The position numbers and the translations under genes were made by a program. The notes under the pieces were generated by a model. The model had not been told where the DNA came from. It saw only the letters and a list, made by a program, of their open reading frames with translations, and searched no databases. This document shows, piece after piece, positions 1 through 64,000 of a stretch of 64,000 nt of DNA (position 1 is its first letter; each line of letters starts with the position of its first letter). Origin of the DNA: Patescibacteria group bacterium. GTDB lineage: Bacteria > Patescibacteriota > Patescibacteriia > Patescibacteriales > UBA12465. The stretch spans positions 29,126 through 93,125 of the forward strand of contig JBAZTY010000002.1 in assembly GCA_041661685.1 (NCBI GenBank), given 5' to 3'.

Positions 1-685
1 GGTTGATATTGGAAGATCCGCCCAAAGCTACTCCGGATTGGATCAGCTCTTTTTTCGTATCTTGTTTAGTCAGCTTTTTAATATCCTGCAAGAATTCTTT
101 ATTCCAGTATGGCGGAGCTTGGCTGATGCCGGCGTTATTGAATAAATCCTTGTTATAGAACATCGCTAAGGTGTCGACTGATAAAGGCAGGCCATAGACT
201 TTGCCGTCGTCGGAAATAACGTCATAACCGACCGCGTCGACGAAATTATCCCTTATTTCTTTGAGAGTCGGGCTATTAGTCGTCCGCAGCTCGATCGTCG
301 TTTCTTTTTTGAGAGTTCCTGAAACTACCGAGTAAGGTATGGTAATCGTCGCCGGCATCGTGACTATCTTAGATTCATATCCTTTTATCCAGGTATTATG
401 AATGGAAAATATGTCTGGTCCGCGGTCTTCCGCCAAAGCGTTGAGAAGCGCGTTTTCATATTCTTCGTAGCGCAGTTTTCGATATTCGATAGTGATATGA
501 GGATGAAGGGCTTTGTATTTGGCGATTATCTCTTGAAAAGCGTCGCTGTCATCGAAGACGCGCCAATAAGTCAGGGTGATCGGCGTCATGGCCGCTTGAG
601 TCTGCGCGCTGGGAGTTTTACAGCCGAAACCGGCGCTGAGAAGGAAAACCGCTAATAGAGAGAGAACTGTTAATTTTTTGAACAT
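1..685 (-). CDS. ABC-transporter extracellular solute-binding lipoprotein (N-terminal part; gene runs off window start)
   Basis: Open-ended, so absent from the ORF track. Reverse-strand ATG at 685-683 reads MFKKLTVLSLLAVFLLSAGFGC (signal peptide + lipobox Cys), then ITLTYWRVFDDSDAFQEIIAKYKALHPHITIEYRKLRYEEYENALLNALAEDRGPDIFSIHNTW. This is the typical N-lobe of family-1 solute-binding proteins. The frame stays open to nt 1. Confidence 0.75.
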   Translation of the reverse strand, partial: MFKKLTVLSLLAVFLLSAGFGCKTPSAQTQAAMTPITLTYWRVFDDSDAFQEIIAKYKALHPHITIEYRKLRYEEYENALLNALAEDRGPDIFSIHNTWIKGYESKIVTMPATITIPYSVVSGTLKKETTIELRTTNSPTLKEIRDNFVDAVGYDVISDDGKVYGLPLSVDTLAMFYNKDLFNNAGISQAPPYWNKEFLQDIKKLTKQDTKKELIQSGVALGGSSNIN

Positions 686-753
686 ATGAATAATTTTATT
701 TTGCTGGTTATATTATAGCAAAAAATAAGCATATGTTCCAATTGGCCCGGGCG

Positions 754-2280
754 CTAATCTGACCTCGGCCGATATTGCAAAGCTTCGGCGATATGCTCTG
801 ACAAAACATATTTTTCTTGGCTGAGATCCGCGATGGTGCGGGCTATCTTCATGATTTTGAAATAGGAACGAGCCGACAGCTTCAGCTTGTCGCTGGCTTC
901 ATTAAGCAGAGACTCCCCGCCTTTATCTAGGGAGCAGAAAGCCTTGATGAGCGGGCCGGGAATCTCGGCGTTGGTCAGGAGATGATGATCCTTAAAGCGT
1001 TGCGCCTGTATTTTTCTGGCCATTTCTATTTTTTTCTGGATATCGTCGGAAGAGAAATTATTAGTGAAATCATTATTTTTTTCATCCAGTTTTTTCCAAG
1101 AAACCCTGTCGACAGCGACATGAAGATCAATGCGATCCATTATCGGTCCCGACAGGCGACGTCTGTAGGCAGCGATTTGATTTTCTGTACAATGGCAGGC
1201 GCGGTCTTTAGTTCCATAATAGCCGCAAGGGCAAGGATTCATGGCTGCTAGCAGCGTGAAACGAGCGGGAAATCTCAGGCTTTTAGATGAGCGGCTGATA
1301 TTAATAAACCCTTCTTCTAGGGGTTGACGCAGATTTTCTAGGACCGAACGCGAGAATTCCGGAAATTCATCCAGGAATAAAACACCTCGATGAGCTAGGG
1401 ATATTTCTCCTGGATGTGGATAAGCCCCTCCGCCTATCAAGGAATGAGCGGAAGCGCTGTGATGAGGCGAACGAAAAGGCCGGCGATTAATGATAGCGGC
1501 ATCTTTTAATTCTCCAGCGGCGCTGTATATTTTAGTTATTTCTAATTTTTCGGAAAAATTCAAATCCGGCAGGATACCAGACATAGCGCTAGCGAGCATG
1601 GTCTTGCCTGATCCCGGGGGTCCGCATAATAAAAGATTGTGTCCTCCGGCCGCGGCGATTTCTAGCGCGCGCTTGGCTTTTTCTTGCCCCTTGATGTCGC
1701 TTAAGTTAAAATGACGGATGTTTTGTTCTGATTTAGTAATTATCGGGGGCTGAAATTCAGAAATTAATGATTTATCCTGGAGGTGCTCGGTTATTTGCCG
1801 TAAGCTTGTAACCGGAAAGATTATCAGACCGCCAATGAGGCTAGCTTCGATGGCGTTATTTTCGGGCACGAATAAGGTCGTCAGGCCCACTTGCTTAGCC
1901 GCTATCGCCATTGATAAAACGCCGTTTATCGGACGCACTTCGCCACTCAAAGATAATTCTCCGACCAGAATAGCTTTTGAAACACCAGCAGAAAATTTAT
2001 TATTAAGCGCTAAGATGCTGATAGCTATCGGCAGATCATAAGCCGGACCGCGCTTTCTTAAATCAGCGGGGGCGAGGTTAACGGTAATTTTGCGGCGAGG
2101 GAAAGGGAGGCCGCAATTACGCAAGGCGCTCCGGACGCGTTCTTTTGATTCAGACACAGCCGTGTCAGGCAGTCCGACAATAGTTATTAGGCCGAAATCG
2201 CCGCCGCCGGCATCAGCCTCGACCGCGATTATCTTGGCCTCAAGGCCGTCGAGGGCGGCTGACCAGATTCTTGTAGGCAT
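754..2280 (-). CDS. comM: ComM/YifB Mg-chelatase-like AAA+ ATPase
   Basis: 508 aa. Lon-like N-terminal domain, Walker A LLLCGPPGSGKTMLA, ChlI/YifB-type C-terminal region with CPCGYYG Cys cluster. TAG stop. Confidence 0.9.
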   Translation of the reverse strand: MPTRIWSAALDGLEAKIIAVEADAGGGDFGLITIVGLPDTAVSESKERVRSALRNCGLPFPRRKITVNLAPADLRKRGPAYDLPIAISILALNNKFSAGVSKAILVGELSLSGEVRPINGVLSMAIAAKQVGLTTLFVPENNAIEASLIGGLIIFPVTSLRQITEHLQDKSLISEFQPPIITKSEQNIRHFNLSDIKGQEKAKRALEIAAAGGHNLLLCGPPGSGKTMLASAMSGILPDLNFSEKLEITKIYSAAGELKDAAIINRRPFRSPHHSASAHSLIGGGAYPHPGEISLAHRGVLFLDEFPEFSRSVLENLRQPLEEGFINISRSSKSLRFPARFTLLAAMNPCPCGYYGTKDRACHCTENQIAAYRRRLSGPIMDRIDLHVAVDRVSWKKLDEKNNDFTNNFSSDDIQKKIEMARKIQAQRFKDHHLLTNAEIPGPLIKAFCSLDKGGESLLNEASDKLKLSARSYFKIMKIARTIADLSQEKYVLSEHIAEALQYRPRSD

Positions 2281-2310
2281 ATTTTTATAAAGTTATTTTT
2301 TATTCAGTTT

Positions 2311-2341
2311 AACAAAAAGGCCATCCTTGATTAGGATGGTC
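2311..2341 (-). terminator. Intrinsic terminator downstream of smc
   Basis: Stem GGCCATCC / GGATGGTC (one G.T pair), 7-nt loop. The A-run on the plus strand gives a U-run on the minus transcript. Confidence 0.6.
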
Positions 2342-2425
2342 TTATGTTAGAATATGGCGGCTTAAGGAAAATTAAATTTTTTCTAAATAATGATTAGGTT
2401 CAGGTATTATCGCGGCGATAAATCT

Positions 2426-5400
2426 TTAGCGTCCGGCGAGATTAATCTCGTCTAGCTTGACGCTGAGGAGCTTACTGACTCCGTCCGCTTCCATAGTCAC
2501 TCCGTAGAGGATGCTGGCCTTGCGCATGCAGGCGCGGTTATGAGTGATAACGATGAATTGTGTCTTATTGGATAAGTCGTCAAGAATGCTGGCCAAGCGT
2601 TCGGAATTCGCTTCATCAAGCGCGGCGTCGACTTCGTCGAGGACGACGAAAGGCGAAGGATTGGCGCTGATGATGGCGCAGATAAGCGCGATGGCCGTCA
2701 AAGCGCGTTCGCCTCCGGACAGCATCGTGACTGTTTGGATCTTTTTGCCCGGAGGAGTAGCCTGGATTTCGATGCCGGCCAGGCCGACAGCGTTATGCTT
2801 TTTGAGGAATTTTATTTTTTTCAATTTTTCGTCCGTCTGGCTCTTTATTTCCACCTCAGCCGGAGTTAGGCCGCTTATTTCCGCTTTAGCGGCGGGGATG
2901 TTCTTCGCTTCTTCTTTTTCAAGATCTTCTGTCATGACTTTGGATATTTTGGCATTGCCGCCGCTGAAGAGGATTTTAAAATATTCATTAAATTTCTCGG
3001 AGATGACCTTGAACTCGGCATCGAAGCGGTCCTTGATATTCAAGTCCAGTTCGTAAATTATCTCCTCTAAAGACTTGATGGCGTTGTCGAGATCTTCGAC
3101 TTGGCCGCTCAGGAAATCATAGCGTTCTTTGGTTTCTTGATATTCTTTCTCTGCTTCCGGATCAATGCCGCCGATTTGTTCTAACTGGTTCTTATTATTG
3201 GATAGGCGTTTCTGCAAAAGATTAACATCAATAGCCGCTTCAGCCGTGCGATAATCTTTAATTTCGGAAATATCCAATTCCTCGCCGCGGATATTAGCCT
3301 CCAAGTCTTCCAGTCTCGTTTCTTGGCGGGTCGCCTCAATCTTCAAGCCGTTAAGCTGATCAGAAATATCATTCACTTCTGCCTGGAGCGCTTGGATATT
3401 TTTCTGGCATTCGAACATCTGGGTTTTTTCCTTATCTTTTTCGCGGTTAAGCTCTTCGAGCTTATCTTCTATTTCTTTTATTTCAGCGTTCAGGCCGGTT
3501 AATTTTTCATTGATCTCTTTTTTCTCGACTTCGATGCCGCTAGCATCGAATTTAATCTGGCTCTTGGAGATCTTAGTTTTGATATCTTCAATTTCTTTTT
3601 CGCTCTGGATTTTCTTGGCGCGCAGCATACGCAAACGCTCGTCTATGGCCGAAGCCTTAAGGCGATAGTCCTGAATCTTGGATAAAGCCGCCTGCCTCTT
3701 CTCATTCAGTTCCGCCAGGCGGTCATTTTTGGCTAATTCAGTCGTCTCTTTTTCTAAAATTATTATTTTTTTATTTATTTCAGATTTTTCATTCTCGATC
3801 TTAGAAGCGTCGAATTTTATCTGGGCTTTGTCGAGCTTGGCTTTAATGTCGATTATCTCTCGGCTAGTCTGCTTCTCCTTGTCTTCCAGTAAACGCAAGC
3901 GCTCATTAACTGAAGACAGGCGTAATCTTTCGTCATTCAAGCGGTTATTAGCTTCTTGACGCTCTTCAGTCAGGGAGATAATTTCCGTCTGAATATCTTT
4001 TATTCGCTGGATATCGTCGCCATGGCCGCCGGAGATAAGCGCTTGGATCTTGCCTTTAAATTCAGCTTTAGCAGAGGCGATCATCTTCTTTATCTTTTCT
4101 AAATCGCTTTCATGGCCGATGGTATCTAATTGTTTTAGGAATTCATCGATGACGCGGCTGATTTCTTCGTTCTGATTACCAGCCGTGCTCTCTTTTTTCA
4201 GTTCTTTATTAATAGTCTCTATTTCCGCATTTAAGTGGCCCAGTTTTTCCTGGATAGCGCTCAGCTTGTTTTCCAGATCTATCTTTTCGGCCTGATTATT
4301 TTCCGAACGGAGGCGTTCAATCTCCCGAGACAGCTCGTCGAGTTCTTTAGTTAGCTCTTCGTTCTTATTGTTTAGCCAAGAAACATCGAACTGCCCCTGG
4401 ATTTCCAGATTTGCTTCGAGCACAGCTTCTAACTTAGATATCTGCCGCAGATATTGATCTTTTTCCGCGTTCAGCTGATTTATTTTTCTCCTAATATCAT
4501 TAGCTTTCTCTATTTCTTGATTAATGAAGTGTAACTCCTCATTAAGAGCCGTCTCATCTTTAGAAGAATTATTTTTTTCGTTAGCGGCAATCTCAGAATT
4601 CATGTTTTCCAATTCAGCGCTTAATTCTCCTTGCTTGTTATTCAGCCAGGAGACGTCGAACTGCCCTTGCGATTCTAATTGGACTTCTAATTCCGCTTGG
4701 AGCTTGGCTAGCTGTTTCAGATATTGATTTTTTCTGGCTTCTAAATCCTTGAGGCGCGGAGTCAATTCATTTATTTCTCGGAAATTATCAGTATTTCTGA
4801 TTTTGTTCAGTTCTTCATTAAGTTTATCTAATTTTTTTTCGCGTTCCAGCTTCAATCTCTCGCTTTCTAAGAAGCGAGCATTGAAAGAATCGAGCTTCTT
4901 ATTGATATCCTGCCAGAGATAGCCATAATAATTTAATTGGTCGCCTTTCAATTCTGATTCTATTTCGCCGCGGCGTTTTAATTTTTCGACTTGGCGAGTC
5001 AAGCTCTTGAGACGCGGCTTAATTTCTGAAAGCAGCATGTCGACTTGCTGAAGATTTTCATAACTATTCTCTAACTTATTCAGAGCGGAATCGCGCTTGA
5101 TCTGGAATTGCTTGACGCCGGTCGCTTCGTCGAAGAAATCTTTCCTATCAGCGGCTGAAGAGCTCAAGAAATTTTCGACCATGCCTTGGCCGATGACGCT
5201 ATAGGTTTTCTGTCCGAAATTGGCTTTAGCCAGAAGCATCTGGATATCAGCTAACCGGACGCGGTTGTTATTTAATAAATATTCGCTTTCGCCGCTCCGA
5301 TAGAGGCGGCGGGTGATGACGATTTCGCCGCAGCTGGCAATCAACTGATCAAGATCGCTTTCTTTTTCAATCGTTTCGGGGGCGTCAGCTTTATTTTTAA

Positions 5401-5689
5401 GAGCTTCGGCATTATTCAAATATAAAGACACCTCGGCTAGGCTGAGCTGGCTTTTCTGGTCGGAGCCGGAAAAGATGATATCTTCGCTTTTTTTACCGCG
5501 CAAGGTCTTCAGGCTTTGTTCGCCTAAGGCCCAGCGGACGGCATCGGCGACGTTTGATTTTCCGGAACCGTTCGGACCGACGATCGCCGTCAGGCCTCTT
5601 TTCTGTTTATCGATCAATCCGGAGAAGATGAGCTTATTCTTATGAGCAAAGGATTTAAAACCCTGAACTTCCAGTTTTTCTAGATACAT
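2426..5689 (-). CDS. smc: SMC chromosome-condensation ATPase (atypical: no recognisable hinge)
   Basis: The ORF-track start at 5797 is an upstream extension. The conserved SMC N-terminus MYLEKLEVQGFKSF starts at the ATG at 5689. Walker A GPNGSGKSN, Q-loop IGQGMV, signature LSGGE, Walker B VVLDEVDAALD, long heptad-rich arms. Confidence 0.85.
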   Translation of the reverse strand: MYLEKLEVQGFKSFAHKNKLIFSGLIDKQKRGLTAIVGPNGSGKSNVADAVRWALGEQSLKTLRGKKSEDIIFSGSDQKSQLSLAEVSLYLNNAEALKNKADAPETIEKESDLDQLIASCGEIVITRRLYRSGESEYLLNNNRVRLADIQMLLAKANFGQKTYSVIGQGMVENFLSSSAADRKDFFDEATGVKQFQIKRDSALNKLENSYENLQQVDMLLSEIKPRLKSLTRQVEKLKRRGEIESELKGDQLNYYGYLWQDINKKLDSFNARFLESERLKLEREKKLDKLNEELNKIRNTDNFREINELTPRLKDLEARKNQYLKQLAKLQAELEVQLESQGQFDVSWLNNKQGELSAELENMNSEIAANEKNNSSKDETALNEELHFINQEIEKANDIRRKINQLNAEKDQYLRQISKLEAVLEANLEIQGQFDVSWLNNKNEELTKELDELSREIERLRSENNQAEKIDLENKLSAIQEKLGHLNAEIETINKELKKESTAGNQNEEISRVIDEFLKQLDTIGHESDLEKIKKMIASAKAEFKGKIQALISGGHGDDIQRIKDIQTEIISLTEERQEANNRLNDERLRLSSVNERLRLLEDKEKQTSREIIDIKAKLDKAQIKFDASKIENEKSEINKKIIILEKETTELAKNDRLAELNEKRQAALSKIQDYRLKASAIDERLRMLRAKKIQSEKEIEDIKTKISKSQIKFDASGIEVEKKEINEKLTGLNAEIKEIEDKLEELNREKDKEKTQMFECQKNIQALQAEVNDISDQLNGLKIEATRQETRLEDLEANIRGEELDISEIKDYRTAEAAIDVNLLQKRLSNNKNQLEQIGGIDPEAEKEYQETKERYDFLSGQVEDLDNAIKSLEEIIYELDLNIKDRFDAEFKVISEKFNEYFKILFSGGNAKISKVMTEDLEKEEAKNIPAAKAEISGLTPAEVEIKSQTDEKLKKIKFLKKHNAVGLAGIEIQATPPGKKIQTVTMLSGGERALTAIALICAIISANPSPFVVLDEVDAALDEANSERLASILDDLSNKTQFIVITHNRACMRKASILYGVTMEADGVSKLLSVKLDEINLAGR

Positions 5690-5759
5690 TTGTTTTCTTG
5701 GATTATTTTGTATACTATATATCATAGACAATAATAACGAAAAAGTAAAAAGAATCATT

Positions 5760-6329
5760 ATGATCATCTCTTTGAGCGGAGCCCCGGGTTCAGGCAAGAG
5801 TACAGTCGCGCAGATGTTGGCCGAGAAATTAGGCTGGCAGCGCTATTATATGGGAAGAATTTGGAGGGAAATGGCCAGTAAACACGGAGTGGACGTGATG
5901 GCTTACAGTAAATTAAATGAAAGTAGCCCCGATAAGGACAAAGAGGTTGATGAATATCAAAGAGAATTGGGCAAGGATAAAGATAATTTTGTCATAGAAG
6001 GAAGAACTTCTTGGTATTTTATCCCCCATTCTTTTAAGATATTTTTAGATGTTGATTCAGAGGAGGGAGCAAAACGTATTTTTGGCGCTGTGCAACATAA
6101 AAATAGCCGAAACGAAGGTGATAATTTGGCTACATGGCAAGATGTTTTGGCTAGTAATAAAGAAAGAACCGCCAGTGACAACGGACGTTATTTAAAATAT
6201 TATGGCATTGATGTAACTAATAGAAACAACTATGATTTCTATCTGGACACGACAGACCTGACCCCTGATCAAGTTTTTTCTTTGGTTTTAAAAGCGGTTC
6301 AGGAAAGGCTTGACAATAAGAAAAATTAA
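5760..6329 (+). CDS. cmk: Archaeal-type cytidylate kinase-like nucleoside monophosphate kinase
   Basis: 189 aa. P-loop MIISLSGAPGSGKSTVAQMLAEKLG at the extreme N-terminus. Overall pattern of Cytidylate_kin2-type kinases. Confidence 0.65.
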   Translation: MIISLSGAPGSGKSTVAQMLAEKLGWQRYYMGRIWREMASKHGVDVMAYSKLNESSPDKDKEVDEYQRELGKDKDNFVIEGRTSWYFIPHSFKIFLDVDSEEGAKRIFGAVQHKNSRNEGDNLATWQDVLASNKERTASDNGRYLKYYGIDVTNRNNYDFYLDTTDLTPDQVFSLVLKAVQERLDNKKN

Positions 6330-6338
6330 TTATAATAT
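6310..6338 (+). promoter_or_regulatory. Candidate promoter for rplS inside the end of cmk
   Basis: TTGACA (6310-6315), 17 nt, TAATAT (6333-6338). An AACGAGAT/ATCTCGTT hairpin near 6375-6397 would then lie in the rplS 5' UTR. Confidence 0.4.
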
Positions 6339-6414
6339 TAGACAAGATTTGCCTTATTAATAAGCATTCAAAAAACGAGATCTAATCAATCTCGTTTATA
6401 TAATTATCAACAAT

Positions 6415-6741
6415 ATGGTTGAGACCAAATTAGAACTCAAACCCGGGATGACCGTCAGAGTTCATCAGAAGATTAAAGAATTGAATTCTAAGGGAGAGGA
6501 AAAAGAGAGAATTCAGTATTTCGAAGGCATGATTATCGCCCGCAAGCACAATAAGGAGGCTGGGGCGACTATTACGGTCAGAAAGATGTCCGAAGGTATC
6601 GGCGTGGAGAAGATCTTTCCGCTGAATCTGCCTACTATCACCAAGATCGAAATCAAGAAAGAAGCCGCTGTCAAGCGCGCTAAGCTTTATTATCTCCGCG
6701 ATGGCTATAAGAAAAAATTGAAAGAGAAGGTCGTTAAGTAA
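6415..6741 (+). CDS. rplS: 50S ribosomal protein L19
   Basis: 108 aa. [12 protein letters not shown]...[15 protein letters not shown]...[25 protein letters not shown] matches the L19 family pattern. Confidence 0.9.
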
Positions 6742-6759
6742 TTAACGGCTTTTTCCGTC

Positions 6760-6846
6760 GGGCGAATGGTGAAACTGGTAGACACGCAAGCTTGAGGTGC
6801 TTGTGGCCGCAAGGCTGTGGAGGTTCAAGTCCTCTTTCGCCCACCA
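6760..6846 (+). tRNA. tRNA-Leu (anticodon GAG), CCA encoded
   Basis: Acceptor GGGCGAA/TTCGCCC. Anticodon arm CAAGC-TTGAGGT-GCTTG. Long variable arm. T-arm GGAGG-TTCAAGT-CCTCT. Ends in ACCA. Confidence 0.9.
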
Positions 6847-6879
6847 GACGCTCAGATACCGTGGCGCTAAGCGCCAAGA

Positions 6880-6953
6880 GGGCGCATAGCTCAGCTGGTT
6901 AGAGCACTTCGTTTACACCGAAGGGGTCCAGGGTTCGAATCCTTGTGCGCCCA
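6880..6953 (+). tRNA. tRNA-Val (anticodon TAC)
   Basis: Acceptor GGGCGCA/TGCGCCC. D-arm GCTC..GAGC. Anticodon arm CTTCG-TTTACAC-CGAAG. T-loop TTCGAAT. 74 nt cloverleaf. Confidence 0.9.
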
Positions 6954-6960
6954 CAAAGTT

Positions 6961-6990
6961 AAAATAACGACCCGAAGAGGTCGTTATTTT
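6961..6990 (+). terminator. Intrinsic terminator after the tRNA-Leu/Val pair
   Basis: 10-bp stem AATAACGACC / GGTCGTTATT, followed by a T-rich tail. Confidence 0.7.
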
Positions 6991-7042
6991 AATTTCTGTC
7001 GGTACGACAGGGATTCGAAGTTTATGCCTGTTTTCGTCGTCA

Positions 7043-7071
7043 TTGACAAAATCTAAATTTAGTAGTATAAT
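7043..7071 (+). promoter_or_regulatory. Sigma70-type promoter
   Basis: TTGACA (7043-7048), exactly 17 nt, TATAAT (7066-7071). Lies upstream of the 7145 gene. Confidence 0.65.
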
Positions 7072-7144
7072 ATAATTAACCTATATTAGTTAAAAATAGG
7101 CTAAAAAGGACGTTAACAAAAAAATAACCAAAACGATATTATTC

Positions 7145-8179
7145 ATGAAAACAAACCGTAAACCTGACGGCTTGAGAGCCCATGCGGCTTTCGTCGTCGT
7201 GATGATTTTATTGTCGATCTTCTCCTTATTTTCCTGTTCCAGCTGCGATGATCCCTATGAGCCGCCCCCAGTTGTTCTGGTAAAGCCAGCGGTGATAATT
7301 AAGGACGTCATTAGCGTCGACACTACTAATGCTGTTATTGCAGCGTCGGTCATCCCGAATGAGAAAGATACTTACATTTCTTTCGAGATTAAGAAAAAAA
7401 CCAGTGTTGACTGGGAAGTTATCCTTTTATCCGAAACCTACAGCGGTCAAAGTTCGATTGATCTAAGTTACGATCTCTCGGATTTACAAAAGAACACCGT
7501 ATATGTTTTCAGGATTAAAGCTTCTAACGAAGCCGGGGACACCATTAGCGACATCAAGGAATTTTTCACTTACGCGGTAGCTGACTACGATGGCAATCTG
7601 TATCACGCGGTTACCATAGGCACCCAGACTTGGCTAAGAGAGAACCTTGAGGCTACTCATTACGCCAATGGCGATCCCATCCCCAATATAATTGATCCTG
7701 ATGCCTGGGAAACTCTGACTGTTGGAAATTATTGTTATTACAATAACGACCCTGAGCTCGGAGAAGTCTATGGCGCGTTGTATAATCATTATGCCGCCGT
7801 TGACCCTAGAGGTTTCATTGTCGGTTGGCACACCCCGACAACTTACGAGTTTGTCACCTTGGATAATTTTCTGGGTCACTACTGGCTCTCAGGACCGGCC
7901 TTAATGGAAGCGGGTTTAGCCCATTGGATTAGTCCGGCTATACCCGGGAATAACAGCACAGGATTTACCGCGTTACCGAATGGAGGTTTTGCTCATGACC
8001 CCATAACTCTTAAATTTGTTTTTATGAATTTAAGAGAAGACGCTATATGGTGGAGCGCCACGACGGTTGGGCCTCTAGATGCTTATCTGGTGGACATTGA
8101 CCACCACAATTCCTGGTTAGCCATTGGGGGCTATTACCCGAGAAACATCGCGGCTGGCATTAGGTTGTTAAAGAATTAG
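7145..8179 (+). CDS. Lipoprotein with N-terminal Ig/FN3-like region and C-terminal Fibrobacter-succinogenes-major-paralogous (FISUMP) domain
   Basis: Signal peptide + Cys (LFSCSSC). The C-terminal half reads YDGNLYHAVTIGTQTWLRENL...GWHTPTTYEF...GFTALPNGG...WWSAT...GIRLLKN, which follows the TIGR02145-type pattern from memory. Confidence 0.7.
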   Translation: MKTNRKPDGLRAHAAFVVVMILLSIFSLFSCSSCDDPYEPPPVVLVKPAVIIKDVISVDTTNAVIAASVIPNEKDTYISFEIKKKTSVDWEVILLSETYSGQSSIDLSYDLSDLQKNTVYVFRIKASNEAGDTISDIKEFFTYAVADYDGNLYHAVTIGTQTWLRENLEATHYANGDPIPNIIDPDAWETLTVGNYCYYNNDPELGEVYGALYNHYAAVDPRGFIVGWHTPTTYEFVTLDNFLGHYWLSGPALMEAGLAHWISPAIPGNNSTGFTALPNGGFAHDPITLKFVFMNLREDAIWWSATTVGPLDAYLVDIDHHNSWLAIGGYYPRNIAAGIRLLKN

Positions 8180-8188
8180 GATATCAAA

Positions 8189-8216
8189 GGGCGCTTAAAA
8201 TAAGCGTCCTTTTTTC
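8189..8216 (+). terminator. Intrinsic terminator
   Basis: 9-bp stem GGGCGCTTA / TAAGCGTCC (one G.T pair), 3-nt loop, then TTTTTTC. Confidence 0.75.
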
Positions 8217-8232
8217 TTGGGGATAAATAGCA

Positions 8233-8261
8233 TTGTCGATTTAATGGAAAAATGGTATTAT
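8233..8261 (+). promoter_or_regulatory. Extended -10 promoter (copy 1 of a duplicated promoter)
   Basis: TTGTCG (8233-8238), 17 nt, TGgTATTAT (-10 at 8256-8261). 28 of 38 ungapped positions (8225-8262) are identical to 11368-11405. Confidence 0.6.
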
Positions 8262-8286
8262 CTTATTAGAGTTAATTTTAAAAAAT

Positions 8287-8970
8287 ATGCTCAAATCTCA
8301 ATTTTTAAAAAGTATGAAATCATTCGTCTTGCGTTTCAAATTTGTGAGCCTGGCCATCCTAGCAATCTTGATTCTTATTCCGGTGGTAGTTTTTGCGCTT
8401 AATAACCCGCTTACCGGTTATGATGTTCAACAAAACGCGCTGAGTATGCCTGTATTCTTCATGGACAACGCTACGACTGTGCATGCTACCGGAGTCTGTA
8501 TTAATAACATTACCGGCGATAGCCGAACCGACTCGTCTCATATAGTCGGTATCGATTATTTCGTTCCGACTAAGACGTCTACTGAATTTGCTAATTTTTC
8601 CGCTTTTAAAAATTCTACTTATCTCATTCCTGTGGCCTGTTACGGAGACCTCATCTGTTCGCCTCTTATCGGCGAAAATTGCGCCAACGACCCTCTGGAT
8701 TGTGGCACCTGCGTCTATACCGGGGGGCCTTGCGATTATGACGAAGTCTGCGATCAAGACGAGGGACAGGATTGCACAGATTGCGACGCTTATTGCGATA
8801 ATGACTGTATCTGCGAAGATCATGATGTTTTTATATCCGATTGCCTTGATTGCTATCCTTATACAAACTGCGGCAGCGCCTTTAGTGGTTGCTGGTGCGG
8901 CGACGGATACTGCGACGGATACTGCGAAGATTATGGTTCTTGCGCTCAAGACTGCCCCTTCGGCACCTAA
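8287..8970 (+). CDS. Membrane-anchored/secreted Cys- and Asp-rich protein
   Basis: 227 aa. N-terminal hydrophobic helix. The C-terminal ~110 aa hold about 25 Cys in CxxDC / CGDGYCDGYCEDYGSCAQDC-type spacing with many Asp. Two overlapping alternative-frame ORFs are treated as spurious. Confidence 0.6.
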   Translation: MLKSQFLKSMKSFVLRFKFVSLAILAILILIPVVVFALNNPLTGYDVQQNALSMPVFFMDNATTVHATGVCINNITGDSRTDSSHIVGIDYFVPTKTSTEFANFSAFKNSTYLIPVACYGDLICSPLIGENCANDPLDCGTCVYTGGPCDYDEVCDQDEGQDCTDCDAYCDNDCICEDHDVFISDCLDCYPYTNCGSAFSGCWCGDGYCDGYCEDYGSCAQDCPFGT

Positions 8971-9007
8971 TCGCGGCCAACGGCTTTAAAAAATAATCAT
9001 TCAAAAT

Positions 9008-9436
9008 ATGAACAAGAAATATCTCAAGCTCTCTATCCAAATAATTTTTATCCTACTAGTTCTCGTCCTGGCCGCCTATTTATTAAACAAAAGACTGGGC
9101 AACCGCCTGTTTGGTTCATGGATAGGCAATAACGCCCCGACTGCTAGTACCACTAAGGATATTATGACGGATAAAGAGAAGCTCTCTCTCGGGCTTTATC
9201 ATCTCGGTAACTTTGAGGTGATTTCCCGGAATGAATTAGGAGTACCCACTTCTTATATTCTTCTTGGGGTAGAAGAGCCGAAGCCTATAGCTACGGACAT
9301 TATGAGCGATGCCGATAAGATTAATAAAAGATTGGCCACTAGCACCAATATCCAAGTCTTGAAGAGAGACGATTCCGGTCGGATTGTCGAGTATCGGATT
9401 ATGAGAACCGCTACGGATACGATTGAAAAGTATTAG
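9008..9436 (+). CDS. Small N-terminally anchored protein, paralog A of 11449..11889
   Basis: 142 aa with a single N-terminal TM. Shares IMT(D/E)xEKxxLGL, FEV(I/V)SR(N/D), M(S/A)DADKI(N/R)(K/R)R(L/M)ATST(N/R)(I/V)QVL(K/E)RD(D/N)(S/A)G(R/E)I with the 146-aa paralog. Confidence 0.7.
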   Translation: MNKKYLKLSIQIIFILLVLVLAAYLLNKRLGNRLFGSWIGNNAPTASTTKDIMTDKEKLSLGLYHLGNFEVISRNELGVPTSYILLGVEEPKPIATDIMSDADKINKRLATSTNIQVLKRDDSGRIVEYRIMRTATDTIEKY

Positions 9437-9465
9437 AACAACAAGATTAATCAGATTTGATAAAT

Positions 9466-9493
9466 AAAAAACCTCTCTAAAAAGAGGTTTTTT
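9466..9493. terminator. Bidirectional intrinsic terminator between convergent genes
   Basis: Stem AACCTCT / AGAGGTT, flanked by an A-run on the 5' side and a T-run on the 3' side. Confidence 0.65.
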
Positions 9494-9526
9494 GTTAGCG
9501 GGATATTTTGGCGTTCGAATGCTAGA

Positions 9527-10030
9527 TTAATACGGGTTTTCTCGTAGCTTAAACTTGAAGGCGACGAGGCACGCGATTGGATGCAGAATATATGTGAGCA
9601 GAATGGCTAGAATGGCGAAGAGGGGTTCGATATAATGCAGGGATGTAAAAACTATTCCTAAAAGAAGCATATAGTCGCCATGATCGATAATCGGTAAAAA
9701 CTCTCCGCTTTTCAGATGCATTCGTCTCTTAATGAAGCTTCCGAGCAGGTTGCCGACGTAGACTATAACCGGGATGCTGGCCCAGATTATCGTTGCGGTT
9801 GCCGAGTATACAGCCAGGCTTATCGCCAGGCAGAATATTAGTCCGATGATATTTACTGAATCGCCTATCAGCCGTTCTCCGCGAAAATTAGTTTTGAAAT
9901 CGAGAGGATAATTAAGGTGCTTAAAGTCAGGCGCGTATCTCTTGACCACGTATAAAAGATTCAAAGAGATGTTGGCGCTCCAGGCGATGAAGAAATAGGT
10001 GAAGAAATTAGTAAATGTTAGAACTACCAT
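9527..10030 (-). CDS. CDP-archaeol synthase-like (CarS/DUF46-family) membrane protein
   Basis: 167 aa, about 5 TM. PLDFKTNFRGERLIGDSVNIIG and GNLLGSFIKRRMHLKSGEFLPIIDHGDY parallel the CarS motifs PxDxGxxxxDGxRxxGxxKTxxG and GDxxxSFxKRRxxxxxGxxxPxxDQxD, with several substitutions. Family assignment is from memory of the motif. Confidence 0.5.
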   Translation of the reverse strand: MVVLTFTNFFTYFFIAWSANISLNLLYVVKRYAPDFKHLNYPLDFKTNFRGERLIGDSVNIIGLIFCLAISLAVYSATATIIWASIPVIVYVGNLLGSFIKRRMHLKSGEFLPIIDHGDYMLLLGIVFTSLHYIEPLFAILAILLTYILHPIACLVAFKFKLRENPY

Positions 10031-11327
10031 AAAATATCGGGTTTATAAGCAGATAGTCGTTAAGGCCATTTTTAGTAAGCTCTCCGTTCAGGATGGTTAC
10101 TGTTTCCAGCAGACAAGGATTAAGGAGAATTCTCATATCTGTCTGCCATCTTTCTCCGTAGCCCGAAGAGGTTCCGTTTATTATCATGATGTTTTCCGTG
10201 GCCGCTAAGGCATTCTTGGCGAGAGGCTCTTTCGTAATTAGAGTAATGGAGAATTTAGGGCGCGGTTTACTTTTTGTGCAATTAATTCCCGGGGCGCCGA
10301 TCGGCAGATAACTGACGTTCTTACGGAGGCTCTTGGCTAATTGCCTGATGGATTGGGGCTGTTTGGTTATTAATATTTTTGTTTCTTGGCTCTGCTCATC
10401 GTAAAAATAGGCTTCGCTTCCCGCCGGTAACATTATAGAGGAATAGTCGCGGATTTCTCGGTTGCCGATGCCAAAGGCTTGCCAGCTCGCCATAAAAAAT
10501 AGGAAAAGCAGGAATAATATCCATGATTTTATTTTTTTTTCGCTGCCATAAAGAACCAGCGTATATAATAATATCAGAGCGGCGAGAGCGGCGATAGTCC
10601 CGCGGCCGCCGAGACTAAAAAAATTGATTGCTAGAAAAAACGCGCCTATTATCGGACCGATGATATAGTAATAATAAGCGAGCGGCGCTTTTTTCTCTCT
10701 CAGTATGAAAATAATGACAAAGATCAGGCTTATGATAGAGCCGCGATCGAATGCCCCTCCGTCTAGCGAGGTTTTAATTAAAGAAAAAGAGATTAGAGCA
10801 TAGCCGAAAATTAGAAATGCCTTTTGTCTTGTGCTCTTGTCATCCAGTAATTTTTTAAAAGAGGTCGTAAAATATAGCACCGCCTGCAGCAGCAGGATGA
10901 TTAGCAATAGGGATCCAAAAAGGAGAATCCAGCCGGGAATGATGCCTAAATAAGCGCCGCCAGCGTCGGTCATTGGGAATTTTATCTTGTCGAAATAGGA
11001 GAATATTTGGGCTATGGCCGCTTTAGCGATATGAGTATGCTGGAGGGATGAACAAGAAATTTCTCCATTACGGCCGGTCACAAAAAAAGTCGTCAACGGG
11101 AGCTTATTGGCGAGAACATGAAAAATATGAAGCCCTAGCCCGTAAAGATACATTATAAGCAGGCTAAGGCCGAACCATTTCCATTTTAGCGCCTTGAAGC
11201 TACGACCTCTCAGAGAAAGATAGAGGGTAATCAGAAACAAGAGATACAGGATAAAGAGGATGGTTTTTATCTCGCTGCGGCCGCCGGCAAAAATATTGAC
11301 GAATGAATGGATTATATCGAATAGCAT
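10008..11327 (-). CDS. Polytopic membrane protein with C-terminal soluble domain, unknown function
   Basis: 439 aa. About 8-9 hydrophobic helices in the first ~290 aa, then a ~150-aa hydrophilic domain. Its 3' end overlaps the start of the CarS-like gene by 23 nt, which suggests co-transcription. Confidence 0.65.
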   Translation of the reverse strand: MLFDIIHSFVNIFAGGRSEIKTILFILYLLFLITLYLSLRGRSFKALKWKWFGLSLLIMYLYGLGLHIFHVLANKLPLTTFFVTGRNGEISCSSLQHTHIAKAAIAQIFSYFDKIKFPMTDAGGAYLGIIPGWILLFGSLLLIILLLQAVLYFTTSFKKLLDDKSTRQKAFLIFGYALISFSLIKTSLDGGAFDRGSIISLIFVIIFILREKKAPLAYYYYIIGPIIGAFFLAINFFSLGGRGTIAALAALILLYTLVLYGSEKKIKSWILFLLFLFFMASWQAFGIGNREIRDYSSIMLPAGSEAYFYDEQSQETKILITKQPQSIRQLAKSLRKNVSYLPIGAPGINCTKSKPRPKFSITLITKEPLAKNALAATENIMIINGTSSGYGERWQTDMRILLNPCLLETVTILNGELTKNGLNDYLLINPIFYGSSNIY

Positions 11328-11375
11328 AATTTATTATAATATTATCACATCCTCGGGTATTTACAAAAAATAACA

Positions 11376-11404
11376 TTGTCGGTTCAAGGATTTGATGGTA
11401 TAAT
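11376..11404 (+). promoter_or_regulatory. Extended -10 promoter (copy 2 of the duplicated promoter)
   Basis: TTGTCG (11376-11381), 17 nt, TGgTATAAT (-10 at 11399-11404). Matches 8225-8262 at 28 of 38 positions. Confidence 0.6.
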
Positions 11405-11448
11405 CTCGTTATAATCCAATCTTCTAAAAAAGTATTTAATTTAAAAAT

Positions 11449-11889
11449 ATGAACAGAAGAATCATCAAGCTGTTGGTTATCCTGGTTTTATTGCTGTTTC
11501 TTTTAGTTTTAGGTTTTTATTCTTTTAGTTATTTTAAAGCTCAGAAGCTCGTTAATAGTCAAGCTGCCAATGAGGCCGTGATGATGCCAGCTGGGGCCAA
11601 CGCCTCGACCGAGATAATGACTGAGGCTGAGAAAAAAGCCCTCGGTCTTAATCTGAGAGTTAGTTTTGAAGTCGTTTCTAGAGATAACGATGGGCGGGTA
11701 GCTTCCTATAAGAGCGTTGGCGCAATTGCGGCGCAGCCTGTTGGCTTGGAGTGGATGGCTGATGCCGACAAGATTCGGCGGCGTATGGCGACCAGCACGA
11801 GAGTCCAGGTTTTAGAGAGAGATAACGCCGGAGAAATAACGGCTTTCAAGATAATCCAGAGCGACGCGGATATAGTGCAAGCCTATTAG
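11449..11889 (+). CDS. Small N-terminally anchored protein, paralog B of 9008..9436
   Basis: 146 aa. Same architecture and conserved blocks as paralog A. Confidence 0.7.
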   Translation: MNRRIIKLLVILVLLLFLLVLGFYSFSYFKAQKLVNSQAANEAVMMPAGANASTEIMTEAEKKALGLNLRVSFEVVSRDNDGRVASYKSVGAIAAQPVGLEWMADADKIRRRMATSTRVQVLERDNAGEITAFKIIQSDADIVQAY

Positions 11890-11938
11890 ATCTTTGGCTT
11901 CAATAAAATATTTTAGAAAATGAAAAGGAGCTGAATAT

Positions 11939-12241
11939 TTATTTCAGCCCCTGTTTTAATAACTTTAATTGAATTAAAATTTTTTCGCCGCTTTTCTTCT
12001 GGCGACATAATTTGCAATGATTGATCTTAAAATAATAATTCTTAAGATCTTCATCGCCAGCAAGAATTATTTCCGGAAAAGCTCCTAATATTCCCATGGT
12101 CCTAATGAACGCTTGTGCGCTGTTTAGGGGTATTTCGGAAATATGGCCGCAATCGCAACGATAACGGCTGACGCTCGTTATCAGCTTAAATGGGGCCAAG
12201 AGCTCTGGTTCGATAGAACCGTCTTCTTGTGCTTGATTCAA
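11939..12241 (-). CDS. Hypothetical protein with split CxC...CxxC motif
   Basis: 100 aa. RYRCDCGH ... HCKLCRQ could form a 4-Cys metal site. Last gene of a four-gene minus-strand operon. Confidence 0.5.
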   Translation of the reverse strand: MNQAQEDGSIEPELLAPFKLITSVSRYRCDCGHISEIPLNSAQAFIRTMGILGAFPEIILAGDEDLKNYYFKINHCKLCRQKKSGEKILIQLKLLKQGLK

Positions 12242-12278
12242 TTTTTAGTTTTTAAGGTGGATACTAATAACTTTTATA

Positions 12279-12968
12279 TTATCTATTTTGGTAATTTTCT
12301 ATCAAAGCCTGGGTGATCATTTCTGAGAATTTTTCTATTTTTTCATCAAAGAAATTCTTATCGAAATTTTCATTATTTTGGCTCGGATCATACTTTTCTC
12401 GGTCGTATTGGCCGACGCTTATTAAGACGTCAGCCCGAGCCGTATTTTTATTGGAATTTCCAGTTAGATCTATGGTAGCCATGGCTAATTCCTGGCCGTT
12501 CTCTTTGTCATATAATTTAAAGAAACCATCGACGCCATGGACGACATCGAGATGGGTTCCGCCGGTAGCGGTAAAGAATTTCAGAATATACTTGTCTTCA
12601 AAACGCTCTTTCACCTTCTTGTATAGAGCGCCACTGAAAAATCGGCTCGGTCTTTCGGGGTTTCCTAGTTGAGACTGTTCTACTAGCTTTACAGAATTCT
12701 TATAATCAATATACTTATGCTTGTCCGCTAGATCTAGGGCGTTTTCGAATTCTTTCTGGGCAGCCTCTTTAATCATCATTCTGCGTTCAAACTGATTTTC
12801 CGAGGAAATAGCCTTCACTTCATTCTCTTTGTGTAAAAAATCGTAAGCTAATTCTTTATACTTGACGCCGTCAACCTCGCCGATAAATTCTGACTCTAAA
12901 CGCGTCCCGGTATTTTCCGGGGAAGAGCAGCCCCTTTCTATCTTATTAATGGCGAAACTGTTGAACAT
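12279..12968 (-). CDS. Hypothetical protein
   Basis: 229 aa with no motif I recognise. Its start lies 1 nt from the lspA stop, which suggests co-transcription. Confidence 0.55.
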   Translation of the reverse strand: MFNSFAINKIERGCSSPENTGTRLESEFIGEVDGVKYKELAYDFLHKENEVKAISSENQFERRMMIKEAAQKEFENALDLADKHKYIDYKNSVKLVEQSQLGNPERPSRFFSGALYKKVKERFEDKYILKFFTATGGTHLDVVHGVDGFFKLYDKENGQELAMATIDLTGNSNKNTARADVLISVGQYDREKYDPSQNNENFDKNFFDEKIEKFSEMITQALIENYQNR

Positions 12969-12969
12969 A

Positions 12970-13464
12970 TTATTTTTCAGCTTTTAGAGTCTTTATGATT
13001 AAAATTACCACCCCTAGACTTATCATAGCGTCAGCTAGGTTAAAGACTGTAAAATAACGGAGCTCTAAATAGTCGACGACATAGCCGTAAACCAGTCTAT
13101 CTTGTATATTACTTATAGCACCAAATAATATAATTGTCAATATAATAATAGTGTTTTTGCGCTCAGATAGGCCTAAATTTTGACTTTTTTTGCTTAATAT
13201 TAAATAAAAAATATAATAAATCAGGCCGAATATTATTAAAATTACAGTAATATTTAATAAAATACCGCTAAAAGGCAGAGAAAATGAGATATAGGGGTTG
13301 GGGGTGAAGCGAAAAACGAACCAGTCGCCGATCAGTTTAAAATAAGTTTCTGAATCAAGGCCTTGAGCTAATATTTTTAGGTAACGGTCGGTCATAAAAA
13401 ATATAGCTATACCAAAGGAAATAGCTATATTTTGGAGCTTTATTTTTGAGATCAGTTTATTCAT
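12970..13464 (-). CDS. lspA: Lipoprotein signal peptidase (signal peptidase II)
   Basis: 164 aa, 4 TM. VVDYLELRYFTVFNLADAMISLGVVILI carries the conserved FN(L/I)AD motif. Confidence 0.8.
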   Translation of the reverse strand: MNKLISKIKLQNIAISFGIAIFFMTDRYLKILAQGLDSETYFKLIGDWFVFRFTPNPYISFSLPFSGILLNITVILIIFGLIYYIFYLILSKKSQNLGLSERKNTIIILTIILFGAISNIQDRLVYGYVVDYLELRYFTVFNLADAMISLGVVILIIKTLKAEK

Positions 13465-13864
13465 TTTCTTGAAGCTCGGTCTTGCAGTTAACGCAAGAAT
13501 TAGCTGTCGGGCGCGCTAAGAGGCGCTTAGGCGCAATCGGGTTGCCACAGTATTTGCAGGTTCCGTAAGTGCCGTCCTTGATGCGTCCCAGAGTCTTATC
13601 AATATCCTCCAGGCTCTTTTCTAGAACCTTTTCAGTCATGATATCAGTAGAATAATCAGTGATTTCCTGAGCGTTTTCATCCGGCTTATCCCCATATTCC
13701 GGGAATTTAGCGTTCAGATCGTCAGCCTCATGAGAATCTTGGCGGGATAGGCCGCTCAAGTCATCCACAATCGTTTTTCTCTTGGCTAAGAGCTGAGTTT
13801 CTATCTCTTTGATTGTCTTAGCGTCTAGTTCTTTGTCCATATTAGTATAAATTAAAAAAGCCAT
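13457..13864 (-). CDS. DksA/TraR-family C4 zinc-finger protein
   Basis: 135 aa. C-terminal GTYGTCKYCGNPIAPKRLLARPTANSCVNCK (CxxC-17-CxxC). Acidic coiled N-terminal half. Confidence 0.75.
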   Translation of the reverse strand: MAFLIYTNMDKELDAKTIKEIETQLLAKRKTIVDDLSGLSRQDSHEADDLNAKFPEYGDKPDENAQEITDYSTDIMTEKVLEKSLEDIDKTLGRIKDGTYGTCKYCGNPIAPKRLLARPTANSCVNCKTELQENE

Positions 13865-13951
13865 CTAATAGCCATTTTTACTGATTTAATTATAGCGAAT
13901 ATTGCTAGTTCTGGCAAGGTTTTTCGGGGTTTTAGCAGATTGGTTGGAGTT

Positions 13952-13980
13952 TTGACAAGATGAAATCTTTTTGCTATGAT
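13952..13980 (+). promoter_or_regulatory. Sigma70 promoter for tRNA-Asp
   Basis: TTGACA (13952-13957), 17 nt, TGcTATGAT (-10 at 13975-13980). Confidence 0.65.
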
Positions 13981-14021
13981 TTTCCTGTGGCTGAATGAAA
14001 ATGGCCATTTTTTAAGACCTT

Positions 14022-14095
14022 GGAGTGGTAGCTCAGTTGGTTAGAGCGTCTGCCTGTCACGCAGAAGGTCGCGGGTTCGAGCCCCGTCCATTCCG
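14022..14095 (+). tRNA. tRNA-Asp (anticodon GTC)
   Basis: Acceptor GGAGTGG/CCATTCC (one G.T pair). Anticodon arm TCTGC-CTGTCAC-GCAGA. T-arm GCGGG-TTCGAGC-CCCGT. Confidence 0.9.
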
Positions 14096-14102
14096 CTAAT
14101 AA

Positions 14103-14138
14103 AATAAACCTGCCCTGCGGCAGGTTTATTTTATTTTT
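14103..14138 (+). terminator. Intrinsic terminator after tRNA-Asp
   Basis: 12-bp stem AATAAACCTGCC / GGCAGGTTTATT, loop CTGC, T-rich tail. Confidence 0.8.
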
Positions 14139-14252
14139 GTTGAAAAGGGCGGGGCGAGAAAGGCGAAGGCGATGCGCACTCGTGCGCCGCCGAGCCCGGG
14201 TAGTGAGACTTTATACTACTTGACGCTTTACTTGTCTACCAGCTTCATTTTG

Positions 14253-14277
14253 AACTAGTTCCATTTTGGAACTAGTT
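14253..14277. terminator. Hairpin downstream of the 14316 gene (possible terminator or binding site)
   Basis: 10-bp stem AACTAGTTCC / GGAACTAGTT with 5-nt loop. It can also be read as two copies of the palindrome AACTAGTT in a CATTTTG(G)AACTAGTT direct repeat. There is no clean U-run. Confidence 0.4.
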
Positions 14278-14315
14278 GCTTTCTTGGATAATTCCCTTTC
14301 TTTAAGTAATATTAT

Positions 14316-14945
14316 CTATGAATAATGTTCAACAAAATTTTTAAAATTATCTACATCATTTTTAGAACCTAGTACATGAATTTGTTCTGGTTCGAATACG
14401 CCAATTTGAGTTTGGAACGACCATCCATTTTCAGTCCTTTCGTCAATGTCTGGAACATTTAAAACAATAAATCCATCCCCTTTATAATTTGATATTTGTT
14501 GATATGTTTCTTTTATTAAATCATATTCAGATAATTCTTTATAATCATCTAAATCTAATCTTAATGGATTTTTTAAATTAATTAAGCTAGAGATAGTTTC
14601 TCTTGCCCCAGTTTTATTATCATTAAAGCTTCTTGTTTTTCCATAAGTATCAGCTAATCCCTTATCTGGTGTAAAAAATATACCAAGAGCAGATATTACA
14701 TCCTCATTATAATCTGGATTCATTGATTTTTCTTTTTTTAAAAAAATAGCCTCTTTTTGTTTTCCATGATAAACAATATCTTTTAACTCACTTTCAGGAA
14801 ATATTGTATCTAAATATTCAGAATATTGTTCCTTTGTCCCAATTTGTACAAGTTCCGGGTTTTGTTCAAAAACAAAATCAACCCCTTCTTTCATCCTAGG
14901 TTTTTCTATCTTGTTTTCTGAAGTTATGTTGGAAAATTTTTCCAT
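14316..14945 (-). CDS. Hypothetical protein in very AT-rich islet; possible H-Y-E type ADP-ribosyltransferase-like fold
   Basis: 209 aa. Visibly much lower GC and almost no CpG compared with its neighbours. Motifs QYSEYLDTIFPESELKDIVYHGKQ, GIFFTPDKGLADTYG and QIGVFEPEQIHVLGSKNDVDNFKNFV resemble a domain I recall from phage/conjugative-element polyvalent proteins. The assignment is tentative. Confidence 0.55.
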   Translation of the reverse strand: MEKFSNITSENKIEKPRMKEGVDFVFEQNPELVQIGTKEQYSEYLDTIFPESELKDIVYHGKQKEAIFLKKEKSMNPDYNEDVISALGIFFTPDKGLADTYGKTRSFNDNKTGARETISSLINLKNPLRLDLDDYKELSEYDLIKETYQQISNYKGDGFIVLNVPDIDERTENGWSFQTQIGVFEPEQIHVLGSKNDVDNFKNFVEHYS

Positions 14946-15017
14946 ATTAGGGATGATTAAATTTTAAATCTTAATAACATAAAAAATAACGATTTTATAG
15001 CCGCTATTTTTTGTTTG

Positions 15018-15089
15018 TGCCCCCAGGGGGAATCGAACCCTCATCTTGAGCTCCGGAAGCTCACGTTCTATCCGTTGAACTATGGAGAC
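15018..15089 (-). tRNA. tRNA-Arg (anticodon CCG)
   Basis: Reverse strand. Acceptor GTCTCCA/TGGGGGC (two G.U pairs). D-arm GTTC-AACGGATA-GAAC. Anticodon arm TGAGC-TTCCGGA-GCTCA. T-loop TTCGATT (the T-stem has one A.C mismatch). 72 nt. Confidence 0.8.
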
Positions 15090-15104
15090 GCATCAGCTGA
15101 ATTT

Positions 15105-16631
15105 TTAGAAAACAGCTTGCCCTTCCATCTCTTTCGGCTTCTTGATGTCCATTATCTTTAAGACCGTTGGGGCGATATCCTGCAGGCCGATATCTTTCTT
15201 AATCCTTATTTTCTTCAGCTCCTGGTCACCCGAGACTATTATCAGCGGGACGGGATTAATGGTGTGGCTAGTAGCGAATTTAGGCGTCTTATCTTCAGCA
15301 TTGCCGTGATCGGCAAATATCAGACTCGTATAGCCATTAGCTAACCCGGCGGTTACTATTTCTCCGGTAGCCTTATCGACAGCCTCCAGCCCCTTGATTA
15401 TAGCCGTGGCCTTACCGGTATGCCCGACCATATCGCCATTGACTAGGTTAACGACCGCAAAATCATATTTTTTCTTTTTTAATTCTGCGACTAAGCGCCT
15501 GGCGATAGCTGGTGCGCTCATTTCCGGCTTGAGATCATAGGTCGCGACACGCGGAGACTTTATCAATATTCGTTCTTCTCCAGTATATGGAGTCTCTTTC
15601 TGCCCGTTGAAGAAGAAGGTTACATGGGCATATTTTTCGGTCTCGCTGATGCGCAGCTGCTTATATTTATGATTGGATATGACTTCGCCGAGCAGATTTT
15701 TAAGAGCGATGTCGGGAAAAGCGGCCGGCGCTTCCATCGGCCGGTAATATTCGGTCATGGCGACAAATTTTACATTAAGTTTTTTTCGCTTAAAGCCGAT
15801 AAACTTATTTTCGACGATAGCTTGGGTTAATTGTCTCGGCCTATCGGTGCGGAAGTTGAAAAAGATGACGCCATCATTCTTTTGGAATCCTTCATATCCG
15901 CAGTCGTGTCCCGGTTTTATGAATTCATCCCCGACTCCTTGGCTATGAGATTGTTTTATATAAGAAAAGGCGGACGAGAAAGCTTCTCCCTGGCCGAGAG
16001 CGATGCAATCATAAGCCAGCTTAGTGCGATTCCAGCGCTTATCCCGATCCATGGCATAATAACGGCCGCTGACAGTAGCGATTTTGCCAAAGCCGACCGA
16101 TTTTAATTTTTTCTCTAAAGCTTTGAGATGTTTTAGACTCTCGGTTATCGGCGCGTCGCGGCCATCGGTGATGACGTGGATAAGGACATTCTTGAATCTT
16201 TTTTTTGCGCATAGATCAAGCAAAGCGAAAAGATGCTTGATGTGGCTGTGGACGCCTTGATTTTGGAGTAAGCCGATGAGGTGAAGGGAAGTGTTCTTCT
16301 TTTTGCAGCTGTCGATGACGTCCAAGAATACCGTATTCTTGAAGAATTTTCCAGTAGCGATTGCGGCATCGATGCGCATCATAGTCTGAAAGATGATGCG
16401 GCCGCTGCCGATAGTGATATGGCCCACTTCTGAGTTTCCTTGATAGCCGGCCGGAAGGCCGACGGCTGGACCGCTGCATTGTAATAGGCCGTGCGGATAA
16501 TTCTTCCAATAGTAATCATTATTCTTGACGTCGGCCTGAGCGATAGCGTTCTTATCCTTATTGGCTCGATAGCCCCAGCCGTCTCTGATTATTAGTATGA
16601 CCGGATTTTTAGCTTTCATATCTTGTATCAA
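15105..16631 (-). CDS. gpmI: 2,3-bisphosphoglycerate-independent phosphoglycerate mutase
   Basis: 508 aa. NPVILIIRDGWG, GNSEVGH, VITDGRD and ADHGNAE motifs of iPGM. Confidence 0.9.
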   Translation of the reverse strand: MIQDMKAKNPVILIIRDGWGYRANKDKNAIAQADVKNNDYYWKNYPHGLLQCSGPAVGLPAGYQGNSEVGHITIGSGRIIFQTMMRIDAAIATGKFFKNTVFLDVIDSCKKKNTSLHLIGLLQNQGVHSHIKHLFALLDLCAKKRFKNVLIHVITDGRDAPITESLKHLKALEKKLKSVGFGKIATVSGRYYAMDRDKRWNRTKLAYDCIALGQGEAFSSAFSYIKQSHSQGVGDEFIKPGHDCGYEGFQKNDGVIFFNFRTDRPRQLTQAIVENKFIGFKRKKLNVKFVAMTEYYRPMEAPAAFPDIALKNLLGEVISNHKYKQLRISETEKYAHVTFFFNGQKETPYTGEERILIKSPRVATYDLKPEMSAPAIARRLVAELKKKKYDFAVVNLVNGDMVGHTGKATAIIKGLEAVDKATGEIVTAGLANGYTSLIFADHGNAEDKTPKFATSHTINPVPLIIVSGDQELKKIRIKKDIGLQDIAPTVLKIMDIKKPKEMEGQAVF

Positions 16632-16697
16632 TTAATTCTTTTATCCATTTAATAAAATTATATGTTAATAAGGCTTGATTTACAAGGGCGACCCTAG

Positions 16698-16758
16698 TTG
16701 ACAGAATATCTCGATTAGACTATAATATATTACGTTTACCAACCGCTCGGTCGGTAAA
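16698..16758 (+). promoter_or_regulatory. TetR gene promoter plus palindromic operator
   Basis: TTGACA (16698-16703), 17 nt, TATAAT (16721-16726). The inverted repeat TTTACCAACCG-CT-CGGTCGGTAAA (16735-16758, 1 mismatch) follows, directly before the ATG at 16761. Confidence 0.65.
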
Positions 16759-16760
16759 AG

Positions 16761-17351
16761 ATGCAAGCGATAATTATGATTAAAAAACAAAAAAATAAGC
16801 TGATGCCGACGCGCGCCAAAATCATCGCCATGGCCAAAAAGACTTTTGCCAAGAATGGCTACGAATTGGCGTCCATGCATCTGATTGCCGACCAGGTCGG
16901 CATTAATAAATCTTCCCTTTATTATTTTTTTAAGAATAAGGAAGATTTATTCGCTACTGTGACGCTGGATGTTTGGCAGAAGCTTTCTGACTCGGCTATC
17001 AGCAATATGAAACGTGATAACGGAAAAAACGGCCGGCAGATTTGCAGTCGAATATGCCAGGATTTTATCAGTATATCTTTAACGGCTGGAATTTCCGCCA
17101 TTCGCATGGAAATGCCGAAAAATAGCCATCCCTTCTTTAAGCAAGTATTAAAGATGATTTACGAAACACATGAGCAGAGCCTGAAGTTCTTAAAGAGATA
17201 TAACGTCAAGGACCCGCGGATTGCGCAAACTATAATTTTTAATAATCTCCATTCTTATGTCATCGGCGCGTATATGGGAAAACCTCAGCCGCCCGTGAAA
17301 CAGTATTGCGATTATCTCGCTTCTTTATTAATAAAACCGATAAATAACTAA
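16761..17351 (+). CDS. TetR/AcrR-family transcriptional regulator
   Basis: 196 aa. N-terminal HTH RAKIIAMAKKTFAKNGYELASMHLIADQVGINKSSLYYFFKNKEDLF. Confidence 0.85.
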   Translation: MQAIIMIKKQKNKLMPTRAKIIAMAKKTFAKNGYELASMHLIADQVGINKSSLYYFFKNKEDLFATVTLDVWQKLSDSAISNMKRDNGKNGRQICSRICQDFISISLTAGISAIRMEMPKNSHPFFKQVLKMIYETHEQSLKFLKRYNVKDPRIAQTIIFNNLHSYVIGAYMGKPQPPVKQYCDYLASLLIKPINN

Positions 17352-17358
17352 ATTAATT

Positions 17359-18987
17359 ATGAAATTTTCAGTAAAAAAACATTCCAATATAATCATCATC
17401 ATTACGGTTGCCGTCGTGATTGTCGCTGCTATGGCGACTCGCCTGGCCAGGAATAAAGCCGTCCAGTCATCGGAAGTCAGTTTCCAGCCGTCCGTGGAGT
17501 TGCTGGCCGTCCGTGATTATTCGCAGAATTCTCGGGCGATTTCCGCCAATGGCACCGTAGAATCTTTGCAGCAGGTTGATATAAAAAGTGAAGCCGGCGG
17601 CAAGCTTACTCAGGTTCTCGTTAAGATTGGCGATAAGGTTCGGGCCGGGCAGGTTTTAATGACCGTTGACCAGCGCGATGCGGCCGCGGCTTTAACTTCG
17701 GCGCAGGGGTCTTTTACTCAGGCGCAAGCGAATTATGACAGTATTTTGGCCGGAGCGACGGATAAAGATGTTGCCACTAACCAAGCGGCGGTCGAAGTGG
17801 TTTCTACTTCCCTCGCTAATGCCAGGCAAGATCTGTTGAATGAGGTTGTCCGGGCTAAGAGCGAAGCCGAGACGGTCGTTCTGACTAATACTAATAATCT
17901 TTTCAATAATCCGCAATCATCTTCTCCGAAGTTCGTTATCGCTGATACGGTCCAATGGAACGGACAGACCGACAGTATAGAAAGCAAGAGAGTGGCGATA
18001 AACGGCCTATGGGAACAATGGCAGGCAGAGGTTTCTTCTGCTTCAGTAAACAATATCGAAGAAAAAACCGCAGCTTCTTTAGAACACCTCTCTTTTATAA
18101 GCGGGTATCTCGGCGATATCATAACCACTCTGTCGACGTATACTATCAGCAGCTCTGATGCCGCGAAAGCGGTTGTCGCCAGCGATCAAGCTATAGTTGT
18201 CGGAGCCAAGACTAAGATTGATGCGTTAATTACGACTATCAATAATTATAACCAGGCCGTTAAAAGCTCGGAGTCGTCGCTTAATCAGGCGTCCGCCTCT
18301 CTGGCTTTGAAGCAAGCTCCGGCCAAAGCGACCGATATCAAATCCGCCCAGGCGCAAGTATTAATCGCTCAAAGCCGCTGGCAAGCCGCTCAAGCCGCTT
18401 ATGAAAAAACTGCGATCAAAACCCCTTTTAGCGGGATAATCACGGCTTTGCCGGTAAAATATAGCGACTTCATCACTTCTGGGCAAAAAGTAGCCTCCGT
18501 AGTCAATGAGGAAAGCGGCCTGCAAGTAAAAGTTTTTGTCAGCGGCGCCGACTTGCCGTTGATTTCTAATAATATCCCTGTCCAGATTGGCGAAGCTCAA
18601 ATTGCCGGAATCGTTACTAATTTTGCTCCGAGCGTTGATGCGACGACGCGGACGGCCGAAGTCAATATCGCTGTTTCCGATCCGGAAAAATCCGGCTTGA
18701 TAATTGGACAGAATGTTTCTGTAGATATTCTTGGGACCGACGGCGCCGCTGTTTCCAACTCTTATATAATTCCGATTCAATCCGTGCGGTTTACTGATGG
18801 GAAAGCGGTCGTTTATATAATAGATGGCGATCAAAAAGCGCAGGAAGTTGCCGTTACAGCCGGACAGGTCAGCGGAGAAAATGTTGAAATTACCAGCGGA
18901 CTGGCTGATGATATGAAGATAGCCGCGAATGCTTATGATATTTCAGCCGGCCAAAAAATCCAGATAATCGGCGCTGATCAAAATTAA
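17359..18987 (+). CDS. Efflux periplasmic adaptor (HlyD/MFP family), unusually long
   Basis: 542 aa. N-terminal TM, lipoyl-like GKLTQVLVKIGDKVRAGQVLMTVD, long alpha-hairpin region, beta-barrel C-terminus. Located between the TetR and RND genes. Confidence 0.75.
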   Translation: MKFSVKKHSNIIIIITVAVVIVAAMATRLARNKAVQSSEVSFQPSVELLAVRDYSQNSRAISANGTVESLQQVDIKSEAGGKLTQVLVKIGDKVRAGQVLMTVDQRDAAAALTSAQGSFTQAQANYDSILAGATDKDVATNQAAVEVVSTSLANARQDLLNEVVRAKSEAETVVLTNTNNLFNNPQSSSPKFVIADTVQWNGQTDSIESKRVAINGLWEQWQAEVSSASVNNIEEKTAASLEHLSFISGYLGDIITTLSTYTISSSDAAKAVVASDQAIVVGAKTKIDALITTINNYNQAVKSSESSLNQASASLALKQAPAKATDIKSAQAQVLIAQSRWQAAQAAYEKTAIKTPFSGIITALPVKYSDFITSGQKVASVVNEESGLQVKVFVSGADLPLISNNIPVQIGEAQIAGIVTNFAPSVDATTRTAEVNIAVSDPEKSGLIIGQNVSVDILGTDGAAVSNSYIIPIQSVRFTDGKAVVYIIDGDQKAQEVAVTAGQVSGENVEITSGLADDMKIAANAYDISAGQKIQIIGADQN

Positions 18988-18997
18988 TTAATTTTTT

Positions 18998-21900
18998 ATG
19001 CAAGATCAAAAACAAAAAAGCTCCGAACAGCTTTATCTGGGGAAGCTGGATTTTGAACCGCAATTGAAAAAAAGCTGGATGAATTATTTTGTCAGTAATT
19101 TCCGGTCGGTTGTCTTGATTATCCTGCTCTTATCCGCCGCCGGCTTATATGCTTTTTTTGCGCTGCCGCGAGAATCCTATCCGGAAGTAGAAATTCCTAT
19201 CGCCGTGGTGGTCACTACTTTGCCGGGAGCTTCTCCTGAAGATGTCGAAGAACTGGTGACTAAAAAGATAGAAACACAGATTGCCGGGCTCAAGGATCTG
19301 GATAAAGTGACCTCGAATTCTTCCAATTCTGTTTCCAGTATCACCGTAGAATTCAGCACCAAGGCCGACATGTCGGAATCCATCCGCAGCCTGCGCGATA
19401 AGGTAGCTAGCGCCAAAGTTGATCTGCCCGCCGATGCCAACGAATCTATCGTTAAGGAAATATCGCTTGATGATCAGCCGGTCTTAGAAGTAGCTATTAC
19501 CGGTCCTTATGACGGTTTCACGATGTATAAATATGCCGAGACACTTGAAGACGAAATGAAAAAGATTTCCGGTATTCGCGAGGTGAACATTTCCGGCGGA
19601 GACGAGAAAGAATATCAGGTCGCTTATCATCCTGATAAATTATTGGCTTACGGCGTTTCGGCTAATCAAGCCAATGCCGCTATCGCCGCCGCTAATATTA
19701 CTATTCCGGCCGGTACGTTTGATGCGGAAAAATATCAATATTCTATCAAGACAGATTCGCGGGTGTACTCGGCGGCCGCTATCGCTAAGATTCCCGCTAG
19801 TTATACCGCTGATGGGCGGGTAATAGCTATCGGCGATCTAGCCGATGTCACGGTCGCTACTATCAAGAAAAGCACCTTGGCGAGATTGTCGACCGGCGGC
19901 TCCGAGCCTGGCAATGCTATCACGCTGTCAGCCGTTAAGCGTACCGGGGCTTCAATCCTGGAAGTCGTCGATCAGACCAAGAGCACGATCGACGCGACGG
20001 TAAAAACTTTCAATGCCGGGGTTAATTATGAGATTACCCAAGACGGCGCTGAAGAAGTGAACAAAAGTTTCAATCAGTTAGAGCATGATATGCTGCTGAC
20101 TCTCCTGTTGGTATTCGGCGTTCTTTTCCTTATCGTCGGCCCTAAGGAAGCTTTGATTGCCGGGTTATCTATCCCGTTGATATTTTTCGGCACTTTTTTC
20201 GTCTTGCTGAATCTCAATATATCTTTGAATTTCATTTCTCTCTTTTCTCTTATTTTGGCTTTAGGCCTCTTGGTGGACGACGCTATCGTGGTGGTTTCCG
20301 CTACCAAGCAATATCTGCGTACCGGCAGGTTTACTCCGGAGGAAGCCGTGCTTTTAGTGCTTAAAGATTTTCGAGTCGTGCTGGCCACCACCACCCTAGT
20401 CACTATTTGGGCTTTCTTGCCGCTACTTACTTCTACCGGGATAATCGGGCAATTCATCAAAGCTTTGCCGATAACAGTCTCAGTGACTTTAGCTATTTCA
20501 TTTTTGGTGGCCTTAACGATCAACGCTCCTTTAGCGGCGATATTGGAACGCGTCCGCCTGACAAAAAAATTATTTTATCTTTTGGAAGGATTAATGATTT
20601 TAACCATCGGCATATTGATTTATGCTGGCGGTTGGATTTGCTATGCGATTGCCGCCGTGACCCTTATTATTGGAATATTAGCAGCTCGGTGGTATGAAGG
20701 TGCCGGCAAGGACAAATTAGAGGCTAACGGAGAGCTCGTCATCCGGGAACGGAAAGATGATCAGCTTATCAAGGATAATGTTAAACATTTGGAAGACCAC
20801 GACAGCGCCAGCTTTAAGAGCCGGATAATGCACGGCATCTTGCAATTAGATAGGCTTCTGCCTCTCTATGAACGTTATCTGCGCCAGCTTCTGGCTACGA
20901 AGAAGAAGCGGGTGGCGGCCGTCGTGGTTACTGTCGCCGCACTCATCTTTGCCGTATTGTTGCCGATTACTGGTATTGTCAGAAGCGAATTTTTTCCAGT
21001 GGAAGATACCGACTATATTTACATAGATATCACCGCCCCCACCGGACTTACTTTGGCGGAAACAGACAAGATCGTGCAGCAAGTGGAGCAGAGAATGCTC
21101 AGGTATGAGGAAATTGCCAAGTTCACGACCGTTACTGGCGCGGTCAGTTCGCAATCCCAGAACTCCGCAGCTGACAATACGGCCGCTATCAGCATTACGC
21201 TCAAGCCCGAGAAAGAAAGAGGAAAAGAATCTTTCTATCTGATGGATATGATGCGCCAAGATTTAAGCGATATCAAAAGCGCTAAGATCGAGGTTTCGGC
21301 CGCCAGTGGCGGAATGCCGTCCGGCGCGGCCTTCCAAGCGCAGGTCAGCGGCGACGATCTCGCGGTTCTCGGAAAAATAGCCGCTGATTTGCAGAGCCAG
21401 CTGGTCCAGATACCAGGCGTAGTTAGTCCTAATATTTCTTTGAAGGACACTGCTCCGCAATATACTTTCAAACTTGATCCGGTTAAGCTGGCGCAGAATA
21501 ATCTTAATTCTTCTTATGTCGGTTCAGTTTTGCGTATGGCTTTAGCTGGCACGGAGATCAGCAGCATTATCGAAGATAATAAGGAGGTGAAGATAATCGC
21601 CACGTTTGCCTCGGAAAATATTCCCAATCTGACTTCTATACAGAATTTACAGATCGTCAATGCGTCCGGGCGTCCGGTGTTCTTAAAAGATTTGGCCACT
21701 ATAGAATTAAATCCTGGCGTGAGTAAGATCGAACATATTGATCAGAAGCGTACTGTTGTTTTGACGGCGAACGTCAATATTCAGACTAACTCTACCTTGG
21801 TTTTGGCTGACTTCCAGAAACGTATCGCTAGCTATCAGTTCCCGCAAGGTTATTCTATTTCTTACGGGGGGGAGAATGAACAGAGCCAGGAATCCCAGCA

Positions 21901-22381
21901 ATCGATCATGATCGCCATGGCTATCGCTATCATACTAATAATGATTACTTTGGTCATCCAGTTCAATTCTTTCCGCAAGATGTTCATCGTATTGGCAGCC
22001 ATCCCGATGTCCCTTATCGGGGTATTTATCGGCCTGGGGTTGGCTGGCGTGACTCTGAGCTTCCCGGGGCTGATTGGAGTCTTGGCATTATTCGGCATCG
22101 TAGTGAAGAACGCAATCATGCTGGTAGACAAGATCGATCTTAATCTGAAAAGCGGTATCGGATTTCTAGATTCTATAGTCGATGCCGGGAAGTCTCGCTT
22201 GGAAGCTATCTTCATCACTTCTATCTGCACTATCTTCGGGCTATTGCCGATCACGCTGTCCAATCCGGTCTGGGTCTCCCTAGGAAGCGTAATTATTTTC
22301 GGCCTCGCTCTTTCTTCTTTTATGACGCTTTTTATGGTTCCGGTGCTGTTTTATATGGGCGTCCCCAAGGAAGACAAATAA
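18998..22381 (+). CDS. RND-family efflux permease (AcrB/HAE-like)
   Basis: 1127 aa. Two 6-TM bundles with large external loops. LALGLLVDDAIVV and GIVVKNAIMLVD motifs. Confidence 0.9.
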   Translation: MQDQKQKSSEQLYLGKLDFEPQLKKSWMNYFVSNFRSVVLIILLLSAAGLYAFFALPRESYPEVEIPIAVVVTTLPGASPEDVEELVTKKIETQIAGLKDLDKVTSNSSNSVSSITVEFSTKADMSESIRSLRDKVASAKVDLPADANESIVKEISLDDQPVLEVAITGPYDGFTMYKYAETLEDEMKKISGIREVNISGGDEKEYQVAYHPDKLLAYGVSANQANAAIAAANITIPAGTFDAEKYQYSIKTDSRVYSAAAIAKIPASYTADGRVIAIGDLADVTVATIKKSTLARLSTGGSEPGNAITLSAVKRTGASILEVVDQTKSTIDATVKTFNAGVNYEITQDGAEEVNKSFNQLEHDMLLTLLLVFGVLFLIVGPKEALIAGLSIPLIFFGTFFVLLNLNISLNFISLFSLILALGLLVDDAIVVVSATKQYLRTGRFTPEEAVLLVLKDFRVVLATTTLVTIWAFLPLLTSTGIIGQFIKALPITVSVTLAISFLVALTINAPLAAILERVRLTKKLFYLLEGLMILTIGILIYAGGWICYAIAAVTLIIGILAARWYEGAGKDKLEANGELVIRERKDDQLIKDNVKHLEDHDSASFKSRIMHGILQLDRLLPLYERYLRQLLATKKKRVAAVVVTVAALIFAVLLPITGIVRSEFFPVEDTDYIYIDITAPTGLTLAETDKIVQQVEQRMLRYEEIAKFTTVTGAVSSQSQNSAADNTAAISITLKPEKERGKESFYLMDMMRQDLSDIKSAKIEVSAASGGMPSGAAFQAQVSGDDLAVLGKIAADLQSQLVQIPGVVSPNISLKDTAPQYTFKLDPVKLAQNNLNSSYVGSVLRMALAGTEISSIIEDNKEVKIIATFASENIPNLTSIQNLQIVNASGRPVFLKDLATIELNPGVSKIEHIDQKRTVVLTANVNIQTNSTLVLADFQKRIASYQFPQGYSISYGGENEQSQESQQSIMIAMAIAIILIMITLVIQFNSFRKMFIVLAAIPMSLIGVFIGLGLAGVTLSFPGLIGVLALFGIVVKNAIMLVDKIDLNLKSGIGFLDSIVDAGKSRLEAIFITSICTIFGLLPITLSNPVWVSLGSVIIFGLALSSFMTLFMVPVLFYMGVPKEDK

Positions 22382-22405
22382 TTTAATCCGATCTTGTTAT
22401 GAAAT

Positions 22406-22434
22406 AAAAAACAACCCGGCTAGGGTTGTTTTTA
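22406..22434. terminator. Bidirectional intrinsic terminator
   Basis: Stem ACAACCC / GGGTTGT, loop GGCTA, A-run before and T-run after. Lies between convergent genes. Confidence 0.7.
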
Positions 22435-22458
22435 ATGGGGATACATATCGGCAGCTTT

Positions 22459-23436
22459 CTATTTATCAAATTTTAAATGATATTCTTTAGGCGCGGATTC
22501 GCGCTCGACTATCTCTTTCCATCCCGAGTCTATGTCTGAAACCCTCTTGATCTTTCCCTCATGCCGGCAGAGCGGATCGACTATCCGCGATTTGCAGAAT
22601 ATCCTAGATTCATAATCATCTTTGTCGTTTTTGAAACCGACTTTATTATTCATCTTATCGAACAGCAATTCCAATTTTTGATCAGTGGATAGATGCGATT
22701 TTATCTTTGCTAACACTTCCTCATCGGTCGTATATAAGTCATTCTCGGTTATATATCCCTGTTTAAGCGCATAACGCAAGCAATCCCCGACAGTCTTCAT
22801 CATAGCGGCCGTCGGCAGGCCGGCGTAATAGACGCTGTTAAGCTTCCAGAAAAGTTCGGCATATTTTTTGGCGCTAGCAAAATCTTTGAAGATCCAGCGG
22901 TTATTTTCAGTCTCTAGATTATCAAGAAAATATTGTCCGTCTTCGATTTCCTTGAAGACAATCGCCCCTCTCAGGGAATAATCGATCCGGTCAGCGCATA
23001 AGTCCGGCAATTTCGTTTCTTTAAGGGGGAAGTTGGCATCATCGATTATGAAGTCAGGGCTAAAGTTATATTTTTTGAGAATTTCCGGAATCTCTGATTG
23101 TTTGATGAAGTCTGCAAAGATATTGTCTTGATGATTATGCTCTTTCTGCGAGCCGGCATCGAGGACATAATCTATGCAATGAGAAAAAGCCGCATGAGAG
23201 GCGTCATGAATCAGTCCGGCAATCTGTTCTTCAAGCGTTGCTCCAAATTTTTTTAAAAGTAGGTAAACGCCCAGGGAATGTTCAAAACGAGAGTGGGCGC
23301 AGCCGGGAACGTGAGGTTCAAAATATCCGCCTTGATCAATCCCTTTCAATCTCTGAATGGTCGGGCAGGCGATCAGCTCCAGTATGACCGGTTCATCTAT
23401 CTCAATATTGCCGTATAATCTGTCTTCGTAAAGCAT
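22459..23436 (-). CDS. HD-domain phosphohydrolase (COG1078-like, dNTP-triphosphohydrolase-related family)
   Basis: 325 aa. YGNIEIDEPVILELIACPTIQRLKGIDQ, RFEHSLGVYLL and GLIHDASHAAFSH form the H...HD...D metal site. Confidence 0.75.
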   Translation of the reverse strand: MLYEDRLYGNIEIDEPVILELIACPTIQRLKGIDQGGYFEPHVPGCAHSRFEHSLGVYLLLKKFGATLEEQIAGLIHDASHAAFSHCIDYVLDAGSQKEHNHQDNIFADFIKQSEIPEILKKYNFSPDFIIDDANFPLKETKLPDLCADRIDYSLRGAIVFKEIEDGQYFLDNLETENNRWIFKDFASAKKYAELFWKLNSVYYAGLPTAAMMKTVGDCLRYALKQGYITENDLYTTDEEVLAKIKSHLSTDQKLELLFDKMNNKVGFKNDKDDYESRIFCKSRIVDPLCRHEGKIKRVSDIDSGWKEIVERESAPKEYHLKFDK

Positions 23437-23462
23437 AATTATTAGTCAGTCTTCCAGTCTTG

Positions 23463-23550
23463 CGGAGACGAGAGGATTCGAACCCCTGATACCCTTTCGG
23501 GTATACCGCATTTCGAGTGCGGCGCATTCAACCAGCTCTGCCACGTCTCC
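23463..23550 (-). tRNA. tRNA-Ser (anticodon CGA)
   Basis: Reverse strand. Acceptor GGAGACG/CGTCTCC. Anticodon arm CCGCA-CTCGAAA-TGCGG. 18-nt variable arm TATACCCGAAAGGGTATC. T-loop TTCGAAT. 88 nt. Confidence 0.9.
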
Positions 23551-23563
23551 TTTTGTATGAAAA

Positions 23564-23878
23564 TTATTTCATCAGCGCCATTATCGAGAATGTCAGGATC
23601 ACTAAGACGAATAAGCTCAGGCCGGTATAGATTAGGAGCTTTACGCCTTCCTTTTTCTGACCGTCCAGATAGAGCATGATCGGCCTTCCCAAGACCAAGC
23701 CGCTGGTTACTAAGGCGGAGAGGACGAATAACAGCAGGACGGCGACGGGCGTGATGGCGGTATCCTTTTCGCCGAAGATTTTTGAGCCATGATTCATTAT
23801 CAGCGACACCAGAAAGACATAGACGGCGACGCCCAAGGAATTCAGGATCGCGATCATTATTAATTTAGAATTTTTCAT
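23564..23878 (-). CDS. Small membrane protein (3 TM), unknown function
   Basis: 104 aa, almost entirely hydrophobic helices. Confidence 0.5.
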   Translation of the reverse strand: MKNSKLIMIAILNSLGVAVYVFLVSLIMNHGSKIFGEKDTAITPVAVLLLFVLSALVTSGLVLGRPIMLYLDGQKKEGVKLLIYTGLSLFVLVILTFSIMALMK

Positions 23879-23896
23879 ATGATTTATGAATAGTTA

Positions 23897-24649
23897 TTAA
23901 AATCTTTTAACTTGTTTGCGCTGCGGCCTTTCGTCTTTCTCGGTCAAGCGCTTCAATTTCTCAACTTCTTCCTTGCTGAGATAAGTCCAAGTGCCTTCTT
24001 TCAGTATCCCTATGCCTAGGCCCGCTAGGCCGATTCTTTGCAGATCGATGACTTTGAGGCCGATCCAGTCGAACATGCGCCGGATCTGCCGCTTCTTTCC
24101 TTCCGTTAAGGTTATTATAAAAACGCGATCTTGTAAATATTTGACGCTCTTGATTCGAGCGGTGCCGTCGCCCTCGCCGATATCGATGCCTTTCATGAGC
24201 TTATTCATCACCGCTTGCGGGCTCTTAACTTCCTCGCGGACCTTAACCTCATACATTTTTTCATGCTGGAACTTAGGATGCGCTAGGCGCTGAGCCAGGT
24301 CGCCGTCGTTAGTCAATAGGATCAATCCATGGCTGTCTTTATCCAGGCGCCCAACCGTAAATAGGCGTTCTGGAATATCAATAAGATCAAAGATATTTTT
24401 TTCTCCTTTGAAGCTTTTGTTGGTACAAGTATAATCTAGCGGCTTATTGAGTTTTATATAAATCTTCTTTTCCGGGCCGGGCAGGCTTTTCCCCTTGATA
24501 GTGATATTGTCTTTTTCCGGATCGGCTTGATCGCCGATGGTCGCCATCTCGCCGTTAACGCGGACGAAGCTGGCGCGTATCAGTTCGTCGGCTTTGCGCC
24601 GGGAACAATATCCGCTCGTGGCGATCGCTTTCTGCAGGATCATTTTCAT
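23897..24649 (-). CDS. Pseudouridine synthase, RsuA/RluB family
   Basis: 250 aa. N-terminal S4 domain (LQKAIATSGYCSRRKADELI), catalytic GRLDKDSHGLILLTNDG, C-terminal basic tail. Confidence 0.85.
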   Translation of the reverse strand: MKMILQKAIATSGYCSRRKADELIRASFVRVNGEMATIGDQADPEKDNITIKGKSLPGPEKKIYIKLNKPLDYTCTNKSFKGEKNIFDLIDIPERLFTVGRLDKDSHGLILLTNDGDLAQRLAHPKFQHEKMYEVKVREEVKSPQAVMNKLMKGIDIGEGDGTARIKSVKYLQDRVFIITLTEGKKRQIRRMFDWIGLKVIDLQRIGLAGLGIGILKEGTWTYLSKEEVEKLKRLTEKDERPQRKQVKRF

Positions 24650-24650
24650 A

Positions 24651-26048
24651 TTATTTTTTGTTCATTCGATGAATTAGGTCTAGGGCCGCGCCCAAGGCGA
24701 GCATTATCCAGAACATGGCGGCTAAATCATTCTTGAAATAAGGCACATCTACCGATCCGTGGACGATAATCGCTATCATAGCCGCGAATAATCCGAGAGC
24801 GATATATTTATCCGTGTCTTTTTCTTTTTTTAATTTTTGGCTCACTCTAAAAGTTAAAAATAGATATTTCCCGATTATCCAGATAAATAGCAAAGCGCCG
24901 GCTAGACCCAGTTCGCTCCAGAAATTTAAGAAGATGTTATGGGGATAGAGATAAATTTCGGTCGGCTGCCAATACTTGGCGCGCATCTCGGCGCTAGCCC
25001 GCAGCTGAGCGTCGAAGTCGGGAAGATTATCGCTGTTATAGAAAATACCTTCCTGGTGATACGGCTTGATAGCCGCTTGATAGCCGCTTAAGCCCGCGCC
25101 GCTGATAAGGCGGGAGTCATTCAACATCTTTAAAGTTTCTTTCCATTGCTGCTGGCGGATGCTGCCGGATAAGTCGCTTAAAGTTGCTTTTTCAATGATC
25201 AGATTTCTGGCCGGAGCATAAGCATACGCGCCGCCGCCGATGAGCAGAGCCAACCCCAGGACCGCTATTCTGGATTTCTTGCCGGCGAATAATCCGAAGA
25301 TGAAGAAGCCGGCGGCTAGACCGATCAAAGCGCCTTCAGATTTGGCGAAATAGATAGCCAAGATCGAAATTATTATAGTCAGGACTAAGAATATCTTCTT
25401 TTCTCTGTCATGAAACAATACTCCATCTTCCCAGTTCAGGGAAGCTAGCCAGCCGCTCATGATTATCACGAGAGGAGCGAGGTATAGGCCGACGGCATTA
25501 GGATAACCGAAGAAAGAGACGACGCGCCGCGTTTCTGTTGCCGCCCAAAAAGGATTGGAGATAAATAATCCGGTAACCTGCTGGAAGACGGCGAAGAGGG
25601 AAACGGCGGCGGCGGAGATAGCAAAAGCGCCCAGTATCCTTAGCCAACTCTTCTTATCTTGGAAGACATTGAATAATAAGATGAAAAGCAGAGCCGGTTC
25701 AAAGAAGTAGGCTTTCCAGATTCCCAGAGCGCTAGCGCTCCAGCCAGCCGTGCCGACAGCGTAGAGAGAAATGAGCAGCATCAAGATTATTTCTATTGAG
25801 TAGGGATAATTCATTCGAGCGCCTTTATCTCTTATGAGTTTTTTTAATCCAGGGATGAAGAATTTGAAGAACCAGGCGCCGAAAGCTACAAAAATAATTA
25901 TTTCTAGAAAAGTCAGCGGCAGTCCGAAGATATTGAAGCGGATGAGATAGGTCGGCAGAGCGGCGATAATAACCAAAACTGCCCAATCTAGCCGGGTTAA
26001 GGCTAGACCTAGGAAGAGGATAGCAGCAATGATGATCATTAGTGTCAT
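24651..26048 (-). CDS. O-antigen ligase/polymerase-like (Wzy_C) membrane protein
   Basis: 465 aa, more than 10 TM. The external loop and the motif around HNIFLNFWSELGLAGALLF are typical of the O-antigen ligase family. Confidence 0.65.
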   Translation of the reverse strand: MTLMIIIAAILFLGLALTRLDWAVLVIIAALPTYLIRFNIFGLPLTFLEIIIFVAFGAWFFKFFIPGLKKLIRDKGARMNYPYSIEIILMLLISLYAVGTAGWSASALGIWKAYFFEPALLFILLFNVFQDKKSWLRILGAFAISAAAVSLFAVFQQVTGLFISNPFWAATETRRVVSFFGYPNAVGLYLAPLVIIMSGWLASLNWEDGVLFHDREKKIFLVLTIIISILAIYFAKSEGALIGLAAGFFIFGLFAGKKSRIAVLGLALLIGGGAYAYAPARNLIIEKATLSDLSGSIRQQQWKETLKMLNDSRLISGAGLSGYQAAIKPYHQEGIFYNSDNLPDFDAQLRASAEMRAKYWQPTEIYLYPHNIFLNFWSELGLAGALLFIWIIGKYLFLTFRVSQKLKKEKDTDKYIALGLFAAMIAIIVHGSVDVPYFKNDLAAMFWIMLALGAALDLIHRMNKK

Positions 26049-26097
26049 ATACGCTTATTATATCATCAGGAGCTTAAACAAACAAAAGCTGCCTGAC

Positions 26098-26129
26098 TAA
26101 AAAACCGCTCCCGTTCGGGAGCAGTTTTT
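26098..26129. terminator. Intrinsic terminator downstream of efp
   Basis: Stem GCTCCC / GGGAGC, loop GTTC. A-run upstream and T-run downstream. Confidence 0.65.
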
Positions 26130-26137
26130 GAGTATGT

Positions 26138-26698
26138 TTAGTTGGCTCTTTCGACGTATTCTCCGGTATCGGTATTGATGCGGATCATGTCGCCTTCGTC
26201 GATAAACATCGGGACATTAATCTTGGCGCCAGTCTCGATCTCTACCTGTTTATTGACGTTGCCGGCAGAATTGCCTTTTACTCCCGGAGGAGCGCTGACG
26301 ACTTTGAAATCCATCTTGATAGGCAGACTGATAGAAACCGGACGGCTCTCGAAATATAAGACATCGACATCGACGCCTTCTTTCAAGAATTGAGCCGGTT
26401 CGCCGATTTCTTCCAGGGGCAGATTAAACTGTTCAAAGCTGATATTGTCCATGAAGTAGGCTTCTTCTTTATCCTTGTACATGAAGTTAGCTTTCTTGGT
26501 TTCGGTTTCCGCCTCTTCAGCCTTTTCCGCTCCTTGGTAAGTCCTCTCGAGGATATTGCCGTTAATAAGATTGCGGCATTTTATCTTTAAGACTGCGCCG
26601 CCGCGACCCATCTTATGATGATCGGTCTTGATGATGATGAACGGCTCGCTGTTGACTTTAATGACCTTACCGGTCTTAATCTCGTTAAAATTCAACAT
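26138..26698 (-). CDS. efp: Elongation factor P
   Basis: 186 aa. FNEIKTGKVIKVNSEPFIIIKTDHHKMGRGGAVLKIKCRNLING matches the EF-P N-terminal KOW domain. Confidence 0.9.
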   Translation of the reverse strand: MLNFNEIKTGKVIKVNSEPFIIIKTDHHKMGRGGAVLKIKCRNLINGNILERTYQGAEKAEEAETETKKANFMYKDKEEAYFMDNISFEQFNLPLEEIGEPAQFLKEGVDVDVLYFESRPVSISLPIKMDFKVVSAPPGVKGNSAGNVNKQVEIETGAKINVPMFIDEGDMIRINTDTGEYVERAN

Positions 26699-26715
26699 AA
26701 GTTTTAGAAGCTAGT

Positions 26716-26928
26716 TTATTTATGAGTCGCGGACAAGAGCGCCATGACGCGGGAGCGTTTGACGGCCTCGGATAATTTTCTCTGGTGCCAAGCGCAAACG
26801 CCAGTGCGGGCGCCCGGGAGTATCTTCATGTAGAAGTTGACGAAGCGGCGTAAAGTGCGAGTATCTTTATAGTCAACTTCGAGATTGTTGACGCAGAAAT
26901 AACATTCTTTAGTTTTTTTGTTAGTCAT
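26716..26928 (-). CDS. rpsR: 30S ribosomal protein S18
   Basis: 70 aa. CYFC...VDYKDTRTLRRF...KILPGARTGVCAWHQRKLSEAVKRSR. Confidence 0.9.
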   Translation of the reverse strand: MTNKKTKECYFCVNNLEVDYKDTRTLRRFVNFYMKILPGARTGVCAWHQRKLSEAVKRSRVMALLSATHK

Positions 26929-26944
26929 AATTTTATTATTTTAT

Positions 26945-27397
26945 TTAGAAGGGGATATTCTCGACGCGGATCTCTTCGTCATCCATCGGTTCTTCCGGAA
27001 TCTCGATCACCGGTTCACTGGCATTATTGCCGGCTCTCGGGGCGCTGAAATTTCCATCGGTTGATCCGCCTTTGGTATCCAGCATAATCATATTATCGGC
27101 GACGATTTCCGTGCGATAGCGCTTAACGCCATCTTGTCCGGTCCAATCAGTCGTCTGCAGTCTGCCTTCGATATAGACTTTGGAGCCCTTATGGAGATAC
27201 TTGGAGCAGATTTCGGCGAGCTTGCGCCAGGCAATGATATTATGGAATTCGGTTTTTTTCTGCTGCTGGCCGCCCTGGTCAGTCCAGACTAAGTTAGTCG
27301 CGACTGAAAACGAAGCGACGCTCTGACCGGAAGGAGTATTTCTTAATTCCGGATCGCGAGTCAAATTTCCGATAATCATGGCTTTGTTTAAGTTCAT
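26945..27397 (-). CDS. ssb: Single-stranded DNA-binding protein
   Basis: 150 aa. MNLNKAMIIGNLTRDPELR OB-fold start, acidic tail ending in IPF. Confidence 0.9.
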   Translation of the reverse strand: MNLNKAMIIGNLTRDPELRNTPSGQSVASFSVATNLVWTDQGGQQQKKTEFHNIIAWRKLAEICSKYLHKGSKVYIEGRLQTTDWTGQDGVKRYRTEIVADNMIMLDTKGGSTDGNFSAPRAGNNASEPVIEIPEEPMDDEEIRVENIPF

Positions 27398-27432
27398 ATT
27401 TTTGGACTAGTCCTCAAGCGAGGACTAAATTA

Positions 27433-27954
27433 TTAAATTAAATCTTTGGCACTAAGAATGCCTTCTAATTTTTCGTCCAAATCTTTCAACTCCGCTCTCT
27501 TATCGCTCTTGTCGCTGACCTTAGAAGCGGTTGAAGACGGGGACGCGGTTTTTATTTTTTCTTCCTGCTTCTTGCTGTCAGCGGCTTTTTTAGAATCGAT
27601 TTTCGCGCGGATCTTCGCTTCCTTAGCGAGCGCTTCAGCAGATTTCGCCTTCTTGACGACAATCTGATGGCGCAAGACATCGGTAGATAAGCGAAGGGCA
27701 GTATCGATCTTAGCCAGATTTTTCCCTTCTAGATCAAATTCAAACAAGCTGTAATACCCGAAGGCATTATGTTTTATCTCGTAAGCCAGGCGTTTCTTGC
27801 CCCAATACTCACGTAAAGTGACGTTGCCGCCATTGTCAGCGATAATCTTTTCGACGCTCGCGCTGACGGTCTTAGCTTCATCGTCCGTGAATCTGTTCGG
27901 GAGGATGAAAAGCACCTCGTAATGGGTTGCCCCAGTTGTTTTGGTTTTTGACAT
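27433..27954 (-). CDS. rpsF: 30S ribosomal protein S6 with Lys/Glu-rich C-terminal extension
   Basis: 173 aa. HYEVLFILPN...REYWGKKRLAYEIKH...GYYSLFEF core, then a ~70-aa charged tail. Gene order is rpsF-ssb-rpsR. Confidence 0.85.
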   Translation of the reverse strand: MSKTKTTGATHYEVLFILPNRFTDDEAKTVSASVEKIIADNGGNVTLREYWGKKRLAYEIKHNAFGYYSLFEFDLEGKNLAKIDTALRLSTDVLRHQIVVKKAKSAEALAKEAKIRAKIDSKKAADSKKQEEKIKTASPSSTASKVSDKSDKRAELKDLDEKLEGILSAKDLI

Positions 27955-28160
27955 AGTTATTATAGTCTTAGGATATTGAAAATTATTTAAAGTTTTTTTA
28001 AATAATTTGTTTATACCCGCTTATTAAATAAAATCCCAAGTATTCTTACATAACTTGGGTTAAGAAGAATACCTTTAATTCCGTCTATTATTAGCGGAAT
28101 TATCCGAGCATTAAAGCCGGGATATGGGAAAGATATTAGTAAATATTAACTTATGAAAGT

Positions 28161-28189
28161 AATTTATCATAAAGCCGCTAAAATTACAA
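28161..28189 (-). promoter_or_regulatory. Candidate promoter of the rpsF-ssb-rpsR operon
   Basis: Reverse strand: TTGTAA (28189-28184), 17 nt, TAAATT (28166-28161). This implies a ~200-nt 5' leader. Confidence 0.4.
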
Positions 28190-28241
28190 GAGTCGTCAGG
28201 AGCGGCTATACTTATTCTTAAAACTATTATATTGTTATATT

Positions 28242-29426
28242 ATGAAATATTTCTTCGTTCTCGGAACTAATTCCGCCCTGTCCGCCGCCGAACTGGCAGC
28301 CGTGATGGATTTTAATGAACCGCGCCTCTTGGCAACGGATTTTTTAGTCGTAGATTCGCCGCGAGAGATAAATGCCGAGAATCTGATCAAACGCCTAGGA
28401 GGCACGATCAAGATTGGCCGAATTGAGGCGGAAATAAAATCCGGAGACGACAAGAATCTCGAGGCTGTATTGAGAAAGATGGCACTGGCGCGCCGCCAGG
28501 CCGGGACCGGTAGCAAATTTAATTTTGGTTTTTCCGATTATGGCAAGAGGGCGTTCAATAAGAAGGACTTGGGTTTGAAATTAAAAAAATATTTCAGTGA
28601 AGAAAACGTCAGCTCGCGTTTCGTCATCAGCCGAGAGAAGACCCTGTCCAGCGTCGTCGTCGCTCAGAATAAGCTCTTGAAGAATGGCATCGAGATAATT
28701 CTGGCCGGAGATGGAGATAATATCATTATCGGCGAAACCTTAGCGGTTCAGCCTTTCAAAGATTTGTCTTTACGCGACTTCGGCCGGCCGGCGCGCGATG
28801 ATATGAGCGGCATGCTGCCGCCGAAACTGGCACAGATTATGATTAATCTAGCTCAGGTTGACGATCTGAACGCCGTTTTGATTGATCCGTTTTGTGGTTC
28901 AGGCACTGTTATAAGTGAAGCGGTCATGATGGGGTATAAGCATTTATTCGCTTCAGATATATCCGCAAAAGCGGTTGAAGATACGCGTCGTAACGTTAAT
29001 TGGACCAAGGAACTATATAAGATTGAAGAGGTTAAGCTTAAGCTATTCGTCAAGAACACTTTAGATCTTTCTAAATTCATCAAAGGTGATTCTGTGGAAG
29101 CAATCATCACCGAGCCCTATCTAGGTCCCCAGAGAGGTCTGATCGCCTTCAAGACGGTTATCAGCAATCTTGAAGAGCTTTATTCCGGGTCATTAAAGGA
29201 GTTCCACAAGGTTTTACAATCAGGCGGCCGCGTCGTTATGATCTGGCCGATGTTCTACGGGCAGCGCCCCATGACTCCGGATTATTCCGGCTTCAAGCTG
29301 CTTAATATGATTCCGGAAAGTTTGAGAGAGAGCGAATTCATCAAGAAACATAATCGTGAAACTATAATCTACGGCCGCCCGGGTCAGAAAGTCTATCGCG
29401 AGATAGCTGTGCTCGAGAAGATCTAG
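28242..29426 (+). CDS. SAM-dependent RNA (guanine-N2/Trm11-UPF0020-like) methyltransferase
   Basis: 394 aa. SAM motif I LIDPFCGSGTVISEA and motif IV-like ITEPYLGP. Confidence 0.7.
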   Translation: MKYFFVLGTNSALSAAELAAVMDFNEPRLLATDFLVVDSPREINAENLIKRLGGTIKIGRIEAEIKSGDDKNLEAVLRKMALARRQAGTGSKFNFGFSDYGKRAFNKKDLGLKLKKYFSEENVSSRFVISREKTLSSVVVAQNKLLKNGIEIILAGDGDNIIIGETLAVQPFKDLSLRDFGRPARDDMSGMLPPKLAQIMINLAQVDDLNAVLIDPFCGSGTVISEAVMMGYKHLFASDISAKAVEDTRRNVNWTKELYKIEEVKLKLFVKNTLDLSKFIKGDSVEAIITEPYLGPQRGLIAFKTVISNLEELYSGSLKEFHKVLQSGGRVVMIWPMFYGQRPMTPDYSGFKLLNMIPESLRESEFIKKHNRETIIYGRPGQKVYREIAVLEKI

Positions 29427-29464
29427 ATAGTTAAGAATCTTGGAGTTATCGAATATGGGCAAAT

Positions 29465-29494
29465 AAAAAAGAGCTTCTTTTTAGGAGCTCTTTT
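29465..29494. terminator. Bidirectional intrinsic terminator between convergent genes
   Basis: 9-bp stem AAAAGAGCT / AGCTCTTTT. Overlaps the TAA (29493-29495) that closes the extended minus-strand reading frame. Confidence 0.65.
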
Positions 29495-30050
29495 AATAGT
29501 CTACGGTTGTTTTCCAAATTACGCCTTGTTCGGTGCAGCGGCATTTTTCTTTAAACCAGAATTTTCCGAAATCAATCAAGGCGCTGTTTAAGACGGGAAT
29601 TAGTGCCGCATCATAAAATTCGCTTAACTCTTGCGCTGTCGCAATAGCCTTTTTTTTCTCATAATCTCCGCGTTTGAAAACAACAGAACAGAATTTTCCC
29701 CAGACCGATATTTTAGAGCCGGAAAATTTTTTCTGATACTTTCACAGCCAGTGGTAATAGTTAGTGACCAGAGAATCTTCTTTAGCGACCAGCTCTCTGT
29801 ATTTTTCATATGATGGCCGGTAGTCGTCTTTGAAGTAACGAGAATCAAAAGTTTTAGCTTTCTCGAAAATATTCAATAGTCTTTTGTCGCCAGCGAGATA
29901 TTCTCTCGGGGTCTTTTTTCTAGAATCTCGTGAAAAACCGCCGTGTTCTCTCAATAACTTTTGGTTTATTTTTGAGTATTCTTCATCACTTTGGGAAAAT
30001 ATTGGCGAAGATAAGAGAAAAGATAATAACAGTATGATTATGGGCTTCAT
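29493..30050 (-). pseudogene. Secreted-protein ORF interrupted by one in-frame TGA (102 codons + TGA + 82 codons + TAA)
   Basis: The ORF track ends the gene at TGA 29744-29742. I translated the same frame codon by codon and it stays open for 82 more codons (KYQKKFSGSKISVWGKF...CRCTEQGVIWKTTVDY) to the TAA at 29495-29493, which abuts the terminator. The extension contains no Met codon. The N-terminus has a signal peptide, MKPIIILLLSFLLSSPIFSQ. Confidence 0.55.
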
Positions 30051-30149
30051 AGGTATGATATTTTTTGGTTTTAATGAACGAATGACGCTAAATCAATAAT
30101 TTTGCGTTCTCGTTACTTTATCATATTAGATGAATATTGTCAATAAATA

Positions 30150-30177
30150 AAAAAAGAGCCAAGCTGGCTCTTTTTAT
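30150..30177 (-). terminator. Intrinsic terminator downstream of ychF
   Basis: Stem AAGAGCCA / TGGCTCTT with 3-nt loop. The A-run on the plus strand gives a U-run on the minus transcript. Confidence 0.7.
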
Positions 30178-30195
30178 CGATATATTAGTCTAATT

Positions 30196-31260
30196 TTATC
30201 TATTTATTAGGAAATTAGCGACGTCTCCGTCTTGGAAGATATAATCTTTGCCTTCAGTCCTGATAAGTCCTAACTCCTTAGCCTTGGCTTCGCTGCCGCA
30301 TTCGACGAACTTTTCCCAATTAATGACCTCGGCCCTGATGAATCCTTTGATGAAGTCGGTATGGATGACGCCAGCTGCTTGCGGCGCTTTAGTGCCTTTC
30401 TTTATGGTCCAGGCTCTAGTTTCATCTGCTCCGGTCGTAAAGAAGGTTTCGAGACCTAGAGTATCATAGGCGCTCCTGATTAGCTTATCTAGGCCGCTCT
30501 GTTCTAATCCCAGCTCTTTAATGTATTCTATCTGGTCTTCTTCTGGAAGATTGGCAATTTCTTCTTCTAGTTTCACGTTAACTTTAATAACGGATTCTTT
30601 TGTCCCCGGAAGAACATCTCCGGAATGCCCCTCGTCGATATTTAAGAGATAGATCATCGGCTTGATGGTCAGGAGATTCAGGGTTTTGACGAAAATTATC
30701 TCTTCATCATCAAAAGTCATCTCTCGAGCTGCCTTTCCGGCAGCCAGATGTTCAAATATTTTTTCTAGGATCTTATTATTAGCAATAATTTCTTTGTCGC
30801 CGCTTTTAGCTTCCCGGCGGCTCTTGTCCAAACGTTTCTCGATAGTAGATAAATCGGCTAATATCAGCTCCGTATTGATAGTTTCTTTATCGCTAGCCGG
30901 ATTAACGCGCCCTTCGACATGAATAACATTCTCATCCTTAAAATCACGAACTACCTCGCAGATAGCGTCGCATTCTCTAATATGAGCTAAAAATTTGTTG
31001 CCAAGGCCCTCTCCTTTGGAGGCTCCAGCGACTAGGCCGGCAATATCAACGAATTCAATCGTAGTCGGGATGACCTTGGCTGGTTTTGAGACAGCCGCGA
31101 GCTTATCTAAGCGAAAATCAGGGACTTTGACGACCCCGACATTAGGATCAATGGTGCAGAAAGGGTAATTAGCCGCTTCTACGCCCTTTTTAGTTAAGAT
31201 ATTGAACAAGGTAGACTTGCCAACGTTCGGCAGGCCGACGATTCCGATTGATAATGACAT
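30196..31260 (-). CDS. ychF: Ribosome-binding ATPase YchF
   Basis: 354 aa. IGIVGLPNVGKSTLFN, DIAGLV.GAS.GEGLGN, C-terminal TGS-like domain. Confidence 0.9.
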   Translation of the reverse strand: MSLSIGIVGLPNVGKSTLFNILTKKGVEAANYPFCTIDPNVGVVKVPDFRLDKLAAVSKPAKVIPTTIEFVDIAGLVAGASKGEGLGNKFLAHIRECDAICEVVRDFKDENVIHVEGRVNPASDKETINTELILADLSTIEKRLDKSRREAKSGDKEIIANNKILEKIFEHLAAGKAAREMTFDDEEIIFVKTLNLLTIKPMIYLLNIDEGHSGDVLPGTKESVIKVNVKLEEEIANLPEEDQIEYIKELGLEQSGLDKLIRSAYDTLGLETFFTTGADETRAWTIKKGTKAPQAAGVIHTDFIKGFIRAEVINWEKFVECGSEAKAKELGLIRTEGKDYIFQDGDVANFLINR

Positions 31261-31280
31261 AGGTTTGTATATGTATCGCC

Positions 31281-31309
31281 AGTATAGCGATAATTTTGTT
31301 TTTTGCCAA
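31281..31309 (-). promoter_or_regulatory. ychF promoter
   Basis: Reverse strand: TTGGCA (31309-31304), 17 nt, TATACT (31286-31281). Confidence 0.55.
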
Positions 31310-31803
31310 CTAGACTGGTTTTTGAAAAAAAAGAGACCCAGATGGGCCCCTCTTTATATAAAAATGAATATAAATAATAGGCCGTCTCTGAGTCTCATCC
31401 CCAATTTGATAATCTTTTCTTTTTTTGATTATGTTTTATCGAGGATTTTGGCTCTTTGCTAACTTAAGCGCGTTTATTACCATCTTCTAGCAAATTTATT
31501 TTTATTTTAATTATTTTTGCTAATTTTTGATAAGATTTAGTAAAAATTTCTTTTTTGATTTTTATTAGATCTCATAGTTTTATATTAGCACTATGATTTG
31601 CTCAGAATTTTATCGATCATGTTAGCTCTGATCGTGATAAATGAAGATAGTTAATGAACTTATATTTATTATAGCACTTTTAAATATAGGGGTCAAATAT
31701 AGTAGACTTAAAGCCAATGTTTTTAATGTTTTTGCTAATATTTAATTAAATATTATTATTTTAACTTTTTAAGTCCAGGGTATTTTAGACTTAAATTGTG
31801 AGT

Positions 31804-31832
31804 TTATACACATAAAACACAAGTTATCCACA
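31804..31832 (+). promoter_or_regulatory. Two DnaA-box matches in direct orientation
   Basis: TTATACACA (31804-31812) fits TTATNCACA. TTATCCACA (31824-31832) is the perfect consensus. Both lie in a long AT-rich noncoding stretch. Confidence 0.35.
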
Positions 31833-31863
31833 GTTTTAGGGTATATTGAGGGCATAATTCTTT

Positions 31864-31896
31864 TAACAAAAATAATATCCTGTTCAGGATATTATT
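31864..31896 (-). terminator. Intrinsic terminator downstream of tRNA-Cys
   Basis: 11-bp stem AATAATATCCT / AGGATATTATT, loop GTTC. A U-rich run follows on the minus transcript. Confidence 0.65.
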
Positions 31897-31901
31897 TAGT
31901 G

Positions 31902-31975
31902 AGGCTTGGGTGGGAGTCGAACCCACGAATGACAGTTTTGCAAACTGTAGCGTTAGACCACTTCGCCACCAAGCC
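31902..31975 (-). tRNA. tRNA-Cys (anticodon GCA)
   Basis: Reverse strand. Acceptor GGCTTGG/CCAAGCC. Anticodon arm ACAGT-TTGCAAA-ACTGT. T-arm GTGGG-TTCGACT-CCCAC. 74 nt. Confidence 0.9.
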
Positions 31976-32033
31976 GGGATATTTGGCCAACTGCTATAGA
32001 AATAGCCGTTGGTTTCAACATTTGAATTCTAGC

Positions 32034-33167
32034 TTATCTTTTTTTAGTTGTAAACAGTTTTATCTTTTCGTCTGCAGGAATATCAAGTTTTTTGAGCAGC
32101 GCTTCTTTCTCTGGGCCGTCCGCCATTATTTCAGCCTGGCCGTAGTCCCGAATTTTTATAGGAATAAGCTCTATCTCTTCCCAGCCGTTGTTCTTCCAGC
32201 TTAACTTAGCTGCTAATCCTTGGCTGGTTTCTGATGACCACATCTGATCAAAGATAAGATTGCCGAGAGAATAGATAATCGGCTTGCCTTGGTATGATTC
32301 CCATGTCTGCGGCCAATGCGGATGATGGCCGATGACCAAGTCGGCGCCGGTTTCTATGGCCGCGTGGGCGAAAGCAACTTGCTGTTTATTCGGTTTAGTC
32401 GTGTATTCTTCACCGGCATGCATCATTACTATAATTACGTCAGCCTTCGTCTTTAAGTCCTGAATATCCGTCCCCATCTTATTGATATCCATACTAGCGA
32501 TGCCGGAGCGTTTGGATGTGGCGATCGAATTATCTTCTGGATAGGCATAATCCAGAAAGCCGAATCGCTTATTCTCGATAGTGAATATCTCCGGTTTGTG
32601 CGCCGTTTCTTCGCTCTCTCCAGCTCCGATTGTTCTTATTTTAGCCATAGACAATACTTCCTGCGTTTTTGCCAAGCCTTTCGCGCCTTGATTCATGATA
32701 TGGTTGTTAGCTAAAGCAGCGAGGTCTATGCCAGATTCTGTAAGCCCGACAATAGCTTCGGGATTAGCTTTAAACATGAAAGAGCCGGTCGGCACGAAAT
32801 AATCTTTAGATTCTAAGAAAGGCGACTCGAGATTTATTATTGTCAAATCAGCGGAACTTAGGAAATCGGCAATTTTAATGAATGGCCAAGAATAGTCTTT
32901 ATTTTTTTCTATCTTGTCATTGACGTGCCGGGAAAGCATCACGTCGCCGCCAAAGATGAGAGTGATTGGGCGGGGTTCTGGCACTGGCAGTTTTTGTCCG
33001 TTGTCAGGGTCGCGCTTTATGGAGGAAGGGAAAATATCCGATATCGTGCGGCTGATAGAATCAGGAGCGGCCGGAGAAACCGCTATCCGGAACAAGAAAA
33101 ATATCGCTAATACTGAAAGAATGGCGACTGAAATGATGATTATGATCTTTTTGATTTTGCTATCCAT
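32034..33167 (-). CDS. CapA-family (poly-gamma-glutamate capsule synthesis-like) metallophosphatase, membrane-anchored
   Basis: 377 aa. N-terminal TM. FGGDVMLSR, ANNH, MHAGEEY and GHHPHW motifs. Confidence 0.8.
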   Translation of the reverse strand: MDSKIKKIIIIISVAILSVLAIFFLFRIAVSPAAPDSISRTISDIFPSSIKRDPDNGQKLPVPEPRPITLIFGGDVMLSRHVNDKIEKNKDYSWPFIKIADFLSSADLTIINLESPFLESKDYFVPTGSFMFKANPEAIVGLTESGIDLAALANNHIMNQGAKGLAKTQEVLSMAKIRTIGAGESEETAHKPEIFTIENKRFGFLDYAYPEDNSIATSKRSGIASMDINKMGTDIQDLKTKADVIIVMMHAGEEYTTKPNKQQVAFAHAAIETGADLVIGHHPHWPQTWESYQGKPIIYSLGNLIFDQMWSSETSQGLAAKLSWKNNGWEEIELIPIKIRDYGQAEIMADGPEKEALLKKLDIPADEKIKLFTTKKR

Positions 33168-33227
33168 TATTATATTATAGCATTAAATCTAGGGTTTTGC
33201 TGGCAAAACTAAGAATAAGGAGTTAGA

Positions 33228-33256
33228 TTGACAATATTTAAAAAAATATATAAAAT
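33228..33256 (+). promoter_or_regulatory. Sigma70 promoter for tRNA-Glu
   Basis: TTGACA (33228-33233), 17 nt, TAAAAT (33251-33256). Confidence 0.6.
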
Positions 33257-33271
33257 AATCTTGCGATTTGA

Positions 33272-33343
33272 GGTCCCTTCGTCTAGTGGTTAGGACGTCA
33301 GGTTTTCATCCTGTTAACAGGGGTTCGATTCCCCTAGGGACTA
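33272..33343 (+). tRNA. tRNA-Glu (anticodon TTC)
   Basis: Acceptor GGTCCCT/AGGGACT (one G.T pair). Anticodon loop TTTTCAT. T-arm AGGGG-TTCGATT-CCCCT. 72 nt. Confidence 0.85.
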
Positions 33344-33355
33344 CATAATAAAAAA
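33339..33355 (+). repeat. 17-nt direct repeat, copy 1 (last 5 nt of tRNA-Glu plus 12 nt downstream)
   Basis: GACTACATAATAAAAAA, identical to 34090-34106. Confidence 0.6.
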
Positions 33356-33397
33356 CCCTGCTTATACGGCAGAGTTTTTTTGTGAACACTTATTTTT

Positions 33398-33937
33398 TTA
33401 TTTTTTCGCTTCAGCTAGTTCTCTTTGACGATCACTTAGCCAATTATCCCAAGTGGCGAGATATTGCGGAAAACTCAATTTATTCTCCACAATATGATTA
33501 AGCCATTTTTCGGCTTTAGGGATATCACTCTTTAGGGCATTTCTGAAACCTTTAGTATCGGCAAAGCCAAATTTTTCTTGCAATTCAGCTTGTGCTTCTT
33601 CTTTAGTCCGATGCTCCATTTTTTCCAAACTTCCATCGCTCTTTAATTGCTTATAAAGTTCGATATCTTTTTGGCGGTCGCTTAACCAGGAATCCCAGGT
33701 GGATGCGTATTGAGGAAAACTTTCCTTGTTTTCTACAATGTAATTTAGCCATTCTTCAGCTAATTCAATTTTGCCTTGTTGTAAGGCCAACTGAAAGTCT
33801 GAAGTTTTTCTCAGCCCAAATTTTTCGATTAATTCTTGCTGAGCCTCTTCTTTAGTCCTTTTTGTTTCCATCTTTTCCTCCGGTTTTTGTTGATTTATAA
33901 AAGAATTTTCACTTGATTTGTTTCCAAATAATCCCAT
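33398..33937 (-). CDS. Hypothetical protein made of two ~75-aa tandem repeats
   Basis: 179 aa. KRTKEEAQQELIEKFGL...AEEWLNYIVENKESFPQYASTWDSWLSDRQKD is repeated as HRTKEEAQAELQEKFGF...AEKWLNHIVENKLSFPQYLATWDNWLSDRQRE. Confidence 0.6.
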   Translation of the reverse strand: MGLFGNKSSENSFINQQKPEEKMETKRTKEEAQQELIEKFGLRKTSDFQLALQQGKIELAEEWLNYIVENKESFPQYASTWDSWLSDRQKDIELYKQLKSDGSLEKMEHRTKEEAQAELQEKFGFADTKGFRNALKSDIPKAEKWLNHIVENKLSFPQYLATWDNWLSDRQRELAEAKK

Positions 33938-34089
33938 AGTTTTGTAATTAAGTTTATTTATCGAACTATATTGTTATTTTAACATAAATTGACCGAAAAG
34001 TAAACCTATCTTATCTTATCCAAAACTTCCGCCCACCTCTCAATTTCCCCAATAATCTCGTCAAAATTTTGAGAAATATCAGACTTTAA

Positions 34090-34106
34090 GACTACATAAT
34101 AAAAAA
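34090..34106 (+). repeat. 17-nt direct repeat, copy 2
   Basis: GACTACATAATAAAAAA, followed like copy 1 by a hairpin plus T-run (ATACTCAAC/GTTGGGTAT). Confidence 0.6.
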
Positions 34107-34157
34107 TACTCAACATTTGTTGGGTATTTTTTAATAAAATTAAATTTCGGCAAAAAA

Positions 34158-35453
34158 TTAATGACTTTTCTGCAAATATTTAAAAATATTTTCCGCTGCT
34201 ATTGCTCCCTCCGAACAGGCGGTAATAATTTGCCTAAAAGAATTTGAATTAGTGGTTATGTCCCCGGCCGCCCAAACACCTTCTCGGCTAGTAGCCTGAT
34301 TTTCTTTAGTTGCTATATAATGCCCTTCATCCGTTTCTAAAGATAGTTGATTAATTAAATCTAAATCTGGCTCAGAGCCAACCTCGACAAAGACGCCATC
34401 GACGCTTAATTCATTTTTGCCAGCAAAGGGTTTATCTAATTTTAAACCAGTCAGCTTTTCGACGCCAAGCAGTTCGGTAATTTGAGTATTATAAATAACG
34501 CTAATATTTTTATTCGAATTAACCTGATCTATCCAGGCTGTTTCTCCGCGCAAAGAATCGCCTCTGTAAATCTGATAAACTTTATGAGCCACTCGAGCTA
34601 AATATAAGGAGGCGGTGTTAGCACTATCGCTGCCGCCGACCACAGCCACTGTTTTATCTTTATAAAACAGCGCATCACAAGTTGCGCAATAAGAAACACC
34701 CCTGCCTATCAAATTTTTTTCATTGGGCAAATCTAAATGCCGGTGTTTCGTTCCAGTGGCCAGCAGCACAGTCTTAGCTTTAATAATTTCATTATTAGAC
34801 AAAGTAATATTGTATAGCCCGCCAAGCTGTTTAATAGAATTGACCCTGGAGATTTTTTGCGGCACTTCTAAGGCGTTAACTTGATTAGCCATTTTTTGGC
34901 TTAAGTCCATTCCGGAAATTTCCGTTTCTGACGGGAAATTACAAATTTTATGAGATGATGTCATCAGACCGCCCGGAAGATCGCCGATTAATGCCTGATT
35001 AATTTTATAACGAGCCGCATAAATTGCCGCTGTCATGCCTGCCGGCCCATTACCAATAATACACAAGTCGTATTGTTCCGCCTCTTTGTTATCGGCGCTT
35101 AGTTTCAAACTACTTTCACCGCACAATTTTTCCAAAATATTTTCAAGTTCTTTTTCTTCGATATCGCCGGATAAACGCTCGTTAATTAATTGCCCTGACT
35201 TAAAAAATAAAATTGTGGGCGAGCCGCTAACCCCCAAAGATATAGCCAGTTCTCGATGCTGTTGGCGAAATATCTTTATAAATTTAACAGATGGGAATGA
35301 TTTAGACATTTTTTCATATACCGGCGCTAATTTTTCACAGGGCGGGCATTCGTCAGAAAAGAAATCTACAGCCAAAATAGGCCAAGTTTTTTTTAAAGAT
35401 TCCAATTCAATATCTGATTCTAGATAAGTAATTTCCATATTTTTTATTTTCAA
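34158..35453 (-). CDS. Thioredoxin-domain / thioredoxin-disulfide-reductase fusion protein
   Basis: 431 aa. The N-terminal ~110 aa are a Trx fold with CPPC. Then follow FAD motif IIGNGPAGMTAA and redox CATCD of TrxR. The ORF-track start is TTG at 35453, and an ATG at 35438 is the likelier start. In the NADPH-site region, HRRD reads YRGD. Confidence 0.8.
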   Translation of the reverse strand: MKIKNMEITYLESDIELESLKKTWPILAVDFFSDECPPCEKLAPVYEKMSKSFPSVKFIKIFRQQHRELAISLGVSGSPTILFFKSGQLINERLSGDIEEKELENILEKLCGESSLKLSADNKEAEQYDLCIIGNGPAGMTAAIYAARYKINQALIGDLPGGLMTSSHKICNFPSETEISGMDLSQKMANQVNALEVPQKISRVNSIKQLGGLYNITLSNNEIIKAKTVLLATGTKHRHLDLPNEKNLIGRGVSYCATCDALFYKDKTVAVVGGSDSANTASLYLARVAHKVYQIYRGDSLRGETAWIDQVNSNKNISVIYNTQITELLGVEKLTGLKLDKPFAGKNELSVDGVFVEVGSEPDLDLINQLSLETDEGHYIATKENQATSREGVWAAGDITTNSNSFRQIITACSEGAIAAENIFKYLQKSH

Positions 35454-36487
35454 TTATTAAATTTTTTAGCTAACCAAAATGAACTTGGTATTTGAATCAA
35501 ATAGGCCAGGATTACAACTATAACCGCTAGGCTATAATCGGAATTTTGATAAATCAATGAGGTGGCTAAGCCCAGGGCTAAAGTTATATAGCGCAAATAA
35601 GTGCCCCAGGCTATCGCCCGGCCGTCAGCTCCTTCGGTGTATTTATAGAGCATTAACGAAATTATCAGGCTCGCAACGTAAAATATTACTAACGGTATCA
35701 GGGCTTTTATTAATAAGTCCGGGCGTTCAAAAATTATTTTGTTCTGCTTAATCCCCATTAAGGCAAACAGCATAAATATTAAACCAAGATTGCTAAAGGC
35801 AGCAAATTTTTGTTTTATAAGTATCAAAGTATTATTGTCAGATTTTTTTTTAAGATACTCCTGAGTAAGATATGCCAACAGCAGGGGAATAATTATAATT
35901 ATTAGAATCGGTAAAGCGATTTTTAGCGGACTGACGCGACCGGAACCATCGAACAAGCAATTTACCGCCCCTTTTGTTACTGGGTCTAAAACACAAGATT
36001 GCGTGCTTGGCTGGCTCGGAATAATCGTTAATTTATTGATAGCTATTGTTAAATAGAAGGGAACTAATGCGACTGCTGCCAGCAAATTAGCGAAAACAAT
36101 GCCAACCGTTAGGGGCATATTTGCTTTTGATTTATAAGCCCAAGTAGTTACCATCCCTCCTCCGGGCAGGATTGATAAAAGAATCAAGCCAAGCCAGAGC
36201 ATCGGCTCATGCGCCAAGAACAACCAGCCAATAAGAACGGCGAGCAAGGGCGCGACCAGAAAATTAATTATAATTGAGAAAAATATTAATTTTTTAAAAT
36301 GGCCTATTTCTTTTATCTTAGCAAAGTCTAGGGGGACTAAAGACGGATAAATCATTATTAGAGCGGCTAAAGCGCAAAGAGCCGGAGTAAAATTATAACC
36401 GCCCGTTATTTTAAGTAATAATAAACCCAGCAACATCGCCGATAAAATCAACCAAAATAAATATTTTTGGACAAATTGTTTAACCAT
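35450..36487 (-). CDS. BART-superfamily transporter (ACR3 arsenite-efflux / BASS-like)
   Basis: 345 aa, about 10 TM. IMIYPSLVPLDFAKIKE and LSILPGGGMVTTWAYKSKANMPLTVGIVFANLL align by eye with ACR3 MYPPLAKV...GLARCIAMVIVWNDLAKGD...VAFNS. The ACR3 Cys is absent. TGA stop. Confidence 0.6.
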   Translation of the reverse strand: MVKQFVQKYLFWLILSAMLLGLLLLKITGGYNFTPALCALAALIMIYPSLVPLDFAKIKEIGHFKKLIFFSIIINFLVAPLLAVLIGWLFLAHEPMLWLGLILLSILPGGGMVTTWAYKSKANMPLTVGIVFANLLAAVALVPFYLTIAINKLTIIPSQPSTQSCVLDPVTKGAVNCLFDGSGRVSPLKIALPILIIIIIPLLLAYLTQEYLKKKSDNNTLILIKQKFAAFSNLGLIFMLFALMGIKQNKIIFERPDLLIKALIPLVIFYVASLIISLMLYKYTEGADGRAIAWGTYLRYITLALGLATSLIYQNSDYSLAVIVVILAYLIQIPSSFWLAKKFNN

Positions 36488-36491
36488 CTTT

Positions 36492-36755
36492 TCATTGTAA
36501 ATATTTGTCTAATTGATTTAAATTTTTAGCTAAGGAGTCTTTATCCAGGCGATAAACAACTTTAAGCCCGCGTTTTTCCGGGATAATAAGCTTAGCATCC
36601 CTTAAAACTTTAAGATGATGAGAAACTAAGTTCTGCGGCCGGTCTAATTTTTTCCAAAGATCGCCGACGCAACACTCCGTTTTTAAATGATTTAAAATCA
36701 TTAATCTAGTAGAGTCGCCTATTGTTTTCGTGAAAGTTAATAAATCTTTTTTCAT
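36492..36755 (-). CDS. arsR: ArsR/SmtB-family metalloregulator
   Basis: 87 aa. GDSTRLMILNHL...ECCVGDLWKKLDRPQNLVSHHLKVLRDAKLI (vicinal Cys + wHTH). TGA stop. Confidence 0.85.
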   Translation of the reverse strand: MKKDLLTFTKTIGDSTRLMILNHLKTECCVGDLWKKLDRPQNLVSHHLKVLRDAKLIIPEKRGLKVVYRLDKDSLAKNLNQLDKYLQ

Positions 36756-36757
36756 AG

Positions 36758-36805
36758 TATATCAATTTATATTGATATAGTATAGCATAATTAAAACTTA
36801 GTCAA
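36758..36805 (-). promoter_or_regulatory. arsR promoter and palindromic operator
   Basis: Inverted repeat TATATCAATTTATATTGATATA (36758-36779) lies immediately upstream of the ATG. Reverse-strand TTGACT (36805-36800), 15 nt, TGcTATACT (-10 at 36784-36779). Confidence 0.6.
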
Positions 36806-36837
36806 GGGAACTAAGTTTTAATTAACTTTCCATAGAA

Positions 36838-37299
36838 TTATTTTATAAGGTGAGAACAATTATTTTTTCCATAGATTCTATTCATGCACCCCTGGCGAGA
36901 AAAAACATCATTTAAGCCAATCGCATCAACTAAATATCCGGCCATAATTATAGCGGCCGCAAATCCAATTATAATTATTTTAAAGTTTATTTTATAAGAA
37001 AAATCATATTTACGGATCAGCCACAGTCCTATTATTAATCCTAAAATAGCCGATACTACCGCCCACCAAGGAAAACTCGCTAATAATTGTTCGAAGCGAT
37101 ATTGCCCCATCGGACCATGCGAACGCAGAGAAAATCTAATAAGACCAAAAAGAAAAACAGAACTCAGAGTTGATAGTATCAAACTAACAAAAACTAAAAC
37201 CGAACCAATAATGAAATATAGCTTGGGGCGCATTTTTAATTTTCCGTGGCGAATTTCGCCCATTATACTATCGGTAATATTTTTTAATTCTTTTGGCAT
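36838..37299 (-). CDS. Membrane protein downstream of ECF sigma (possible anti-sigma factor)
   Basis: 153 aa, 4 TM. Overlaps the sigma-factor stop by 16 nt. Confidence 0.5.
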   Translation of the reverse strand: MPKELKNITDSIMGEIRHGKLKMRPKLYFIIGSVLVFVSLILSTLSSVFLFGLIRFSLRSHGPMGQYRFEQLLASFPWWAVVSAILGLIIGLWLIRKYDFSYKINFKIIIIGFAAAIIMAGYLVDAIGLNDVFSRQGCMNRIYGKNNCSHLIK

Positions 37300-37826
37300 A
37301 TATGTTTAATTAGTATTTTTGCCCGGCTGATGCGGGTTGCGATTGTTCCCATTGGTAATCTTAAGATATCGCTTATTTCCTTGTAAGATTTTTCGTCGAT
37401 ATAATATAAACGGAGCGGCTCCGCGTATAATAAAGGCATTTTAGCAAAACATTTTTCAACTTTGGCAATAAGTTCTTGCTTGGCAAAATTTAACTCCAGA
37501 TCTTCTTCGCTTTTAAAATCTATTTTTTCTAAAATTGGCACCTCTCTTTGATATTTTTTAGCGATATTGATGGCTTCATTATGGACAATGCGATAAATCC
37601 AGCTGGAAAATTTCTTTTTTGTATTAAAACCTCGTAAATTTATAAAAGCCTTTATAAAAGATTCCTGAACAATATCAGCGGCCCTATCTTCATCTCGAAT
37701 TAAATTAGCAGCATAGCGTAAAAGTTTTTCTTGATATCTTTCAATAATCACAGCATAAAGCTCCTGATCTTCCGATCGGACGCGTTCTATAATTTCTTCA
37801 TCGGAGAGCAAGTTATTTTCACTCAT
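37284..37826 (-). CDS. ECF-type sigma-70 family RNA polymerase sigma factor
   Basis: 180 aa. Region 2 (DRAADIVQESFIKAFINL...FSSWIYRIVHNEAIN) and region 4 (SYKEISDILRLPMGTIATRISRAK). Confidence 0.85.
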   Translation of the reverse strand: MSENNLLSDEEIIERVRSEDQELYAVIIERYQEKLLRYAANLIRDEDRAADIVQESFIKAFINLRGFNTKKKFSSWIYRIVHNEAINIAKKYQREVPILEKIDFKSEEDLELNFAKQELIAKVEKCFAKMPLLYAEPLRLYYIDEKSYKEISDILRLPMGTIATRISRAKILIKHICQKN

Positions 37827-37910
37827 AATATCAATTATAACAAATCATGCCTAATAACACTCCAAGCCCCGAATTAATCAGGGCTTGGCGTATAATTAAA
37901 CTTTAGCGTC

Positions 37911-38318
37911 TTAACGATTCATTCCTTGGCCGGCACCCATTCTGCCAGCGCCTTTACCGCCGCCATTCTGCAATCCGCAACCTGAACCCGAGCCGTTATT
38001 CAAACCTAGCCCAAGATCTTGGCGAATTTTTTGTGCCTCTGCTGTCTTGCCCTGTTCTGCTAAATCATGAGCTTCGGCAAATTTAGCAAAATTATCTTCA
38101 TTGACAACCTGCATAACTCGGCCATTTCCTGTCATAAGATTTTTCCAAGCATTATAATCTTTATTCTCAAATGCTTGCTCCATCGCAGTATGACGATCCG
38201 CTGAATAATTCGGTCCTTTAACAGTTGGGTCGCCCTGATAAGCGAAAACGGCACTTGCAGATAGACCAGTAATACCAATTATAGCTAAAGCACCTAAGCC
38301 TAATGTAGTTTTTTTCAT
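37911..38318 (-). CDS. Secreted helical protein with Gly-rich tail, unknown function
   Basis: 135 aa. Signal peptide MKKTTLGLGALAIIGITGLSASAVFA. C-terminus GSGSGCGLQNGGGKGAGRMGAGQGMNR. First gene of the ECF-sigma cluster. Confidence 0.6.
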   Translation of the reverse strand: MKKTTLGLGALAIIGITGLSASAVFAYQGDPTVKGPNYSADRHTAMEQAFENKDYNAWKNLMTGNGRVMQVVNEDNFAKFAEAHDLAEQGKTAEAQKIRQDLGLGLNNGSGSGCGLQNGGGKGAGRMGAGQGMNR

Positions 38319-38442
38319 ATATTTTATAATTTAATAATTTATAGCTATTTCCGACCTTTCACCTCTAATACAAAGCCGAAGGCTATTTTCTTTCATAGCC
38401 CGCCATTTCAAACCGGCGGAAACGGCTACCCGTTAGATAATT

Positions 38443-39435
38443 CTATTTTAGAATAATATTAAACAAATAGCCGGTAAATATAATTCCTAGCCCAACTATA
38501 GAAGCAAAGATAATAATGAGCTTAGTCTTCATGACCTTTTTTAAAATCATAAACTCCGGCAATGATAGAGCTGTTACGGCCATCATGAAAGCTAAGGTTG
38601 TGCCCATGGCCACACCCTTCTCGGTTAAGGCGCTAACTAGGGGGATGACTCCGGCGGCGTTAGAATAAAGCGGAATACCGATCAGGGTCGCCAGCGGTAC
38701 GGCATACCATTTATCCGCTCCGGCGTACTTCGCTAAAAAATCAGCCGGGACATAGCCATGAATCCAGGCGCCGAGACCGACGCCGATAATAATATACAGC
38801 CAGACTTTCTTAACAATATCTAAAGCATAATTTAAAGCGTAGGTTATTCTTTCAGGTTGGCCTATTTTTGCTTCCGCGGCCGCTTGGTCTTTTAATTTAG
38901 TTTGCCAGACAAAATCAGCTACTAGATGTTCAACTTTCATGCGGCCAATAATTAAACCAGAAACAATGGCGATAATTAAACCGCTTAAAATATAGAGTAA
39001 AGATATCTTCCAGCCGAATAAACCGAAGAGTAGAACTAAGGCCACTTCATTAATCATCGGCGAGGCTATTAAAAAAGAAAATGTTACACTAAGCGGCACA
39101 CCTGCTTCCACAAAGCCTAAAAATAAAGGCACGGCCGAGCAAGAACAAAAGGGAGTGATTATTCCCAGCAGGGAAGCTAAAATGTGGCCGGTTAGTTTAT
39201 TCTTTTTTGCTAAAAACAAACGAATTTTCTCTGGCGGCAGATAAGTGCGAATATAAGAAACGATAGAGACGATAAAAAACAGCAAAATAAATATTTTGAG
39301 CGTATCAAAAATAAAAAAGTTAATCGCGCTAGCTAAAAGCGTTGACGGCGTGATGCTCAGGACCGAATAAGTTAGCCAGTCGGCTAATAGTTGAATAGGG
39401 TAAAACACATGATTAACCGCGGGCGCAGCTAGCAC
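38443..39435 (-). CDS. DUF318/ArsP-like permease
   Basis: 330 aa, about 8 TM. GIITPFCSCSAVPLFLGF carries the vicinal-Cys TPFCSC motif of ArsP/YraQ-type permeases. GTG start in the ORF track. Confidence 0.75.
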   Translation of the reverse strand: MLAAPAVNHVFYPIQLLADWLTYSVLSITPSTLLASAINFFIFDTLKIFILLFFIVSIVSYIRTYLPPEKIRLFLAKKNKLTGHILASLLGIITPFCSCSAVPLFLGFVEAGVPLSVTFSFLIASPMINEVALVLLFGLFGWKISLLYILSGLIIAIVSGLIIGRMKVEHLVADFVWQTKLKDQAAAEAKIGQPERITYALNYALDIVKKVWLYIIIGVGLGAWIHGYVPADFLAKYAGADKWYAVPLATLIGIPLYSNAAGVIPLVSALTEKGVAMGTTLAFMMAVTALSLPEFMILKKVMKTKLIIIFASIVGLGIIFTGYLFNIILK

Positions 39436-39718
39436 AGCTATCTATCATGTCATCGTCAGCATACTTATGGGCAGACAGGATGATTTCTTTGATTTTTTTT
39501 AAATCAGGCAAGGAACCGGCCAGCATCGTTTGTCCATTAACCGTCAAAACCGGGGACGACATAACTCCCAAAGCGATGATCTTTTGGATATCAGTTGTAT
39601 ATTCAACTTCCACTTTTAAATTTAATTCTGCTGCCGCTTTTTTAGTTAATTCGAATAACTTTTTACAAGTCGGGCAGCCGGAGCCCAAAACTTGAATCGA
39701 GGTGATTTGCTTATTCAT
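39413..39718 (-). CDS. Thioredoxin-fold 'redox-active disulfide protein 2'-like protein
   Basis: 101 aa. IQVLGSGCPTCKKL...VMSSPVLTVNG. The C-terminal extension carries CASC. Usual partner of DUF318 permeases. Confidence 0.75.
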   Translation of the reverse strand: MNKQITSIQVLGSGCPTCKKLFELTKKAAAELNLKVEVEYTTDIQKIIALGVMSSPVLTVNGQTMLAGSLPDLKKIKEIILSAHKYADDDMIDSCASCARG

Positions 39719-40025
39719 ATTTTTTTAAGAAATTAGTTAATGATAGATTATATTTTTTAAATATTATCGGATTTATAGAATAGTAATTCTTCTTCCACTC
39801 TTGCCTGATTTTAAGTAAGTTAAAATCTAGCATGATCTTTAGATGGCTAGAAACCAGATTTTGGGACAGATTGAGATTGGGGTAGATTTCACAGACGCAG
39901 CGCTCCCCGTTTTTCAACAAGCACAAAATTCTTAAACGGTTATCGTCGCCGATGATTCTAAGGAATTTAGCCAGATCGGCGAATTCGCCCGTTAGTTTTT
40001 TATTTGTACAGCATTTTGCTTTCAT
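39711..40025 (-). CDS. ArsR/SmtB-family metalloregulator (second copy)
   Basis: 104 aa. GDDNRLRILCLLKNGERCVCEIYPNLNLSQNLVSHHLK. The recognition helix QNLVSHHLK is identical to that of the first ArsR. Confidence 0.8.
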   Translation of the reverse strand: MKAKCCTNKKLTGEFADLAKFLRIIGDDNRLRILCLLKNGERCVCEIYPNLNLSQNLVSSHLKIMLDFNLLKIRQEWKKNYYSINPIIFKKYNLSLTNFLKKYE

Positions 40026-40034
40026 ACGTATATA

Positions 40035-40079
40035 ATCAATTTATATTGATATGATACTTTATTTTTTAAAAAAGGTCAA
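40035..40079 (-). promoter_or_regulatory. Promoter and operator of the second arsR operon
   Basis: Reverse strand: TTGACC (40079-40074), 17 nt, TATCAT (40056-40051). Then ATCAATTTATATTGATAT (40035-40052), an 18-nt exact match to 36761-36778. Confidence 0.65.
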
Positions 40080-40112
40080 ATGGTAAGATTCCTATCAAAT
40101 TTTAGACGGATA

Positions 40113-40148
40113 ATAAAAAAGGCTTGCAACATGTGTCGCAAGCCTTTG
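40113..40148. terminator. Intrinsic terminator downstream of the 40160 gene
   Basis: Stem GGCTTGC..AC / GT..GCAAGCC (one mismatch). A-run upstream and T-run downstream. Begins 12 nt after the TGA stop. Confidence 0.7.
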
Positions 40149-40159
40149 ATTCTTAAAGA

Positions 40160-41029
40160 TCACCACTTAGTGTAATCATTCTCTTTTTCTAGGAGTTTTA
40201 CTAAGCGTGCTTTGTTGATTGTGAAGGCCTTCATATTATCAGTCGTGTGAACGAGAATAAAGACCGTTGAATTTATTAGATCGCCGCCAGTGACCGAAAC
40301 CTTTATGAAGAATATTCCGAAAGGAACTTTCATCGATTTTGAAGATTCGCCGCTGCCTATTGAAATAGGATTTTTTGAACCTGGTTCCGAGAAGATCTTA
40401 TATCCATCGGTATCACGGTCCAAGCGAAAGACTATCTTCATGTCTTTTTCGTTCGGTCCTTTTTCTTCAGACATTATTTTAATGTCCTGATCGGTTATTC
40501 GGCACTCTGTTTCTCCTGGGTTTATCCTTTTTCGGATTTCGGCATAACGCCAGATGAATTGTGCATCGCCGTCTTCTTTGATTATAACGCCAAGCACTAA
40601 ATCTTTGTCTCTCGGAGGAGCGGGAATATAAGCTATCGAGTCTTTGCCGAAAAACTCTGTCCCCTTTCCTATCATCGAAATGACTTTAAAATGGATGCTC
40701 CCTTTGTAAACAAATTTTATCTGCCCGGATGGCAGACTGACAACTTGAGAATTCTGTCCGTCGTTAGGATTGATTAGAATTAAATTGTTTTGCGGAACAG
40801 CTTTGGTAACGGAAAACTTGTTCATGCCATCCAAAGTTTCACATTTAATAAAGACAGCTTGGCTGGCGACAGAGAAAGCCTGCACGCCGCTGTTCATGAT
40901 CGTGAACTGCTGATTGTTGATAGTTACCTTCAGTGTCTGACCAAAATTGTTAGACACTCTTAATTGACCGAAAGCAACGCCTAGGCTGCATATGATCAAT
41001 ATCGCCGAAGTAAAAATGATTTTTTTCAT
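40160..41029 (-). CDS. Secreted hypothetical protein (beta-rich)
   Basis: 289 aa. Signal peptide MKKIIFTSAILIICSLGVAFG. No recognisable motif. TGA stop followed by a terminator. Confidence 0.6.
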   Translation of the reverse strand: MKKIIFTSAILIICSLGVAFGQLRVSNNFGQTLKVTINNQQFTIMNSGVQAFSVASQAVFIKCETLDGMNKFSVTKAVPQNNLILINPNDGQNSQVVSLPSGQIKFVYKGSIHFKVISMIGKGTEFFGKDSIAYIPAPPRDKDLVLGVIIKEDGDAQFIWRYAEIRKRINPGETECRITDQDIKIMSEEKGPNEKDMKIVFRLDRDTDGYKIFSEPGSKNPISIGSGESSKSMKVPFGIFFIKVSVTGGDLINSTVFILVHTTDNMKAFTINKARLVKLLEKENDYTKW

Positions 41030-41248
41030 CTATACGTTATTGGTTTTAAGTTCTTGTTTTAAGTTTTTAAAGAAAATATCATTAAGACTACCATTAAAGA
41101 TAATCAAAATATTGTATCAATAAATCAATTATTTGTCAAGAATAAATGGGCTCGAAGAGAATGATCGTCGTCAAGTAATAAATTAGGCTGAAAAAAGCTT
41201 CTTTTTTACGGTTTTTTGTGCTATAATTGCTTAATAAATACATTTCTT

Positions 41249-42064
41249 ATGAAAAATAAGGTAAAAACTCGCAAGACTGTCGGCCTGGCGCTCGGTTCTG
41301 GAGGATTCAGAGGCTTCGTTCATATCGGCGTCCTTAAATCCCTAATCAAGCGTGGTATCCCGATTGATTATTTAAGCGGCGCCAGTATCGGCGCTTGGGT
41401 CGCGGCTTATTATGCTGCATTCCATGATATCAAAAAAATGGAGATTGAATTGGCAGCGAACCCGGCTGATAATTTGCCGATGCTTTTTGATTTCAGTCTG
41501 ACCGGTGGCTTCATCGGTGGCGATAAGGTTAATGGCGTATTGGAAAAAAGTCTGAAACATTATACTTTTTCAAAGTTGAAAACACCTTTAAGTATAGTCG
41601 CCACTGATCTAGTTAGTGGCCAGCCCTATATCTTCACTAGCGGTGACGTCGCTCGCGCGGTTCGCGCTAGTATTTCTGTCCCGCTGGTTTTTAAGCCGCT
41701 GCCTCATAAAGGGAAATTATGCGTCGATGGTGGACTTAGCAATCCGGTCCCTTGCCAGCTAGTTAGAGACATGGGCGCGGATATTGTTATCGGCGTTAAT
41801 CTATACCATAAGAATGAATTCGTGGATAGGAAATTTACGATGCCGACAGTAATTTTGAGAAGCACGCGCATCGCCCTTCATAACCTGGCTAAGGCCGATA
41901 TCAAGCTAGCTGATATCGTCATTAGTCCGGATGCTTCGAGTATCGTCAAAGAAGAGGGATTTCAGAAATATTTTACTAAAGAGATAGTTGATAATCTTAT
42001 TAAAATTGGCGAACAGGCGACGAATAGGGCGATTCCTAAGATTAAAAAATTATTGGCCCAGTAG
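41249..42064 (+). CDS. Patatin-like phospholipase
   Basis: The ORF-track TTG at 41216 overlaps a TGtgcTATAAT promoter (41222-41227), so the ATG at 41249 is the likelier start. GLALGSGGFRG oxyanion motif, GASIG nucleophile elbow, DGG catalytic Asp. Confidence 0.85.
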   Translation: MKNKVKTRKTVGLALGSGGFRGFVHIGVLKSLIKRGIPIDYLSGASIGAWVAAYYAAFHDIKKMEIELAANPADNLPMLFDFSLTGGFIGGDKVNGVLEKSLKHYTFSKLKTPLSIVATDLVSGQPYIFTSGDVARAVRASISVPLVFKPLPHKGKLCVDGGLSNPVPCQLVRDMGADIVIGVNLYHKNEFVDRKFTMPTVILRSTRIALHNLAKADIKLADIVISPDASSIVKEEGFQKYFTKEIVDNLIKIGEQATNRAIPKIKKLLAQ

Positions 42065-42070
42065 GCTATT

Positions 42071-43108
42071 ATGAGATACCAATTATATACAACTTCTCAC
42101 AAAGCCTGGGACGCTATGTTTAAGGCGATGTCTCTGGCGCAGAAATCCATCTATATAGAGATGTATATTTTTTTGGGCGACACGCAGAAGACTCATAATT
42201 TTCTCAAACTCTTAAGAGAGAAGGCGCGAGCCGGCGTCGAAGTCGTGATTATCGCCGACGCTTATGGCAGCAATTCTTTAAAACCGGAAGCAATCGCGGA
42301 AATGCGCGCGGCCGGAGCGGAATTTATCTATTTTTCTCATTGGTTCCGGCATACGCATCGAAAGATAGTCATTATTGATAATAAAGTTGCGCTGCTGGGC
42401 GGCGTCAATATCGAGGAGAAGACGCGTAACTGGCGCGACTTGCAGATTAAACTCCAAGGCAAGATTGTTAAACCGCTTTTGAAATCTTTCGCCTATGCTT
42501 ATGAGATGACTGGCGGCAAGAAAGAATCCGTCCTCAGGTATAGCCGCTTGCCTCTCGTCCAGAAGATAAAATCCTGGATAACTGATAATCTAGCCATCAC
42601 TGTTGGAGGTTATCATCTTAACGAGTATTACAAGAAGAAGATTATTGGCGCGAAAGAATCAATTCAGATGGTCACTCCCTATCTCTTGCCGCCGCGTTGG
42701 ATGTTGGCCTTGTTAGATGACGCCTGTCGCCGCGGCGTCGAAGTCGAGATACTCATACCGGATGATACCGATGTTAAGCCTTTGAATAAGGTCAATTATC
42801 TTAATTCTTGCCGGATGGCGGCCTATGGCGTCAAGTTTTATCTCTTGCCGGTCATGAATCACGCCAAGATAATGCTGATAGACAGATCTGAAGGCGTGAT
42901 TGGCTCTCAGAATATGGATGTCTTATCCTTTAATTGGAATATCGAGGCAGGCATATTTTTTCAGCAGAAGCAGCTCGTGGCCGATATGGAGAAGATCATC
43001 GAGCATTGGAAAAAAGAGTCGGTTCCTTTCGAGGCGGCGGGCAAGAAGATCAAATGGCGCGACCGCGTCTTAATCGCGATACTCAAGATTTTCTATCCGA
43101 TATTCTAG
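42071..43108 (+). CDS. Phospholipase D / cardiolipin-synthase-like protein (two HKD motifs, no TM)
   Basis: 345 aa. HRKIVIIDNKVALLGGVNI and HAKIMLIDRSEGVIGSQNMD. Confidence 0.85.
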   Translation: MRYQLYTTSHKAWDAMFKAMSLAQKSIYIEMYIFLGDTQKTHNFLKLLREKARAGVEVVIIADAYGSNSLKPEAIAEMRAAGAEFIYFSHWFRHTHRKIVIIDNKVALLGGVNIEEKTRNWRDLQIKLQGKIVKPLLKSFAYAYEMTGGKKESVLRYSRLPLVQKIKSWITDNLAITVGGYHLNEYYKKKIIGAKESIQMVTPYLLPPRWMLALLDDACRRGVEVEILIPDDTDVKPLNKVNYLNSCRMAAYGVKFYLLPVMNHAKIMLIDRSEGVIGSQNMDVLSFNWNIEAGIFFQQKQLVADMEKIIEHWKKESVPFEAAGKKIKWRDRVLIAILKIFYPIF

Positions 43109-43229
43109 GTTTTTCAGTTTGATATTTTAAGACTTTTTTGAACAAGCTTGTCCGTTCCGAGATAGGCTTGTTTTTTTTAGTCTTTTCGGCTATAATGAAC
43201 CTATTAATTTTTTAATATCCTCGAATAAC

Positions 43230-45719
43230 ATGGCCGAGAATCTTATTAAGATAAGAGGGGCGCGAACCAATAACTTGAAGAATATTAATTTAGATATTCC
43301 ACGCGATCAGCTGGTAGTGATCACCGGCTTATCCGGTTCGGGAAAATCTTCTTTAGCTTTCGATACTATCTATGCGGAGGGTCAGCGCCGCTATGTCGAG
43401 TCCTTGTCTTCTTACGCGCGCCAATTCGTCGGCTTGATGGATAAGCCAGACGTGGATCTGATTGAAGGGCTGTCTCCGGCTATTTCTATCGATCAGCGCA
43501 CAGTCGGCCATAATCCGCGCTCGACCGTGGGAACAATCACAGAAATCTATGATTACTTGCGCTTGCTTTATGCCCGCGCCGGCCAGCCTTATTGCCCGCA
43601 TTGCCAGGTAAAATTGAAGAAAGCGGCCGAGGAGAAGAAGACGGCTAAGACTGTCCGCGGCCGAGAGATAAAATCAGCGCGGATGGAGAGATATTTTTTG
43701 TGTCCAGAATGCGATTATCGCCGTCTAGAATTAGAGCCGCGCGATTTTTCTTTTAACTCCGGTCATGGCGCCTGTTTGGTTTGCGGCGGTCTGGGAATTA
43801 AATCGGAAATTGATCCGGAACTCGTTTTCAATAATAATCTAAGTATTCTCGAAGGGGCGATCAAGTCCCTATCGCACGCGAATCTCAGCGTCAGCGGCTT
43901 GCTCGGAGAATTAGAATCCCTGGCCGAGCGCCATTGCTTCAGTTTGCGTCCGGCAATCAAGGATCTTGATAGTGCTCATAAGGAGCTGGTGCTCAAGGGC
44001 GATGATAAATTCGGCGGATTGTTAGCCGCTTTAGAAGAAAAATATCAAGAAACGAAATCAAGCTTTGTTAAGCAGGAGATCGAGAAAGTCATGCGCACGG
44101 CGCTATGCCCGGCTTGCCAGGGCGCGCGTTTAAAGCCAGAATCTCTGCTCGTCAAAATAAACGGCTTATCAATCATTGAAGTGACTGATAAGAGCATTAA
44201 GTCTCTAGTCGAGCTTTTAAATAATTGGCTGAAGAGTCCTGCGACTTTAAACGGCGGGGCAAAGATCGCCGAACCGATAATCCGGGAGATGATTAAGAAT
44301 CTAGAGTTCTTAGCGAATGTCGGGCTTGATTATCTAACGCTCAGCCGCGCCGCCTCGACTCTTTCCGGCGGTGAAGCGCAGCGTATCCGCTTAGCCTCGC
44401 AAGTCGGCTCGACTTTGAGCGGGGTATTATATGTATTAGATGAACCTTCAATCGGATTGCATCAGCGCGATAATGACAAGCTCATTCATACGCTTAAAGA
44501 ACTGCGCGATAACGGCAATACTGTCATCGTCGTCGAGCACGACGCTTCGACTATGGTCGCGGCCGATTGGCTTATTGATATCGGTCCCGGCGCTGGAGAT
44601 TTCGGCGGCAATGTCTTATTCGCCGGCAAGCCGGCTGACATAAAAGATTGCGCCCCGTCTCTGACCGGCGCTTATCTGTCCGGGCGTAAAGAGATCAAGA
44701 TGCCGAAGATGTTCAGGAAAGGGAATGGCAAGTCTATTAAGATCATGGGCGCGACTGAACATAACTTGAAGAATATTGATATTGATATCCCCCTCGGAAA
44801 ATTAGTGGCGATTACCGGCGTTTCCGGCAGCGGCAAGTCTACCTTGATGAATGATATCTTGGCTAACGCTCTGACCAGGAAATTTTATCGCGCTAAGACC
44901 GAACCGGGAGCGCATAAGGCTTTGACTGGCTTAGAATCGATAGATAAAGTCATCGATATCGACCAGTCGCCGATAGGGCGCACGCCGCGTTCTAATCCCG
45001 CGACTTACACCGGATTATTTACTTATATCCGTGATCTTTTTGCTGACTTGCCAGAGGCGCGCGTCAAAGGTCTCAGTGCGGGGCATTTTTCTTTCAATGT
45101 TCCGGGCGGCCGTTGCGAGAATTGTTCCGGCGACGGCGTTATCAAGGTAGAGATGCAATTCCTCTCCGATGTCTATTTGACTTGCGACGTCTGCGGCGGC
45201 AAGAAATTCCAGCCGAAGGTTCTCGAAGTTTTGTATAAAGGCAAGAATATTTATGAGATTCTGGAAATGACTATCGAAGAAGCGAAAGAATTCTTCAGGG
45301 ATCATTCCGCTATCAGCCAGAAATTGAAGACTTTAGATGAAGTCGGCTTGGGCTATATCAAACTCGGCCAAAGCGCCACGACTTTCTCCGGCGGTGAAGC
45401 GCAACGCATCAAACTGGCGACGGAATTATCGCGCCGCGCGACTGGGAAGACCTTGTATATATTGGATGAACCGACGACCGGTTTGCATTTCGCCGATATT
45501 GATCGCTTATTGAAAGTTCTGAATATGCTAGTTGATCAAGGAAACACCGTTTTAATCATTGAGCATAATCTCGATGTGATTAAATCAGTCGACTGGATCA
45601 TCGACATGGGGCCGGAAGGCGGCGATGCTGGCGGCTATCTCGTCGGAGCGGGCACTCCTCCGGAAATCGCTAAGATTGCTAAGAGTTATACGGGCAAGTA
45701 TCTGAAGAACGTGATTTAG
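43230..45719 (+). CDS. uvrA: Excinuclease ABC subunit A homolog lacking the UvrB-binding domain
   Basis: 829 aa. Two ABC modules ([18 protein letters not shown]; LSGGEAQR twice) and Zn modules. Only ~35 aa separate CPHC (aa 122) from CPEC (aa 158), compared with ~130 aa in E. coli UvrA. Confidence 0.88.
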
Positions 45720-45761
45720 GCCGGAGGGAATAAAACTTTATTGGATACTAAATCTAAATAC

Positions 45762-45790
45762 AAAAAAGCCATTCTTATGAATGGCTTTTT
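45762..45790. terminator. Bidirectional intrinsic terminator
   Basis: 10-bp stem AAAAGCCATT / AATGGCTTTT between convergent uvrA and the 45810 gene. Confidence 0.75.
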
Positions 45791-45809
45791 AGTAATGACG
45801 CGCGGTAGT

Positions 45810-46310
45810 TTATTTTAAATCAGCGATTATTTTTAAATCTAATTTTTTAGTGGTTGTGTCTAAAACGGCGAAAGTCGCCTGATGGAAGACTCCGGCGACG
45901 TTTCCGGGATTAGCGATTATCGTGTCGCCATCATGCTCGAGCCAGGGTTTATGAGTATGTCCGTAGAAAACAAAATCCGGCGACGCGGCCGCGAGCTTGA
46001 AGACTTTTTTTGTCTTCTCCGGCTCATGGCAGAAGCCGATACGGAGTCCGCCGATCTCTCTCAATCCGATGGCGCCGCTATATTTGATGTTTTTATATTG
46101 GCTCAGCTCTTTCTCTTCGTAGAGCTCCATATTTCCGCCAACTAAAAAAATCTCGCCGGAGAAATTAGCGGCGAGATAGTCTATGGTTTCTAGGTTAGTC
46201 ATGTCGCCGCAGGCGATCATCTTTTCTACTCCGTGTTCAGAGCACCATCTCAGGCATTTCTCTAGGTTAGCGATATTGTCATGGATATCGGAAGCGATCG
46301 CGATTGTCAT
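45810..46310 (-). CDS. YfcE/MJ0936-family metallophosphoesterase
   Basis: 166 aa. ASDIHDN, ACGDM and YGHTHKPW metal-binding motifs. Confidence 0.8.
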   Translation of the reverse strand: MTIAIASDIHDNIANLEKCLRWCSEHGVEKMIACGDMTNLETIDYLAANFSGEIFLVGGNMELYEEKELSQYKNIKYSGAIGLREIGGLRIGFCHEPEKTKKVFKLAAASPDFVFYGHTHKPWLEHDGDTIIANPGNVAGVFHQATFAVLDTTTKKLDLKIIADLK

Positions 46311-46329
46311 AATCAGTTCTGGTTATCGG

Positions 46330-46905
46330 CTATTTTTTGCCTCTTAATTTTATCTCGTAAGCCATCTGTTCCAGTTTTCTCAGATGACCGCGCGCCTGAT
46401 CATATTTGGTGCGCAGGTATCCGGTCATGTCGAAATCGATGAGCTGAGACATGATATCTTCGGCGCCCTTCTTGATCTTCGCTACCTCGGCGAATTTTCC
46501 GGCCGCCGCTTGGTTAGTGGCATAACGGACCAATTCTCCGACTAGGTCGCAGATGCCGCCGAGATAGCCTTCATAATCGAGCTGCAATTCCGGAGTGGCC
46601 CCGATCTTCTTATTCTTAATGACAGTATAGAAAGTTTTTCCTTCCAGGTATTCCTCTACGCCTGCCTTATAGGCGCCCTCTCGGTTCAATCTTTCTTGGC
46701 CGAAGCGCGCGGCCAGATTCTTGAGATTCTTTTCGTTCTCTTCCAGCTTAGCCGCGGCTGTCTTGAAATCCTGGCGCTGCAGGGCGAAGATGGTCTTTTT
46801 GGCTTCGAAGAGGATATTATTGGAAGCGCTGATAATCTGCCGGCGCTGTGATTCATTAGCTTGGTAGTCTTTCCGAAGCTGCTCTAAGAATTCTTTATTG
46901 ATCAT
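46330..46905 (-). CDS. Translin-family protein
   Basis: 191 aa, all-helical. LDYEGYLGGICDLVGELVRYA...AGKF...YLRTKYDQARGHLRKLEQMAYEIKLRG parallels human translin LDVEDYLSGVLILASELSRLS...AGDY...SLRKRYDGLKYDVKKVEEVVYDLSIRG (alignment from memory). Confidence 0.65.
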   Translation of the reverse strand: MINKEFLEQLRKDYQANESQRRQIISASNNILFEAKKTIFALQRQDFKTAAAKLEENEKNLKNLAARFGQERLNREGAYKAGVEEYLEGKTFYTVIKNKKIGATPELQLDYEGYLGGICDLVGELVRYATNQAAAGKFAEVAKIKKGAEDIMSQLIDFDMTGYLRTKYDQARGHLRKLEQMAYEIKLRGKK

Positions 46906-46932
46906 AATATTTTTTATTGCGCAATTAAATTA

Positions 46933-49900
46933 TTAGACTACTCTGAATACTTCATCAAGACTCGTCTCGCCGTTCAACGCTTTAAGAACGCCGTCTTGGA
47001 GCATGGTAATCATGCCGTTATCAATAGCTGCCTTCTCGATGTCGGTATCGGTGACATTTTCCGTCTGGATCAGTTTCTGGATGGTCGGAACCATGGTGAT
47101 AGTTTCGTATAAGCCGAGCCGCCCCTTATAGCCTATCTGGCCGCATTTCGGGCAGCCGACTCCGGTATAGAAGACCAGGCTGGAAGGAATAGAAACTTTC
47201 GGATTCTTGATGGAGGCTAAAATGCCTTGGACGCGCTGCATTTCTTCGGGTTTCAGGTCGACGGTTTTCTTGCAGTAAGGGCAAAGCTTGCGGACTAAGC
47301 GCTGGCCGATAGTGAATTCGATCGAATTAGCCAGGGTCTGGCGATCGACGCCAAGCCCGACGAAACGGGAGATGGCTCCGGCCGCCGAATTGGCGTGGAT
47401 AGTCGATAGGACTAAGTGGCCGGTCATGGAAGCCTCGATAGCGATCTTGGCGGTCTCGTCATCGCGGATTTCTCCGATCATCATGATATTCGGATTCTGG
47501 CGCAGGAGAGAGCGCATCGCGGAGACGAAAGTGTAGCCGCGTTCTTCGTCAATCTGAGTCTGCATGACGCCAGCTAATTGATATTCGATTGGATCTTCAA
47601 CCGTGATTATCTTGACGTCCGGCTTGTTTAATTTATTCAAGATGCTATAAAGGGTCGTGGTTTTGCCGCTGCCGGTCGGACCAGTAGTAATAATGATGCC
47701 GCGCGTCTTCTTCATCGCTTCTTGCAGAGCAGTAAAAGCGACGGAAGTTATGCCGAGCTTATTCATGTCGAGATTGGCCGCCGAGGTCGAGAGCAGACGG
47801 ATAACGATGGTTTCGCCGTAGCCGCCGGAGATTATAGATAAGCGGCAGTCAATCTTATGGTCGGGCAAGTAGATAGCGAAGCGGCCGTCGAAAGTCGCGC
47901 GCCGGACATTAGTCGGAGCGCCGGCTAAAATTTTTATTTCTGATAATAAAGGCAGATAGCTGGTTTTCGGCAGATTGAGAATATCGTGCATGACGCCATC
48001 GATACGGAAGCGGACTTTGACGTCATGCTCTGTCGGTTCGATATGGATATCGCCGGCATCGCTAATAGAGCCGAGCGCCATGATTAGATTTATCAGTTTG
48101 CCCGTCGGTATCTCCTTGACGGCTTGAGAAATGCCACTGATATTATGGCTTAATTCTTCCGCCTCCTGGAATTCCTCCGCCTTGATTTTCACGCCGCGGC
48201 CGATAGTCTGGGAAATGACGATATTATATAATTCATCGATATAGCCGAAGTCGCCGATGACGCGATAGACTTCCTCGACGGAAGTTATGCCCTCGAGCGT
48301 TTTTAGGATGCCGTCTTGGAGCATGGTGATCATGCCGTCTTCGATGGCCTGTTGCAAGATTTTAAAAGAAGGCGCTTGATCGATAGTTAATTGTTTGATC
48401 CGGTCATTCATCGTGAATATTTCATAGATGCCGGTCCGGCCTTTATAGCCGATATAATTGCATTCGCTGCAGCCCGGTCCGACCTTGTATATCATCGGCA
48501 GAGTAGCGGGTACGCTAACTCCGGCCTTGGGAGATAAGACCGCTAATATCTTATTGACTTGTTCGGTTTCAGCTTCTTCCATATGATGCTCCAGCCGGCA
48601 ATGCGGGCAGAGTTTTCTGACTAAGCGCTGGCCGATAATGACATTGATAGCCGGAGCCAGGAAATATGGTTTAACGCCGATATCGATGAAACGCGGGATA
48701 GAGCTGGCGGCGTCGTTAGTATGCATGGTAGTCAGGACGAGATGGCCGGTCAGGGAAGCTTGGATAGCGATTTCCGCGGTTTCTAGATCGCGAATTTCTC
48801 CAACCATGACGATATTAGGATCTTGGCGCAGGATAGAGCGCAGGCCGTCGGAAAAAGTATAGCCGCGTTTTTCGTCGACTTGGCTCTGGTTGATGCCTTC
48901 AAGCTGATATTCAACCGGGTCTTCAAGTGTGATTATTTTAGTGCCCGGCTGGTTTAATTTATTCAGGGCGGCGTATAAAGTAGTCGTCTTGCCGCTGCCG
49001 GTCGGACCGACCGTCGCTATTAATCCGTTCGGCTTAGCTATTTCTCTTAATAGCAGGGGCATAATTTCCGTCCGGATACCTAAGCTTTCAAATTCGAGAG
49101 CGGTTGCGGTTGAGTCGAGTAAACGCATCACGACGCTTTCTCCGTGCGCGGTCGGCAAGAAAGAGCAACGGACATCGATCTTCTTATTAGAAAGATAGAT
49201 TGTATAGCGTCCGTCTTGCGGCTTATTCTCGATATTTATCTTGACGCGAGAAAGGATTTTCAAGCGGGCGATAATCTTGTCCCATTTTTCTCGGCTGATG
49301 ATAGCCGCTTCTTGGAGGACGCCGTCAATTCTGATTCTGATAGCGACGCCATGCTCTTCAGCTTCAATATGGACGTCGCTGCCGCCGACTTTCAAGGCGG
49401 TCGCGAGTATCAGCGTGATGATGTCGGTGATATTTACTTCATTGATCTTCTCATTCAAGCTCTTGTAGCTGCTGATAGCTTCTTTGAATTTTTCTAGGTT
49501 CTCTTCGGTTATCTCGACGCCGCTTTCATATTTCTTAGTTTTGGGCAGAGATTTATAGGCGTCAATTCCTATAGCTAGACTGGTGGCCGAGACTAGATAT
49601 AATTTTGTGCTGGCGAAATATTGATCGCCGAGGCGGGCCAGTTCTTCTTTTACTTCAGTCGTCGGGCTGACGCAGCCGAGACGGATATTTTTGCCGTCGT
49701 AATAAAAACAGATAGCGCCGATTTCCTTAGCCCTCTCTTCCTGGATGAGCGACAAGGCCTCGGGGCTGATTGGAAAACCGGTCAGATTGACATAATCAAG
49801 GCCGAGCTGGCCGGCCGCCTGCTTGGTCTCTTTTTCGATTTCTTTTTCTTTTATCTCTCCCTGCTTTTTAGCAAAACGACCGGCGACGCTTTCTTCGTCA

Positions 49901-49944
49901 TCGGTCGGATTGATTAAATTTTCAATAGAAGCGAGATCACTCAT
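46933..49944 (-). CDS. Tandem-duplicated PilB/GspE-type secretion ATPase (two complete ATPase modules in one polypeptide)
   Basis: 1003 aa. T2SSE_N-like N-terminus, then two copies of the N2 + ATPase + Zn-finger module offset by ~440 aa. Both copies have intact Walker A/B, Asp box, His box and tetra-Cys motifs. Confidence 0.85.
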   Translation of the reverse strand: MSDLASIENLINPTDDEESVAGRFAKKQGEIKEKEIEKETKQAAGQLGLDYVNLTGFPISPEALSLIQEERAKEIGAICFYYDGKNIRLGCVSPTTEVKEELARLGDQYFASTKLYLVSATSLAIGIDAYKSLPKTKKYESGVEITEENLEKFKEAISSYKSLNEKINEVNITDIITLILATALKVGGSDVHIEAEEHGVAIRIRIDGVLQEAAIISREKWDKIIARLKILSRVKINIENKPQDGRYTIYLSNKKIDVRCSFLPTAHGESVVMRLLDSTATALEFESLGIRTEIMPLLLREIAKPNGLIATVGPTGSGKTTTLYAALNKLNQPGTKIITLEDPVEYQLEGINQSQVDEKRGYTFSDGLRSILRQDPNIVMVGEIRDLETAEIAIQASLTGHLVLTTMHTNDAASSIPRFIDIGVKPYFLAPAINVIIGQRLVRKLCPHCRLEHHMEEAETEQVNKILAVLSPKAGVSVPATLPMIYKVGPGCSECNYIGYKGRTGIYEIFTMNDRIKQLTIDQAPSFKILQQAIEDGMITMLQDGILKTLEGITSVEEVYRVIGDFGYIDELYNIVISQTIGRGVKIKAEEFQEAEELSHNISGISQAVKEIPTGKLINLIMALGSISDAGDIHIEPTEHDVKVRFRIDGVMHDILNLPKTSYLPLLSEIKILAGAPTNVRRATFDGRFAIYLPDHKIDCRLSIISGGYGETIVIRLLSTSAANLDMNKLGITSVAFTALQEAMKKTRGIIITTGPTGSGKTTTLYSILNKLNKPDVKIITVEDPIEYQLAGVMQTQIDEERGYTFVSAMRSLLRQNPNIMMIGEIRDDETAKIAIEASMTGHLVLSTIHANSAAGAISRFVGLGVDRQTLANSIEFTIGQRLVRKLCPYCKKTVDLKPEEMQRVQGILASIKNPKVSIPSSLVFYTGVGCPKCGQIGYKGRLGLYETITMVPTIQKLIQTENVTDTDIEKAAIDNGMITMLQDGVLKALNGETSLDEVFRVV

Positions 49945-49989
49945 AGATTTTAATGGATGCGATTATTTTCAGGGAGCGCGCTTCCGAAT

Positions 49990-50964
49990 TTAGCGCTTGA
50001 AGAGGCGTTCCAGCTTCGCGACGCCGCCATTTTCTTTCAGATGCAAGAACAGGTTGGTCCAAGAAGCAGTCTGGAAGGTTGTCAGGACAGAGCCAAAAAT
50101 GACGACGAGCGCTATCGCGATGAAGAGTATTAGAATCATCAGCCAGTAAAGGTTGAATACCAGGCTTAATAAGAATAACGGCAACAGGAATAAAGCTAAG
50201 ATTATGAGCGCTACGCCGCTGAAGAGGAAATTGATCAGGAATAGGATTACGGCCATCTCTAAGCTGATAAGCCAATTATTCTTGAACATTCTCGTGCCAT
50301 GCTCTAGGGAGGCGACGAGAGATTTATTCTCGATAACCTTATACGCGATAGTATATTTAATGAGGAGCGATAAGCTCATGGCTACGGGAATGAAAATGAC
50401 GAAAATGAAGATATAGAAAGCGAATAAGAGAGAGGAATCACTGACAGTCATGAAAAGGAGAGGGAGGCCGACAATGAAGAAAGCGAAGTAAATCAGAATC
50501 TTTACGAAGATATTCAAGCCTAACACCGGCCAGAAGTAGCGATGGCCTTCGCTCAGGCTATCGCGGATGCTTAATCCCTCCGGCTTCTTCTTGGCGGTCA
50601 AAAGCTTCTTGAGGCTGCCGACTAAAGCGGCCTGGGAGCTTACCGCCATCCAGATGAAGAATACTAATAAGATAGCGGTGATGAGCAATATTGAAAAAGC
50701 GTTCAGGATAGTCCAGAAATCCTGATGGAGCAAGTTCACCAGTCCGAGAAAGAAATTCTTTAAGACATCGCCGATGGTTAAAATGCTTCCCATTCTCATA
50801 TAAGAGCCCTCGATCGGATTCTGGCCGAGGTTTTGAGTCACTACTTGGTATTCCCAAGAGCCGCTACCGGCTACTAGTGAGGCGAATAGTCCGAGGAACC
50901 ACAGATATTTGTGTTCCCAGGTAGTCGCCCAAGCTTGTTTTAGAAGGTTTCTGTACGAAAACAT
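49990..50964 (-). CDS. Polytopic membrane protein, unknown function (first gene of the tandem-ATPase operon)
   Basis: 324 aa, about 7 TM. N-terminus YRNLLKQAWATTWEHKYLWFLGLF. No PilC/GspF-like motifs seen. Confidence 0.65.
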   Translation of the reverse strand: MFSYRNLLKQAWATTWEHKYLWFLGLFASLVAGSGSWEYQVVTQNLGQNPIEGSYMRMGSILTIGDVLKNFFLGLVNLLHQDFWTILNAFSILLITAILLVFFIWMAVSSQAALVGSLKKLLTAKKKPEGLSIRDSLSEGHRYFWPVLGLNIFVKILIYFAFFIVGLPLLFMTVSDSSLLFAFYIFIFVIFIPVAMSLSLLIKYTIAYKVIENKSLVASLEHGTRMFKNNWLISLEMAVILFLINFLFSGVALIILALFLLPLFLLSLVFNLYWLMILILFIAIALVVIFGSVLTTFQTASWTNLFLHLKENGGVAKLERLFKR

Positions 50965-51052
50965 AAGGTTAAAAATTAATTGAAAAATTTAAAAAAGTCT
51001 GATACTATTATAACATAATTCCTTAATTAATACCAAGAATTAACCCCTATAT

Positions 51053-52309
51053 ATGTCAAGAGTTATTACAGACAAGAAGCTCGTGAAAGAATTATTGACT
51101 AGAGGCGTAGAGAAGATCTACCCTAGCTATGAGATTTTGGAAAAGAAGCTGTTAAGCGGCGATAGAATCCGCCTTTATTGCGGTTATGATCCGACCGCCT
51201 CGTCTTTGCATGTCGGCAACGCTATCTCTATTAATAAATTGGGGCAATTTCAGGCTTTAGGGCATGAAGTGATCTTTTTAATCGGCGATTTCACCGGGAT
51301 TATCGGTGATCCGACTGATAAGAAGGCGGCCCGCAAGCAATTGACGCGTGAAGAAGTGCTTGTTAACGCTACTCATTATCAGGAACAGGCTTCGGCTTAC
51401 TTGAAATTCGATGGAGAAAATCCGGCGAAGATAATGTATAACAGCGAATGGAATGACAAGCTGGGTTTCCGCGATCTGATAGAATTAGCCTCTAATTTCA
51501 CTGTCCAGCAGATGATTCAACGCGATATGTTCCAAGAAAGATTAAAGGAAGAGAAGCCAATTTATCTTCACGAGTTCATGTATCCGTTGACTCAGGCTTA
51601 TGATAGCGTGGCTATGGATGTCGATCTGGAAATCGGCGGCAATGACCAGATGTTTAATATGATGTGCGGCCGCGATCTACTGCGAACGCTGAAGAATAAA
51701 GAGAAATCGGTCCTAACCATGAAGCTCTTGGCCGATGAAAGCGGCAAAAAAATGGGTAAGACCGAAGGCAATGTCGTCTTTTTGGATGAAGCGGCTAATG
51801 ATATATATGGCAAGGTCATGTCTTGGCCGGACGGAACTATCGTTTCTGCTTTTGAGCTATGCACTAATATACCCTGGGATGAGATTGGGAAAATTGATGC
51901 CGAGCTGAAAACTGGCAAAGCAAATCCGCGCGATTTTAAGATGCGGCTCGCTTTCGAGATTGCTAAGATTAATCGCGGCCAGGAAGCGGCCGAGAAAGCT
52001 CAGGATAATTTCGTGAATACTATCCAGAAGAAAGAGATACCGGTGGAAATCGCAGCCTATACGGCCGTTAAGAAGCAGAATGCTCTCGTCGATCTGCTGG
52101 TGGAGGCTAAGCTGGTTAAAAGCAAGACTGAAGCGCGACAGAAGATTGAAGAAGGGGCGATCAAGATTAAACCGGAAAAGACCGGCCGGAAGGATGCCGG
52201 CGAGATGATAGTTATAAAAGACGTCAAGTATGAAATAAACTTTAATGCCGATATAGATTCGGTCATAATTCAGAAGGGTAAGTTCACTTTTATACGAGTT
52301 AGCCTATAA
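51053..52309 (+). CDS. tyrS: Tyrosyl-tRNA synthetase
   Basis: 418 aa. YCGYDPTASSLHVGN (HIGH), KMGKT (KMSKS), C-terminal S4 domain. Confidence 0.9.
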   Translation: MSRVITDKKLVKELLTRGVEKIYPSYEILEKKLLSGDRIRLYCGYDPTASSLHVGNAISINKLGQFQALGHEVIFLIGDFTGIIGDPTDKKAARKQLTREEVLVNATHYQEQASAYLKFDGENPAKIMYNSEWNDKLGFRDLIELASNFTVQQMIQRDMFQERLKEEKPIYLHEFMYPLTQAYDSVAMDVDLEIGGNDQMFNMMCGRDLLRTLKNKEKSVLTMKLLADESGKKMGKTEGNVVFLDEAANDIYGKVMSWPDGTIVSAFELCTNIPWDEIGKIDAELKTGKANPRDFKMRLAFEIAKINRGQEAAEKAQDNFVNTIQKKEIPVEIAAYTAVKKQNALVDLLVEAKLVKSKTEARQKIEEGAIKIKPEKTGRKDAGEMIVIKDVKYEINFNADIDSVIIQKGKFTFIRVSL

Positions 52310-54037
52310 ATGCGCGTACGGATGCTTATGAATATATATATATTGGAAGAACTTAAAGAAACGATTGTTTCCGCCTTGAAATTAGAAAAGGCTAATTTTT
52401 CTTATCCGCCGAAACCAGAGTTGGGAGATTTGAGTCTGGCGTGTTTTGAGCCGGCGCAGAAGAGCCAGCAGAATCCAGCCGAATTCGCGGCTGATTTGGC
52501 GGCGACGCTGAAGGATAATCAGGAGCTCCAAAAATATTTTTCCGACATTAAAGCTGCCGGGCCCTATCTTAATTTTTTCATTTCTCCGGCATATTTAGCC
52601 GCTTCAGTCATCGAAACGGTCAAGAAAGCTAAAATCGCCTACGGATCTAATCGCACCGGAGCGGATAGGCAAGTGATGATCGAATATTCTAACGGCAATA
52701 CTCACAAGGAATATCATGTCGGCCATCTGCGCAATATTTCCTATGGCGACGCGATTAATCATCTATTGGACGCTAACGGCTATCGCTCTATCCCGGTTTC
52801 TTATATTAATGATTTCGGCATCCATATCGCCAAGACTATTTGGAATTGGCAGAAGAATCCAGAGTATCAGTCTAGCTCGGAAGCGAAGAAGGAGGATAAA
52901 GGCTATCTGTTAGGCAAATGCTATTCCGAAGCGAGCCGATTATTAGAAGACAATCCGGAGGGCAAGGCGGAAGTCGCTCAGATCATGAAAGAAATAGAAA
53001 GCCGCTCGGGAGCGAGTTATGAGTTATGGAAAAAGACGAGAGAGTGGAGTATCGAATATTTTTCTTCCATATATAAGGAGCTGGGAATAAGCTTCAGTGA
53101 GATATTTTATGAGAGCGAGGTTATAGATAGCGGCTTGAAATTAGTCGAAGAACTGAAGACGAAAGGGATTTTGCGTTTGAGCGAGGGTGCGCTGATTGCC
53201 GATCTAGAAAAATATGAACTTGGCGTCCTGCCGATTATCCGTTCTGACGGAACAGCGCTCTATCCGGTCGCTGACTTGAGCTTAGCTTCGGAAAAATTTA
53301 AGAAATATGATCTGTCCCGCTCTATCTATGTCGTCGACATTCGCCAGAGCCTATATTTCAAACAGCTGTTTAAGATCATTAGTCTCATGGGCTATGATCA
53401 ATCTCTGGTTCATCTGACTTATGATTTCGTGACGCTGCCGGAAGGCATGATGTCTTCGCGCACTGGCAATGTTATAACCTATAAGGAATTGCGCGATAAG
53501 CTTTTTGCCAGGCTGTCGGAAGAAACTAGCCTCCGTCATCAAGATTGGACGGCTAACCGGATAAAAGCAGTGGCTATGACTTTGACGGTGGCGACGATTA
53601 AGTTCGAGATGCTGAAAGTCAGCGCCGATAAGATAATCACTTTCAATATCGAAGAGGCGGCGCGCTTCGACGGCTATACGGCTTGTTATTTGCAATATGG
53701 TTATGCTAGATTGAAGAGTATCGTTCGTAAGGAAGGCTTCAGCTTTGGCGCTGCCGATCTAAATCAGCTGAAAGAGCCGAAAGAAAAAGAATTATTGATC
53801 AAGATGGCAAAATATCCGGAAGTAATCGCTCAAGCCGGTGCCAAGTATAACCCGAGCGAGGTCACCAAATACTTATTCGAACTAGTTCAGCTTTTCAGTG
53901 ATTACTATCATGAGATCAATATTTTGAAAGCGGAGTCGAAGATCAGGAAAGCTCGTTTGGCCCTGATTAAAGCTTTGGCGCAAATCTTGCATAACGGTTT
54001 TGATATCTTGGGGATCGAAGCGCTGGAAGAGATGTAA
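52310..54037 (+). CDS. argS: Arginyl-tRNA synthetase
   Basis: 575 aa. SNGNTHKEYHVGHLRN (HIGH-type), MSSRTG, C-terminal DALR anticodon-binding domain. The true start may be the ATG at 52328 (MNIYILEEL). Confidence 0.9.
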   Translation: MRVRMLMNIYILEELKETIVSALKLEKANFSYPPKPELGDLSLACFEPAQKSQQNPAEFAADLAATLKDNQELQKYFSDIKAAGPYLNFFISPAYLAASVIETVKKAKIAYGSNRTGADRQVMIEYSNGNTHKEYHVGHLRNISYGDAINHLLDANGYRSIPVSYINDFGIHIAKTIWNWQKNPEYQSSSEAKKEDKGYLLGKCYSEASRLLEDNPEGKAEVAQIMKEIESRSGASYELWKKTREWSIEYFSSIYKELGISFSEIFYESEVIDSGLKLVEELKTKGILRLSEGALIADLEKYELGVLPIIRSDGTALYPVADLSLASEKFKKYDLSRSIYVVDIRQSLYFKQLFKIISLMGYDQSLVHLTYDFVTLPEGMMSSRTGNVITYKELRDKLFARLSEETSLRHQDWTANRIKAVAMTLTVATIKFEMLKVSADKIITFNIEEAARFDGYTACYLQYGYARLKSIVRKEGFSFGAADLNQLKEPKEKELLIKMAKYPEVIAQAGAKYNPSEVTKYLFELVQLFSDYYHEINILKAESKIRKARLALIKALAQILHNGFDILGIEALEEM

Positions 54038-54077
54038 AGATAATGGATGGCCTATATAAAATAGCAGCATAAAATAT

Positions 54078-55466
54078 ATGAAGAAAAATGCGGCCGACAA
54101 TTCGATGGACAAAATAATTTCTCTCTGCAAGCGGCGTGGGTTCGTCTTTCCGTCTTCGGAGATTTATGACGGCTTTGCGGCGGTTTATGATTTTGGCCCC
54201 TACGGAGTGGAGTTGGCGAATAATATCAAGAAGGAATGGTGGAAGGCGATGACGCAGCTACGCGACGATATTGTCGGGCTGGATGCGGCGATTTTTATGA
54301 GCCCGAAGATCTGGGAGGCCTCCGGGCATGTCAAAGGCTTTTCCGATCCGCTGACCGAATGCCGTAAATGTCATGCGCGCCTGCGGCTCGACACTCTCCT
54401 GGAAGAAGCAGGCATATTTGCCGATGAAAAGATGACCGAAGAGGAAATCAATATAATCTTTGAGGCCAATCGGGATAAGATAAAATGTCCGAATTGCGGC
54501 GCTAATGATTTTACTCCCGGCCGCAAGTTCAACCTGCTGGTCCAATCCAATCTCGGAAATTTCACCAGCGACTGGACTAAGGAGCCGACCTATTTGCGCG
54601 GCGAGACCTGCCAGGGTATCTACGTTAATTATAAGAATGTTCTCGATTCGGCCCGGGTGAAGATGCCTTTCGGCATCGCCCAGATTGGTAAAGCTTTCCG
54701 CAATGAGATCACGGCGCGCCAGTTCATCTTCCGGACGCGCGAATTCGAACAGATGGAGATGCAGTATTTCGTTAAGCCCGGCGATGATATGAAATATTTC
54801 GAGGAATGGAAAGAGGCGCGCTGGCAATTCTATCTGGGCTTAGGAATAAATCCGGAGAATCTGAAATGGCATAAGCACGAGAATCTGGTCTTTTACGCGA
54901 AAGAAGCTTACGATATCGAATATAATTATCCGTTCGGCTTCAAGGAGTTAGAAGGCGTTCATGCTCGCGGCGATTATGATCTGACGCAGCATACGAAACA
55001 TTCCGGAGTAGACTTGAATTATCTGGATCCGGCGACGAACGAGAAATTCACGCCGCACGTCGTCGAGACTTCCGCTGGCGTCGGCCGTACTTTCCTAGCG
55101 GTCTTAGTTGAAGCTTATAAGGAAGAAGAATTAGCAGGCGAGACGAGGATAGTGCTCAAGCTTATTCCGAAACTCGCGCCGATAAAAATCGCTGTCTTTC
55201 CTCTTTTGAAGAATAAACCGGAATTAGTCGGTAAAGCGCGCGAGATCTTTGATCAGCTCAAGCTGAATTGGCGCTGCGAGTTTGATGATAATGGCAATAT
55301 CGGCAAGCGTTATCGCCGCCAAGATGAGATTGGTACCCCTTATTGCCTGACGGTCGATTTCGATACTCTGGAAAATTCGGAAGTGACGGTGCGCGATCGC
55401 GATACTATGCAACAAGAGAGAATCAAGATATCGGATTTGGAAAATTTTTTCCGCTCTCGGATATAA
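54078..55466 (+). CDS. glyQS: Glycyl-tRNA synthetase (alpha2 type)
   Basis: 462 aa. KRRGFVFPSSEIYDG, class II motifs (FRNEITARQFIFRTREFEQME; GVGRTF). A possible alternative start is 54105 (MDKIISL). Confidence 0.9.
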   Translation: MKKNAADNSMDKIISLCKRRGFVFPSSEIYDGFAAVYDFGPYGVELANNIKKEWWKAMTQLRDDIVGLDAAIFMSPKIWEASGHVKGFSDPLTECRKCHARLRLDTLLEEAGIFADEKMTEEEINIIFEANRDKIKCPNCGANDFTPGRKFNLLVQSNLGNFTSDWTKEPTYLRGETCQGIYVNYKNVLDSARVKMPFGIAQIGKAFRNEITARQFIFRTREFEQMEMQYFVKPGDDMKYFEEWKEARWQFYLGLGINPENLKWHKHENLVFYAKEAYDIEYNYPFGFKELEGVHARGDYDLTQHTKHSGVDLNYLDPATNEKFTPHVVETSAGVGRTFLAVLVEAYKEEELAGETRIVLKLIPKLAPIKIAVFPLLKNKPELVGKAREIFDQLKLNWRCEFDDNGNIGKRYRRQDEIGTPYCLTVDFDTLENSEVTVRDRDTMQQERIKISDLENFFRSRI

Positions 55467-55504
55467 AACGCTAGCGGAGAAGCTCTTGTGAAGAGAAAAA
55501 AATA

Positions 55505-55544
55505 AAAAATCCGTCGCTCTCGGAATCGAGCGGCGGATTTTTTT
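55505..55544 (+). terminator. Intrinsic terminator after glyQS
   Basis: 11-bp stem ATCCGTCGCTC / GAGCGGCGGAT (one G.T pair), then T7. Confidence 0.75.
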
Positions 55545-55564
55545 GTCAGAAAGCGGAAAAACTA

Positions 55565-55593
55565 TTGCTACTTGTTCTAATAAGTTATATAAT
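55565..55593 (+). promoter_or_regulatory. Promoter of the small Lys-rich protein gene
   Basis: TTGCTA (55565-55570), 17 nt, TATAAT (55588-55593). Confidence 0.55.
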
Positions 55594-55663
55594 TAAGATA
55601 AGAAGAAGATTTTAAAAAATTAAAATAAATAAATCCAATTTATTTAAGAGAGGGGGTGATATT

Positions 55664-55801
55664 ATGAAAAAGAAAGCTGCTAAAAAAGCTGTAAAGAAAG
55701 TCGTCAAGAAGGCTAAGAAGGCGGTCAAGAAGACTGTCAAAAAAGTCGTCAAGAAGGCTGCTAAGAAAGCTGTCAAAAAGACTGCTAAAAAGAAAAGATA
55801 A
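55664..55801 (+). CDS. 45-aa lysine/alanine/valine-rich basic protein (histone-H1-tail-like)
   Basis: Below the ORF-track size cutoff. A strong SD, AGAGGGGGTGAT, ends 5 nt before the ATG. Translation is MKKKAAKKAVKKVVKKAKKAVKKTVKKVVKKAAKKAVKKTAKKKR. Has its own promoter and terminator. Confidence 0.6.
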   Translation: MKKKAAKKAVKKVVKKAKKAVKKTVKKVVKKAAKKAVKKTAKKKR

Positions 55802-55855
55802 TTTCTAAAGTTTATTTTAATCGATAAATTTTATTGATTTGAAAATTATACAGAG

Positions 55856-55883
55856 ACCGGCCTGCGGAATCAGGGCGGTTTTT
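55856..55883 (+). terminator. Intrinsic terminator after the small Lys-rich gene
   Basis: Stem ACCGGCCTG / CAGGGCGGT (one mismatch), then TTTTT. Confidence 0.6.
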
Positions 55884-55891
55884 GTATAAAG

Positions 55892-55922
55892 AAAAAGCCA
55901 TCTGGTTTTTTAGATGGCTTTT
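55892..55922 (-). terminator. Intrinsic terminator downstream of the 55942 gene
   Basis: 11-bp stem AAAAGCCATCT / AGATGGCTTTT. Confidence 0.7.
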
Positions 55923-55941
55923 AGTTTTCTCAAGGATTGTC

Positions 55942-56511
55942 TTAGATGGTTCTCGTTATTTTTTCGGCCTTGATAAATTTATCGGTGCCGAAGATCTGCA
56001 ATTGACCTTCGTTAGTGCCGATAGTAATCTCGTATTCAGGCTTAGCTCCGGGATCGGCGGGATAATAATCAAGCACGAAGCTCTCTTCGTTGCGGCTATA
56101 ATCTTTCTTTATCCGGATGCAGACGTCAGCCAAGACTTTCTGGCCGAGGCTGTCTGCGCCCATATAGAAATTCCTGAAAACTTTCTTGCCGCCAGGGAAA
56201 GGCAGGCTGCGATGATAGTGATTATCAACTTTGATAATCTTTATTTCTGTGCAGTTCGAGTTGCTGGGAACTACGCATTGATGTTCTGGGCAGAATTTCA
56301 AGCACTTATCATCTGCGGGCGGAAGCTTGACCAAGACATTCCTCAATAGCCCGGCCGTTTCTAATATCGGCTGGTTAGTGAATATGGCGTCGCAGAAAAC
56401 AAGTCCTAATTCAGCTGCCTTAGCTTTAGCGAGCGTGACAAATTTTTCGCGTTCACTGACAACCGGAGAAAGGTTTATTTCTTTTCCGTTCCTTTTATTG
56501 ATGACTACCAT
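55942..56511 (-). CDS. Hypothetical Cys-containing protein
   Basis: 189 aa. CLKFCPEHQC cluster. No family recognised. The antisense ORF 55882..56349 is judged spurious. Confidence 0.55.
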   Translation of the reverse strand: MVVINKRNGKEINLSPVVSEREKFVTLAKAKAAELGLVFCDAIFTNQPILETAGLLRNVLVKLPPADDKCLKFCPEHQCVVPSNSNCTEIKIIKVDNHYHRSLPFPGGKKVFRNFYMGADSLGQKVLADVCIRIKKDYSRNEESFVLDYYPADPGAKPEYEITIGTNEGQLQIFGTDKFIKAEKITRTI

Positions 56512-56667
56512 TGTTTTGGCCCTCCTACGGCCGTTTTGTTTTTATTTTTGGTTTAATATTCTATTTTTAATGAATATATCATTATATAACATTTATTGAT
56601 TTTTGTCAAATAACTTTAACTTTTCTTCAGGTCGCCTCTTATATAATAGAAGGGAGATACTTGAGAT

Positions 56668-57510
56668 ATGAAGAATAAAAATAAAAAATTGTTTAATATT
56701 GGCAAGAAAGTATTATTAGTTCTCCTTTCTATTTCCGGGGCCATCTTAATGGTTTTTTTAATTTTTTCCGATAAATTAGCCAATCCTCAGGTTGTTTTTC
56801 TTGATGTCGGTCAGGGCGATTCCGCTCTTATTCAAGCTCCTGATGGTAAGACTGTCCTGATTGACGGCGGTCCGGATAATAAAGTTTTGCGAGGATTAGG
56901 TAAGAATATGCCATTTTATCGTCGACGGATAGATTTCCTGATTATCAGTCATTACCACGATGATCATATCGCCGGTCTAATAGAGGTAGTCAAGCGTTAT
57001 CAGGTCGGCGCCCTGATCTATTCCGGGAAAGAGCCCGATACCCCTTTGATGTCTGAGCTTTTGAAGGTTGCTTCTCAACATAAGGTAGCTTTAAGGCCTT
57101 TGGATAATCAGATAAACCTGTCATTCGGTTTGGATTGCCGTTTAGATTTATTGGATCCTGATATCCTCAATATAAAGGAAGACCCGAATAATTCTTTAGT
57201 GTCCCGGCTAGAATGCGGCGGCCGGAGCTTCTTGTTCGGCGGCGATAACGGCTCGGCCGTGGAAAAAATCCTTTTAGCTTCTGGCTGGCTATTGAAAGCG
57301 GATATCTTCAAAGCTTCGCATCACGGTTCAAATACTTCAAATAGCGAGGCTTTCTTAGAAGAAATATCACCGCGGCTGATAATCGTTTCGGTCGGAAAGG
57401 ACAATCGCTTTGGCCATCCCGGGCCCCTCTTTTTGGAGAGAGCGGCGACTTTAGGTATTCCGGTTAAAAGAACGGATAACAACGGTGATGTCAAGATTTT
57501 TGCTAAATAG
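56668..57510 (+). CDS. Membrane-anchored ComEC/Rec2-type metallo-beta-lactamase domain protein (no channel domain)
   Basis: 280 aa. One N-terminal TM. VVFLDVGQGDSALIQAPDGKTVLIDGG, SHYHDDH, ASHHGS. Good SD (AAGGGAGA). Confidence 0.75.
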   Translation: MKNKNKKLFNIGKKVLLVLLSISGAILMVFLIFSDKLANPQVVFLDVGQGDSALIQAPDGKTVLIDGGPDNKVLRGLGKNMPFYRRRIDFLIISHYHDDHIAGLIEVVKRYQVGALIYSGKEPDTPLMSELLKVASQHKVALRPLDNQINLSFGLDCRLDLLDPDILNIKEDPNNSLVSRLECGGRSFLFGGDNGSAVEKILLASGWLLKADIFKASHHGSNTSNSEAFLEEISPRLIIVSVGKDNRFGHPGPLFLERAATLGIPVKRTDNNGDVKIFAK

Positions 57511-57555
57511 AGCTAACCGAGATAATCGTTATAATTTATAATAATGGTTGAATTA

Positions 57556-57584
57556 TTGTCGTAATTATGGTATCTTTTTATAAG
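57556..57584 (+). promoter_or_regulatory. Candidate promoter of the 1146-aa gene
   Basis: TTGTCG (57556-57561), 17 nt, TATAAG (57579-57584). Confidence 0.4.
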
Positions 57585-57637
57585 AATTGGCCGTCTGGCC
57601 AGACTAAGATAAATGAGAAAAACTTAACTATAAGTAT

Positions 57638-60600
57638 ATGCGAAAGAACGAACGTCTTGTCGTCCAAGAAGATGCCGCTAGTAAAATAAGTGGTCAAGCC
57701 ATGAAGAAGTGGGGCGAGGATATCTCCGCGGCTAAGAGTCCAGATGAAAAAAAGAAGCTGCGAGTTGCTTTTAAAGAAGCGTTCGGAGTTAATTTCAGCC
57801 AGAGATTGGCGGAGGAAATTTTTGCGAAGGAAAATGAACCGAAAAAAGAGAAGATAGAAGTTGCGCAGCCAGAAGAGAAAGACAAGAAGAAAGCCGCTTT
57901 TAAAGCAGTATTACAAGCCGAGGCGGAGGATGCGAAGCTCTTAGCGGAAGTTAGAGATAACTTAAGCCCGATTGTCGAAGAGACTAAAGTCGAAGAGCCT
58001 CAAATTAAGAATACGCCCGCCGCAGAAGTTAAGCCGGAGGCGTCGAAAGATATAGTTCTAGAAAAATTTAAGGATTTTAATATAACCGAAGAAGAAATTA
58101 AGACCGTTCCCGGTTTTTCCGAATTGACTCAAGCGCAGCAAGCCCTGGTTTATGACGGCTTGAAGCAAATGTCTCTAGTCGAAGTTAAGAGTCGCGCGCA
58201 AGAAGATTTTAAAGAGAGCATGAAAGAAAAAGGTTTTTTCGGACGGATATTTAAAGGCTTAACCAAGAAATATAATATTGCCCAGGAAGAGAAGAAAGAA
58301 GCCGCCTATGTGAAACGGGGCGGCCTAGCCCTTCATCAGAGCAACCTGGAAGAATTGACTGGCATGATTTCAGCGCTGAAGATTGACGCGACGATAGAGA
58401 ATGGCCAAGTCAAAGTAAATTATCTAAAGACTAAAGAAGCTTTAAGCGCAGAGCAGAACGAGACCTTAAAAGAATTTAATGATGTTGCCGATAGATTCAG
58501 CAAGCTGCCGCAAGAATGGTCTCTTAAGACCGCTAGCCAGAAAGAGCGGGGAGAATATCAATACTTGTCGGCGCTATATGAGGCGCATAAGGCTGACGCT
58601 CTTGAAGTTTTGAAGGTCGGAGGTTCGGATAAGAGCGCGCTTTTGGAAATGCATAAGACTGATTATCAGATCAAGATGATGCAGTTCTTGGCGGCCCATC
58701 CGGAGATCGACAAGGAGTTCTCTAAGATTGAGCATCAATCAGCCCTGAAAAAGATGATTAGTGGCGAAGCGGCCGCGCGCGGATCTTATATGGCCGGCGG
58801 TTTTGCGGTCCGGCATACATTAGTCGGACTGATCGGTCTCGGCGGCTTGCCAGTTGCCGCCGCTAGTTTTGTCGCTGCCCCGTTAGCGGCGGCGGGGATC
58901 GGCGCTTGGCGCGGACGTGATCGAGCGAAAACTAGCCTGGTAGAGAAGGACATAGCGGGTCGTAAGACTAATGAGCCTGTTAAGATCACTAACGTAGGAA
59001 GAATCAGAAAAGAGATTGTTAATTCTTTGAAAGATTTGGTGCCGGCAGAATATGCGTTGAATCCGCAAGATTGGTATCAGGCGGCTGCCTCCGAAGAAGA
59101 AAAAAAGCGTTATGATAAATTACAGAGAGAATATCAGATAGTCATGAACGTCTATGAGGACCAGGTCGCGAAAGAAAGCGATAAGACGGAGAAACATTTT
59201 TATAAGGCTGATGATCTGACTGAAAAGTTACAATCACTAATAACGAAAGCGAAGACGCTTGAGGGCAATGAATTCCGTTCAGCTCTCCTTTCCCTTAAAG
59301 TCAGAGCGCAATTTTCCGAGGATAAATTGGCCGCCGGTCTGGTTAATTTCGGCGCCGGCGGAGCTTTGTCGGAAAAATTAGATTTAGTTCAGGCTTTGAG
59401 TGAAGCCAGATCGCTCGTGACTCTCAATAGCGCTGCTTTAGAGAAGAAGAAAGAGGATCAGGAAGCTTTGGGTGATCCGCAAAAAGATTTAGAAAAGAGA
59501 TTTGCCAGTTTATTTAATTCAAAATATTTCGAGTTCGATAAGAATTTAGATGAAGCGCGTAAGAAATATATCAAGAAAGAGATGATTAAGGGAGCGGGTA
59601 TTGGCGCGACCTTCGCCATCGGCGGCGCCTTGCTCCGTGATTTAGCCGGAGAATTAGGAATTATGGAGACTCATCCAGGCGCAGTCAAGCTTAATACTGA
59701 AAATCCGGAGAATGTCGCGAATACTGTCAAGCCGATTCATTTTGTGACCGAAGAGCAGCCGGATACCTTAGCCAGCAGAGCGCAGGATAGCCTAGGCAGT
59801 GCTCATAATAATTTAGCCGCGATTCAGAAAGCAGTTGAGGACGAGATTAATAGCCAGCAGACATTCTCTAATGTAATCTCTAATGAAGGCTTGGGCGGAC
59901 AATCAGATTCTGTCTGGCACTCGACTAAAGAAATATTCATGGATAATGCCGAAAAGCTAGGCTATCAGGGCGATATTCATGATTCCGGAGCATTAAGCAA
60001 ATGGGCGGAGATACAAACTAACGGCGCAATTCATAATAGCGGCGAGATAACCGATAAGGTTTTTGAAGGGAATGTCGTTTCCTTAGAGAAAGATGAAGCG
60101 GGAAATTTTTTCGTTAAGGTAGAGGCTGGAGAAGGAGGAGAGCCAGGCGTATTGGGACAGATGAAAGCTGAGGAGATTAAGGAGCCGGTCCTTGAAAAAG
60201 AAGCTATTCCCCAAAAGATATCGATGAGGCCGTCGGCAGAGATAAAGTTATCTCTTAATGCTGAGAAAATCATGGCTACAGGTGATAGCTCGCATGTCAA
60301 TCTCGGCTCCGAAAATATTGCTGATACGGCGCACTTAAGCTCCTCTGATATTGAAACTGCGCAGGCTTCTGGCGATGATTTAGTTTCCAGCGTCGACGCG
60401 ACCTCTACTAACACGGTTGCCTCTAATAATCTAGCCGATGCGAATATTGCGAGCCATACGTCTACTCAAGTCGGCGGCGGCGAGAATGTTATTAGCCATG
60501 GCGGAACGCCAGAGGTTATCAGCAATGAGTCGCATACCCCGCTGTCAATATTTGAAGCCATAGATACCCCTGAGGCCGATACTTCTTCTACTCTTGATAC

Positions 60601-61078
60601 GGTCATGAAGTTTGACAAGATTGAGGCCATCGATAAGGTCTTATTGGAATTTGCGAAAGAGAAAGGAGCTTCTTCCAGTATGACGGTGAAAGAATTATTA
60701 GATACTTATCCTGGCATTACCGCCTATATGGACGAGAACGCTGGAGATAGCATTTATGCGCATCTCTATGATCTGCGCCATGCCGCTTCCGGAGAACAGA
60801 GCAAGATGTTAGTAGAAGATTTGCAGGCAAATCTAAAGGATGAGTTTGGTAAAAGTGAAAATTATCAAAAACAATTTGATTTATTAGTTAAACATAATGT
60901 TTTTCAGATAGGTGAAAGCTTGAACGGGGAGCCTACTTTTGCGTTTAAGTTTGGCGCGGCTGAAAAATCATTTGAATTTTCTGCCGAGGGCTTTAAAAAT
61001 TTAAAGAATTTTCTTGCCGAATCTGTGATTGGCTATGTTGTCAAAGATGAGTCAGGATTGTTTATACCGAACCAGTAA
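57638..61078 (+). CDS. Giant (1146 aa) charged protein with two internal hydrophobic segments, unknown function
   Basis: Glu/Lys-rich helical N-terminal third. Gly/Ala-rich hydrophobic stretches near aa 385-425 and 655-675. Acidic Ser/Thr-rich C-terminal third. No catalytic motif recognised. Confidence 0.75.
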   Translation: MRKNERLVVQEDAASKISGQAMKKWGEDISAAKSPDEKKKLRVAFKEAFGVNFSQRLAEEIFAKENEPKKEKIEVAQPEEKDKKKAAFKAVLQAEAEDAKLLAEVRDNLSPIVEETKVEEPQIKNTPAAEVKPEASKDIVLEKFKDFNITEEEIKTVPGFSELTQAQQALVYDGLKQMSLVEVKSRAQEDFKESMKEKGFFGRIFKGLTKKYNIAQEEKKEAAYVKRGGLALHQSNLEELTGMISALKIDATIENGQVKVNYLKTKEALSAEQNETLKEFNDVADRFSKLPQEWSLKTASQKERGEYQYLSALYEAHKADALEVLKVGGSDKSALLEMHKTDYQIKMMQFLAAHPEIDKEFSKIEHQSALKKMISGEAAARGSYMAGGFAVRHTLVGLIGLGGLPVAAASFVAAPLAAAGIGAWRGRDRAKTSLVEKDIAGRKTNEPVKITNVGRIRKEIVNSLKDLVPAEYALNPQDWYQAAASEEEKKRYDKLQREYQIVMNVYEDQVAKESDKTEKHFYKADDLTEKLQSLITKAKTLEGNEFRSALLSLKVRAQFSEDKLAAGLVNFGAGGALSEKLDLVQALSEARSLVTLNSAALEKKKEDQEALGDPQKDLEKRFASLFNSKYFEFDKNLDEARKKYIKKEMIKGAGIGATFAIGGALLRDLAGELGIMETHPGAVKLNTENPENVANTVKPIHFVTEEQPDTLASRAQDSLGSAHNNLAAIQKAVEDEINSQQTFSNVISNEGLGGQSDSVWHSTKEIFMDNAEKLGYQGDIHDSGALSKWAEIQTNGAIHNSGEITDKVFEGNVVSLEKDEAGNFFVKVEAGEGGEPGVLGQMKAEEIKEPVLEKEAIPQKISMRPSAEIKLSLNAEKIMATGDSSHVNLGSENIADTAHLSSSDIETAQASGDDLVSSVDATSTNTVASNNLADANIASHTSTQVGGGENVISHGGTPEVISNESHTPLSIFEAIDTPEADTSSTLDTVMKFDKIEAIDKVLLEFAKEKGASSSMTVKELLDTYPGITAYMDENAGDSIYAHLYDLRHAASGEQSKMLVEDLQANLKDEFGKSENYQKQFDLLVKHNVFQIGESLNGEPTFAFKFGAAEKSFEFSAEGFKNLKNFLAESVIGYVVKDESGLFIPNQ

Positions 61079-61155
61079 TAAAATAAGAATATTTTATTTA
61101 ATAAAAAATAGGCTAATTTTGGCCTATTTTTTAATATTTTGAAATTCATTGCTGG

Positions 61156-61184
61156 TTGACCCGGTGAAGTCTGTCTGTTATAAT
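61156..61184 (+). promoter_or_regulatory. Sigma70 promoter
   Basis: TTGACC (61156-61161), 17 nt, TATAAT (61179-61184). Confidence 0.6.
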
Positions 61185-61224
61185 AAAAATAAGGTTTTAG
61201 AGCCTATTTTTATTGATTACCTAT

Positions 61225-61881
61225 ATGATTATTACCTGGCAAGGACATTCCTGCTTTAAGATTCAAGATAAGGTCGGGTCTGATGGCGTGACCGTCGTGA
61301 CCGATCCATTTAGCAAAGAAATAGGATTGAAAGCAGAATTGAAAGTTCCTAATTTTGAAGCGGATATCGTGACAGTTTCACATCAACATCATGACCATAG
61401 TAATGTCGAAGCTTTGCGCGGCAATCCTTTTACTATCGATTGCGCCGGCGAATATGATTTCAAAGGCGTATTAATCGAAGGCATTGATTCTTATCATGAC
61501 GAGAAGGAGGGCGCGGAACGCGGCGGCAATATTATTTATCGCATAGAAATCGATGATATTTCCGTAACTCATCTTGGTGATTTAGGACATGTTCTCAGCG
61601 ATGCGCAGATAGAAAAACTAGCCGGCACTGACATTCTCTTGATCCCGGTCGGCGGCCCTATGGCCTTAGATGCGAAAAAAGCGGTCGAAGTAATTTCTCA
61701 GATAGAGCCGCGCATCGTTATTCCGATGCACTACAAGACGAAAGACAGCAAGCTGGAGTTGGATGGAGTAGAAAAATTTATCAAAGAAATTGGCCTGACT
61801 CCGACCTATGAAGAAAAATTAAAAATTTCCAAAAAAGATCTTCCTAGTGAAGATATGGAATTAGTAATATTAAGCATTTAA
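61225..61881 (+). CDS. UPF0173-type metallo-beta-lactamase-fold hydrolase
   Basis: The ORF-track TTG is at 61213. The ATG at 61225 gives MIITWQGHSCFKI, the family's typical start. SHQHHDH motif. Confidence 0.8.
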   Translation: MIITWQGHSCFKIQDKVGSDGVTVVTDPFSKEIGLKAELKVPNFEADIVTVSHQHHDHSNVEALRGNPFTIDCAGEYDFKGVLIEGIDSYHDEKEGAERGGNIIYRIEIDDISVTHLGDLGHVLSDAQIEKLAGTDILLIPVGGPMALDAKKAVEVISQIEPRIVIPMHYKTKDSKLELDGVEKFIKEIGLTPTYEEKLKISKKDLPSEDMELVILSI

Positions 61882-61885
61882 AATT

Positions 61886-62488
61886 ATGATCAATCCGAAA
61901 AAAGAAAGAACTTTCGTAATCCTCAAGCCTGACGCTGTCCAGCGCGGCCTGATTGGCGAAACTATCAAGAGAATTGAAAATACCGGTTTGAAGCTGGTGG
62001 CTTTAAAGCTCGTCTTGGCGACCGAAGATCAGTTATGGAAACACTATAATAAAGATGATGCTTGGTACCAAAAGAAGGGAGAGAGAACTATCGAGGAAAG
62101 AAAAGCGGCCGGCATGCCCGTAGATAAAGAAGCGATTGAATACGGCAAGGATATCATCCGCGCTTTAGTGAAATTCATGAGCTGCGGCCCGATTGTCCCG
62201 ATGATCTGGGAGGGGAATCAGTCTGTCGGTATCGTTAAGAAAATCGTCGGTGCGACTGAACCCCTATCTTCCGATAGCGGAACTATCCGTGGCGACTATA
62301 CTTTAGATTCCTATGAATTAGCGAGCCTGGATGAGCGCGCTGTTCGTAACTTGATTCATTGTTCCGATCCGGTCGCGGACGCGGAGCGCGAAATTCCGAT
62401 TTGGTTTACGCCTGAAGAGATTTTAAAGTACCGCTTGATCGCCGAGCAGATCCTGTATGATATAAATCTGGACGGAATCATGGAATAA
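61886..62488 (+). CDS. ndk: Nucleoside-diphosphate kinase (long variant with internal insertion)
   Basis: 200 aa. ERTFVILKPDAVQRGLIG, GTIRGDY and active-site NLIHCSD. Has ~50 extra residues after the first beta-alpha-beta unit. Confidence 0.85.
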   Translation: MINPKKERTFVILKPDAVQRGLIGETIKRIENTGLKLVALKLVLATEDQLWKHYNKDDAWYQKKGERTIEERKAAGMPVDKEAIEYGKDIIRALVKFMSCGPIVPMIWEGNQSVGIVKKIVGATEPLSSDSGTIRGDYTLDSYELASLDERAVRNLIHCSDPVADAEREIPIWFTPEEILKYRLIAEQILYDINLDGIME

Positions 62489-62511
62489 AGAGAGCCAAGA
62501 ATAAAATATCT

Positions 62512-63000
62512 ATGAACGACACAGAGAAAAAAAAGATTTTCATGATGCGCGTCATCATCGGCAGCGTTGCTTTTATTATCTTGATTCTCTGGGCGTTCAA
62601 TTTGAAAAATGTCTGGCAAGCTAGCCGGAAAGACAATAAATATTCTAGCGAATGGTCCGGTCTTAAGAGCGAATTAGAAAAGACTTTAACCGAGGCTCAA
62701 GCTAAGTTGAATAAGATAGAAGCAGATAAGGCGGCGGTGGAAAAAAAGGCTGGCGATAAGTTTATGGCTGGCTTATTGGAAGGGGCGGTTAAGAATGCTT
62801 CTTCTTCGGCCATGACGGCCACCTCATCAACCGCCATCGCGGCTTCCTCTACCCCGCCTATTGCTGGCGGCCAGACTGCTTCAACGACTAAATCCGGTTC
62901 TTTATGTCCGGAGTATATAGACTGCATGCCTACTATCGGCGTGGCCAAGCCCTGTGTTATCCCGCTTGGTTGCGAGGGAATAACTACAATCGCTTACTAA
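62512..63000 (+). CDS. N-terminally anchored protein with Ser/Thr/Ala linker and Cys-rich C-terminus
   Basis: 162 aa. TM IIGSVAFIILILWAF. C-terminus CPEYIDCMPTIGVAKPCVIPLGCEGI. Confidence 0.55.
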   Translation: MNDTEKKKIFMMRVIIGSVAFIILILWAFNLKNVWQASRKDNKYSSEWSGLKSELEKTLTEAQAKLNKIEADKAAVEKKAGDKFMAGLLEGAVKNASSSAMTATSSTAIAASSTPPIAGGQTASTTKSGSLCPEYIDCMPTIGVAKPCVIPLGCEGITTIAY

Positions 63001-63009
63001 ATTTTCTTT

Positions 63010-64000
63010 ATGCCTAAAACCGAAAAAGAAAAACCGAAAAATATCAATGAAGAGTCGACAGGAGTTGTCGCTAATCTGCGCAAGAAGACCGAATTCGGCA
63101 TTGTCGAAGAGCAGCCGATAGTCGAGGAGATGAGCCGCGCTTATCTAGAATACGCGATGAGTGTCATCGTTTCGCGCGCCCTGCCGGATGTTCGTGACGG
63201 TTTGAAACCGGTGCATCGTCGTATTTTGTATGCGATGTGGAGCGTCGGTTTGAAAGCGAACGCGAAATTTAGGAAATCGGCAACGGTCGTCGGCGAAGTT
63301 CTCGGTAAATATCATCCGCATGGCGATAGTTCTGTCTATGACGCTATGGTCCGCTTGGCTCAGGATTTTTCAATGCGCTATCCGCTCGTCCGCGGCCAAG
63401 GAAACTTCGGTTCGATGGATGGAGACAGCGCCGCGGCTATGCGTTATACGGAAGCGAAATTATCCGCTGTCGCCGAAGAGATGCTCTTTGATATTGATAA
63501 GGATACAGTTGATTTCATGCCAAACTACGATGGCAGCCATAAGGAGCCGCGTCTTTTGCCGTCTAAACTGCCGAATTTGCTCTTGAATGGCACGATGGGC
63601 ATCGCCGTCGGCATGTCGACCAATATTCCGCCGCATAACCTTAGGGAACTTGCAGATGCGATTGACTATCTGATTGAGAATCCGGAGGCGAGCGTCGAAG
63701 ATCTGATGCAATTCGTCAAGGGGCCTGACTTCCCGACCGGCGGCATTATTTATGACAAGAAAGATATTCTAGCCGCTTATGCGACTGGCAAGGGCGGCAT
63801 TGTTGTCCGTGGCAAGGCCGATATTGAAGAAGAAAAGAATGGCGGCTTCCGTATTATTGTCTCGGAAATCCCCTATCAGGTTAATAAGGCCGATCTAGTC
63901 GAGAAGATCGCTGACCTGGTCAGAGAGAAAAAGATCGAAGGCATCAAGGCTCTGCGCGATGAATCCGATAAGGATGGCGTCCGCATCGTCATGGAACTCA
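63010..64000 (+). CDS. gyrA: DNA gyrase subunit A (N-terminal part; continues past window end)
   Basis: Open-ended, so absent from the ORF track. The ATG at 63010 gives ...[32 protein letters not shown]...[53 protein letters not shown]. Confidence 0.9.

Follow-up and report, generated by a model that had tools for sequence, protein, structure and literature searches.

True SMC proteins are, to our knowledge, all considered to have a hinge and to need it, and this domain is credited with dimerisation, with DNA binding and with a role as DNA entry gate or obstacle-bypass gate. The locus analysed here raises the question of whether an Smc can do without it. In a 64-kb stretch of DNA (the window), whose host appears to be a Ca. 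Falkowbacteria-like member of Patescibacteria, one gene on the minus strand encodes the two halves of an SMC head and two long arms with no hinge between them. The gene and its head are as follows.

2426-5689, minus strand: smc gene without hinge domain, 1087 codons plus stop; putative Smc ortholog
5114-5689, minus strand: ATPase head, N-terminal half (aa 1-192), with Walker A at 38-46 and Q-loop at 166-171
2429-2965, minus strand: ATPase head, C-terminal half (aa 909-1087), with LSGGE at 990-994, Walker B at 1015-1019 and H-loop H1050

The open reading frame in the window covers 2426-5797 of the minus strand and is intact. We chose the ATG at 5689 as the start, giving a protein of 1087 aa, because homologs begin with MYLEKLEVQGF, which is encoded there; the longer TTG start would run into the divergent cmk gene (5760-6329). 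The neighbours of smc are housekeeping genes, namely cmk, bL19, tRNAs and a ComM/YifB-like gene, and no defence-type partner gene was seen adjoining it.

We next examined the head. Every motif that the sequence-only reading had quoted in calling it canonical was found, i.e., GPNGSGKSN (aa 38-46), IGQGMV (166-171), LSGGE (990-994) and VVLDEVDAALD (1015-1025), and the catalytic motifs were invariant across 128 sequences. The protein scored 614.9 bits with TIGR02168 (SMC_prok_B), above the equivalog cutoff of 567.35, and this score came from two stretches with the hinge part of the profile skipped. Pfam SMC_N matched aa 2-1072 (E = 3.8e-47), the B. subtilis Smc head was matched at E = 6e-96 among PDB Smc heads, and Foldseek with the full-length model gave full-length SMCs as best matches. 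Models of related families scored far below their cutoffs: 37-45 bits against 700-1087 for Rad50, 26.4 against 407.85 for RecN (TIGR00634), and 84.6 against 300 for ASRP (ClsN/Sph; NF045487). The head also carries a clade-specific insertion of ~18 aa in its N-terminal half (~aa 95-118) and a CPR-wide insertion in its C-terminal half (aa 919-966). Judging from its sequence, the protein appears to be the organism's Smc, an ortholog of the Smc subunit in the bacterial Smc-ScpAB condensin.

The hinge itself was searched for in several ways. Pfam did not find SMC_hinge (PF06470) in the protein, even at E ≤ 10. We also built a custom hinge HMM on nine close relatives that have a hinge. It recognised the hinges of Bacillus, Staphylococcus and Clostridium (1e-37 to 1e-41) but gave no match in the protein at the same threshold, and alignment of the family's central-region profile to the hinge profile by hhalign had a probability of 0.09%. 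In the full-length AF2 model (pLDDT 75), no strand was predicted between aa 145 and 911, and a continuous helix with only short breaks spanned aa 193-908. These sequence, profile and predicted-structure tests confirmed that the hinge is absent. A zinc hook was ruled out by the missing CxxC: the four cysteines of the protein (aa 120, 761, 1004 and 1054) form no such hook, and CxxC occurred in the central 240 aa of 0/290 relatives. The sequence-only reading, which had described a canonical head, no hinge of any globular kind, no Rad50-like hook and a helical centre, is therefore supported. The checks it had called for (SMC_hinge HMM, modelling of the centre, ortholog comparison) all agree with it, and neither a hinge hit nor a globular fold, which would have refuted it, turned up. 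It had added that such an SMC would require a different mode of dimerisation. HMMs can miss fast-evolving CPR domains, and a hinge diverged beyond HMM detection could be imagined on that ground, but nothing else favours it and we give it practically no credence. The arm ends are just 55 aa apart, where a hinge needs about 150-170; the centre is all helix in AF2, with a confident fragment model (pLDDT 87.7); and the hinges of sister CPR proteins are clearly detectable (E 1e-24 to 1e-31). A cryptic hinge was thus rejected on the combined Pfam, custom HMM, hhalign and AF2 results.

The arms and the segment joining them were mapped as follows.

4187-5113, minus strand: N-terminal arm helix (aa 193-501), from AF2 secondary structure
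4499-4756, minus strand: N-arm repeat unit 1 (aa 312-397), with QGQFDVSWLNNK at aa 341-352
4208-4486, minus strand: N-arm repeat unit 2 (aa 402-494), with a second QGQFDVSWLNNK at aa 431-442
4022-4186, minus strand: apex module at the hinge position (aa 502-556), loop, helix, loop, helix, loop
2966-4021, minus strand: C-terminal arm helix (aa 557-908), from AF2 secondary structure
3710-3973, minus strand: C-arm repeat unit 1 (aa 573-660), with AQIKFDAS at aa 622-629
3452-3709, minus strand: C-arm repeat unit 2 (aa 661-746), with SQIKFDAS at aa 710-717

Each arm contains one tandem duplication, and the two are matched in size, at 90 aa (N arm) and 88 aa (C arm). The two units are 44% identical in protein in the N arm (E 6e-26) and 50% identical in the C arm (E 1e-26). 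At the DNA level, unit identity is only about 70%, and over short stretches only, indicating that the arm duplication is old. Helix breaks and repeat units of the two arms mirror each other about aa ~528; together with the AF2 helix and the Foldseek matches to full-length SMCs, this identifies a long intramolecular antiparallel coiled-coil arm. Two N-arm and two C-arm units were present in 114/120 close homologs, P0127 and L001, which are the short members of the clade, carry a single unit per arm, and P0109 has an asymmetric 2+1 layout. Among hinge-less relatives, the distance between the head anchors fell into three sharp modes (419±9, 554±9.5 and 720±7 aa), and the duplications lift the helical span from the ~554-aa class to 721 aa. 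The same distance was 670-685 aa in hinge-bearing CPR SMCs and 891 aa in Bacillus. In B. subtilis Smc, only arm lengths that recur with a ~91-aa period are tolerated (PMC5344682).

Internal repeats could in principle collapse an assembly, and a chimeric or collapsed gene was among the grounds that the sequence-only reading had named for abandoning its claim. No sign of this emerged. All of the 120 closest homologs lack PF06470 and have the same architecture (996-1118 aa; Ca. Falkowbacteria/Patescibacteria, from independent assemblies in JGI, ENA, NCBI and Logan), and therefore the gene is not an assembly artefact. The intact reading frame and the invariant catalytic motifs also argue against a chimera, a collapsed gene or a decaying pseudogene, which we consider wholly implausible. 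Collapse at the repeats was ruled out by the divergence of the copies and by the two-plus-two layout in the homologs.

We then looked beyond the closest homologs. The hinge was missing in 141/150 nearest 50%-identity clusters, and the nine hinge-bearing relatives were scattered among the hinge-less ones. The lengths of the hinge-less relatives fell into three sharp classes, about 750, 890 and 1040-1090 aa. The deletion could be seen directly in one pair: the hinge-bearing P0143 (1035 aa) and P0145 (919 aa) align in both flanks, at 59% and 52% identity, and hinge residues 437-597 of P0143 correspond to 38 aa in P0145. On the head tree, an NJ tree whose backbone is poorly resolved, the hinge state changed 4-6 times (Fitch minimum). 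Dollo counts of 12-26 losses were judged to be inflated by the poor backbone resolution, so that only the Fitch minimum was relied on. The nearest hinge-bearing neighbours outside CPR, among the matches listed, were Firmicutes and Chloroflexi. A CPR-only distribution is tentative, because several MAG titles among the matches listed look unreliable (e.g., "uncultured Gammaproteobacteria"). The sole taxon name obtained from cluster members was Ca. Kerfeldbacteria. By the sequences compared, hinge-less SMCs dominate the neighbourhood of the protein in Patescibacteria, and the case is not isolated.

On the same tree, hinge-bearing CPR SMCs (995-1039 aa) interleave with hinge-less ones, as might be expected if the gene were a specialised paralog, e.g., a defence or repair SMC-like protein, with a canonical, hinge-bearing Smc encoded at another locus of the same genome. 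We regard this as improbable: the Smc equivalog cutoff is passed, the gene sits among housekeeping genes, defence-type partners are not adjacent, and no second SMC from the same assembly was present among the matches listed (80 genome loci). In addition, two SMCs are rarely kept in genomes of ~1 Mb, which weighs against a paralog. As for the partners of Smc, ScpA (PF02616) and ScpB (PF04079) were not detected by Pfam among 40 ORFs taken from the 64-kb window. Scanning the window and the 80 listed genome loci with loose ScpA/ScpB motifs gave nothing either.

To return to the centre of the protein, the segment at 3998-4195 singled out by the sequence-only reading corresponds to aa 499-564 in our numbering (its numbers minus 36), and the sequence it quoted is present. 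Its linker of ~65 residues was rightly called short and helical, and its extent is now refined to a 55-aa helix-turn-helix (aa 502-556), in which helices 506-525 and 530-552 are separated by the loop TIGHES and followed by the loop GGHG. The proposal that GGHG is the apex turn did not hold, as the module has three loops and GGHG, one of them, is not conserved across the family. The apex shows 60-65% column identity, compared with 47-52% for the adjacent arm, and nine positions, hydrophobic or basic, are nearly invariant (F517, L518, L521, L530, K534, A540, K541, F544 and I548). The module is slightly acidic (8 K/R versus 9 D/E), so that it does not replace the DNA-binding surface of the hinge. 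AF2 on the fragment aa 467-622 gave four helices (pLDDT 87.7, pTM 0.69). Foldseek against PDB returned only generic four-helix bundles for the apex, none significant (best E 0.21), with 7dgu (100 columns, 2.9 Å) and 2yfa (140 columns, 3.4 Å) as structural neighbours, and phmmer of the apex against PDB returned designed coiled coils only. From the model and these non-significant Foldseek neighbours, on which the topology rests, we infer that the apex packs as a small four-helix bundle. The secondary structure fits equally well with an extended pair of helices that continues to a tip at aa 526-529.

Taking these results together, we favour, with slightly better than even confidence, an orthologous Smc in which the hinge has been replaced by a helical hairpin bundle that joins the arms. 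Specifically, the globular hinge would have been deleted, leaving the 55-aa helix-turn-helix in its stead, and the hairpin would fold back onto the arm tips to form the four-helix bundle. Either in cis or through a hairpin swap between two protomers, this conserved bundle would hold the Smc arms together distally, which may be the one indispensable job of the hinge. The complex would remain a working DNA-loop motor, with engaging heads and a kleisin bridge, and the matched one-period duplications would have preserved the rotational register between heads and apex that the coiled-coil superhelix demands. The models are of single chains, and dimerisation through the apex is an inference.

The apex could instead be a non-dimerising cap, with single-armed Smc pairing via ATP-dependent head engagement and the ScpA kleisin, to which arm zipping perhaps adds; the SMC compartment would then be open distally, leaving the head/kleisin compartment as the only one to hold DNA. 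The apex-module HMM matched only the window's own clade, indicating that other hinge-less clades have different, sometimes much shorter replacements (down to 38 aa), and this variety argues against one common dimerisation device. Moreover, 4-6 changes of hinge state are easier if nothing specific needs to be re-invented each time, neither a cysteine hook nor any other known dimerisation motif is present, and conservation of the coiled coil next to the head (aa 181-240 and 841-900) matches that of the ATPase core, suggesting that the head and neck interfaces are under the strongest constraint. However, hinge-less arm lengths are sharply quantised and the duplications are matched between arms. 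Buermann et al. 2017 (PMC5344682) link the arm-length constraint to the geometry of the arms that connect heads and hinge, and such a constraint is hard to explain for a free-ended arm. The apex is also better conserved than the flanking arm. We therefore consider the cap rather unlikely, though it carries real weight, and retain the arm-joining bundle as the preferred explanation.

A broader claim can be put forward only tentatively: in a large part of Patescibacteria, most SMCs may be hinge-less through several independent losses and may nevertheless be the cells' sole chromosome-organising motors, with arms paired by minimal helical tips or unpaired. If so, the conserved hinge, for which roles as DNA gate and in DNA binding have been proposed, would be dispensable for core SMC function in nature, and the periodic arm-length rule, by contrast, would not. 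A hinge-less design that is conserved and common among ultrasmall relatives suggests that SMC function is not always hinge-dependent. The natural "mini", "midi" and full-length arms appear to follow the periodic arm-length rule known from B. subtilis mutagenesis, and the apices are compact candidates for minimal SMC dimerisation modules. Note that most of these proteins are annotated as "AAA family ATPase" by pipelines because of the missing hinge.

Compared with bacterial Smc (TIGR02168; B. subtilis, PDB 5XG3/3ZGX heads), the protein has the same orthologous head with all motifs and a similar total length of antiparallel helical arm; the 891 aa between the head anchors of B. subtilis Smc, less its ~170-aa hinge, come to about the 721 aa found here. 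It differs in having the 55-aa helical hairpin in place of PF06470, arms built by matched ~90-aa duplications, and the two head insertions (aa ~95-118 and 919-966). RecN is likewise an SMC-superfamily ATPase without a globular hinge, and Pellegrino et al. in 2012 reportedly found that its coiled-coil tips mediate dimerisation; however, RecN has much shorter arms and a DNA repair role, and the score of its model is far below the cutoff. Rad50/SbcC and the archaeal ASRPs (ClsN, Sph1/2) also combine a head, an antiparallel coiled coil and a small non-hinge apex. They dimerise through a CxxC zinc hook (PMC9389158), which is missing here, and their HMMs score far below the cutoffs.

The closest engineered parallel is a B. 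subtilis Smc whose hinge was exchanged for the zinc hook of P. furiosus Rad50 and which remains functional (PMC5344682). This Smc(Zh) and Mini-Smc (PMC5344682) likewise combine the head and arms of Smc with a minimal apex that is not a hinge, and their arm length was likewise altered by whole ~90-aa periods. Smc(Zh) was engineered, whereas the protein here is its natural counterpart and has neither CxxC nor zinc.

Our literature search returned no relevant paper on SMC, hinge or ScpA in CPR/Patescibacteria. On the other hand, a marine "hinge-less SMC" clade was described from OM-RGC metagenomes, annotated as Actinomycetes and branching near actinobacterial Smc (Environ Microbiome 2025, PMC12153180). 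Like the protein here, its members have an SMC-type head (COG1196) and a coiled coil with no hinge and no CxxC, and both are known only from metagenomes and AlphaFold models. Compared by description only, the two differ in that the marine clade belongs to Actinomycetes, whereas our protein belongs to Patescibacteria and has a Firmicute/Chloroflexi-like head; moreover, the neighbourhood here is hinge-less in its majority, falls into three length classes and has changed hinge state repeatedly. Hinge-less SMCs have thus already been described, and the Patescibacteria protein is another variety of them rather than a new category.

The minus-strand gene at 2426-5689 encodes the SMC protein analysed here, and the feature under study lies inside a single open reading frame (ORF):

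2426-5797, minus strand, ORF of the window protein

Since homologs begin with MYLEKLEVQGF, the ATG at 5689 was taken as the true start, and the protein then has 1087 aa; an upstream extension would run into the divergent cytidylate-kinase gene at 5760-6329. Pfam SMC_N spans the entire protein (aa 2-1072, E 3.8e-47), and TIGR02168, the NCBIfam equivalog for bacterial Smc, scored 614.9 bits, above its cutoff of 567.35. The Rad50 (37-45 bits; cutoffs 700-1087), RecN (26; 408) and archaeal ASRP (85; 300) models fell far short of theirs. Among solved structures the Smc heads of B. subtilis and Geobacillus matched best (E 6e-96); alignments to Smc chains in the PDB were confined to head and head-proximal segments, and hinge-only chains gave no match. 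The Smc ATPase is intact, its catalytic residues being invariant across the 120 best homologs. A sequence-only reading had described this protein as an SMC with a canonical head and no recognisable hinge (the globular SMC_hinge domain, PF06470), centred on 3998-4195, which is aa 499-564 here (its numbering minus 36); all motifs it quoted were found, and both the hinge tests and homolog conservation support it overall.

Two head insertions were also seen. The C-terminal one (30-50 aa between LFxGGxA and PPGKK; window 2792-2935, aa 919-966) holds a basic helix, KLKKIKFLKKH, and occurs in hinge-bearing and hinge-less SMCs of Patescibacteria (CPR) but is missing from Firmicutes and Chloroflexi; the N-head one (~18 aa; window 5336-5407, aa ~95-118) is peculiar to this protein's clade. 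Note that NCBI labels most homologs 'AAA family ATPase', not SMC. Lower model scores in the absence of a hinge are the presumed cause, and as a result Smc is systematically under-annotated in Patescibacteria.

The absence of the hinge was confirmed in several ways. Pfam gave no PF06470 match in the window protein even at E<=10, while nine close relatives of 995-1035 aa carry a textbook hinge with its TFLPL strand (E 1e-24 to 1e-31). An HMM built from these nine matched only those nine among 270 relatives and the window protein; it still detects Bacillus, Staphylococcus and Clostridium hinges (1e-37 to 1e-41), which makes its negative result meaningful. Comparison of the family's central-region profile with the hinge profile gave a probability of 0.09%. 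AlphaFold2 (full protein, 128 homologs, mean pLDDT 75.1) predicted helix over aa 193-908 save short breaks, and no beta strand between aa 145 and 911, in agreement with the helical centre expected from sequence. A Rad50-like hook had likewise been judged missing, and none of 290 family members has CxxC within the central 240 aa.

The hinge-less design is real and conserved, and more widespread than the sequence-only reading could know. All 120 best homologs (58-100% identical, 996-1118 aa), drawn from JGI, ENA, NCBI and Logan assemblies, lack PF06470, and wherever the source gives a name it is Ca. Falkowbacteria or Patescibacteria. With catalytic residues invariant and several sources agreeing, a chimeric or collapsed assembly was ruled out.

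In place of the hinge stands a small apex (aa 502-556). In the AlphaFold2 model the arm helices terminate at aa 501 and 557; the stretch that joins them runs through a loop, helix 506-525, the TIGHES loop, helix 530-552 and the GGHG loop. GGHG had been suggested as a possible apex turn, a role that its variability contradicts (NGLDD, TGESD or ADKSN in other members). Column identity reaches 60-65% in the two apex helices compared with 47-52% in the adjoining arm, with F517, L518, L521, L530, K534, A540, K541, F544 and I548 nearly invariant. A separate, confident AlphaFold2 run on aa 467-622 gave four helices (pLDDT 87.7, pTM 0.69). We infer that the hairpin folds back onto the arm tips as a small four-helix bundle; an extended two-helix tip is also plausible. 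Foldseek against the PDB returned no significant neighbour (best E 0.21). All neighbours were four-helix bundles, including a 97-aa designed bundle (100 columns, 2.9 A) and the McpS sensor (140 columns, 3.4 A), both non-significant, and no SMC, MukB or Rad50 apex was among them.

Both arms contain internal repeats, aa 312-397 versus 402-494 in the N arm (44% identity, E 6e-26) and aa 573-660 versus 661-746 in the C arm (50%, E 1e-26), and the four units are mirrored around aa ~528. Each unit has a helix break with a motif as conserved as the ATPase core:

4637-4669 and 4367-4399, minus strand, QGQFDVSWLNNK, N arm (aa 341-351, 431-441)
3803-3826 and 3539-3562, minus strand, (A/S)QIKFDAS, C arm (aa 622-629, 710-717)

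The two motifs lie opposite one another across the arm, at low-confidence helix breaks in AlphaFold2, and may form an arm joint or a partner-binding site. A G-x5-WL motif is present once in ~60% of the ~890-aa class and also in hinge-bearing CPR SMCs, and never in the ~750-aa class or Firmicutes. Two N-arm and two C-arm units occur in 114 of 120 close homologs; same-clade members of 880-896 aa (P0127, L001) carry a single N-arm and a single C-arm unit. The copies are only ~70% identical in DNA, over short stretches, indicating an old duplication. Two independent homologs of 996 aa, P0109 (JGI) and P0111 (Logan), 92.5% mutually identical, have two N-arm units and a single C-arm unit (the region corresponding to window 3452-3973), so that their arm strands are unequal by ~90 aa.

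A set of 1.84 billion cluster representatives was searched exhaustively for relatives. The nearest 150 clusters are all below canonical Smc length except one 1425-aa outlier, fall into classes of about 725-775, 850-915 and 1000-1090 aa, and include a hinge only in the nine members of 995-1035 aa. Arm length was measured between the head anchors FxEAxG and LFxGGxA:

Hinge-less SMCs, short mode: 419+-9 aa
Hinge-less SMCs, middle mode: 554+-9.5 aa
Hinge-less SMCs, long mode: 720+-7 aa (window protein 721)
Hinge-bearing CPR SMCs: 670-685 aa
Bacillus and Clostridium SMCs: 891-904 aa

The Bacillus distance minus a ~170-aa hinge is ~720, the window protein's value. The step from 679 to 554 is a swap of the hinge for a short linker, visible directly in the relatives P0143 and P0145, where 38 residues stand in for 161 of the hinge. 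Named hinge-less sources, as labelled, include Ca. Falkowbacteria, Kerfeldbacteria, Uhrbacteria and a Saccharibacteria-labelled MAG, some MAG titles naming other phyla. A rough neighbour-joining head tree splits the hinge-bearing CPR proteins into 3-5 separate clusters, with a minimum of 4-6 switches of hinge state in 40 bootstrap replicates.

The window protein combines an Smc ATPase that is intact and mirrored arms of canonical length with a conserved small helical apex and no hinge. We lean, by a modest degree, towards an apex bundle that pairs two protomers, through association of cis-folded bundles or by swapped hairpins; such a complex would function like any ordinary Smc, its heads engaging and kleisin bridging them. 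Both the sharp arm-length modes and the matched duplications point to continuing selection on head-to-apex geometry. That the apex is merely a cap, with arms joined at the heads and by kleisin alone, is the main rival and rather unlikely; it is favoured by hinge replacements that vary from clade to clade, and an HMM of this clade's apex matches no other clade. It is quite improbable that the protein is a paralog of a canonical hinge-bearing Smc elsewhere in the genome. Neither ScpA nor ScpB was found among 40 ORFs of the 64-kb window. Other ORFs of the window were as follows:

46330-46905, minus strand, 191-aa Translin-family protein (PF01997, E 3.5e-22), unusual in bacteria, adjoining a calcineurin-like phosphoesterase (45810-46310)
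14316-14945, minus strand, match to ART-PolyVal, ADP-ribosyltransferase of polyvalent proteins (E 2e-08)
9527-10030, minus strand, match to CarS-like, CDP-archaeol synthase-like proteins (E 1.7e-12)
34158-35453, minus strand, 431 aa, thioredoxin domain (aa 25-108) and pyridine nucleotide-disulphide oxidoreductase; looks like a thioredoxin/thioredoxin-reductase fusion
8287-8970, plus strand, 227 aa, hydrophobic N-terminal segment, C-terminal half very Cys/Asp-rich with many CxxC and CxC, no Pfam match

Archaeal ASRPs and Rad50 rely on a zinc hook (PMC9389158), which is missing from the window protein. A 2025 paper presented 'hinge-less' SMCs from the sea, a small but abundant clade with Actinomycetes annotations, as a new kind of biology (PMC12153180), so the concept is not new; we found no literature linking such SMCs to CPR. 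The window protein is an Smc, and hinge-less forms have a precedent in marine metagenomes. Prokaryotic Smc arm lengths are multimodal (163, 238, 341 and 515 aa), and B. subtilis Smc accepts resizing only at a ~91-aa period (Buermann et al. 2017, PMC5344682); the window protein has one extra 88-90 aa unit per strand, and the steps between the three hinge-less classes, 68 and 83 aa for each arm, are of the same order as Buermann's 75-100 aa steps. In the same study the P. furiosus Rad50 zinc hook could replace the B. subtilis Smc hinge with function kept, and the window protein, with its minimal apex, looks like a natural equivalent of that engineered Smc.
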